Shown here in pieces: positions 1-34,603 of a stretch of DNA of 34,603 nucleotides. Positions within the stretch are counted from its first letter, which is position 1; each line of letters starts with the position of its first letter. Source of the DNA: Minisyncoccota bacterium (lineage in GTDB: Bacteria; Patescibacteriota; Minisyncoccia; UBA6257; MFKM01); the NCBI GenBank assembly GCA_036169835.1, contig JAVHOD010000052.1, positions 1-34,603 on the forward strand, read 5' to 3'. The translations under genes and the position numbers were made by a program. The notes under the pieces were generated by a model that did no database searches, had not been told where the DNA came from, and saw only the letters and a list, made by a program, of their open reading frames with translations.

Positions 1-186
1 GCCATTGATAAATTTAAAATATTCAAAGTTTTTTTGTTTGCCTTTCTCGATCAGAGTCATCATCCCGGCCGCCGTTTTCATAAGAAAATTTATCGCTAAG
101 TGGCCCACATTATGATAAGTCGGGGCGTATTGAGCGGCGGGATTGCCTAAACCGACAATAAGACGGTATTTATTTTTTTTATCCAT
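1..186 (-). CDS. pth: Peptidyl-tRNA hydrolase, N-terminal part (gene runs off window start)
   Basis: Reverse translation from ATG (rc of 184-186) reads MDKKNKYRLIVGLGNPAAQYAPTYHNVGHLAINFL..., matching the LIVGLGNPG..Y..T.HN.G Pth N-terminal signature. It is absent from the ORF track because there is no stop inside the window. Confidence 0.8.
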   Translation of the reverse strand, partial: MDKKNKYRLIVGLGNPAAQYAPTYHNVGHLAINFLMKTAAGMMTLIEKGKQKNFEYFKFING

Positions 187-203
187 AATTATTTAGATAA
201 GGG

Positions 204-390
204 CTTGCCCAGTTAACTCAACTCCGAATAAGTAAAAATTTATTGAGATAAATTTTTACTTGAATTGTGCTCCGCTAATCTCTTTCTATTATATTATTGG
301 TATGATCTACATAATATTCTCTATTTCTTTGAACTTAACAATATAAGTAAAGTATAGAAGAATATCATCGGAGTTGAGTTACTGGGCTTG
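204..390. repeat. Inverted-repeat-bounded intergenic element, copy 1 (179 bp core 208-386, flanked by CTTG/CTTG)
   Basis: cccagttaactcaactccga (208-227) is the near-perfect complement of tcggagttgagttactggg (368-386). CTTG lies at 204-207 and again at 387-390. An internal 13-bp hairpin spans 230-261. Confidence 0.75.
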
Positions 391-438
391 ATTTTCGGCT
401 TTTTAACATTATAATATAACAGATATTAATATACTATT

Positions 439-981
439 ATGCGGAAATTTTTTTGGTCATTCTTGGAGATTTTGGAAGTCGTAGCCATTTCCGTTTTTGC
501 CGTTTTTATTATCAGGACTTTTTTGTTTCAGCCCTTTTTGGTCAGCGGCGCCAGCATGGAGCCGACTTTTTCCAACGGGAATTATATTTTAGTTGATGAA
601 GTAAGCTACCGATTCCGCGAGCCCCAGCGGGGCGAAGTGATAGTTTTCGAACCTCCGGTCGGGGGCAGTTATTTCATTAAAAGGATTATCGGGTTGCCTA
701 ATGAAAAAGTGAAAATTCAAGACGGCGAAATTATTATTTTTGATCCAGGGGGCAATAAAATTTTGCTTAAAGAAAGCTATATTCCGGCTGATATCAAAAC
801 CTTCGGGGACTTAGAGGCGGTTTTGAAGCCGGACCAATATTTTGTTTTGGGCGATAACCGCAATTACAGTTTTGATTCCCGCGCCTGGGGCTTTTTAGCC
901 AAAGACAAAATTATCGGCTTGGTGAAATTGAGAATCTGGCCGATTACCTCCGTTATGGCCTTTGGAACGCCGAATTATTAA
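439..981 (+). CDS. lepB: Signal peptidase I
   Basis: 180 aa with an N-terminal TM helix. SGASMEPT Ser box and GDNRNYSFDSR box E are S26 family signatures. Confidence 0.9.
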   Translation: MRKFFWSFLEILEVVAISVFAVFIIRTFLFQPFLVSGASMEPTFSNGNYILVDEVSYRFREPQRGEVIVFEPPVGGSYFIKRIIGLPNEKVKIQDGEIIIFDPGGNKILLKESYIPADIKTFGDLEAVLKPDQYFVLGDNRNYSFDSRAWGFLAKDKIIGLVKLRIWPITSVMAFGTPNY

Positions 982-984
982 ATA

Positions 985-1148
985 TATGCCCAGTGACTCA
1001 ACTCCGATGGTCCATCTGAATTTTCGGAAGAAAATTCAGATGGACAGAAGTACTGGGCAAAGAGTAAGATTAATTAAATAAAACAAAATCATTAATTATC
1101 AACTTTGACATATCTGATAGAATGTCGGAGTTGAGTTAACTGGGTATG
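985..1148. repeat. Inverted-repeat-bounded intergenic element, copy 2 (156 bp core 989-1144, flanked by TATG/TATG)
   Basis: cccagtgactcaactccga (989-1007) pairs with tcggagttgagttaactggg (1125-1144). TATG lies at 985-988 and at 1145-1148; the latter contains the hisS ATG. A perfect 15-bp hairpin spans 1010-1045, and TGATAGAAT lies at 1115-1123. Confidence 0.8.
1115..1123 (+). promoter_or_regulatory. Extended -10-like box TGATAGAAT upstream of hisS, inside element copy 2
   Basis: TGnTAGAAT motif 22 nt upstream of the hisS ATG. The same TGATAGAAT occurs upstream of nrdD (rc of 9959-9967), and TAGAAT occurs upstream of the NYN gene. Confidence 0.4.
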
Positions 1149-2459
1149 GAAGGCGCTAAAAATAAAAAGATCAAAAAAAACAAACAAATTTTTCAGGCGC
1201 CCAAAGGGATGCCCGACATCCTTCCCAGGGATCAGGTTTGGTGGGAAAGAATTTTTGAAGTCGGGAAAGAAGTCAGTTCTCTATATGATTTTTCTTTCAT
1301 TGAAACTCCGATTTTAGAATCGGCGGGGCTTTTTGAAGCGTCATTGGGCGAAGCCAGTGATGTCATTGAAAAGCAGATGTATGTTTTTAACACTAAAGGC
1401 GATCAGCGTCTGGCTCTGCGGCCCGAAGGCACCACTCCGATTTGTCGGGCTTATTTGGAAAACCACATGGGCTATTACGCTCATCCCTTGAAGGTGTTCT
1501 ATCACGGGCCGATGCTCCGTTACGAGCAGCCCCAGGCGGGTCGCTACCGCCAGCATCATCAATGGGGATTTGAGATTATGGGGGATAATCATCCGGTTTA
1601 TGACGCCCAGATAATTTTTGCCATTCACCGTTTTTTGAATCTGTTAAAAATAAAAGGCATCAATTTTCGGATTAATACCATCGGTTGCCGGGTTTGCCGA
1701 CCCAATTACCGGAGAAAACTTTTGGAATATTATCAGCCTCTTAAAAAAGAACTTTGCGAGGATTGCCAGCGCCGGCTGGAGGTTAATCCATTGCGGTTGC
1801 TTGACTGTAAAAACGGAAATTGCCTGGCCTTAAGATCTTCGGCTCCGGTGATTCTTAACCACCTTTGTCAGAATTGCAATAATCATTTGCGGGGTGTTTT
1901 GGAATTCGTTGAAGATAATGATCTGGCTTATATTTCCGACCCTTTTTTGGTAAGGGGGTTGGATTATTACAATCGGACGGTTTTTGAGATAGACGTTCCT
2001 GAACTGAAAATGGCTTTGGCGGCCGGCGGCCGTTACGATTATCTTACGGAGATAATCGGAGGCCAAAGCGTGCCGGGCGTCGGCGGCTCAATCGGCCTTG
2101 AAAGAGTAATTGAGGTGATGAAGCAGCAGCAGATTGTTCCCGAATTAAAATCCAAGCCGCGAGTTTTTTTTATCGCGGTCGGGGACCAGGCGGAGAAATC
2201 GGGCTTGGTTTTGGTGGAAAATATGCGGCGGGCCGGCATTGCCGTCAGCGAAGCCCTGGGCCGAAAATCCCTTAAAGCGCAATTGAAAGCCGCCGACAAA
2301 AAAGGAGTTCCTTTGGTTTTAATTTTTGGCCAAAAAGAGGTTTTTGAAGAGACGATTATTCTCAGGGATATGAAATCCGGTGTTCAAGAAAATATGCTTT
2401 TAAGCAAATTAGTCGAAGAAATTAAAAAAAGATTACATCCGAATCATTCGACCAAATAG
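1146..2459 (+). CDS. hisS: Histidine--tRNA ligase
   Basis: 437 aa. Class II aaRS/HisRS motifs are present (APKGMPD, LRPEGT, GGRYD) plus a C-terminal anticodon-binding domain. Confidence 0.9.
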   Translation: MEGAKNKKIKKNKQIFQAPKGMPDILPRDQVWWERIFEVGKEVSSLYDFSFIETPILESAGLFEASLGEASDVIEKQMYVFNTKGDQRLALRPEGTTPICRAYLENHMGYYAHPLKVFYHGPMLRYEQPQAGRYRQHHQWGFEIMGDNHPVYDAQIIFAIHRFLNLLKIKGINFRINTIGCRVCRPNYRRKLLEYYQPLKKELCEDCQRRLEVNPLRLLDCKNGNCLALRSSAPVILNHLCQNCNNHLRGVLEFVEDNDLAYISDPFLVRGLDYYNRTVFEIDVPELKMALAAGGRYDYLTEIIGGQSVPGVGGSIGLERVIEVMKQQQIVPELKSKPRVFFIAVGDQAEKSGLVLVENMRRAGIAVSEALGRKSLKAQLKAADKKGVPLVLIFGQKEVFEETIILRDMKSGVQENMLLSKLVEEIKKRLHPNHSTK

Positions 2460-2469
2460 ATTAATTCGC

Positions 2470-2892
2470 ATGGATTGTTTATTTTGTAAAATAATAAAAA
2501 AAGAAATACCGGCTGAGATTATTTATGAAGACGAGAACGCTTTAGCTATTTTAGATATTAATCCCCGAGCCCCGGGTCACACGATGGTCCTCTCTAAAGT
2601 TCATAGCGAGACAATCCTGGATTTGCCGGAAAATGAAGTCGGGCCGCTTTTTTCAGCCGTCAAAAAAATTACCCGATTAATCCAAAAAAGCTTGAATCCC
2701 GAAGGGTTTACTATTGGAATCAATCACGGTAAAATAAGCGGCCAGGTCATTGACCATCTGCATATTCACATTATTCCCAGATTTAAAAATGACGAGGGGA
2801 GTTCAATTCACAGCGTGGTCAATAATCCGCCCAAAGAGTCGTTAAAAGAGATAAAGAATAAAATAAAATTACAAAGCGATTATGGAAATTAG
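2470..2892 (+). CDS. HIT-family (histidine triad) nucleotide hydrolase
   Basis: 140 aa with the histidine triad HLHIHIIP. Confidence 0.9.
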   Translation: MDCLFCKIIKKEIPAEIIYEDENALAILDINPRAPGHTMVLSKVHSETILDLPENEVGPLFSAVKKITRLIQKSLNPEGFTIGINHGKISGQVIDHLHIHIIPRFKNDEGSSIHSVVNNPPKESLKEIKNKIKLQSDYGN

Positions 2893-3091
2893 AAAAAAAG
2901 AAAAAGAATCGGTTGCCGGTCTCCTTTACCGCTTCAGTTTAAAGATGAAACAAAGCGGGATACTTCGCGAAGTTAAGAAGCGGCGTTTTTATCATCGGCC
3001 GCCTAATCGCCGCAAAACTCGGATCGCGGCTGTTTATCGCGAAGGCAAAAAGAAAGAGCTGGAGAAAGCCAAAAAATTAGGCGAATTATGA
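2882..3091 (+). CDS. rpsU: 30S ribosomal protein bS21
   Basis: 69 aa, very basic, S21-like core (LLYRFSLKMKQSGILREVKKRRFYHRPPNRRK). It overlaps the HIT stop by 11 nt and the ybeY start by 4 nt. Confidence 0.75.
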   Translation: MEIRKKEKESVAGLLYRFSLKMKQSGILREVKKRRFYHRPPNRRKTRIAAVYREGKKKELEKAKKLGEL

Positions 3092-3492
3092 ACGAAATTT
3101 CGGTTGTCAGTCTGAATAATAAATACCGATTTTTAGAGAAAAAAATAAGAAGGATAACCCACAAATTCCTTCAATTGCTGAAAAAAGAAAATTGTCATTT
3201 AGGGATTTTTTTAGTTACCAGCCGGAAAATGAAATTTTTAAATAAGAAATTCAGAAATAAAGACAAGACGGCCGAAATTCTTACTTTTATTGAACCGAAA
3301 AAATATCCCCATCCGGAATCCAAGTTTAAATTTCTTGGGGAAATTTATTTAAATCCCGATTGTATCGCGCCGGAAAATATTAGCCGTCTGGCAGCCCACG
3401 GCCTGCTTCATTTATTCGGTTTTTTTCACAAGAAAAAAAGTGATAGAATAAGAATGGAGGCTAAAGAATATTTTTTAATTTCCCATGTCTAA
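3088..3492 (+). CDS. ybeY: rRNA maturation endoribonuclease YbeY
   Basis: 134 aa with the zinc motif HGLLHLFGFFH (H-x3-H-x5-H). Confidence 0.85.
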   Translation: MNEISVVSLNNKYRFLEKKIRRITHKFLQLLKKENCHLGIFLVTSRKMKFLNKKFRNKDKTAEILTFIEPKKYPHPESKFKFLGEIYLNPDCIAPENISRLAAHGLLHLFGFFHKKKSDRIRMEAKEYFLISHV

Positions 3493-4708
3493 TATCATTA
3501 CCGGTCTTGATATCGGGTCAAGCAGCATCAAAGTCGTAGTTTCGGAAATCAAAAACAACGGCCGTTTTCTGGTTTTAGGAGCTTTCAAACGGCCTTCGGT
3601 CGGATTCAGAAAAGGGGTTTTATCCGATTTTGAAGACGCTACGGTTTCTTTGAGAAACATTATCAGTGATCTTAAGGGATTAAGCCCTAAAGCGCTTAAA
3701 AATGTTTATGTCAATGTTAATGGCGCCAATATTAAATCTTGTCTTTCAAAAGGCGTAGCCGGCGTGGCGCGGGCTGACAGCGAGATTCGCCGTGATGACG
3801 TTGAGAAGGCCATCCAAGCCTCCCGAGCCGTGAATTTGTCTTCAAATTACGTCGTGCTTCACAATATCACCCGCGAATTTTTCGTTGACGGCATCGGAGG
3901 GATTCAAGACCCTTTGGGGATGACTGGTACCAGGTTGGAAGTGAATAGCTTGGTGGTTGGGGCGTTTAGCCCCATAGTTAACGATCTGACCAAATGCCTG
4001 GAGCGGAACGGGATAACAACTGTCAGCGGCTTGATTTTCGGTCCTTTGGCGGCCAGTGAAGCGGTTTTATCAAAACAGCAAAAGGATTTGGGGGTTTTAG
4101 TGTTGGATATCGGGTTTGGCACTTCCAGTTTAGCCGTTTATGAAGAAAATAAAATTCTTAAAACTTTAAGTTTGCCGATAGGAGCCGGTAATATTACCAA
4201 CGACATTGCCGTTGGCTTGAGAATTCCGGTTGGAGCGGCGGAGAAAATAAAATTAAGTTATGGCTTCGCTTTTGCCAAAGAGACGCCGCGGCGCGAAGTT
4301 TTTAATTTACAGGAAATTGATAATTCATTAAAAGGCGAAATATCCAAACGTTTTCTTTCCGAAATTATTGAGGCGCGACTTGCCGAAATCTTTGAAATCA
4401 TAAATAATGAAATTAAGAGTTTGGACCCCAAGATCAATTTTCCGGCGGGCGTGGTTATCACCGGCGGGGGGGCTAAGTTGCCCGGAATAGTTGACCTGGC
4501 TAAGCAAGATTTAAAATTGCCGGTCCAGATTGGGCTTCCCGAGTTGACTAATTTTGATATCAAAGATTACGATTGTCAGGAGCTAATCAGCGATCCGGAA
4601 TTCGCCACGGCCGTAGGGTTGGCTATCTATGGGCTTAATCATCAGGAAGGAAACTCGCGCTCCTCAATTTTTAATTTGAAAAAATTTTTGCAGAATTTGA
4701 TACCATAA
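3485..4708 (+). CDS. ftsA: Cell division protein FtsA
   Basis: 407 aa actin-like ATPase. It has ITGLDIGSSSIKVVV phosphate-1 and VITGGGAKLPG motifs, and sits immediately upstream of ftsZ. Confidence 0.9.
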   Translation: MSNIITGLDIGSSSIKVVVSEIKNNGRFLVLGAFKRPSVGFRKGVLSDFEDATVSLRNIISDLKGLSPKALKNVYVNVNGANIKSCLSKGVAGVARADSEIRRDDVEKAIQASRAVNLSSNYVVLHNITREFFVDGIGGIQDPLGMTGTRLEVNSLVVGAFSPIVNDLTKCLERNGITTVSGLIFGPLAASEAVLSKQQKDLGVLVLDIGFGTSSLAVYEENKILKTLSLPIGAGNITNDIAVGLRIPVGAAEKIKLSYGFAFAKETPRREVFNLQEIDNSLKGEISKRFLSEIIEARLAEIFEIINNEIKSLDPKINFPAGVVITGGGAKLPGIVDLAKQDLKLPVQIGLPELTNFDIKDYDCQELISDPEFATAVGLAIYGLNHQEGNSRSSIFNLKKFLQNLIP

Positions 4709-4711
4709 GAG

Positions 4712-4956
4712 TATGCCCAGTAACTCAACTCCGATGGTATTCTTCTGTGATAATGCGTTGTAGGATAAAAAGATGAAGTTTATTTTATTGGTTATATCTA
4801 AAGAACCTAACAAAACAAACAGAAGAATACATCGGGACAAAAATCATTAAACCAAGATATATGAAAAATAAAAAACAAAACAAGTTAGTCGAATTAATAT
4901 CAATCAACTCCAAGATGAGAGATTTTTGTCTTTCGGAGTTGAGTTAACTGGGTATG
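4712..4956. repeat. Inverted-repeat-bounded intergenic element, copy 3 (237 bp core 4716-4952, flanked by TATG/TATG)
   Basis: cccagtaactcaactccga (4716-4734) pairs with tcggagttgagttaactggg (4933-4952). TATG lies at 4712-4715 and at 4953-4956; the latter contains the ftsZ ATG. A nested 17-bp stem pairs 4731-4748 with 4819-4835. Confidence 0.8.
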
Positions 4957-6087
4957 ACAAAAAATAAAAAATCCAAAGCTTTTAATCTGGCTCATATTAA
5001 AGTGGTGGGCGTGGGCGGCGCCGGCGGCCATATTATTACCCGAATGGCCCAGAAAGAAGGCATTAAAAACGTGGAATTTATTGCCATTAATACCGATGCC
5101 CAGGATTTGGAATACACTCAAGCTCGCAAGAAAATTTATATCGGCAAGACTTTAACAAGAGGGATGGGAGCCGGAATGAATCCGGAATTAGGCAGGCAGG
5201 CGGCCGAGGAAAATCGTTCCGAAATCAGCGAAGCGCTTCAAGGAGCCGATATTGTTTTTATTACGGCGGGTTTGGGCGGGGGGACCGGCTCTTTGGGGGC
5301 AGGCGTGGTGGCTGACATCGCCCGCGAGATCGGCGCTTTGACCATCGCTGTCGTCACCAAGCCGTTTTCTTTTGAAGGTGCCCAGCGGATGCGAATCGCC
5401 CAGGAGGCCTTAGCTCAAATTAAAACCAAAGTTGACACTTTGGTCGTTATTCCCAATGACCGGATTTTCAATATCATCAATAAAGATACCTCGCTTATTA
5501 AGGCCTTTGAATTTGTTGACGACATTTTAAAAAATGCGGTTCAAGCCATTACCGAACTGATTGTTTCTCCGGGGCTTATTAACTTGGATTTTGCCGATAT
5601 TAAAGCCGTAATGAAAGACGCCGGTTCGGCGATTATCGGCATCGGGGTGACCGCGGGAGCGGAGAGGGCGGCTAACGCGGTAAATATGGCTGTCAATTCA
5701 CCCTTATTGGAAAACTCAATTGATGGCGCTAAAGGCGTTCTTTTCAGTATTTCCGGCGGCCGGGACCTTAAAATGAGCGAAATCCAAATTATCGCCAAAA
5801 GTATTTCTGATTCCGTTGATCCCGGGGCTAAAGTTATATTCGGCGCTTATTACGACCGCCGGCTTCCCGCGAAACACATCAAAGTGACGATTATCGCCAC
5901 CGGATTCAGTTTCGGCAATACGCCTCAAATTATAAAGTCGGGTTCTTTGTTCACCCCTTTATACCAAGACGAGGCTGCGGAAATCGCCGACTTAGACAAT
6001 AAAAGAGAGAAACCGGTTGAAGAAAAAAATAAAGTTGAAGAAAAAACAGAAATTCCGTCTTTCCTGCGCCGCAAAAAACATCGGTAA
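4954..6087 (+). CDS. ftsZ: Cell division protein FtsZ
   Basis: 377 aa with VGVGGAGG and the GGGTGS tubulin signature. The C-terminal peptide is IPSFLRRK. Confidence 0.95.
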   Translation: MTKNKKSKAFNLAHIKVVGVGGAGGHIITRMAQKEGIKNVEFIAINTDAQDLEYTQARKKIYIGKTLTRGMGAGMNPELGRQAAEENRSEISEALQGADIVFITAGLGGGTGSLGAGVVADIAREIGALTIAVVTKPFSFEGAQRMRIAQEALAQIKTKVDTLVVIPNDRIFNIINKDTSLIKAFEFVDDILKNAVQAITELIVSPGLINLDFADIKAVMKDAGSAIIGIGVTAGAERAANAVNMAVNSPLLENSIDGAKGVLFSISGGRDLKMSEIQIIAKSISDSVDPGAKVIFGAYYDRRLPAKHIKVTIIATGFSFGNTPQIIKSGSLFTPLYQDEAAEIADLDNKREKPVEEKNKVEEKTEIPSFLRRKKHR

Positions 6088-6103
6088 ATAAATCTCAAAA
6101 ATC
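6074..6103 (+). repeat. Direct repeat DR1 (covers the last ftsZ codons, the stop and 16 nt downstream)
   Basis: aaaaacatcggtaaataaatctcaaaaatc is repeated at 6909-6935 as aaaaacaccggtaaaatctcaaaaatc, with one substitution and a 3-nt gap. Confidence 0.8.
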
Positions 6104-6151
6104 CGTTTCAGCCTGATTTCAAAGCCAGAGCCTCAATTTTTATTTATAAAT

Positions 6152-6157
6152 TAGAAT
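6152..6157 (+). promoter_or_regulatory. -10-like TAGAAT 5 nt upstream of the NYN gene ATG (possible leaderless transcript)
   Basis: Sequence reads tagaat-caaat-ATG, with no Shine-Dalgarno between the box and the start. Confidence 0.3.
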
Positions 6158-6162
6158 CAAAT

Positions 6163-6663
6163 ATGGCAAACAATGCGGCTTTTATAGATAGTAATAATCT
6201 TTATAAGGCAATGGAGATGATAGGCTGGAAGTTGGATAACGCCAAGTTCAGGACATTTCTTTCAGATAAGTATGATGTTTTGAAAGCTTATTTGTGCATC
6301 GGGTATGTACCGCAAAATCAGGCGATGTACACTAAACTGCAACAAAAAGGTTATATTCTGGTTTTCAAACCAATTCTTACGCTAAAAGACGGAACGACAA
6401 AGGGCAATTGCGACGCCGATCTTGTTTTGAGGGCGATGATTGAATATCCTAATTACGATAAAGCAGTCATTGTCGCCGGAGACGGGGATTATTATTCTTT
6501 GATTGATTACCTGAAATCGCAGAATAAATTAGAGCAAGTTCTTGTTCCCGATGAGGAGAGATATTCCGCGTTGCTTAAAAAGGTGAATGATGAGCATTTG
6601 AAATATATTTCCTTCATCAGTCGGATGAAAAATAAATTAGAATATTTATCGAAGAAGCCCTAA
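6163..6663 (+). CDS. NYN/LabA-like (PIN-related) nuclease-domain protein
   Basis: 166 aa with motifs FIDSNNLY, KGNCDADLV and VAGDGDYYSL, typical of the NYN (DUF88/LabA) domain. Confidence 0.7.
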   Translation: MANNAAFIDSNNLYKAMEMIGWKLDNAKFRTFLSDKYDVLKAYLCIGYVPQNQAMYTKLQQKGYILVFKPILTLKDGTTKGNCDADLVLRAMIEYPNYDKAVIVAGDGDYYSLIDYLKSQNKLEQVLVPDEERYSALLKKVNDEHLKYISFISRMKNKLEYLSKKP

Positions 6664-6908
6664 AAATGAAAAGGGCCCCAGAAGGACGGAACCTTAAGGG
6701 AGCCTTTTCGTGATGATACCTCAATATACTACACTAAGCTCCCGTAAAAGTAAACTGTGCATATCTAACGGGGCGAAAATAACCAATAAACCGCACCACT
6801 CGAGTTAAGGATTGAACTCGTACTGCCGCTGTCGAGGGTTGTCATAGTGGCGAAAGTCGAGAACTAATATTAATATTTGTTTGCGCGATTACGAGCTACG
6901 CGATAAAT
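6664..6908 (+). other. Unassigned, relatively GC-rich noncoding segment with several local stems (candidate structured RNA or decayed gene)
   Basis: No ORF of 60 aa or more on either strand. Stems seen: GGGAGC 6698-6703 / GCTCCC 6738-6743; CGAGTT 6801-6806 / AACTCG 6815-6820; GCCGC 6825-6829 / GTGGC 6847-6851. It lies inside the DR1/DR2-bounded cassette. The strand is not established. Confidence 0.3.
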
Positions 6909-6935
6909 AAAAACACCGGTAAAATCTCAAAAATC
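6909..6935 (+). repeat. Direct repeat DR2 (copy of the ftsZ 3' end)
   Basis: See DR1. It lies about 830 bp downstream in the same orientation. Confidence 0.8.
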
Positions 6936-7056
6936 AAATTTTATTAAGATTTGATACCACATTTTTTAGATATAATTTACTTAGTGACCCAAATAGTATA
7001 TATTTAGGTTAGTATAATAACCTAAACAACATATATGTCAGTTATAAGACGTATTC

Positions 7057-7084
7057 AAAAAGACGGTTGAATACCCGTCTTTTT
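7057..7084 (-). terminator. Rho-independent terminator downstream of nrdG (bidirectional shape)
   Basis: aaaaagacgg-ttgaatac-ccgtcttttt: a 6-bp GC-containing stem flanked by A5/T5 runs, 5 nt after the nrdG stop. Confidence 0.75.
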
Positions 7085-7088
7085 GATT

Positions 7089-7817
7089 TTAAAGATTTCT
7101 TAACTCGGTAGGCAGATATTTATTGCATTTTTTTTGAATGGTTTCTAACTGCTTTTGTCCGAAGGGTTTGTATTTTTTATATTTCGGGTTGATTGTCTTT
7201 TCGGGTTTGAATTGCTGAAGAAAATATTTTTTAGCGCCTTTTAATTGTTTGGCTATATCTACAATATCTTTTAGTTGGTGTAGTTTCGGTATGATTGTGG
7301 TTCTGAATTCATAATTAATTCCGGATTTTTTGATTATCTCAATGCTTTTTTTAATTTTTTCTAAATTAACTTTCGTCCCCGCCACTTCGTCATATTTTGA
7401 AAATTGGGAATTGGAAATTGGAAATTGCGCCAAAGGCGCCTTTATGTCCATAGCCACATAATCTATGAGTTTTTCATCAATTAAGTTTTTTAACATTTCG
7501 GGATTTGAGCCGTTGGTGTCAAGCTTCACCGCATATCCAAGTTTTTTTATTTTTTTTATAAAATCCGGTAGGTTTTTATTTATGGTAGGTTCTCCGCCGC
7601 AGATTGCCACGCCATCCAATAGTCCTTTTCTTTGTTTTAAAAAATCAAAAAAATCTTTTTCGGAAATTTTAGCGTGTTTGTTAATATCTTCGGCTAAAAC
7701 CAATTCGGGATTATAGCACCAGGGACAGGAAAAATTACAGCCAACTAAAAAAACCGTGGCCGCGATTTTGCCCGGATAATCAATAAGGGTAAGTTTTTGG
7801 AGACCGCCTATCAGCAC
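7089..7817 (-). CDS. nrdG: Anaerobic ribonucleoside-triphosphate reductase activating protein (radical SAM)
   Basis: 242 aa with the CNFSCPWCYN radical-SAM cluster motif and GGEPT. It follows nrdD with a 1-nt gap. Confidence 0.85.
   Translation of the reverse strand: MLIGGLQKLTLIDYPGKIAATVFLVGCNFSCPWCYNPELVLAEDINKHAKISEKDFFDFLKQRKGLLDGVAICGGEPTINKNLPDFIKKIKKLGYAVKLDTNGSNPEMLKNLIDEKLIDYVAMDIKAPLAQFPISNSQFSKYDEVAGTKVNLEKIKKSIEIIKKSGINYEFRTTIIPKLHQLKDIVDIAKQLKGAKKYFLQQFKPEKTINPKYKKYKPFGQKQLETIQKKCNKYLPTELRNL
7399..7439. repeat. Heptamer tandem repeat plus GC hairpin inside the nrdG CDS
   Basis: On the coding strand, aatttcc aatttcc aattccc aatttt encodes QFPISNSQFS. It is preceded by the hairpin gcgcc-aaa-ggcgc (7427-7439), which encodes APLA. 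Confidence 0.7.
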
Positions 7818-7818
7818 G

Positions 7819-9927
7819 TTATTTGACAGCAGTTGTGGATTTTATTTTAAAAGTTTTTCTCTCTTTAAATTCCTCTTGTTTACCCAAATTCCACTGCGAT
7901 ACCGGTCTTAAATACCCAACAATCCTTGAATAAACCTCGCAGGGCTGTTTGATGGCGCATTTCGGACAGAGGAAATGTTCTCCGGTTAAATAACCGTGAG
8001 TGGGGCAGATGGAGAAGGTGGGCGTTAAAGTGACATAAGGCAGATGAAAATTTTCAAAAACTTTTTTAATCAGATTTTTGGCGGTTTGGACGTCGGAAAT
8101 TTTTTCTCCCAGTAAAAGATGCAGAACAGTGCCGCCGGTGTATTTGGCTTGAATTTCGTCTTGCAGTTTTAAGGCCTCAAAAATATCATCAGTGTGATTA
8201 ACCGGCAATTGGGTAGAGTTGGTATAATAAGGTGTTTTTTTTGTGCCAGCCGAAATAATTTCGGGATATTTTTCTTTGTCTTTTTGTGCCAGCCGATAAG
8301 CGGTTGATTCCGCCGGGGTGGCTTCTAAGTTATATAAATATCTGGTCTCTTCTTGGTATCGGATTAATCGTTCTCTCATGAAATCCAAAACTTCCAAGGT
8401 GAATTTTTTTCCGCTTTTGGAAGATATGTCTTCATTCATAAAATTCAACAGGGCTTCATTCATTCCAACCAAGCCAATAGTGGAAAAATGATTGGCATAA
8501 TAAGCGTTTCTCATTTTTTTTACTCCGGAAAGATAATATTTTGAATAAGGGTACAGACCTTTTTCAATGAAATTTTCAACGGCTTTTCTTTTGATTTCCA
8601 AGCTTTCTTTGGCCAAATCCATGACTTCGGCTAACCTCTTAAAAAATTCTTTTTTGGTTTTAGAAAGATAACCGAGCCGGGGCAAATTGACGGTGACGAC
8701 TCCGATAGAACCGGTCAGGGGATTGGAGCCGAATAAACCGCCGCCCCGCTTGTAAAGCTCGGCATTACTCAAACGCAAACGGCAACACATACTCCGGACG
8801 TCTTCGGGTTTCATATCGGATAGGATGAAATTTGAAAAGTAATTTACTCCATATTTGGCCGTGGCTTCCCACATTGGTTTTAAAGCCGGGCTATCCCAGG
8901 GAAAATCCTTGGTGATATTAATGGTCGGGATGGGGAAAGTAAAAGGCCGGCCCTTGGCGTCTCCTTCCATCAGGACTTCGTAAAATGCCCGGATTAAAAC
9001 GTTCATTTCTTCCTGGAAATCCTTATAAGTTTCCTTTTGCGGTTTGCCGCCGATAATCACTGATTGATTGGCCAGGGCCGCTGACGGGGAGACGTCCAAA
9101 GTGATATTAGTGAAAGGATTCTGGAAACCAACCCGGGTAGGAATGGCGCAATTGAAAATAAATTCTTGGAGTGCCTGTTTGACTTGCTGATAGTTTAAAT
9201 TATCGTATCTGATAAAAGGGGCGAGCAGGGTGTCAAAATTAGAAACGGCTTGAGCGCCGGCTGATTCTCCCTGGAGGGTATAAAAGAAATTAACCAGCTG
9301 GCCCAAAGCGCTTCGGAAATGCTTGGCTGGCCCAGCTTCCACTTTACTCGCCACGCCGCCGAAGCCCTTTACTAAAAGGTCATACAAATCCCAACCGCAA
9401 CAATAAGTGGCTAAAGAATCCAAATTATGAATATGAAGGTCGCCGCTTTCCGCCGCTTGCCGGATTTTTTCGGGATAAATTTTATTAAGCCAATATTTTT
9501 TGGTGACGGCGGAAGTGACGTAATGATTTAACCCCTGGAGAGAATAAGCCATATTGGCGTTTTCCTTGACCTGCCAATCCAATTCGGAAATATACTGGTC
9601 AACCATTTCCACCGCTTCATTAATGGCGGTGGAGGCCTCTCTTATTTTCCGGCGTTGTTCCCGGTACAAGATATATGCCTTGGCGGTTTCGGCAAAGCCC
9701 TCTAAAATTAAAACTTCTTCCACGATGTCCTGGATTTCTTCAACGGTGGGAATTTCCGTTTTTTTGAAACGACGTTGCATTAAAGAGGCGACTTTGTCGG
9801 AAATTTGTTTGGCCTTTTTGCCGTCGCCTTGGTCGCTGGCGGTCAGCGCTTTAACGATGGCTTGCGTGATTTTTTCTTGCTCAAATTTTACTATCCGGCC
9901 GTCTCTCTTTTTGATTTCGTTGGACAT
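7819..9927 (-). CDS. nrdD: Anaerobic ribonucleoside-triphosphate reductase (class III)
   Basis: It has an ATP-cone N-terminus (KRDGRIVKFEQEKI) and the RSMCCRLRL thiyl loop. The C-terminus has a Zn ribbon (CPTHG..CPKC) and the glycyl-radical motif RIVGYLRP. The start is placed at ATG 9927 (MSNEIKK) instead of the ORF-track start at 9990. Confidence 0.9.
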   Translation of the reverse strand: MSNEIKKRDGRIVKFEQEKITQAIVKALTASDQGDGKKAKQISDKVASLMQRRFKKTEIPTVEEIQDIVEEVLILEGFAETAKAYILYREQRRKIREASTAINEAVEMVDQYISELDWQVKENANMAYSLQGLNHYVTSAVTKKYWLNKIYPEKIRQAAESGDLHIHNLDSLATYCCGWDLYDLLVKGFGGVASKVEAGPAKHFRSALGQLVNFFYTLQGESAGAQAVSNFDTLLAPFIRYDNLNYQQVKQALQEFIFNCAIPTRVGFQNPFTNITLDVSPSAALANQSVIIGGKPQKETYKDFQEEMNVLIRAFYEVLMEGDAKGRPFTFPIPTINITKDFPWDSPALKPMWEATAKYGVNYFSNFILSDMKPEDVRSMCCRLRLSNAELYKRGGGLFGSNPLTGSIGVVTVNLPRLGYLSKTKKEFFKRLAEVMDLAKESLEIKRKAVENFIEKGLYPYSKYYLSGVKKMRNAYYANHFSTIGLVGMNEALLNFMNEDISSKSGKKFTLEVLDFMRERLIRYQEETRYLYNLEATPAESTAYRLAQKDKEKYPEIISAGTKKTPYYTNSTQLPVNHTDDIFEALKLQDEIQAKYTGGTVLHLLLGEKISDVQTAKNLIKKVFENFHLPYVTLTPTFSICPTHGYLTGEHFLCPKCAIKQPCEVYSRIVGYLRPVSQWNLGKQEEFKERKTFKIKSTTAVK

Positions 9928-9958
9928 GATTTTTGATAAGTGATTTAGATTTAAAAAT

Positions 9959-9967
9959 ATTCTATCA
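9959..9967 (-). promoter_or_regulatory. Extended -10-like box TGATAGAAT upstream of nrdD
   Basis: The rc of attctatca, about 32 nt upstream of the nrdD ATG. The 9-mer is identical to the one upstream of hisS. Confidence 0.4.
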
Positions 9968-10056
9968 CAGGCAATTACCGAAAACAACAAATTTAATAGC
10001 TGATTTTAATAATATTTTATGCTATAATTATAAAAATATTTGTTCTTTGTAAATAG

Positions 10057-10180
10057 GACTGCCGTCGTCTAACCAGGAAGGACGTCTTCGGAAAAAGCCA
10101 CAAGGGTTTATTGATCGGAGAGGCGCCTCTCTTAAGGCATTTTCAGAAGAAAGAGCGGGTTCAAATCCTTGCCGGCGGTC
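10057..10180 (+). ncRNA. tRNA-like structured element without a canonical anticodon loop, in the leader of the hotdog gene
   Basis: Acceptor-like stem: GACTGCCG 10057-10064 / CGGCGGTC 10173-10180 (8 bp, one G-U). D-arm-like: CGTC 10066-10069 / GACG 10081-10084, with a GG-containing loop. Third stem: TCTTC 10085-10089 / GAAGA 10146-10150. T-arm-like: GCGGG-TTCAAAT-CCTTGC (10155-10172). A 56-nt insert sits where the anticodon loop should be. A TGCTATAAT -10-like box lies at 10020-10028. Confidence 0.45.
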
Positions 10181-10206
10181 TTTAATAAAAATAAGGAGGT
10201 GAAGCG

Positions 10207-10656
10207 ATGGCTAATCTTTTACAAGAAAGAATTTTAGAAAAGGAAGAAATTGAAGAATTTATTCCTCATCGGGGAAAGTGGTTGCTTTTGGATAAAGTTA
10301 CGGAAATCCAGGAAAAATCCATTGTCGCCATAAAAACATTTACCGCGGAAGAATGCGAAGGGCATTTTGGGATAGTCCCCGGACATTTAATTTGTGAAGC
10401 TTTAGCTCAAGCCGGCGCCGTTTTGGTTGGTTACCGTTGTGCTTCTTCTGGAAATAAAAAAATTCCGCTTTTAAGGCATGTTACTGACGCAAAATTTATT
10501 TCTGTGGTGAGACCCGGTGAACGAGTGACGCTTGAAGTGGAATTAATAAATTCAAAAGAGGATGTTTTCTTGTTAAGAGGGATGGCCTTGATCAGCCTGA
10601 AAAAAGTTGTCAGCTGGGAAGGAACGGGCTTTGCTACGGATGAATTGAAATTTTAA
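10207..10656 (+). CDS. FabZ/FabA-like hotdog-fold dehydratase family protein
   Basis: 149 aa with motifs IPHRGKWLLLD and HFGIVPGHLICEALAQ. A strong SD aaggaggtg lies at 10193-10201. Confidence 0.7.
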   Translation: MANLLQERILEKEEIEEFIPHRGKWLLLDKVTEIQEKSIVAIKTFTAEECEGHFGIVPGHLICEALAQAGAVLVGYRCASSGNKKIPLLRHVTDAKFISVVRPGERVTLEVELINSKEDVFLLRGMALISLKKVVSWEGTGFATDELKF

Positions 10657-10662
10657 GATTTT

Positions 10663-10696
10663 GCCCTCCGACATTTTGTCAGAGGGCTTTTTATTT
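10663..10696 (+). terminator. Rho-independent terminator after the hotdog gene
   Basis: gccctccgaca-tttt-gtcagagggc followed by tttttatttt. Confidence 0.8.
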
Positions 10697-10700
10697 TATC

Positions 10701-10729
10701 TTGACGTTTTGATGCTTCAATTTTATTAT
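10701..10729 (+). promoter_or_regulatory. Sigma-70-like promoter for iorAB (TTGACG - 17 nt - TATTAT)
   Basis: -35 TTGACG at 10701-10706 and -10 TATTAT at 10724-10729, with a 17-nt spacer. It lies 22 nt upstream of the iorA ATG. Confidence 0.55.
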
Positions 10730-10751
10730 GCTTTAATAAAAGAACAGTCAT

Positions 10752-12437
10752 ATGCAAAGCGAAATTCTAAAAAATAAAGGCGATAAAGTCGTTTTACTTG
10801 GGAACGAAGGAATTATCCGGGGCGCTTTAGAGGCGGGGGTTCAATTTATTTCTTCTTATCCGGGCACGCCGGCTTCGGAAATCGGCAATATTTTTTATCA
10901 GTTTTTTAAGTCAAAGAAATTACCCAAGGATGTTTATTTTGAGTTTTCCGTAAACGAAAAGATAGCCATGGAGGCGGCGGCTGGGGCATCTTTTTGCGGT
11001 TTGCGGAGTTTGGTGGCGATGAAAAATTTCGGCCTTAATGTCGCTTCTGATTTTCTGTACCCCTTGGTTTATTCCGGGGTTAAAGGGGGTATGGTTATTG
11101 TGGTGGCGGACGACCCTTCCTGCTGGAGTTCGGCTCAATCGGAAGATAACAGCCGGGGCCACGTTATCAAGGCGCATATTCCCACTCTGGAACCGTCAAC
11201 GCCGCAAGAATGCAAGGATTTTACAAAACTGGCTTTTGAGTTTTCGGAAAAATTCGAAATTCCGGTAATGATTCGGGAAACGACCCGGGTGGCTCTTCAG
11301 GCCGGGCTGGTCAAGCTTGATGAAATAAAAGAGGGGAAGAGGAAGGCCAAATTTATAAAAAATCCGCGCCAGTTCGTAACTATGCCCCCCCGGGTTTTGG
11401 AAATGCACCGGGAACTTTTAGAGAAGATTGAAAAAATTAGAGAATTTTCCGAGAAGTCAGAAATTAACAGAATTGTCCCGCTAGGCGGGATCCCGCTAAG
11501 CGGGAAAAATTGTCAGGTGGGCATCATCGCTTCCGGAGTTTGTTATTTATACGCCAAAGAAGCACTTCGGGAATTGAATATTAAATTGCCTGTTTTGAAA
11601 TTAGGATTTTTCTATCCGTTGCCGGATGAAATGATTAAAAATTTCATCAAGAATTTGGATGAAGTTTTGATAATTGAAGAATTGGAGCCATATCTGGAAA
11701 AAGAAATAGAAAGATTAGCCAAAGACGCCAACCCTAAATTGAAAATCAACGGCAAAAATCTTTTGCCTGAAGTCGGGGAAATAAAACCCGAATATGTGAT
11801 TTTGGCTGTTTCAAAGCTTAGCGGAGCGAAGGCCGCTTTTTCTCTTGAAAAGCACCGGAAAGAATTTAAAAATATAAAAGCGCCGGAAAGAAATCCCCGA
11901 TTTTGCCCGGGTTGTCCCTATAATTTCGTTTATTCGGTAATCAAAAAAATAGCTCCAAAGAATGCCATCTTCGGAGGCGAGATCGGCTGTTATATGCTGG
12001 CCCACTATCCGCCCCATGAAATGCAGGATTATCTTTATTGCATGGGTTCGGATATTTCAATAGCTCACGGGATCAAAAAAGCCATTAAGCAATCGGGAGG
12101 CGATGAATTCAACCAGAAAATTATCGCTTTTGTCGGCGACTCTTCTTTTTTTCACGCCAGCATTCCTCCGTTGCTTAACGCCGTTTTCAATAAATCCAAT
12201 CCTTTAATAGTCATTTTGGAGAATAAAACTACGGCCATGACCGGCCATCAGCCGCACCCCGGCATTAAGGGAGATATTAAAATCGAGGAAATCGTTAAGG
12301 CCTGCGGCGTAAAAAATGTGAAAACAGTCGACCCGGTTAAAGTGAGGGAATTCGAGAGCGTCATCAAAGATTTTCTGAAGAAAAAAGAAATCTCGGTGAT
12401 TATCGCCAAACATCCCTGTTTATTCGTAGAAAATTAA
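10752..12437 (+). CDS. iorA: Indolepyruvate/2-oxoacid:ferredoxin oxidoreductase, alpha subunit
   Basis: 561 aa. It has LLGNEGIIRGALEAGV..SSYPGTPASEI at the N-terminus and the TPP-binding region GDSSFFH. It ends at KHPCLFVEN, with no visible C-terminal CxxCxxCxxxCP ferredoxin-type domain. Confidence 0.8.
   Translation: MQSEILKNKGDKVVLLGNEGIIRGALEAGVQFISSYPGTPASEIGNIFYQFFKSKKLPKDVYFEFSVNEKIAMEAAAGASFCGLRSLVAMKNFGLNVASDFLYPLVYSGVKGGMVIVVADDPSCWSSAQSEDNSRGHVIKAHIPTLEPSTPQECKDFTKLAFEFSEKFEIPVMIRETTRVALQAGLVKLDEIKEGKRKAKFIKNPRQFVTMPPRVLEMHRELLEKIEKIREFSEKSEINRIVPLGGIPLSGKNCQVGIIASGVCYLYAKEALRELNIKLPVLKLGFFYPLPDEMIKNFIKNLDEVLIIEELEPYLEKEIERLAKDANPKLKINGKNLLPEVGEIKPEYVILAVSKLSGAKAAFSLEKHRKEFKNIKAPERNPRFCPGCPYNFVYSVIKKIAPKNAIFGGEIGCYMLAHYPPHEMQDYLYCMGSDISIAHGIKKAIKQSGGDEFNQKIIAFVGDSSFFHASIPPLLNAVFNKSNPLIVILENKTTAMTGHQPHPGIKGDIKIEEIVKACGVKNVKTVDPVKVREFESVIKDFLKKKEISVIIAKHPCLFVEN
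11477..11504. repeat. Tandem double hairpin centred on GGGATCCC inside the iorA CDS
   Basis: cccgc-tag-gcggg AT cccgc-taa-gcggg, encoding PLGGIPLSG in-frame. Confidence 0.75.
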
Positions 12438-12439
12438 TC

Positions 12440-13039
12440 ATGCAAAAAAAATTCAGCGGCATAATAGTGGGTACCGGCGGGCAAGGACAAATTACCTTGC
12501 TTAATATTCTGATTAAAGCCGCTCAATTGGAAAATCTGGATGTTAAGACCTCCGAACTCCACGGTCTTTCCCAAAAAGGCGGATCAGTGGAGGCGCATTT
12601 TCGTTTCGGCAAAGATATTTTTTCGCCTCTAGTTGAAGAGGGCAAGGCCGATTTGATTTTCGCCCTGGAAATACAGGAAGCCGTGAAGGCCTGCTACTAC
12701 GCTTCGAAAGAAGCCAAAACAGTATTTTTGGTCAATGATTTGTCGCTGGCGATTCCCGGCCAGAAACCTTTGACCAAAGAAGAAATTTTTAAAACTTTAA
12801 ATAATTTTTCCGCGAAAGCGATTTTTATTCCCGCCGCCGAAATTTGCCAAAAAGAATTAAACGCCGCCATCGGCGCTGGCGTCTTTCTGCTCGCTTTAGC
12901 CGCTTTTAAAAATTTATTAACCTTAAAACCCGCTTCCGTCAAAAAAGCCATCAGGGAAATCGTTAAGCCGGAATATCGCAATCTTAATTCAAAGATTTTT
13001 GAATTAGCCCGAAAGAAAGCGGAATATTTTGATTTTTAA
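12440..13039 (+). CDS. iorB: Indolepyruvate/2-oxoacid:ferredoxin oxidoreductase, beta (gamma-type) subunit
   Basis: 199 aa with the GTGGQGQITL motif. It starts 2 nt after the iorA stop. Confidence 0.8.
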   Translation: MQKKFSGIIVGTGGQGQITLLNILIKAAQLENLDVKTSELHGLSQKGGSVEAHFRFGKDIFSPLVEEGKADLIFALEIQEAVKACYYASKEAKTVFLVNDLSLAIPGQKPLTKEEIFKTLNNFSAKAIFIPAAEICQKELNAAIGAGVFLLALAAFKNLLTLKPASVKKAIREIVKPEYRNLNSKIFELARKKAEYFDF

Positions 13040-13118
13040 GATAGACTCTAATTACTCGTCGCCGTCCACAAGTAAATCAAATTTGTCCGAGAAAATATCC
13101 CGCGCCCCCCTGCCTAAA

Positions 13119-13263
13119 ACAAGGAAAGGAATTTCCTTGAAGCGAGGCTCGAGGAGCGAGCGGGCATGGTTTTCCGACGAAGTCGGAAAGAGCGAGCGAC
13201 GAAAGCCAGCGAGCGAGCACGCTGGGCGAGCGAGCGGTAGCAAAGGGAAATTCCTTTCCTTGT
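13119..13263. repeat. 18-bp perfect inverted repeat enclosing a GC-rich 109-nt core with reiterated GAGCGAGCG
   Basis: acaaggaaaggaatttcc (13119-13136) is the exact complement of ggaaattcctttccttgt (13246-13263). GAGCGAGCG occurs at 13154-13162, 13190-13198 and 13228-13236, and GAGCGAGC at 13211-13218. A central hairpin ttccgac-gaa-gtcggaa lies at about 13171-13187. Confidence 0.8.
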
Positions 13264-13268
13264 CGAAC

Positions 13269-14051
13269 CTATTCTATCTCGTATCTTAAAGTCATTGTTA
13301 CGGTAATTTCTTGAGAGCCCGCTTCAATAGTCGGAACGGTGGGAGCGGTTGCGCCTCCTACGCCAACGGACTTCATTGTTTCATAACCGTAATACACCGG
13401 CGTTGAACCTTCTTCAATTGAAAGAAGGCGCCCTAATTTGAATCCTCCGGCTTTAGCTACGGAAATTGCTCTTACTTTCGCTTTAGTAATAGCTTCATTT
13501 CGAGCCTGGTCTTGAACTAAAGTGGCATCATCAATCGTGAAAGAAAGCGAGGAAACTTCATTGGCGCCGTTTTTGACAACTCCCGCCAAAATATCGCCGA
13601 TCTTTTTAAAATCCTTTATTTTCACTGAAACCGTCTGGCTGACGGTGTAGCCGACAATGTCCGGCGGCGGACATGGCGTGGTGACACTGCTTTCGGGATG
13701 CGAGCAGTTATAGTATTGGTAGCGCGGGTCTAAGCTGTAATTCGTGGTTTTGATGTCTTTGGGATCAACGCCGTTGGATTTAACAAAATCAATAGCTTTG
13801 TTTACTTTTTCAGTATTCTGACTTTGTAAATCGCCGATATCTTTCCCGCCTTCGGTTTTGACGCCGAAAGTGAATTGGGCCACATCCGGCACCGCCACCA
13901 CTTTACCTTCGGCCGAAACCGAGAAGCTGCGGAATGAGGACGGCTGAATTGACCTGGAATAAGTTTTAACATAACTTACCGCCGCGTAGGCGATGAATAA
14001 TAAGACGACAATAACGGCGGCCCCCAAATAATTTTTTATTTTGTTGTTCAT
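13269..14051 (-). CDS. SIMPL/DUF541-like membrane-anchored protein
   Basis: The start is placed at ATG 14051 (MNNKIKNYLGAAVIVVLLFIAY, a TM anchor). The body resembles the 26-kDa periplasmic immunogenic protein (SIMPL) family. The ORF-track start at 14168 would overlap the Zn-ribbon gene. Confidence 0.6.
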   Translation of the reverse strand: MNNKIKNYLGAAVIVVLLFIAYAAVSYVKTYSRSIQPSSFRSFSVSAEGKVVAVPDVAQFTFGVKTEGGKDIGDLQSQNTEKVNKAIDFVKSNGVDPKDIKTTNYSLDPRYQYYNCSHPESSVTTPCPPPDIVGYTVSQTVSVKIKDFKKIGDILAGVVKNGANEVSSLSFTIDDATLVQDQARNEAITKAKVRAISVAKAGGFKLGRLLSIEEGSTPVYYGYETMKSVGVGGATAPTVPTIEAGSQEITVTMTLRYEIE

Positions 14052-14113
14052 AATCTTATTATAACAAAAAACCGCTCCGATAAAAATCAAAGCGGCTTTT
14101 TTTAATTTGCGTC

Positions 14114-14296
14114 TTACCGACGAAAATCTCTGCGAGGGGGTCTGCGTTTGGCATAGCATTCCCGGCAATAGACACTTGAACCATCACGAGGCTCAAATGG
14201 CAATTCGGTTATTGGAGTGCCACAATCGGCACATTTCCAATTTCCTTGAACCATCTGTCGCTTGAAGCCACCCTCTCTGTCGTTGTTGAAATCCAC
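14114..14296 (-). CDS. Small CxxC...CxxC zinc-ribbon protein with a basic tail
   Basis: 60 aa with a GTG start. It has CADC, then 18 residues, then CREC, followed by AKRRPPRRDFRR. It resembles the CxxC-x17-CxxC miniprotein family. Confidence 0.6.
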   Translation of the reverse strand: MDFNNDREGGFKRQMVQGNWKCADCGTPITELPFEPRDGSSVYCRECYAKRRPPRRDFRR

Positions 14297-14445
14297 GATA
14301 AATTAAATTAACAATTTTCAATTTAACTTAAATATCTTGAAAATATTCTATGTTAATTTCTACTTCTTGTTAATTACTAGGGTTTATATTATACGACCTT
14401 TTTTCTTTTATACACCCGATGTGATTTTTAGTCAACCTTTTTGTT

Positions 14446-16338
14446 TTATTTTTGGAGCGTTTGAGTGAAGACGCGCATTATTGAGCCTGATAAAGATTCC
14501 GGATTAATAGAACCGCTGGGCGGAGGAGTGGTATTTTCGGTTGGCGGCGGAGTTTGAGTTGGCGGGGGAGGAGTATTACCTGTTGGCGGTTGCTGATTTG
14601 CCGGCGGCATCATTCCCTCCGGCGGATTTGTCATTCCCTGCTGGGGTTGTTGAGGTTGTTGTCCTTGTGGTGGCATATTTTGTTGAGTCGGCGGCTGTTG
14701 GTTGCCGGTTGGCGGCTGCTGTTGTGTTCGCATTTGTCCTTGTTGTCTAGGCTGTCCGGGTTGATTAAGTTGACCGGGCTGATTTGGTTGACTTGGTTGA
14801 AAATTTTTACATTCCTCAGGATTAGAAGTGCAGTATTTTTGGCATTCTTCCGGCCCCTTGCAACCGCCTGGACCAGCCTGCTGTGGCATTTGTTGGCCGC
14901 CTGGATTTACAGTCCCTGATCCAGGTTGAAAATTTTTACATTCCTCAGGGGTTTTACACCCGCCCAGCTCTCCTTGTCCGCCAGCCGACATCATACCTCT
15001 GGCGTTTGATCCGCCTTGGTCTTGAGACCCGCTTTGCCCCTGGCCTTGGGTTCCGCCCTGGCCTTGTTGATTTTGTTGATTTGACTGACCAGGTTGATCT
15101 TGGCCTTGCTGATTTTGACCCGGCCTTCTTTCTTGCGTTCCAAATTTTTGAAAACACTGATTGATAGAATCACCAGATTGTCGCCCAATCACAGATCCAG
15201 TTTTCATTTTTTCAACAACATCAGCGCCTAAAGAAGACGATATACAATCCAAAACTTCAGGCGGTATTGAAGAAAAAGAGTCTTTCATTTTTTGCTGGCC
15301 CTCTTCCATCCTTTTTAGATCAGCCTCGGGAATCATTCCATTTTCTTTGCCAAACTGAAAACAAGTTTCTTGATTGTCGGGATTATTGCAAAAAGTATCG
15401 CATTCGTCTTTGTTTTTACAGCCGCCCGGCCCCTTGCCTCCGGTCTTACGAACCATAACCGCGTCTTCTTTGCTCATAAACCCGGCCGCTTCAGCGAAGC
15501 TGGTGCATTCTTCAAAATGAGCGTCTTGCGAGCAATAAGTATTGCATTCCTCTTTGCCTTTACAGGCCGGCGGTTTTATCCCTTGTTTTATAGCCGCCAG
15601 CATTTTTTGGGAGTCGGCTTTTTCTTGTTCGTTCATAAAACCGGCTTCAATGGCGAAATTTGTACAAACTTCCATATTATTAGGTTCGCCGCAGTATTGG
15701 TCGCACGCTTCTTTGCCTTTACAGGGCGGCGGTTTCACGCCTCTTTTTAGAGCCGCCAGCATTTTTTGAGAATCTTCAAGTTCTTTGCCCTGGATAAAAC
15801 CCGCTTCCACGCCGAAAGCCACGCATTTCTCCATATTATTCGGGTCCTCGCAATAAGAATCGCATTCTTTTTTATTTTTACAGGGCGGCGGTTTCACGCC
15901 TCTGGCGATGGCCGCTTGAACTTGTTTGGCTTCCGCCAAATCTTTCGCCGACATTAAATTATTTTTTTCCGCGAAAGAAACGCAATCATTGATGTTGTTG
16001 ATATCGTCGCAATATGTTTCGCAGGCGTCTTTGCCGGCGCAGCCGCCGGGCCCCTTGCTCCCTGACGCCACGAAATTTTTGGCCGTATTGACTTCATCTT
16101 TCGACATCAGGTTGTTTTTTTCGGCGAAATTAAGACAAGCAGTGTTATTGTCCGATTTGTCGCAATAGGTCTTGCAGGATGCCGCGTCTTGGCAATTGCC
16201 AAGCTCCTTTACCGGATATTGGAGATTTGCCGCGCCGGCTGTTTCTTGAGCCAAAGCCACTTTATTAAATAAACCAACCGAGCCGATTATTGCTATCGCG
16301 GAGATGATAATAAAACTTATGAGATATTTTGTTTTCAT
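14446..16338 (-). CDS. Secreted cysteine-repeat protein with a Q/P/G-rich C-terminal half
   Basis: The start is placed at ATG 16338 (MKTKYLISFIIISAIAIIGSVG..., a signal/anchor). It has six about 45-aa modules with C-x5-C-x3-C-x9-C spacing followed by F(A/G)(E/I/V).. helices, plus two partial modules, then long Q/P/G/N low-complexity sequence. Confidence 0.8.
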   Translation of the reverse strand: MKTKYLISFIIISAIAIIGSVGLFNKVALAQETAGAANLQYPVKELGNCQDAASCKTYCDKSDNNTACLNFAEKNNLMSKDEVNTAKNFVASGSKGPGGCAGKDACETYCDDINNINDCVSFAEKNNLMSAKDLAEAKQVQAAIARGVKPPPCKNKKECDSYCEDPNNMEKCVAFGVEAGFIQGKELEDSQKMLAALKRGVKPPPCKGKEACDQYCGEPNNMEVCTNFAIEAGFMNEQEKADSQKMLAAIKQGIKPPACKGKEECNTYCSQDAHFEECTSFAEAAGFMSKEDAVMVRKTGGKGPGGCKNKDECDTFCNNPDNQETCFQFGKENGMIPEADLKRMEEGQQKMKDSFSSIPPEVLDCISSSLGADVVEKMKTGSVIGRQSGDSINQCFQKFGTQERRPGQNQQGQDQPGQSNQQNQQGQGGTQGQGQSGSQDQGGSNARGMMSAGGQGELGGCKTPEECKNFQPGSGTVNPGGQQMPQQAGPGGCKGPEECQKYCTSNPEECKNFQPSQPNQPGQLNQPGQPRQQGQMRTQQQPPTGNQQPPTQQNMPPQGQQPQQPQQGMTNPPEGMMPPANQQPPTGNTPPPPTQTPPPTENTTPPPSGSINPESLSGSIMRVFTQTLQK

Positions 16339-16339
16339 A

Positions 16340-16639
16340 TTATTCAAAAGGATTAGTTTTAACATTTTTAAAGGGGTTAGCTTTGTCGGCCGGATTGACG
16401 TCGGGTTTGCTTTCTAGGGGGTTTGCCCCTACCGAGGGCAGGACGCCTTTGGTGGCGCTTTCGGTTATAGCTCCCGCCGCTTCGCTGGCATTTTCCAATG
16501 CTTGGGTAAAGGCCTGGGACTCGGTTGACTTAGGCGTTGTTTTGGACTTTTTCCAATTACTCCAGTAGAAATAACCGCCGACTCCCAGCCCAATTAATAA
16601 AACGACCGCTATTATTAATAAAAGAGTTTTTTTATTCAT
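16340..16639 (-). CDS. Small membrane-anchored hypothetical protein
   Basis: 99 aa with an N-terminal TM helix (LLLIIAVVLLIGLGVGGYFYW). Its stop lies 1 nt upstream of the Cys-repeat gene start. Confidence 0.6.
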   Translation of the reverse strand: MNKKTLLLIIAVVLLIGLGVGGYFYWSNWKKSKTTPKSTESQAFTQALENASEAAGAITESATKGVLPSVGANPLESKPDVNPADKANPFKNVKTNPFE

Positions 16640-16712
16640 ACTTATACTTATATTATATCATATTGAGATACTTTAGTTTAAAGATATAATTGATTTCAAG
16701 AAAGAAAAGCGC

Positions 16713-18629
16713 ATGAATCATAAAAAACACAATTACAATCATCATCAATCATCCACTTTTTCTTTAATAGAGCATTCTGCATTTTTTTGGTTTGATTTGG
16801 GTCTCATAGCGGCTTCTATTCTGATTTTGCTTTTGGATTTTTTCCATATTTCCAGGGGTTTTGGGGATATCGCTCTTTTGGAAATTGTTTCTTTGGTCGG
16901 CCTTCTGCCCGTATTTTTAAGCGCCTTGACAGCTTTAACCAAGAGGCGATTAAGTATTGACCTTTTAGCCAGCATCGCCTTGATTTTTTCTTTGCTTGCC
17001 CGTGAATGGCAATCGGCGGCTTTTATCACCTTAATGTTGGCTTCGGCCAGGTTGTTCGCCCGTTACACCGGAGCTCGGTCGCGAAGAGCCATTGAAAGCT
17101 TATTGAAATTAAGACCGGAAAAAGCTCATATTATTTTGTCTTCCGGAGTCGTCGAGGTTAATATAGACCAGCTTAAAGTCGGGGATTTGCTGGCTGTGGA
17201 ATCGGGAGAGCGGCTCGCGGTTGACGGAACCGTTGAATCCGGCGAAGCCGATATTGATCAGTCGTCTTTAACCGGGGAATCCGAGCCGGTCGTTAAAACT
17301 GTTGGCGATCGGGTTTTCAGTTCAACTTTGAATATCAGCGGTTCTTTGGTTGTAAGGGCGATGAAGGTTGGTGAAGATACTACTTTCTCAAAAATTTTGG
17401 ATTTGGTTGAAAAATCCCAAACAAACAAATCGCCGATTGCTTCAGTTGTTGATCGCTTTGCCGGTTGGTATATCTTTTTTAGCTTGGCGGGGGCCCTCTT
17501 GCTTTATTTTTTTACAAAAAACCTATCTTTAGTGCTTTCAATTCTTTTGGTTACCTGCGCTGACGACTTAGCCGTGGCCGTGCCCTTAGCTTTTACGGCT
17601 ACCATCGGCGCCGCCGCCAGACGCGGCATTATCATCAAAGGCGGCAGTTTTATTGAAGGTCTGCCTAAGACCAAAATAATGGTTTTTGATAAAACCGGCA
17701 CACTGACCGAGGGCCGGCCCGCGATCCGGAACGTCGCTGTTTTCAATCATTATTTAAAAGATGAATTTTTGTCTATGATCGGAGCGGCTGAAAGCGAGTC
17801 CGGTCATCCTGCGGCAAAAGCGATTGAAGATTTTGTAATTAAGCAAAACATTAAACTCCCTAAAATATCCGATGTCCACGAATCGCCGGGCTATGGAATC
17901 CAATGCGTCGTTAATCGGGAGCAGATGTTCGCCGGAAAAGTGAAGTTTCTGGAAGATAACGGGATAAAATTTTCTCAGGAAGAAGTCAGTTTAATTGAAG
18001 AAGAAAAAAACCAACACAGGACTGTTACTATATTGGGGATGAAAGGGAAGGTTGTGGGTTTTATTTCTCTTTCCGACGCTATTCGGCCGGCGGCTAAAAA
18101 AATCGTTGAAGAATTAAAGGCTTTGGGTATAGAAAGAACGATTATGCTTACCGGCGATAATGAAAAGATAGCCCAGAGTATCAGCCAGGAAGTTGGTATC
18201 TCCGAGTTCAGGGCCAATCTTTCGCCTGAAGATAAAATTAATTTCTTAAAAACCATTTTGAAGCCCGAATATAAAGTGGCCATGGCCGGAGACGGGGTTA
18301 ATGACGCCGCCGCGCTGGGGCTGGTTGATATTGGGATTTCTATGGGCGCAATCGGTTCTGACGCGGCCGTGGAATCCTCCGATGTCGTATTAATGAAAGA
18401 CGATCTTTCAAATATCCCGAAAGCGATAAAATTAAGCCGCTACGTCGTAAAAATAGTTAAGCAAGACCTTTGGATTTGGGGGGTAGTTAATGCTTTGGGC
18501 TTGATTCTGGTTTTTTCGGGATTAATAGGCCCGAGTGGCGCCGCCGCTTATAATTTTGTAACGGATTTCTTGCCGCTTTTGAATTCCCTGAAACTTTTTC
18601 GACTTCATCTGTCTATGGCAAATATCTGA
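16713..18629 (+). CDS. P-type (P1B-like) cation-transporting ATPase
   Basis: 638 aa with LTGESEP, DKTGTLTEG and GDGVNDAAAL motifs and four TM helices before the actuator domain. The N-terminus is His-rich (HKKHNYNHHQ). The CPC position reads TCADD. Confidence 0.85.
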   Translation: MNHKKHNYNHHQSSTFSLIEHSAFFWFDLGLIAASILILLLDFFHISRGFGDIALLEIVSLVGLLPVFLSALTALTKRRLSIDLLASIALIFSLLAREWQSAAFITLMLASARLFARYTGARSRRAIESLLKLRPEKAHIILSSGVVEVNIDQLKVGDLLAVESGERLAVDGTVESGEADIDQSSLTGESEPVVKTVGDRVFSSTLNISGSLVVRAMKVGEDTTFSKILDLVEKSQTNKSPIASVVDRFAGWYIFFSLAGALLLYFFTKNLSLVLSILLVTCADDLAVAVPLAFTATIGAAARRGIIIKGGSFIEGLPKTKIMVFDKTGTLTEGRPAIRNVAVFNHYLKDEFLSMIGAAESESGHPAAKAIEDFVIKQNIKLPKISDVHESPGYGIQCVVNREQMFAGKVKFLEDNGIKFSQEEVSLIEEEKNQHRTVTILGMKGKVVGFISLSDAIRPAAKKIVEELKALGIERTIMLTGDNEKIAQSISQEVGISEFRANLSPEDKINFLKTILKPEYKVAMAGDGVNDAAALGLVDIGISMGAIGSDAAVESSDVVLMKDDLSNIPKAIKLSRYVVKIVKQDLWIWGVVNALGLILVFSGLIGPSGAAAYNFVTDFLPLLNSLKLFRLHLSMANI

Positions 18630-18645
18630 TTCGTTTTATCAAACC

Positions 18646-19509
18646 TTACCCATTCAAATCTTTGACGAATTCATTGAAGTCATTGCTCGCCCTTATCACT
18701 TTTAAAGTAAAAAGGTCGTCTTTAGTGTTATAGACGCCTCTATAGAAACTTCTGGCCGCTTTATAGCCGGCTTCTTTGACTGCGTCAATAACGGCTTTGT
18801 TGTAATGGCCGAAAGGATAGGCGAAAAAATCTATTTTTTTCCCCAGCTGGCTTTCTATTATTTGTTTACTGCCGGCGATTTCTTCTATCAATCTTTGTTT
18901 GGCAGTGATTTTTAAAAGGTAAGGGTGCGATTTCGTGTGGCTGCCGATGGTCATTCCCGCGGCATCAAGATTTTTCACTTGTTCCCAGGTCAGGAAATGT
19001 TTATGGCCGATGGCGTTGGTGTAGATAAAAAATGTTGCCGTGTCGCCGTATTTTTGAAGGAGGGGAAAGGCATTGGCGTATTGGCTTTGCCACCCGTCAT
19101 CGAAAGTGATGACAACGGGCTTGGGAGGCAAAGGCGTATTTTCTAAGAGTTGATTAACGAAGGCGTCAAACGATATCACGGTATAGCCGTTGGTTTTTAA
19201 ATATTGCAATTCTTTTTCAAAGACATCAGGAGTCGTGATGAATTGCCTGTTGTAAGCCGGTTCCAGTAAATGGAGTTGCCTGACTGAATGATATACCAAG
19301 ATTGGGACTTTGATTGTTTCGGGTTTTGGCGTTTCTTTCGGCGCTTGCTGCTGGAATTCTTTTTCGATGGCGTATTCTTCTGCGTGGCGCAAAAAGGACT
19401 GCAAACTGAAGCTGGGATAATATCTGTGGAAAAAAACAAAAGAAAAGCCGAGTAGAACCAGGCCGATGAGAACGGCAAAATAAATTAAGAATTTTATTTT
19501 GGGATTCAT
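18646..19509 (-). CDS. Polysaccharide deacetylase (NodB homology domain), membrane-anchored
   Basis: 287 aa with an N-terminal TM helix and the motifs ITFDDGW and GSHTKSHP. Confidence 0.85.
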   Translation of the reverse strand: MNPKIKFLIYFAVLIGLVLLGFSFVFFHRYYPSFSLQSFLRHAEEYAIEKEFQQQAPKETPKPETIKVPILVYHSVRQLHLLEPAYNRQFITTPDVFEKELQYLKTNGYTVISFDAFVNQLLENTPLPPKPVVITFDDGWQSQYANAFPLLQKYGDTATFFIYTNAIGHKHFLTWEQVKNLDAAGMTIGSHTKSHPYLLKITAKQRLIEEIAGSKQIIESQLGKKIDFFAYPFGHYNKAVIDAVKEAGYKAARSFYRGVYNTKDDLFTLKVIRASNDFNEFVKDLNG

Positions 19510-19598
19510 AATTTCAATTATTCTATCAAAAAATCGTCAAGAAGACGGTTTCTGAGAGCCATTAAATTTGCAACACCCGGGTTGGCCTCTCTGACGAC

Positions 19599-20345
19599 TT
19601 ATATCTCAATTTTTGAAAACAAATAACTGCCGATTGCCATTATAATGGCCGCGATAACACTTAATATTAAAAAATCAGTAGCTAGCCCAAAATGAGAGCC
19701 GTTTATAAGCGTACCCCGAAGGCCGTCTACGCCGTAAGTCAGGGGATTAAAGCTTGTTATCGTAGCCATTACTTCAGGCAGGCCTTGCATCGGGAAGAGA
19801 GCGCCGGACAAAAAGAAAATCGGCATCACCAAAAAATTCATAATAAGCTGAAACCCCTGCATGTCTTGCAAGACCGAAGCGATAGCTATCCCCAAGGCCG
19901 TGAAAAGAATAGCGATAAGAATCATAAACACCAGTGCCAATAAAAGCATACCAACGCCTTGCAATCTGAAGCCGGTGAAAAAAGAAAGAATAAGCACAAT
20001 AATGCCCTGGATAACGGCAATAGTGGCTCCGCCCAAAGTTCGTCCCAGCATAATCTCAAAACGCGATATCGGCGCAACCAGGGTTTTTTTCAAAAAACCG
20101 AATTGCCGGTCCCAGATTATTTCAATGCCGCTAAAAATGGCAGTAAAAAGAATGCTCATCGCAATAATCCCGGGCACCAGGAATTCAATGTAATTGCCCT
20201 GGCCGGCTTTTTGGAAAATTGAACCGAACCCGAAACCCAAAGCCAGCAAAAAAAGCAGGGGTTGCCCCAGCGAGCCGATAATTCTCGGTGTTGAACGAAT
20301 ATACTTTTTTAATTGCCTGATCCAAAGAACGTAAATAACTTTCAT
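19599..20345 (-). CDS. ABC-2 type transporter permease
   Basis: 248 aa with six hydrophobic segments. It lies downstream of the cognate ATPase. Confidence 0.8.
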   Translation of the reverse strand: MKVIYVLWIRQLKKYIRSTPRIIGSLGQPLLFLLALGFGFGSIFQKAGQGNYIEFLVPGIIAMSILFTAIFSGIEIIWDRQFGFLKKTLVAPISRFEIMLGRTLGGATIAVIQGIIVLILSFFTGFRLQGVGMLLLALVFMILIAILFTALGIAIASVLQDMQGFQLIMNFLVMPIFFLSGALFPMQGLPEVMATITSFNPLTYGVDGLRGTLINGSHFGLATDFLILSVIAAIIMAIGSYLFSKIEI

Positions 20346-20501
20346 GCCAATGTTGTTTAAATTTACGAGCTCAATGCGAAGTAAATTTTACTATAACATT
20401 GAGCACCCGCCTAAGTTTTCGCTTTGCGAAAATTTTGGCGGGTAAAGGTTTTTTTACAAAATTTCCTTCGCCTATCGGCTCGGAAATTTTGAGAAAGCCC
20501 T
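20346..20501 (-). other. Structured 156-nt spacer with three strong hairpins between the ABC ATPase and permease genes
   Basis: Hairpin 1: gctcaatg 20369-20376 / cattgagc 20397-20404. Hairpin 2: cccgcc 20406-20411 / ggcggg 20447-20452, with an inner ttttcgc/gcgaaaa stem. Hairpin 3: aaatttcc / ggaaattt at about 20459-20490. Confidence 0.6.
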
Positions 20502-21293
20502 TTATCTTCTGTGCATTCGGCGGTGCATTCGCATGAGATCGGCGGCGCTTGATTTTTCTTCGCGAATCTCATGACCGGTAAAACTTAAAAATGCCTCCTC
20601 TAAAGATTTCGTATTGGTTTTTTGTTTTAATTCAGCGGGCGTTCCCTGGACAATGATTTTGCCGTGGTCAATAATGGCAATTTTTTGGGCGGCTCTTTCC
20701 GCTTCTTCCATATAATGAGTGGTAAAAAACAAAGTCACGCCTTCTTTTTCGTTTAAATTTTGAATATAACTCCAGATATGATTTCTGGTTTGGGGGTCAA
20801 GCCCCAAGGTTGGCTCATCTAAAAATAAAATTTTTGGGTGATGCAAAATACCGCAGGCGATTTCCAGCCGTCTTTTCATTCCTCCGGAAAAATATTTTAT
20901 CAGCGAATCCTTGCGGTCCCAAAGCTCAACGAATTTTAATAATTCTTCAATTCTGGTCCTGGCAATTTCTTTCGGCATCTTATAAAGGCCGCCGACAAGT
21001 TCCATATTTTCATAGGCTGTGAGATCGTCATCTAAACTTGGGTCTTGAAATACGATTCCGAGAGATCGCCGCACTTCATTCTGTTGTTTAACCGGGTCAA
21101 AGCCGTTGACTGTCATTTCGCCGCTAGTGGGATTAAGCATAGTTGTCAACATTTTAATGGTCGTGGTTTTGCCGGCTCCGTTCGGGCCTAAAAAACTGAA
21201 AATTTCTCCGGTTTTCACTTCAAAAGAGATATTGTCAACGGCGACAAAATCGCCAAAACTTTTCGTTAAATTTTTTACTTCAATAATGTTCAT
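20502..21293 (-). CDS. ABC transporter ATP-binding protein (DrrA/ABC-2 type)
   Basis: Walker A GPNGAGKTT, signature SGGMKRRL and Walker B ILFLDEPT. It overlaps the FTRc stop by 14 nt. Confidence 0.9.
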   Translation of the reverse strand: MNIIEVKNLTKSFGDFVAVDNISFEVKTGEIFSFLGPNGAGKTTTIKMLTTMLNPTSGEMTVNGFDPVKQQNEVRRSLGIVFQDPSLDDDLTAYENMELVGGLYKMPKEIARTRIEELLKFVELWDRKDSLIKYFSGGMKRRLEIACGILHHPKILFLDEPTLGLDPQTRNHIWSYIQNLNEKEGVTLFFTTHYMEEAERAAQKIAIIDHGKIIVQGTPAELKQKTNTKSLEEAFLSFTGHEIREEKSSAADLMRMHRRMHRR

Positions 21294-21657
21294 TTTTTAA
21301 TTTTATTCTTTCGCTCTTGTTCAATCTTCTTTCGGGAATCGGTTTGACCGCTTTTTTGTTTTCAAAAACATTTTTTGAAACATACAAGCCGCAATAACAA
21401 TTTTCATATTCCGCCACATCGGCGTCCCGGTAATTACAGGGGCAGATTATATCAAGGTCTTCTTCTTTATTTCCGCTTGCCAGACGGCAGGGGCAGGCCT
21501 GATAACCGTATCTTTGCTCGTTTCTAAGCAGGGCCTTAATAAGATTTTTAGCGGAATTTTCGTTCGGATTCAGGAAATAACCCCTTTTTTTGTTGCTCGC
21601 AAACAGTTCCGCGAATGAATAATCTATCTTATCTTTTGGTATTTCGTTATTTTCCAT
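21280..21657 (-). CDS. Ferredoxin:thioredoxin reductase catalytic-subunit-like protein
   Basis: 125 aa. CPCR..., ICPC... and CYCGLY form the FTRc-type Cys cluster pattern. Confidence 0.75.
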   Translation of the reverse strand: MENNEIPKDKIDYSFAELFASNKKRGYFLNPNENSAKNLIKALLRNEQRYGYQACPCRLASGNKEEDLDIICPCNYRDADVAEYENCYCGLYVSKNVFENKKAVKPIPERRLNKSERIKLKNEHY

Positions 21658-21946
21658 CAGCCAAATTTCTTATCTCGGTTTCGTCAAATCCGATGATGAC
21701 TTTCTCTCCGTTATTGACGACAACCGTGGGGAAAGAAGCGTTGGGATTGTATTTGGATATTTCATCAAAAGCTTCTTTCTGGGACTGGCCTTCCAAAAGG
21801 TCAAAATAAATATAATTGTATTCCAGATTAAGTTCGCTTAACAAATCCCTGGTTTTTTGACACCAAAAACAGGTGCTTAACGAAAAGACCATGATTTTTT
21901 TTACTTTTTTGCCGGAAATAATTTTATTTTGGTCTTTATAAGACAT
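21647..21946 (-). CDS. Glutaredoxin/NrdH-like thioredoxin-fold protein
   Basis: The start is placed at ATG 21946 (MSYKDQNK...). It has a CFWC redox motif after a beta strand (IMVFSLSTCFWC), and overlaps the FTRc start by 11 nt. Confidence 0.7.
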   Translation of the reverse strand: MSYKDQNKIISGKKVKKIMVFSLSTCFWCQKTRDLLSELNLEYNYIYFDLLEGQSQKEAFDEISKYNPNASFPTVVVNNGEKVIIGFDETEIRNLADGK

Positions 21947-21977
21947 TTTATTATTATAGCCGAAAAATTCGGAGAAT

Positions 21978-22214
21978 TTAAGTTTTAACGCTTGAATATG
22001 AAATTTCAATAATTTTGTTTTTGGAAGTATGTCCGGAAACGATATTTACTCGCGAAGGGGATATTTTGAAATATTCGGCCAGGGCTTTAATTATCGCGCG
22101 GTTGGCTTCGCCTTTTACCGGCGGCTCTTTTACGGAAACCAGGTAATGACTCTCGTCAATTTTCTGGATTTTTTCTTCCTTGACCCTGGGTTTTGCCTTA
22201 ACAAAAATTTTCAT
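21978..22214 (-). CDS. DUF167 (YggU-like) protein
   Basis: 78 aa; VKAKP....I.....HYLVSVKEPPVKGEANRAIIKALAEYF is typical of DUF167. Confidence 0.7.
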   Translation of the reverse strand: MKIFVKAKPRVKEEKIQKIDESHYLVSVKEPPVKGEANRAIIKALAEYFKISPSRVNIVSGHTSKNKIIEISYSSVKT

Positions 22215-22256
22215 GATTTGGATTTATTTTATCCCTTCGGCAAGCTCAGGGCAAGC

Positions 22257-22283
22257 AAAAAACCGCCTGTTCGGCGATTTTTT
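22257..22283 (-). terminator. Probable terminator after the efflux operon
   Basis: The minus strand reads aaaaaatcgcc-gaaca-ggcggtttttt. The stem is short (5 bp including one G-U) and is followed by a T6 run. Confidence 0.45.
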
Positions 22284-22310
22284 ACTGGCTTCACATCAAA
22301 ATATTCTTTA

Positions 22311-22733
22311 TTAATTTGCCGGCTTCGGCCTAATCTGGATTGACTGCGCGGTTACGCTTCCATCGGAATTTGGTTGGCCGCTCACGGTTATTGTTTCGCC
22401 GACTGCTAAATCACTAGCGGTTCCGCTCGTAAATTTACCGATCTGGGTCGCGTCCGAGTAGAAAATAATTTTGGAGCTGCCAGTTTGGAGCTTAACCGTA
22501 ATGCTTTTATCGTCTTTAGCGATAATATCGCCGTTGGCAAAATTTGCCGCCGCTCCGCCGTTTGTTCTTCCTATTCCGGCTGTTCCGGTAGCCATCGTCC
22601 TTCCGTTTCGAAACGCTGTTCCGGCCGCGCCTGTTTTTTGCGGCGTTTGGCTCTGGGCGTATTTCGTTCCGCCGTAAAAAGAGCCGCCAGCCACTACAAT
22701 AAAGGCGACAACTATCAGTAATATTTTTTTCAT
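22311..22733 (-). CDS. Secreted hypothetical protein; C-terminal domain paralogous to the 26534-27037 product
   Basis: 140 aa with a signal peptide. It shares the pattern DL.V.E.I.V.G.P...G...A..I with the other protein. Confidence 0.6.
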   Translation of the reverse strand: MKKILLIVVAFIVVAGGSFYGGTKYAQSQTPQKTGAAGTAFRNGRTMATGTAGIGRTNGGAAANFANGDIIAKDDKSITVKLQTGSSKIIFYSDATQIGKFTSGTASDLAVGETITVSGQPNSDGSVTAQSIQIRPKPAN

Positions 22734-22775
22734 TTCATTTTTATTTAAATTAATCGTTCGACTAAACGATTTTTA

Positions 22776-23999
22776 TTATTCATAACGCAATGCTTCGATG
22801 GGATTAAGATTGGCCGCTCTCCGGGCAGGATAGTAACCGAAAATAATCCCAATGGCCGCCGAAACGCCGAATGCCAATAAAACCGAGGAAAGAGAAACTT
22901 TGGTGGCAATACCGGCGAATTGGGTTACGCAGAAAGCCAGAATCCAGCCGAGAAAAACTCCGAACAATCCGCCCAAAAAAGTGAGCATTACCGATTCGGA
23001 CAAAAACTGCAAACTTATGTCTTTCTTTTTGGCGCCGATGGCTTTGCGTAAACCGATTTCCCGGGTGCGCTCGGTGACCGTGGTCAACATCATGTTCATA
23101 ATGCCGATGCCGCCGACAATTAAAGAAATGCCGGCGATGGAAGCCAAAAGAATAGCGAGGGTATTGGTGACCGAGGAAGCGGTTTGGGCGATATCTTGCT
23201 GGTTTAAAACCTGAAAATCAGCGAGCTGGACATTGGAAATATTGTGTCTTTGTAACAGGAGGTCGGTTATTTGTTGCTGAATAGTCGCCATGTCGTTTTG
23301 GTTGTCTGCTTCTACGCTGATAGTCGTAACGTAGGTGTTGCCTGCGAGAAAACGTTGAGCCGTGGAAAGGGGAACGAAAATCATGTCGTCCTGGCTGCCG
23401 AATCCCGTGCCTCCTTTCGTTTTAGTAATACCGATGATTTTAAAATTCACTTTATTAATGCGGATAGTTTGTCCGATAGCCTCGGTGCTTGAGCCGAAAA
23501 GATCATCTCTGGTAGTAGGGCCGAGCACGGCCACTTTTGATAGACTTGATACATTTTGGTCGGAGATAAAGGACCCGGTGTCAATTTGAACATTGCGCAC
23601 TTCGGGATATGCCGCCACCGTGCCCACGACTTGGGTGTTGGTATTTCTGCTTTTGGCGGTTACCTGATATCTTCTTGATATTTCCGGAGCTACGGCCTTG
23701 GCAAATAAGATGTCCGTTTTAATGGCATCAGCGTCGGCTTGGGTGAGTGTTTGAGCCGAACCGCGGCCGGAACTTACTTGGGTGCCGACCCCACTTTGAA
23801 ATCCCGGCATCACCAGCACCAGATTGGAGCCGATTGATTGGATACTGGCCTGAATTGAATTCTGCGCTCCCTGGCCGATGGAGATCATGGCGATAACTGA
23901 GCCGATGCCGATGACAATGCCTAGAATCGTCAGACCCGACCTGGCTTTATTGGAATTTATCGCCGAAAATGTTTCCTGGAATAAGTCGTTTATTTTCAT
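22776..23999 (-). CDS. MacB/FtsX-type ABC transporter permease
   Basis: 407 aa with an N-terminal TM, a large extracytoplasmic domain and a C-terminal FtsX 3-TM bundle. An ATGA overlap links it to the upstream ATPase. Confidence 0.85.
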   Translation of the reverse strand: MKINDLFQETFSAINSNKARSGLTILGIVIGIGSVIAMISIGQGAQNSIQASIQSIGSNLVLVMPGFQSGVGTQVSSGRGSAQTLTQADADAIKTDILFAKAVAPEISRRYQVTAKSRNTNTQVVGTVAAYPEVRNVQIDTGSFISDQNVSSLSKVAVLGPTTRDDLFGSSTEAIGQTIRINKVNFKIIGITKTKGGTGFGSQDDMIFVPLSTAQRFLAGNTYVTTISVEADNQNDMATIQQQITDLLLQRHNISNVQLADFQVLNQQDIAQTASSVTNTLAILLASIAGISLIVGGIGIMNMMLTTVTERTREIGLRKAIGAKKKDISLQFLSESVMLTFLGGLFGVFLGWILAFCVTQFAGIATKVSLSSVLLAFGVSAAIGIIFGYYPARRAANLNPIEALRYE

Positions 24000-24703
24000 G
24001 ATTTATGATTTAAGATACGGCGTTGAATATTTTTTTCATCTTCAACTATTTCTCCGTCAAGAATATGAAGAATGCGGCTGGCATGTTCCGCCACGTAACG
24101 TTCGTGAGTAATGAGAACAATAGTGCGTTTTTCTTTGGTATTGAGTTGCTGGAAAGTATCAAGCACGATTTCGCCGGTTTTGGTGTCAAGATTACCCGTC
24201 GGTTCGTCAGCCAGCACAATCGCCGGATTAGTGATAAGGGCTCGGGCGATTGCCACTCTTTGCATTTGGCCGCCGGAAAGCTGGTTTGAAAGATGATCCC
24301 AGTCTTTGGTCAGGCCGGCGGAAAGAAGCACTTGCTTGGCTTTCTCTTCCCGTTGCGCTCGCGGAATGCCGGCATAAACGAGCGGCAGCGCCACATTACG
24401 AAGTACGGTTGCCCGCGGCAAAAGATTGAACGATTGGAAAACAAATCCGATTTTGTTTTTCCTGATGTCGGCTAATTCATCATCCGACATTTTCGCCACG
24501 TCTTGGTTATCAAGAGAATAAGAGCCATTGGTGGGAGTATCAAGACAACCAAGAATGTGCATCAGAGTTGATTTGCCTGAGCCCGAGGGCCCCATAATTG
24601 CCACGAATTCGCCATCGGTGATTTTGAAAGAAACGTTCTTTAAAGCGGTTGTTTCCACGCTCCCGCTTTTATAAATTTTTGTGATATTTTTACACTCTAT
24701 CAT
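23996..24703 (-). CDS. MacB-type ABC transporter ATP-binding protein
   Basis: Walker [25 protein letters not shown] and [11 protein letters not shown]. The start is placed at ATG 24703 ([11 protein letters not shown]) rather than the TTG at 24733. Confidence 0.9.
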
Positions 24704-24846
24704 GCCAATGTGATTAAAATTTTCAATTACCAATTCTCAATTTTCAATCAATGACTAAATTTTCAATTTCCAAACGTTTGAAAATCAGTTCATTGAAAAT
24801 TTATTAGAAATTAGAAATTGGAAATTAGAAATTCAGACCAAGCCCT
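24704..24846. repeat. AT-rich repeat-laden imperfect palindrome between the adaptor and ATPase genes
   Basis: There are three direct aattttcaat copies on the left. The centre is the palindrome caaacgtttg. On the right are cattgaaaat and four (a/g)gaaatt units (tagaaattagaaattggaaattagaaatt). Confidence 0.7.
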
Positions 24847-26508
24847 TTACCTCCCGAATCCCCCTCCCAAACCTGGTATTCTGACTCCTCCTCCTGCTGA
24901 ACTTTGCGATTGAGTTTTAGTGGCGGCGGTGCTGGCAATAGTTTGAGTTATTATTTGATCGTTTTCTTTAAGGCCATTTATAATTTCTGTATTTGTGTCG
25001 TTTGAAATTCCGGTTTCAACGCTTTGCTGCTGAGGCGCGCCGTTAACTAGAATCTCCACATAATTGGAATTATTCTGTTGTTTAATTGCGGAACTTGAGA
25101 TAACCAGCACATTTTGTTTTGAGTCGGTAATTATGGCGGCACTGACGCTCATCCCGGGTTTTATCCGTTCGTCTTGGGTGTCAAAAATAATTTTTACGTT
25201 ATAAGTGACTACGCCTTGCGATACCGTTCCGATGGCGTCGATTGCCGCCACTTTGCCGGTAAGACTTAACCCATTAATCGCGTCGAAGGTTAGGGTAGCC
25301 TTTTGACCTAATTTAATTTTTGCCGCATCAACTTCATTAAGAGAAATTTCAGCCGTCTGCTGTTTTGTGATAATCGTGGCGACGGTAGTGCCGCTGGAAG
25401 CCGAATCTCCTTTCTCGACATCCACCTCGGCGATTATGCCGTCAAAAGGAGCGTAAACGTAATAATCAACAAGATTTGTTTTGGCGTCTACGAGTGTGCT
25501 TGCCGCTTGTTTTACCGCGGTTTCCTGGTCGGTGATAGTGTAGTCGGTTTCGATCAGAGCTTCTTTATTTGATTGAATCGTATCTTTTGCCGAAAGGAGA
25601 CCCGAAAGATAAGTGTTGGTCGTGCCGGTATAAGAATCAAGATTCGATTGATAAGTAGGAATCGTTGAGGGAATGCTGATATTACTTTTGTTCATAAGAT
25701 CATAAACAAAATCAATATAATTAATGGCTTTTTTAACCGTATCGGCTATAAGTTTTGTCGCCTCGTAGGTTTCGGAAATAAGCGATTCTATGGTTTGAGT
25801 ATCGGAGTTCCGGCTGGTGCTTTTATAATAGTTGAAAACTTCATCATATTTGTCTTTAGCCGTCTGGTAAGAAGAATTAAAGTCATTTTTATACGTAACG
25901 GCTTTTGATCCGCCCTCTAAAGCGCTGACCTGATCTACGTACCAGTCGGTATTTTGTTGATTTTTACTTAAAGTATTGCTGAAAAAAATAGTGTTAAACC
26001 CGTTCATTACGGTTGGCAGATTAAGAAAGGCATTGGAAACGGTATTGAACCCGTCTTCGTAAGATTTACTAAGGTCGTCTTCGGCTTTTTCTTTAATTCC
26101 TCTTAAAATTCCCGCTTCAGTGGTAAGGCCTTGCATTTTTTCAAGTTTGATTTTTGCTTGGTCGTAACTTGTCTGCGCGTTTGCTACTGTTTTTTGGGCG
26201 TCTGCGTCGTCAATTTTAACCAGAAGCGTTCCGCTTTTCACTTCTTGGCCGCTTTTTACTCCCACGTAAACTACGTAGCCCGAGGCTTTCGGTTTGAGGT
26301 CCATTTGGCTTGAAGCGGAGATTTGGCCGCTGCCGGAAACCGAAGAAATAAGCGTGCCTTTTTCCACGGCCGCGGTGACATAGCGGATGCTGTTTTTACT
26401 GCCGCTAAACGTTTTGTGTCCGTAATAACCCCCGACCGCCAACGCGATGATAATCACTCCGGCAATAATTTTATGACGCTTTATCAATTTTAAAATTTTT
26501 TGAAACAT
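24847..26508 (-). CDS. HlyD/MacA-family periplasmic adaptor protein
   Basis: 553 aa with an N-terminal anchor, a long coiled-coil insert between lipoyl-like halves, and a C-terminal beta-barrel region. It sits upstream of the MacB-type genes. Confidence 0.8.
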   Translation of the reverse strand: MFQKILKLIKRHKIIAGVIIIALAVGGYYGHKTFSGSKNSIRYVTAAVEKGTLISSVSGSGQISASSQMDLKPKASGYVVYVGVKSGQEVKSGTLLVKIDDADAQKTVANAQTSYDQAKIKLEKMQGLTTEAGILRGIKEKAEDDLSKSYEDGFNTVSNAFLNLPTVMNGFNTIFFSNTLSKNQQNTDWYVDQVSALEGGSKAVTYKNDFNSSYQTAKDKYDEVFNYYKSTSRNSDTQTIESLISETYEATKLIADTVKKAINYIDFVYDLMNKSNISIPSTIPTYQSNLDSYTGTTNTYLSGLLSAKDTIQSNKEALIETDYTITDQETAVKQAASTLVDAKTNLVDYYVYAPFDGIIAEVDVEKGDSASSGTTVATIITKQQTAEISLNEVDAAKIKLGQKATLTFDAINGLSLTGKVAAIDAIGTVSQGVVTYNVKIIFDTQDERIKPGMSVSAAIITDSKQNVLVISSSAIKQQNNSNYVEILVNGAPQQQSVETGISNDTNTEIINGLKENDQIITQTIASTAATKTQSQSSAGGGVRIPGLGGGFGR

Positions 26509-26533
26509 ATTTTTAATAAAAAATAAGATTAAA

Positions 26534-27037
26534 TTATCGCGGCCATCGCGACGGCACAGGAAAGGATAACGGGGGCATATTTGAAGCAGGGGGCGTTGGC
26601 ATTACCCTGATTAGTTTCGCCTCTATCTGGCCGGTGTCACTGGGCGAACCGATAACGACAATAAGTTCGTCAACTTTTAAATCGATTGGTCTAATGGTGT
26701 TCTGAAAGCGTTTGATAATAGTGTCGTTTTTCAATAAAATTATTTTTTCCGTGTCGTTTCGGTCTTTAATAATCAGAGTTGAACTGCTGATTTTAATAAT
26801 TGACCCGAAAACGCCGTTGGCTTCAATAAAATCTTTGCCGCCGAAATCTTCAAAAAATCCGGCGCGCGGCCCGGCAAAATTTTTATGATAATTTTCTCCC
26901 CAGCGATAGGAAAAACTGGCTTTTTTGAAACCAACCATTAAGCCGGTTTGAAAAACAATCAGAATAACGATAATCGCTCCGATTACCCAAAGCGTTATTT
27001 TCAGTGCTTTAGATTGTAAAAATTTGTTGAAATCCAT
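26534..27037 (-). CDS. Membrane-anchored hypothetical protein (domain shared with the 22311-22733 product)
   Basis: 167 aa with a TM helix at residues 15-35 approx. The C-terminal pattern is DLKVDELIVVIGSPSDTGQIEAKLIRV. Confidence 0.6.
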   Translation of the reverse strand: MDFNKFLQSKALKITLWVIGAIIVILIVFQTGLMVGFKKASFSYRWGENYHKNFAGPRAGFFEDFGGKDFIEANGVFGSIIKISSSTLIIKDRNDTEKIILLKNDTIIKRFQNTIRPIDLKVDELIVVIGSPSDTGQIEAKLIRVMPTPPASNMPPLSFPVPSRWPR

Positions 27038-27042
27038 AATCG

Positions 27043-27417
27043 TTAATGAGTGTTAACGGCCGCAAGAATAACTTTTGCGTCCCGGCTAAGAAATTTAAGC
27101 GACTGAAGAAAAACAAAAAGCACGGCAAGAAAGGCGATGACGCTCATTACCGGAAACGATTCCAAAATCGCGAAAAGAAAATTCTGCCAGTTGGCGAGCA
27201 CCGCGCCCAAATCGGAAAAAATAAGAGAAATAAAATTTAAAAATCCGGATTCGACCAGTCCTTTTTGAACCATATGCAAAGTCGGGACAAAAGCCGTCGC
27301 GGAAACTGCAAGGCCGAGCGAGAAAACGGCAATTCTTTGTTTTACGGCCGACCGGCGTTGCTCTTCCCCGATGCGAGTCATTATTTTATTAAAAAGTTTT
27401 TCGTAATTTGTGCTCAT
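27043..27417 (-). CDS. Putative anti-sigma factor / membrane protein
   Basis: 124 aa with a short cytoplasmic N-terminus followed by TM helices. It is the first gene after the ECF sigma gene. Confidence 0.45.
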   Translation of the reverse strand: MSTNYEKLFNKIMTRIGEEQRRSAVKQRIAVFSLGLAVSATAFVPTLHMVQKGLVESGFLNFISLIFSDLGAVLANWQNFLFAILESFPVMSVIAFLAVLFVFLQSLKFLSRDAKVILAAVNTH

Positions 27418-27493
27418 AGTTTTTTTGTTCTATTAAATAATACGAACAAGGGACGCCCTTGGGTGCGCCTCTTGTCGTTTAAAAATTTAATAC

Positions 27494-27532
27494 AAAAAAA
27501 CATTCCGACATTCTCAAGAATGTTGGAATGTT
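27494..27532 (-). terminator. Rho-independent terminator/attenuator after the sigma gene
   Basis: The minus strand reads aacattcc-a-acattc-ttga-gaatgt-c-ggaatgtt followed by a T7 run. Confidence 0.75.
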
Positions 27533-27563
27533 TTGATAATCTTTTCGCCGCTCCTATACAGGT

Positions 27564-28157
27564 TTAAGGTTTAATAAAAAGTTTTTTGAGCTGGATAACC
27601 GCGCGCCGGTGCCAACTTTTCACCGTGTTAATGGGTTTTCCCAAAGATTCGGCAATTTCTTCAAAAGTGAGTTGATTGTCGTGATGAAGTTTCAACACTT
27701 GCCGGTAATTTAAAGACAATTGTTCTATTTTTGAATTCAGAGTTTTGATACTGCTGGCGCGTTCGCAAACTTCGGCGGGAAGAGGAGAGGGGTCAATTAG
27801 TTTTTCAGCAAGAAAATTTTTTCCATCTGCGTTTTCTCCGCCAAAGGCGGATCCGCCGTAGGCGGAAAAATCTGAAAACGGCAGGGTTTTTTTCTTCCTG
27901 ATGAAATCAATAGCGGCATTTTTGGCGATGGCAAAAATCCAGGTTTTGAAATTTTTTGTCCGGTCGAATTTCTTGAGGTTGCGCCAGGTTTTGACAAAAA
28001 CTTCTTGGGTTATTTCCTCCGCGTCCTGTTTGTTTCTGACATATTGCCAGACGAAATTATGAATCGGTCTAAGATATTTTTTGACTAAAATCTCAAGAGA
28101 TTTTTTATCCCCTTTAAGATATTGCTTTATGAGTTTTTGGTCATTTTTTTCCGGCAT
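27564..28157 (-). CDS. ECF-type RNA polymerase sigma-70 family factor
   Basis: 197 aa. Region 2 reads EEITQEVFVKTWRNLKKF...WIFAIAKNAAIDFIRKK. The region 4 HTH reads LTFEEIAESLGKPINTVKSWHRRA. Confidence 0.85.
   Translation of the reverse strand: MPEKNDQKLIKQYLKGDKKSLEILVKKYLRPIHNFVWQYVRNKQDAEEITQEVFVKTWRNLKKFDRTKNFKTWIFAIAKNAAIDFIRKKKTLPFSDFSAYGGSAFGGENADGKNFLAEKLIDPSPLPAEVCERASSIKTLNSKIEQLSLNYRQVLKLHHDNQLTFEEIAESLGKPINTVKSWHRRAVIQLKKLFIKP
27838..27865. repeat. Tandem double hairpin centred on GGATCC inside the sigma-factor CDS
   Basis: ccgcc-aaa-ggcgg AT ccgcc-gta-ggcgg. On the coding strand it encodes (S)AYGG(S)AFGG in the region 2-region 4 linker. Confidence 0.75.
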
Positions 28158-28204
28158 ATTTAAAAGATAATTATAATATAGGTAAATAAATTTTACAATT
28201 TTTA

Positions 28205-28654
28205 TTATTTCCCCAAAAAGCGAAAGGTCATTTTATCTCCAATTTTTAAGCCGATTTTTTCCGCCGCGCCTCCGTTAATTTCCAAAACATATTTTGCGTT
28301 TTTATTGGGGATTATATAAAGACAAGGGGATTCTTCCGGGCAGGGCGGGGTGTTCTGGCTGATAAAGACCGCTTCTTTATTTTCGTTAATCCATATTATA
28401 TCCAGAGGGATTAAAGTATTTTTCATCCAAAAGGCATAATCTCCTTCTTTCTTAAAAACAAAAAGCATTCCTTTATTTGAATCCAGATTTTTTCTAAACA
28501 TCAACCCGCGGCTTTTTTCTTCGGCGGTTTTAGCCAGTTCAACATTAAAACAATGATTTTGAAAACAGACCCGGTCCAGTTTTCCCTTTGTTAAAATCGT
28601 CGTAGCTACCGCCACAATTGCCAAGAAAATAAGCAATAAAATTTTTATTTTCAT
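28205..28654 (-). CDS. DUF192 family protein
   Basis: The start is placed at ATG 28654 (MKIKILLLIFLAIVAVA, a signal/anchor). GLMFRKNL....GMLFVF and PLDIIWI are typical of DUF192. Confidence 0.7.
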   Translation of the reverse strand: MKIKILLLIFLAIVAVATTILTKGKLDRVCFQNHCFNVELAKTAEEKSRGLMFRKNLDSNKGMLFVFKKEGDYAFWMKNTLIPLDIIWINENKEAVFISQNTPPCPEESPCLYIIPNKNAKYVLEINGGAAEKIGLKIGDKMTFRFLGK

Positions 28655-28662
28655 ATCGTATT

Positions 28663-28692
28663 CTCTGCCAAGAAAAAACCCGAGTTTCTGGC
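28663..28692 (-). terminator. Rho-independent terminator after the hemerythrin gene
   Basis: The minus strand reads aaaaacccgg-gccagaaact-cgggtttttt. Confidence 0.65.
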
Positions 28693-28710
28693 CCGGGTTT
28701 TTATTTTGAT

Positions 28711-29127
28711 TTATTTTAATCCCTGTTCGTGGAAATATTTCGTGTATTTCCGATCCACTTCCAAAATGTGGCCGATCAGCCAATTGCCGGAATAAAAAGC
28801 GATTTTTTGAGCAAATTCGGAAGTGTCCACTCCTTCGCTCCGGATTTCGTCAAGATATTTTTTTATCGTTTCCCGGTATTGATTATGGGCGGCAATGTGG
28901 TCAACGGCGCTCGGATAATGGAATTTGTCAAAATATTTTTCTTCGGTGCCGAAATGATAAAAGGCGTAATCGCCGAGTTTTTCCAGAACCGCGAAAACCT
29001 CTTCTTTAGCCGGGGTTTTTTGAGTTAAATCAAGAACGCTATTTGCTATTTCAAAAAAATGCCGATGTTGTTCGTCGATCTTTTGGATCCCGACGCTATA
29101 CTTATTTTCCCAGATAATTTTTTCCAT
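28711..29127 (-). CDS. Hemerythrin-like (bacteriohemerythrin) protein
   Basis: 138 aa with IDEQHRHFFE, HFGTEEKYF, HIAAHNQY and NWLIGHILEVD His/Glu/Asp ligand motifs. Confidence 0.85.
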   Translation of the reverse strand: MEKIIWENKYSVGIQKIDEQHRHFFEIANSVLDLTQKTPAKEEVFAVLEKLGDYAFYHFGTEEKYFDKFHYPSAVDHIAAHNQYRETIKKYLDEIRSEGVDTSEFAQKIAFYSGNWLIGHILEVDRKYTKYFHEQGLK

Positions 29128-29253
29128 TTTTAAATTATATCATAAATACGTTGGTCTGTTGAAAATTGAAACCGGAGAATACCTTATTATATGACTTTTT
29201 GATATAATTATTAAAAGGTCAAATGATAAATTAATAAAATTAAATATAAATTC

Positions 29254-29892
29254 ATGAAATTCAACAAGAAACTGGTATTGCAGATAGTTGTGCTAATCGT
29301 CGGTTTGGCTCTGATAATTTCAGGCGTTATTAAAATCGTCGGCGGATTAAAGGGGTCAACAACCCCCGAAGTTATTAATAAATTTAATGAAATTTATGAC
29401 TTAGGAGGACAAATAGGGGATGAAATGAAAACAACCGGCGCTCTGTTAAATGGCATATCTGCCAAGGAGCAGGCGAAGGACTATGCTGGAGCGGTTAAGG
29501 ATACAAGCACGGCCATTTTAGGCATTGATAATGTAATTTCCGAGTTTAATGTTCTAAACATTAAAATTTCCGAGTTTAAGAAAATACTGAGGAATATTTC
29601 CGATTCAGCCGTGAAACAAAGCGGTTTGAAATTAGTCGGTTTATTGGAGCAAAGAAACGCTACTTCCCTAGACCTTATAAACAACACAAAACAGTTTGTT
29701 ATTTTATCTAAAACTTATTATGAAGAATTAGCAGCCGGAAAAACTGAAGTCAAAATTGACGAAACCCAAGCAAATAGTTTAATCCAGAAAATTACCCAAG
29801 CTGATAAAACCCTGTTGATATTGACACCTCAAGTCAACACTGCTACGCAGGATTTTGCCAAAACGGCCAACTTCCAACTGAAAACAAAATAA
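29254..29892 (+). CDS. Membrane-anchored hypothetical protein
   Basis: 212 aa with one N-terminal TM helix; the rest is predicted helical. No family was recognised. Confidence 0.55.
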   Translation: MKFNKKLVLQIVVLIVGLALIISGVIKIVGGLKGSTTPEVINKFNEIYDLGGQIGDEMKTTGALLNGISAKEQAKDYAGAVKDTSTAILGIDNVISEFNVLNIKISEFKKILRNISDSAVKQSGLKLVGLLEQRNATSLDLINNTKQFVILSKTYYEELAAGKTEVKIDETQANSLIQKITQADKTLLILTPQVNTATQDFAKTANFQLKTK

Positions 29893-29902
29893 ATTAATAA
29901 AA

Positions 29903-29933
29903 AATCAGTCCCGCTATAGCGGGCCTGATTTTT
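29903..29933 (+). terminator. Bidirectional rho-independent terminator between convergent genes
   Basis: aatcag-t-cccgc-tata-gcggg-c-ctgatt, flanked by A5 and T5 runs. The core cccgc-ta..-gcggg is the same hairpin type found in-frame in iorA. Confidence 0.8.
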
Positions 29934-29961
29934 CATATTATCTGTTTTACAGAATTAATTC

Positions 29962-30159
29962 TTAAATGCGAGTTACGTTTGTTGCGTTGGGTCCTTTCGG
30001 AGAATCAGTTTTGTCAAAAGACAATCTATCACCCTCTTTCAACTCTTCAAACTTCACGCCCTTAAGTTCATTGCCGTGAAAAAACAAATCTTTTTCTTCG
30101 CCGTCAACGGTAATAAATCCAAATCCTTTATCCGTAAGTTTTTTTATTATTCCTTCCAT
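29962..30159 (-). CDS. Cold-shock domain protein
   Basis: 65 aa with KGFGFI (RNP1) and LFFHGNEL (RNP2-like). Confidence 0.9.
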   Translation of the reverse strand: MEGIIKKLTDKGFGFITVDGEEKDLFFHGNELKGVKFEELKEGDRLSFDKTDSPKGPNATNVTRI

Positions 30160-30352
30160 GTATGATTGATTATTAGGTTAATTAATGTTTTAAGGTTTTA
30201 TCCTAAAGTTTAGTTTTCCGATGAAGCTCGACGAAATTTCACAGACAACTATCTTAGATAGAATGTTAACATATAAAAACAAATTAGTCAATTAAATGAT
30301 TCTTCGGGATTAATACTTGTAATTTTTTTCATGAGTTTAATGGGGGATCAAT

Positions 30353-31348
30353 TTATTTTTTGGCCGCCAACTGGCCGCAAGCGCCTTCAATGTCTTGGCC
30401 GAAACGATGTCTTTGAGTGACCGCCACGCCCTCTTTCTCTAAAATTTCTTTGAATTTTTTAATTTTTGAAGGAAGGGACGGCTCAAGGATTCCGGTTGGG
30501 TTGCAGGAAATCAGATTAACAAAACAAAGAGGTCTTTTCATCAATTTGGCTAATTTCTTGGCCTGATCTTCGGAATCGTTTGATTTTTTTATCATTATAT
30601 ATTCAAACATCACCCGCCGCCGGGTTTTCTTGATGTAATCGTCAGCCGCGGTTAAAATTTTTCTGATGGGATATTTTTTGTTAATCGGCATCAATTTTGA
30701 CCGGAGTTCGTCATCTGGCGCGTGGAGAGAAATAGCCAAATTTATTTGCAATCCTTCTTCGGCTAATTTTTCAATTCCTTCAACGATGCCAATCGTAGAG
30801 ATTGAAAAATGTCTGGCTCCCAAATTAAACCCCTCTTCATCATTGAGGATTCTAATCGCCGCTATCACATTTTCATAATTTAAAAACGGCTCTCCCATTC
30901 CCATAAAGACAACGTTGGATATCCTCTCTTTGGTATTTTTCAAATAACGGGCAAAAAATAAAACTTGCTCAACAATTTCCCAGACCTCAAGGTTTCTTTT
31001 AAATCCTATTTTTCCGGTGGCGCAGAAAGAACAATTCAAAAGGCAGCCGACCTGCGAAGAAACGCAAATGGTATTTCTTTTGTCTTTATGGCGCATTAAA
31101 ACGGTTTCAATTTTCAGATTATCTTCCAGAGTGATAAGGGCTTTTATCGCATTCCTATCTTTGGAAACTAATGTTTTTGCCGATATTTCAATCGGGCATT
31201 TTTTATTTAATTCTTCTCTCAGGATTAATGGCAGCGCCATCGCTTCCTGCCAGTTTTGGATTAAATCCTTGAAAAGGGCTTTTTGGGCTTGTTCCAAACG
31301 ATATTTCGGTTCTTTCTCAAATAATTTTTTAAATTGAATTAAATCCAT
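30353..31348 (-). CDS. rlmN: 23S rRNA/tRNA A2503-type radical SAM methyltransferase
   Basis: 331 aa with the CLLNCSFCATG radical-SAM motif, GMGEPFLNY, and a C-terminal catalytic Cys (GACGQL). Confidence 0.85.
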   Translation of the reverse strand: MDLIQFKKLFEKEPKYRLEQAQKALFKDLIQNWQEAMALPLILREELNKKCPIEISAKTLVSKDRNAIKALITLEDNLKIETVLMRHKDKRNTICVSSQVGCLLNCSFCATGKIGFKRNLEVWEIVEQVLFFARYLKNTKERISNVVFMGMGEPFLNYENVIAAIRILNDEEGFNLGARHFSISTIGIVEGIEKLAEEGLQINLAISLHAPDDELRSKLMPINKKYPIRKILTAADDYIKKTRRRVMFEYIMIKKSNDSEDQAKKLAKLMKRPLCFVNLISCNPTGILEPSLPSKIKKFKEILEKEGVAVTQRHRFGQDIEGACGQLAAKK

Positions 31349-31447
31349 AATGAGATTCTACTGCGTCCGTCCGAAGTCAACAAGACGAAGGAGGAACAAA
31401 AAATTTTGTTTGCCGACAGACAGACCTGTCTGACCGGTAGGCAGGTG

Positions 31448-31475
31448 CTATAAATTGAAAAATCCCCAATGAAGG
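31448..31475 (-). terminator. Rho-independent terminator after the RRM gene
   Basis: gaaaaatcccc-aatgaa-ggggatttttc; symmetric, with T/A runs on both sides. Confidence 0.8.
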
Positions 31476-31510
31476 GGATTTTTCAAAACGCTATTTAGCG
31501 TATTGCGAGA

Positions 31511-31825
31511 TTATCGTCCGTAGCCGCCGCGGCCTCCGCGATCGCGGTCAAATCCGCCTGTCCGAGGAGCGCGAGGTTCCATCGGGCGAGCTTCATTTAC
31601 CGTGACGGTCCGTCCGTCGAGCTCTTTGCCATTGAACATTTCAATCGCTTTTAAAGCTTCTTCGTCGGATGTCATTTCCACAAAACCGAATCCCTTTGAA
31701 CGTCCAGACATTCTGTCAATGATGACAGTCGCTGTTTCAACGGCTCCGGCTTTAGCAAATGTTTCTTTCAGAGTATCCGCAGTGGTGTCGTATGACAATC
31801 CACCTACATACAATTTTTTTGCCAT
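31511..31825 (-). CDS. RRM-type RNA-binding protein with an RGG tail
   Basis: 104 aa with KLYVGGLSY (RNP2) and KGFGFVEM (RNP1). The C-terminus reads GGFDRDRGGRGGYGR. Confidence 0.9.
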   Translation of the reverse strand: MAKKLYVGGLSYDTTADTLKETFAKAGAVETATVIIDRMSGRSKGFGFVEMTSDEEALKAIEMFNGKELDGRTVTVNEARPMEPRAPRTGGFDRDRGGRGGYGR

Positions 31826-31962
31826 AATATTTTCTTGTATTAAATTAATAATGAGTAAGTCGACCTAACTTCTTTACCTCTTGAACTTGCGCACTATTAC
31901 GTTATACAAGGAAAGAGAACCAGAAACTTACTTTTTCATACTACCTTATAATCTAAAATAAG

Positions 31963-33426
31963 TCAAGAGCGATAATGAAATCTATTTTTTGCCCGTTTGC
32001 CTTGCTTATTTTCCCGTTTGCGCGGGTTGTGAAGTGTTTCCCGACTATCAACTCGGCTTTCTGAAATAATTGTTCCTCCGCATAAACGAATGAACTGTTC
32101 GCGCATTGCGGTAATTTTGTTTTCTGTTATTTTGCCGAATGTGTCCATTGCCTGTTCCGATTGCGCGCGGAATTTTACGTCTTGAGCCAGCGCCTCCGGG
32201 TGTACTTTAAATGTATGTTCGTTCCAGCCGAGAAGATACAGGCCCGAAAGCCGCCTGACGCGCGAGAGCGCGACATAACCCTGCCCGAATTCAAAAACAG
32301 CGCTTAAATCCATCACTGCTTCGTCCAAGCTCATGCCCTGGCTTTTGTGCACTGTAATGGCCCAGGCCAGACGAAGCGGCAGTTGTGTAATCCGCGCGCG
32401 AATTTTTCCGTCTTCTTCTACCGCCCAGCTCATCGGTTCAACTTCAATTATTTTTCCGCTCCGCGTTTCCACAATCGGATTACCGGTGTACTCGCTGAAT
32501 TTTTTAACCAGGCCGAGCGTGCCGTTCATAAACCCTTCTTTCGGGCTGTTTTTTGTGAACATTATTGCCGCTCCGACTTTAAGATAAAGCGTTTCAGGCG
32601 AAAGACAACCTCTTTTAAGCGCGGAGGCAACGGCTTCCGGGCCCTGCGAGGACATATTAAATACCCGCGACACGCCGGAAAGTTTCGCGAGTATTTCGTT
32701 ATTAACGCGATCCACGTCGGCATTATGCGAAAAAAGTTTCAGTATGCCGTTGGGCGCGGCGTGATGCTCGATTTTTCTTGTTTCAATGTGCCGCAAGTGA
32801 TTATCATCAAACACATTGCGCCGCATTGCCGAAAGCAAGGCGAGAAATTTTTTATCGTCCTGCCGGTATTGCTCGGTGAGATAACAAACAGTCGGGTTCG
32901 CTCGTTCCCACGCCGGGGAATCATAAGCGAAACGGCATAACGGCTCTTCAATGAGCGTGGCTGGCGTGTTATTTTTTTCTTCCGTTTTCATAATCGGCGG
33001 CAACTGAAAAAAATCGCCGACCAAGATAATTTGGATGCCGCCGAACGGCTTCGGATTTTGTTTGATTTCGCGACAAACGGCATCAATCATGGAAAAAACA
33101 TTAGGAGAAAGCATGGACACTTCATCTATGATAAGAATTTTTGCGCGCTGAACGCGCTTCGCGACGAGTTTGTTTGACGCGATTTTACTAAGATCTGATT
33201 TACTCAAACTGGTTTTGATTCCGATGCCGCTCCAGGAGTGGATTGTTATCCCGCCAATGTGCGTCGCGGCAATGCCAGTTGAAGCCGTGATTGCCGGCTC
33301 AATGCCATGAGCGCGCAAATATTCCACGTACTCATTAATAGTATGCGTTTTGCCGGACCCCGGTTCGCCGGTTAAAAAAATATTCGCGCCGGTTTTCAAT
33401 ATTAATAGCGCTTGAGTTTGGGTCAT
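31963..33426 (-). CDS. Pif1/RecD-family (SF1B) ATP-dependent DNA helicase
   Basis: 487 aa with Walker A GEPGSGKTH and Walker B ILIIDEVSM, plus VGDFFQLPPI and the C-terminal ITVHKSQGMSLD motif. The tail is basic. Confidence 0.85.
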   Translation of the reverse strand: MTQTQALLILKTGANIFLTGEPGSGKTHTINEYVEYLRAHGIEPAITASTGIAATHIGGITIHSWSGIGIKTSLSKSDLSKIASNKLVAKRVQRAKILIIDEVSMLSPNVFSMIDAVCREIKQNPKPFGGIQIILVGDFFQLPPIMKTEEKNNTPATLIEEPLCRFAYDSPAWERANPTVCYLTEQYRQDDKKFLALLSAMRRNVFDDNHLRHIETRKIEHHAAPNGILKLFSHNADVDRVNNEILAKLSGVSRVFNMSSQGPEAVASALKRGCLSPETLYLKVGAAIMFTKNSPKEGFMNGTLGLVKKFSEYTGNPIVETRSGKIIEVEPMSWAVEEDGKIRARITQLPLRLAWAITVHKSQGMSLDEAVMDLSAVFEFGQGYVALSRVRRLSGLYLLGWNEHTFKVHPEALAQDVKFRAQSEQAMDTFGKITENKITAMREQFIRLCGGTIISESRVDSRETLHNPRKRENKQGKRAKNRFHYRS

Positions 33427-33499
33427 ATAAATTTTATCTGAACTATTCGCTTATTTTAGAGCATTATCGCAGAAAAATATACGCGAAAAAGTTTATTTA

Positions 33500-33566
33500 T
33501 CCCGATGGCGAAGTCCCGACGAAGTCGCGGATTCGCGATATAGTCGGAACCATCGTGGATCCTCGA
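33500..33566. repeat. GC-rich compound palindromic element (intergenic copy A)
   Basis: The sequence is tcccgatggc gaagtcccgacgaagtcgcggattcgcgat atagtcggaa ccatcgtggatcctcga. tcgcggattcgcgat pairs with atcgtggatcctcga (14 of 15 positions including wobbles). It shares its ends with copy B at 34528-34570. Confidence 0.75.
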
Positions 33567-33571
33567 TAAAT

Positions 33572-34603
33572 TTAATTCTTAAATTTATCGGGACAGCTTT
33601 TTCCGGCAATATAGCCGGTGCTCCAGCACATTTGCAGATTAAAGCCGCCGGTTTTTCCGTCAACATCAATAATTTCGCCCGCGAAAAACAGGTTATCAAT
33701 TATTTTTGATTGCATTGTTTTATGATCTATCTCCTTGAGAGATATTCCTCCGCTTGTAATTTTAGCTTCATCAAAACCCAAAATACTTTCTGCGGTAACT
33801 TCAAGATTTTTGAAAGTTTTTACTATTATTTTTTTCTCCGGGTTTGACAAGTTATTTGTCATTTTATTTTTATTTACGCCCGCGATGTTTAGTAAAACCT
33901 CGGCTAATTTTTCGGGCACGAAATCCGATAATGTGTTTTTAATATTTTTTTTCGGATATCTCTTGGAAGTTTCTTCGAGTTTTTTCCCAAGCTCTTCTTG
34001 GGTTAGCGACGGAAAAAAATCAAGGCCTATTTTTACGCCGTCTTTTTCCAACAGTTCTCTCACTTTGCCGCTGATGTTTAATACAGCCGGCCCGCTTATG
34101 CCAAAATGAGTAAACAGAATTTCTCCTTCTTCTGGAAATTGCTTTTTATTATCTTTTAAGATATTTATCTTAACGTCTTTTAAGCTTATTCCCTGTAGAT
34201 TTTTAACCCATTCTTCTTTCAATCTTATCGGAGACAAAGCGGGCATCGGTTTTATGATGGTATGCCCTAATTTTTCGGCCAATTTATAGCCCGAACCGTC
34301 AGAACCGGTTAAATGATAAGATTTCCCGCCGGTACAAAATATATATTTTTCAGCTGTAATTTCTCCGTTTTTTAAAATAAGCTTGGTGATTTTTTTATCT
34401 ACATGGCGAACAGACGCAACTTCAGAATTGAAAAGTATGTGCACTTTATTTTTTGCCAAATATTTATTTAACGCTTCCAAAACTTTTTCCGAGTCATCGC
34501 TTTTCGGGAAAACTCTTTTGCCGCTTTTCCCGATGGCTTTGCCATCGTGGATCCTCGACTCCGTCGGGACAATTTTAGTTTTTACTCCCAGTTTTTCAAA
34601 AAA
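33572..34603 (-). CDS. HI0933/aminoacetone-oxidase-family NAD(P)/FAD-dependent flavoprotein, C-terminal about 340 aa (5' end outside window)
   Basis: The frame is open from 34603 (FFEKLGVKTK...GKRVFPKSDDSEKVLEALNKYL...) to the stop at 33572. FFAGEIIDVDGKTGGFNLQMCWSTGYIAG is the typical family C-terminus. The ORF-track entry starts at an internal TTG. Confidence 0.85.
   Translation of the reverse strand, partial: FFEKLGVKTKIVPTESRIHDGKAIGKSGKRVFPKSDDSEKVLEALNKYLAKNKVHILFNSEVASVRHVDKKITKLILKNGEITAEKYIFCTGGKSYHLTGSDGSGYKLAEKLGHTIIKPMPALSPIRLKEEWVKNLQGISLKDVKINILKDNKKQFPEEGEILFTHFGISGPAVLNISGKVRELLEKDGVKIGLDFFPSLTQEELGKKLEETSKRYPKKNIKNTLSDFVPEKLAEVLLNIAGVNKNKMTNNLSNPEKKIIVKTFKNLEVTAESILGFDEAKITSGGISLKEIDHKTMQSKIIDNLFFAGEIIDVDGKTGGFNLQMCWSTGYIAGKSCPDKFKN
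34528..34570. repeat. GC-rich palindromic element copy B, in-frame inside the flavoprotein CDS
   Basis: tcccgatggc-tttg-ccatcgtggatcctcga-ctccgtcgggac. On the coding strand it encodes IVPTESRIHDGKAIG between KTK and KSGKRVFP. Confidence 0.7.

What the first reader, a model, noticed from the sequence alone, without database searches (positions are those of the whole stretch)
34528..34570. Copy of the palindromic element inserted in-frame in the HI0933-type flavoprotein gene
- **Coding.** The coding strand reads gtcccgac-gga-gtcgaggatccacgatgg-caaa-gccatcggga and encodes IVPTESRIHDGKAIG.
- **Location in the protein.** This lies between FFEKLGVKTK and KSGKRVFPKSDDS. In family members I recall, the corresponding stretch (…G+..k.e..GR+FP.S…) has only a few residues, so about 13-15 aa appear inserted.
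- **Match to copy A.** On the plus strand the DNA shares tcccgatggc and ccatcgtggatcctcga with intergenic copy A (33500-33566). Its gtcccgacggagtcgaggatccacga arm matches 22 of 26 positions of gtcccgacgaagtcgcggattcgcga in copy A, in opposite orientation.
- **Interpretation.** This is the clearest case in the window of a spacer-type palindromic repeat residing in-frame in a gene, analogous to Rickettsia RPEs.
Basis: partly seen in the sequence, partly recalled or inferred. Interest (0 to 1): 0.65.

Follow-up and report, generated by a model that had tools for sequence, protein, structure and literature searches.

The report
Mobile double-hairpin repeat inside a gene
A 42-base GC-rich repeat made of two small hairpins has inserted in frame into a loop of a flavoprotein gene in a Patescibacteria-type genome. 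It belongs to a widespread family of tiny palindromic elements, for which I found no published description, that sit inside many housekeeping genes of these bacteria, much as RPE elements do in Rickettsia.

Summary
Window 34528-34569 is a 42-nt GC-rich element of two adjacent hairpins (coding strand TCCCGAC-GGA-GTCGAGGA | TCCACGATGGC-AAA-GCCATCGGGA). It lies in frame in an HI0933-type flavoprotein gene.

- **Insertion.** Almost all of the 120 closest homologues, two crystal-structure relatives and the syntenic nearest relative lack it. That relative shows an empty site with identical upstream flank.
- **Effect on the protein.** It splits a conserved Glu codon, adds 14 residues and is modelled as a low-confidence extension of a beta-hairpin. 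The gene is under purifying selection (dN/dS 0.19).
- **Copy A.** It is not simply intergenic. It is a 94-nt composite of the same hairpin units inserted in the gene's last codons, giving a new C-terminus and stop codon.
- **Family.** A metagenome scan gave 62 distinct copies in low-GC contigs. Twenty-two lie in frame in unrelated housekeeping genes (UvrA, FtsZ, PheT, RsmH, MiaA and others), read in five frames. Another lies in ribosomal protein L24. Stems covary, 55 of 62 lengths are multiples of three, and there is no target duplication.

Best reading: a non-autonomous REP/MITE-like mobile double hairpin that behaves like Rickettsia RPEs but is a distinct, apparently undescribed family. The mobiliser and translation are untested.

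The parts
34528..34569 (-). 42-nt double-hairpin element inserted in frame. With the split Glu codon it encodes VPTESRIHDGKAIG(K).
   Evidence: Sequence read. Empty site in L002/L003. Nearly all of 120 homologues lack it. Coordinates.
34552..34569 (-). Hairpin unit 1: TCCCGAC-GGA-GTCGAGGA (7-bp stem, 3-nt loop, one bulged A).
   Evidence: DNA minimum-free-energy fold. Unit search.
34528..34551 (-). Hairpin unit 2: TCCACGATGGC-AAA-GCCATCGGGA (10-bp stem, 3-nt loop, one bulged A). It joins unit 1 at GGA|TCC.
   Evidence: DNA fold. Covariation in the upper stem across 21 copies.
33572..34603 (-). HI0933-like NAD(P)/FAD-dependent oxidoreductase gene: 343 codons plus stop. The N-terminal ~89 codons lie beyond the window end.
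   Evidence: Pfam PF03486 (165 bits) and PF22780 (139 bits). Homologues. dN/dS 0.19 against L002.
33500..33593 (-). It replaces the ancestral C-terminus ...GKSRE* with ...GKSCPDKFKN*.
   Evidence: Alignment with L002/L003 shows one clean 94-nt gap. Length confirmed. Fold z-score -5.4.
33560..33593 (-). Unit of the composite: TCCCGATAAATTTAA-GAA-TTAAATTTATCGAGGA. It supplies codons CPDKFKN and the stop codon (33572-33574).
   Evidence: The same AT-stem variant occurs in Staskawiczbacteria locus L093.
33500..33559 (-). Outer hairpin unit (TCCACGATGG...CCATCGGGA on the coding strand). Its loop holds two nested units, 33532-33549 and 33514-33531.
11476..11505 (+). Related 30-nt double hairpin TCCCGCTAGGCGGGA|TCCCGCTAAGCGGGA, in frame (VPLGGIPLSG) in an indolepyruvate ferredoxin oxidoreductase alpha-like gene.
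   Evidence: Homologues show a variable linker here, so the insertion is not cleanly resolved.
27837..27866 (-). Related 30-nt double hairpin TCCGCCTACGGCGGA|TCCGCCTTTGGCGGA (coding strand), in frame (SAYGGSAFGG) in a sigma-factor-like ORF.
   Evidence: Not compared with homologues.

Best explanation
The segment is one copy of a short, GC-rich, non-autonomous mobile repeat. It is built from modular hairpin units of the form TCC(N)CGA - stem - 3-nt loop - stem - TCG(N)GGA, joined head to tail at GGA|TCC.

**Shown.**
- After the window's lineage split from its nearest sequenced relative, a two-unit (42-nt) copy landed between the G and the AA of a conserved Glu codon of the HI0933-type flavoprotein gene.
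- A four-unit (94-nt) composite landed in the last codons of the same gene.
- Neither insertion made a target-site duplication.
- The 42-nt copy is a multiple of three and has no stop codon in the gene's frame, so the reading frame runs through it.

**Modelled.** The 14 extra residues are predicted as a flexible extension of a beta-hairpin in the FAD-binding domain.

**Inferred.**
- The extra residues are translated. The 94-nt copy shifts the frame but costs only the last two residues and supplies a new tail and stop codon.
- The conserved entity is the DNA or RNA hairpin, not the peptide.
- Spread most likely works by the logic of REP/BIME or IS200/IS605-type elements. A trans-acting enzyme would recognise the hairpins on single-stranded DNA and insert them without duplication.
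- Selection then keeps only copies in intergenic DNA, at gene ends or in tolerant surface loops.
For: **It is an insertion.**
- The syntenic relative L002/L003 has empty sites at both places. The 33-34 nt upstream of the loop insert are identical and a clean 42-nt gap follows. At the gene end there is a clean 94-nt gap in flanks that are about 95% identical.
- In the alignment of 120 homologues only P0109 shares the insert.
- PDB relatives 2i0z and 4cnj are gapped there.

**It is a repeat family.**
- The exact 17-mer occurs twice in the window against 0.02 expected.
- The hairpin-unit pattern gives 12 matches in the window against 1.0 in shuffles.
- A metagenome scan gave 73 loci and 62 distinct copies.
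- Named hosts are Patescibacteria, Saccharibacteria and Staskawiczbacteria.

**The structure is conserved.**
- The DNA minimum-free-energy fold is two hairpins, z-score -3.7 to -5.4.
- In 21 copies of 42 nt, the stem positions left free by the search pattern are 99.4% paired.
- They show 14 double-sided changes, and 0 of 500 shuffles reached this.

**It is tolerated in genes.**
- 22 of 62 copies lie inside long ORFs.
- Pfam assigns most of those scanned to helicase, UvrA, FtsZ, ComEC, PheT, Mur ligase, GalT, RsmH, MiaA, TrmD and other families. Ribosomal protein L24 carries a further copy.
- Five of the six frame and orientation combinations are used, and 56 of 62 copies have at least four open frames.
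- 55 of 62 lengths are multiples of three.

**The gene is functional and the site is a loop.**
- dN/dS is 0.19, against 0.17 and 0.13 for the two neighbouring genes.
- AlphaFold models put the insert at pLDDT below 50 between two strands.
- The P0109 model matches 2i0z with TM 0.86-0.90.
Against: - No mobilising enzyme was identified, so the transposition mechanism is inferred only from the absence of a duplication and from the hairpin ends.
- Translation of the insert is not shown.
- Sequence next to both junctions differs from L002 more than the surrounding DNA does: 5 of 8 nt after the loop insert and 3 of about 10 nt at the gene end. A clean cut-and-paste does not predict this.
- The same element sits at the very same codon in an orthologue only 56% identical (P0109). 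This needs either target preference or a strong selective filter, and is unexplained.
- Copies share descent, so the shuffle and binomial figures overstate independence.
- Solvent exposure of the loop was not computed, because no model coordinates were available.
Confidence: 0.8

Rival explanations
1. The element spreads by recombination or repair rather than by a transposase. Hairpin-forming GC-rich DNA would be copied into breaks by template switching, or by ectopic gene conversion from other copies. Units would be added or nested by the same route.
For: - No target duplication was found, and no transposase.
- Substitutions cluster right next to both junctions, as error-prone repair would leave.
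- Structures are modular, nested and variable in unit number.
- The flanks show only a weak consensus.
Against: - Copies in different genes and samples are almost identical even at unpaired loop and bulge positions (window against L168: 41 of 42). This points to copying of a defined unit with fixed ends (TCCCGA...TCGGGA).
- The ends are the same in both empty-site comparisons.
Confidence: 0.15
2. The insert is not part of the mature protein. The hairpins would be excised from the mRNA or bypassed by the ribosome, as with the byp elements of Magnusiomyces mitochondria or T4 gene 60 (comparison from my own knowledge).
For: - The hairpins are stable inside coding sequence.
- The same family also occurs in a 23S rRNA expansion.
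Against: - Coding copies are multiples of three and free of stops in the host frame. Removal or bypass would not require this.
- The 94-nt copy provides the stop codon actually used.
- No known removal machinery applies.
Confidence: 0.04
3. The 14 residues are a selected functional module, for example an interaction loop, and not a selfish repeat.
For: - The same peptide sits at the same site in two distant orthologues.
- It is read in the same frame in ribosomal protein L24.
Against: - The same DNA is read in five frame and orientation combinations, giving unrelated peptides.
- Many copies are intergenic.
- Covariation preserves base pairing, not codons.
- The models show no ordered structure.
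Confidence: 0.04
4. The segment is ancestral and was lost in other lineages, or it is an assembly artefact.
For: None beyond the shared site in P0109.
Against: - Nearly all homologues and the PDB relatives lack it.
- The segment matches a repeat found in unrelated genes.
- The P0109 allele was assembled independently from two samples, L001 and L165.
- The window's gene keeps its reading frame across the element.
Confidence: 0.02

Closest known systems
Rickettsia palindromic elements (RPE)
   Same: - Dispersed palindromic repeats found in intergenic DNA, in RNA genes and in frame inside many unrelated housekeeping genes.
- Insertion sites are compatible with the protein fold.
- No encoded transposase.

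The RPE features are taken from PMC10969869.
   Different: - RPEs are about 150 bp and each family encodes a conserved peptide (PMC10969869). This element is 30-94 nt, built of 15-24-nt hairpin units, and is read in five frames.
- The host phylum is different.
- Sequence relationship was not tested, because no RPE library was available.
REP / BIME elements of Proteobacteria, with their RAYT transposases
   Same: - Imperfect palindromes of 20-40 nt that form stem-loops.
- They combine into mosaics of several units.
- No target duplication.
- The stem is conserved through compensatory change.
   Different: - REPs are extragenic and most carry a GTAG or CGTC head (PMC3733652). Here the ends are (G)TCCCGA...TCGGGA(C).
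- About a third of copies are inside ORFs.
- No RAYT was looked for or found.
Bacterial MITEs (Correia, ERIC, Nezha, Chunjie and others)
   Same: - Small non-autonomous repeats with terminal inverted repeats.
- They occasionally fuse in frame with host ORFs (PMC10969869).
   Different: - MITEs normally make target-site duplications and are larger. Here there is no duplication in two empty-site comparisons and the length is 30-94 nt.
- No parent IS is known.
Mitochondrial GC clusters, double-hairpin elements and repetitive hairpin-forming elements
   Same: - GC-rich hairpin or double-hairpin modules scattered through an AT-rich genome and described as mobile (abstracts of PMC4478555 and PMC2800124).
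- From my own knowledge, some lie in frame in protein genes and in rRNA expansions.
- Here the element is 62% GC, by my own count from the sequence, in a window that is 42% GC.
   Different: - Those elements are in organelle genomes of fungi and sponges.
- There is no sequence relationship.
- A bacterial, phylum-wide counterpart was not found in the literature searched.

Membership tests
Rickettsia palindromic elements (RPE) | Dispersed palindromic repeat with many copies | tested here: met
   Two loci plus two related ones in the window. 62 distinct copies in metagenomes.
Rickettsia palindromic elements (RPE) | In-frame insertion in unrelated protein-coding genes | tested here: met
Rickettsia palindromic elements (RPE) | Length of about 150 bp, a family-specific conserved peptide, and a Rickettsia host (PMC10969869) | tested here: not met
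   The element is 42 nt, or 30-94 nt across the family. It is read in five frames. Hosts are Patescibacteria.
Rickettsia palindromic elements (RPE) | Sequence similarity to the RPE consensus sequences | not testable with these tools
   No RPE sequence library was available. Rfam gave no match.
REP / BIME | Short imperfect palindrome forming a stem-loop, arranged in mosaics | tested here: met
REP / BIME | GTAG or CGTC tetranucleotide at one end (PMC3733652) | tested here: not met
   The ends are (G)TCCCGA and TCGGGA(C) in 53 copies.
REP / BIME | Extragenic location | tested here: not met
   22 of 62 copies lie inside long ORFs.
REP / BIME | Cognate RAYT (TnpA-REP) gene in the genome | not tested
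   Only 34.6 kb of the genome is available, and no profile scan of whole genomes was possible.
MITE | Terminal inverted repeats and no coding capacity of its own | tested here: met
   TCCCGA...TCGGGA ends.
MITE | Target-site duplication | tested here: not met
   None at either empty-site comparison with L002.
MITE | Parent insertion sequence with the same ends | not tested
   No candidate was seen. Genes next to 5'-end copies are UvrA, SmpB and ABC genes, not transposases.
HI0933-like flavoprotein (host gene) | Pfam PF03486 Rossmann domain plus PF22780 barrel/H2TH domain above the curated cut-offs | tested here: met
   165.1 bits (cut-off 50) and 138.9 bits (cut-off 27). The model of orthologue P0109 matches 2i0z with TM 0.86-0.90.

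The most novel reading that the evidence does not exclude
Patescibacteria (CPR) genomes carry a phylum-wide family of frame-neutral hairpin modules. Their unit lengths are 15, 18 or 24 nt, they are stop-free in most frames, and they have GGATCC junctions. These modules would move without target duplication by an undescribed hairpin-directed mechanism, possibly on single-stranded DNA and possibly with a preference for ATWG^AAA. They would be a major unrecognised source of loop insertions, of new N- and C-termini, and of start and stop codons in essential genes of these reduced genomes.
Probability: 0.35. Interest if true: 0.8.

Novelty: new variant of a known kind. Interest (0 to 1): 0.65.

Why it matters
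- **A second large bacterial case.** In-frame palindromic repeats are a textbook oddity of Rickettsia. This case is in a different, very large and poorly understood radiation, and involves a much smaller modular element.
- **Annotation and protein-family work on CPR genomes.**
  - Short G/P/S/R-rich 'insertions' would be repeat-derived rather than lineage-specific adaptations.
  - Some gene starts and stops would be supplied by repeats.
  - Stop-bearing variants may split gene calls.
- **A concrete test system.** A defined 42-nt element with known ends and empty sites can be used to ask how such elements move and how much loop variation they feed into essential proteins of minimal genomes.

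Tried and rejected
1. **Genome-collection scan.** The 16-base pattern was too short for 596 Gb. Most of the 120 loci were chance matches in GC-rich genomes, and only six loci (L031, L036, L044, L091, L093, L114) carried real copies.
2. **The window's own contig.** A look-up through the neighbouring PIF1 helicase protein found nothing on record, so the 5' end of the gene and a genome-wide copy count could not be obtained.
3. **Rfam.** Only chance-level matches at E-values of 1-7 around the gene, all far below their gathering scores.
4. **IMG/VR viral contigs.** No copy, so there is no sign of a phage vector.
5. **Transposase next to 5'-end copies.** The adjacent genes are UvrA, SmpB, ABC and SHMT-type genes, judged by reading the printed N-terminal sequences.
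6. **The 30-nt element in the IorA-like gene.** Testing it as an insertion was inconclusive, because homologues have a length-variable linker there.
7. **Patch transfer between the window and P0109.** Rejected, because the flanks differ at synonymous sites while the element is 37 of 42 identical.
8. **Long target duplications.** Flanking direct repeats in some intergenic copies looked like long duplications, but they are AT-rich simple repeats in which the hairpins are embedded.
9. **Literature.** Searches for a description in CPR or Patescibacteria found nothing relevant.

Full report
**What is at the coordinates**

The gene on the minus strand from 33572 to the window end is an HI0933-like NAD(P)/FAD oxidoreductase. 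It shows 343 intact codons plus a stop, and its N-terminus lies beyond the window. Pfam PF03486 scores 165 bits and PF22780 scores 139 bits.

The coding strand across 34570-34528 reads G TCCCGAC GGA GTCGAGGA TCCACGATGGC AAA GCCATCGGGA.

As single-stranded DNA the segment folds into two adjacent hairpins. Stems are 7 and 10 bp, loops are 3 nt, and each hairpin has one bulged base. The free energy is -13.2 kcal/mol, z-score -3.7.

**Is the match to copy A more than chance?**

- CCATCGTGGATCCTCGA occurs exactly twice in the window, against 0.02 expected.
- TCCCGATGGC is exact at both places.
- The inverted arm match is 27 nt at 85% (pair I16).
- A pattern for the hairpin unit, T[CT]C(N)CGA ... 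TCG(N)G[GA]A, gives 12 matches in the window against 1.0 in shuffles. Eight of them lie at these two loci.

**Is it an insertion?**

In a MAFFT alignment of the 120 best database homologues (56-78% identical) only P0109 has this segment. Two others carry a different insert (NPSTGSGQA or NPSASSGQA) in the same loop. The rest read KTKI-E-xG-KRVFP. PDB relatives 2i0z and 4cnj are gapped there.

The nearest relative (P0001; L002 from GCA_030693325.1, and L003) is syntenic, with the order ABC, HI0933, PIF1, RRM, radical SAM. At nucleotide level it has an empty site. The 33-34 nt upstream are identical, the window then has 42 extra nt, and identity resumes.

If the ancestral codon was GAA, the insert lies uniquely between G and AA: ATT G[TCCCGAC...CATCGGGA]AA AGC. 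This explains why the near-invariant Glu is replaced by Val at one end and Lys at the other. There is no target-site duplication.

**Copy A re-read**

Alignment with L002/L003 shows a single clean 94-nt gap, at window 33500-33593. The flanks are about 95% identical.

- The insert begins TCCCGA and ends TCGGGA, like the 42-nt copy.
- It lies inside the gene's last codons.
- L002 ends ...GKSRE*. The window ends ...GKSCPDKFKN*, with the new tail and stop codon supplied by the element.
- It contains one AT-stemmed unit (33560-33593). It also contains one unit homologous to hairpin 2 of the 42-nt copy, whose loop holds two further nested units (33514-33531 and 33532-33549).

So both copies are insertions in the same gene, and copy A is not merely intergenic.

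**Is the host gene alive?**

Against L002 the gene has dN 0.087, dS 0.470 and dN/dS 0.19. This is similar to the neighbouring PIF1 (0.17) and radical SAM (0.13) genes.

All four indels between the two orthologues are insertions:

- Two are in the window.
- Two are in L002, encoding G/P/A/S-rich GNPPSPKATAGR and GLPAGQA. I inspected the DNA of only the first of these.

**Where the insert sits in the protein**

| Model | Overall quality | Insert residues | Position |
|---|---|---|---|
| Full-length P0109, which has the same insert | pLDDT 88.3, pTM 0.84; matches 2i0z with TM 0.86-0.90 | 106-117 at pLDDT below 50, no secondary structure | between strands 99-103 and 119-123 |
| The window's own 343-residue fragment | mean pLDDT 81.0 | 16-27 at pLDDT below 50 | between strands 9-13 and 29-33 |

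In the second model the new C-terminal tail is also low in confidence. This fits a tolerated extension of a beta-hairpin. Solvent exposure was not computed.

**The family**

A metagenome scan with TCCCGACNNAGTCGNGGATCCNCGAT found 73 loci, all in contigs of 31-47% GC. With the other loci held this gives 62 distinct copies. In the species-representative genomes, real copies were seen only in records named Patescibacteria, Saccharibacteria, Staskawiczbacteria or 'uncultured bacterium'. That scan was otherwise swamped by chance hits.

Twenty-two copies lie inside long ORFs with at least 25 codons on each side. Pfam assigns those I scanned to these families:

- UvrD/AddA-type helicase
- UvrA
- FtsZ
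- ComEC
- PheT, B5 domain
- a Mur ligase
- GalT
- RsmH
- MiaA
- TrmD
- HhH-GPD glycosylase
- an ATP-grasp enzyme
- the POR gamma subunit
- LigT
- DUF763
- an R3H protein

One scanned ORF, L127, had no match. Another copy lies in a gene I read as ribosomal protein L24. That element is 41 of 42 identical to the window's and is read in the same frame.

Further properties of the family:

- **Frames.** Five of the six frame and orientation combinations are used, giving peptides such as VPTKSRILDGKAIG, SRQSRGSSMASSSG and SRWQSHRGSSTESG. Fifty-six of 62 copies have at least four open frames.
- **Lengths.** Fifty-five of 62 are multiples of three, mostly 36 or 42 nt. This includes 34 of the 40 copies not classed as coding. 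Copies share descent, so these are not independent trials.
- **Stems.** In the 21 copies of 42 nt, the three upper-stem pairs not fixed by the search pattern are kept through GC, UA, CG and AU exchanges. Overall 99.4% of cells are paired, with 14 double-sided changes, and 0 of 500 shuffles reached this.

The constraint therefore acts on the hairpin and not on the peptide.

**How it most likely works**

Shown:

- It is a dispersed repeat with fixed ends.
- It is gained since the split from a close relative.
- It makes no target duplication.
- Its stems covary.
- It sits in genes only in frame-compatible form or at gene ends.

Inferred:

- It is a non-autonomous element moved in trans.
- The hairpin ends and the lack of a duplication point to REP/RAYT or IS200/IS605-like handling of single-stranded DNA.
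- Selection filters insertions down to loops and termini.

A repair or gene-conversion route is the main rival. Both junctions show clustered substitutions relative to L002, which a clean transposition does not predict.

**Unexplained**

The window and P0109 are only 56% identical, and their flanks differ at synonymous sites. Yet both carry the element at the same codon and in the same orientation.

The L24 copy has a similar flank. The three flanks are AAAATTG^AAAAAGG (L24), AAAATTG^AAAGCGG (window) and AAAATAG^AAAACGG (P0109). This hints at a preferred site, but rests on three events. Across 53 copies the flanks show only G at -1 and CA at +1 and +2, which extend the terminal palindrome.

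**Comparison with what is known**

- **RPEs.** The element behaves like them, with in-frame insertion in many unrelated genes (PMC10969869). It is about a third of their length, modular, read in several frames, and in another phylum.
- **REP/BIME elements.** It resembles them in size, mosaic build and lack of duplication. It lacks the GTAG or CGTC head (PMC3733652) and is often intragenic.
- **MITEs.** It fails the target-duplication criterion.
- **Mitochondrial GC clusters and hairpin elements.** These are the nearest architectural analogues (PMC4478555, PMC2800124).

Four literature searches found no description of such elements in CPR or Patescibacteria. The library does not hold all journals, so absence is not proof.

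**Verdict**

One correction applies to copy A, and the RPE link is an analogy rather than membership. I rate it a new variant of a known kind, with interest 0.65.

Noticed in passing
window 11476-11505: A 30-nt double hairpin TCCCGCTAGGCGGGA|TCCCGCTAAGCGGGA with the same GGATCC junction. It lies in frame (VPLGGIPLSG) in an IorA-like gene. Homologues have a length-variable linker there, so an insertion could not be called cleanly.
   Followed up: partly
window 27837-27866: A 30-nt double hairpin (coding strand TCCGCCTACGGCGGA|TCCGCCTTTGGCGGA). It lies in frame (SAYGGSAFGG) in a sigma-factor-like ORF at 27564-28157.
   Followed up: no
window 13100-13260: A GC-rich intergenic element of about 150 nt between convergent genes. 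It is bounded by the inverted repeats CAAGGAAAGGAATTTCC / GGAAATTCCTTTCCTTG. It carries GAGCGAGCG repeats and a TTTCCGACGAAGTCGGAAA hairpin that resembles hairpin unit 1.
   Followed up: no
window 208-387 and 4715-4952: Two MITE-like units, each bounded by 19-20-nt inverted repeats GCCCAGT(T)AACTCAACTCCG around an AT-rich core. They flank a gene block of about 4.3 kb (pairs I1 and I3).
   Followed up: no
window 14446-16365: An ORF of 639 aa holds imperfect tandem repeats with a 159-nt period (families D1, D2, D5).
   Followed up: no
window 7386-7435 and 24718-24842: AT-rich AATTGGAAATTGG-type simple repeats occur in direct and inverted orientation about 17 kb apart (families D20 and I2). Similar AT-rich repeats flank many intergenic copies of the hairpin element in metagenome loci.
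   Followed up: no
L135, L146, L153, L167, L169 (metagenome loci): An 'ATA-loop' subfamily (GTCCCGACATAGTCGTGGATCC...) sits at the 5' ends of genes. An ATG on its reverse strand appears to serve as the start codon, so the proteins would begin MSGQ (MSGK in L167). By reading their N-terminal sequences, the genes are UvrA (twice), SmpB, an ABC ATPase and one other.
   Followed up: partly
L163 38-75: A copy of the element lies within the span matched by the 5' domain of 23S rRNA. There, 604 nt cover 418 model positions, which indicates an rRNA expansion.
   Followed up: partly
HI0933 homologues P0001-P0120, L002 around 10400-10800: The family alignment shows about 20 further sites with lineage-specific inserts of 6-20 aa, many of them rich in G, P, S, A and R. 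Examples are PPSPKATAGR, GSPVGLRPR, SAQGGPASGW and GLPAGQA. L002 itself has two that the window lacks. Several GC-rich element families therefore seem to pepper this gene.
   Followed up: partly
proteins P0121-P0167: Most database homologues of the window's IorA-like protein are annotated as partial or are only 146-349 aa, even on long contigs. Gene calls may be broken by stop-bearing repeat variants.
   Followed up: no
window 28232-29185 against L002 15567-16898: The PALP-domain gene present in the syntenic relative L002 is absent from the window's otherwise collinear block.
   Followed up: no
L027, L034, L061 (Dehalococcoidia): Analogous multi-hairpin repeats (TCGAGGATGCTCGAC...GTCGGCACTCGAC...) turned up among the genome-scan hits. 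This suggests related hairpin-module repeats outside Patescibacteria.
   Followed up: no
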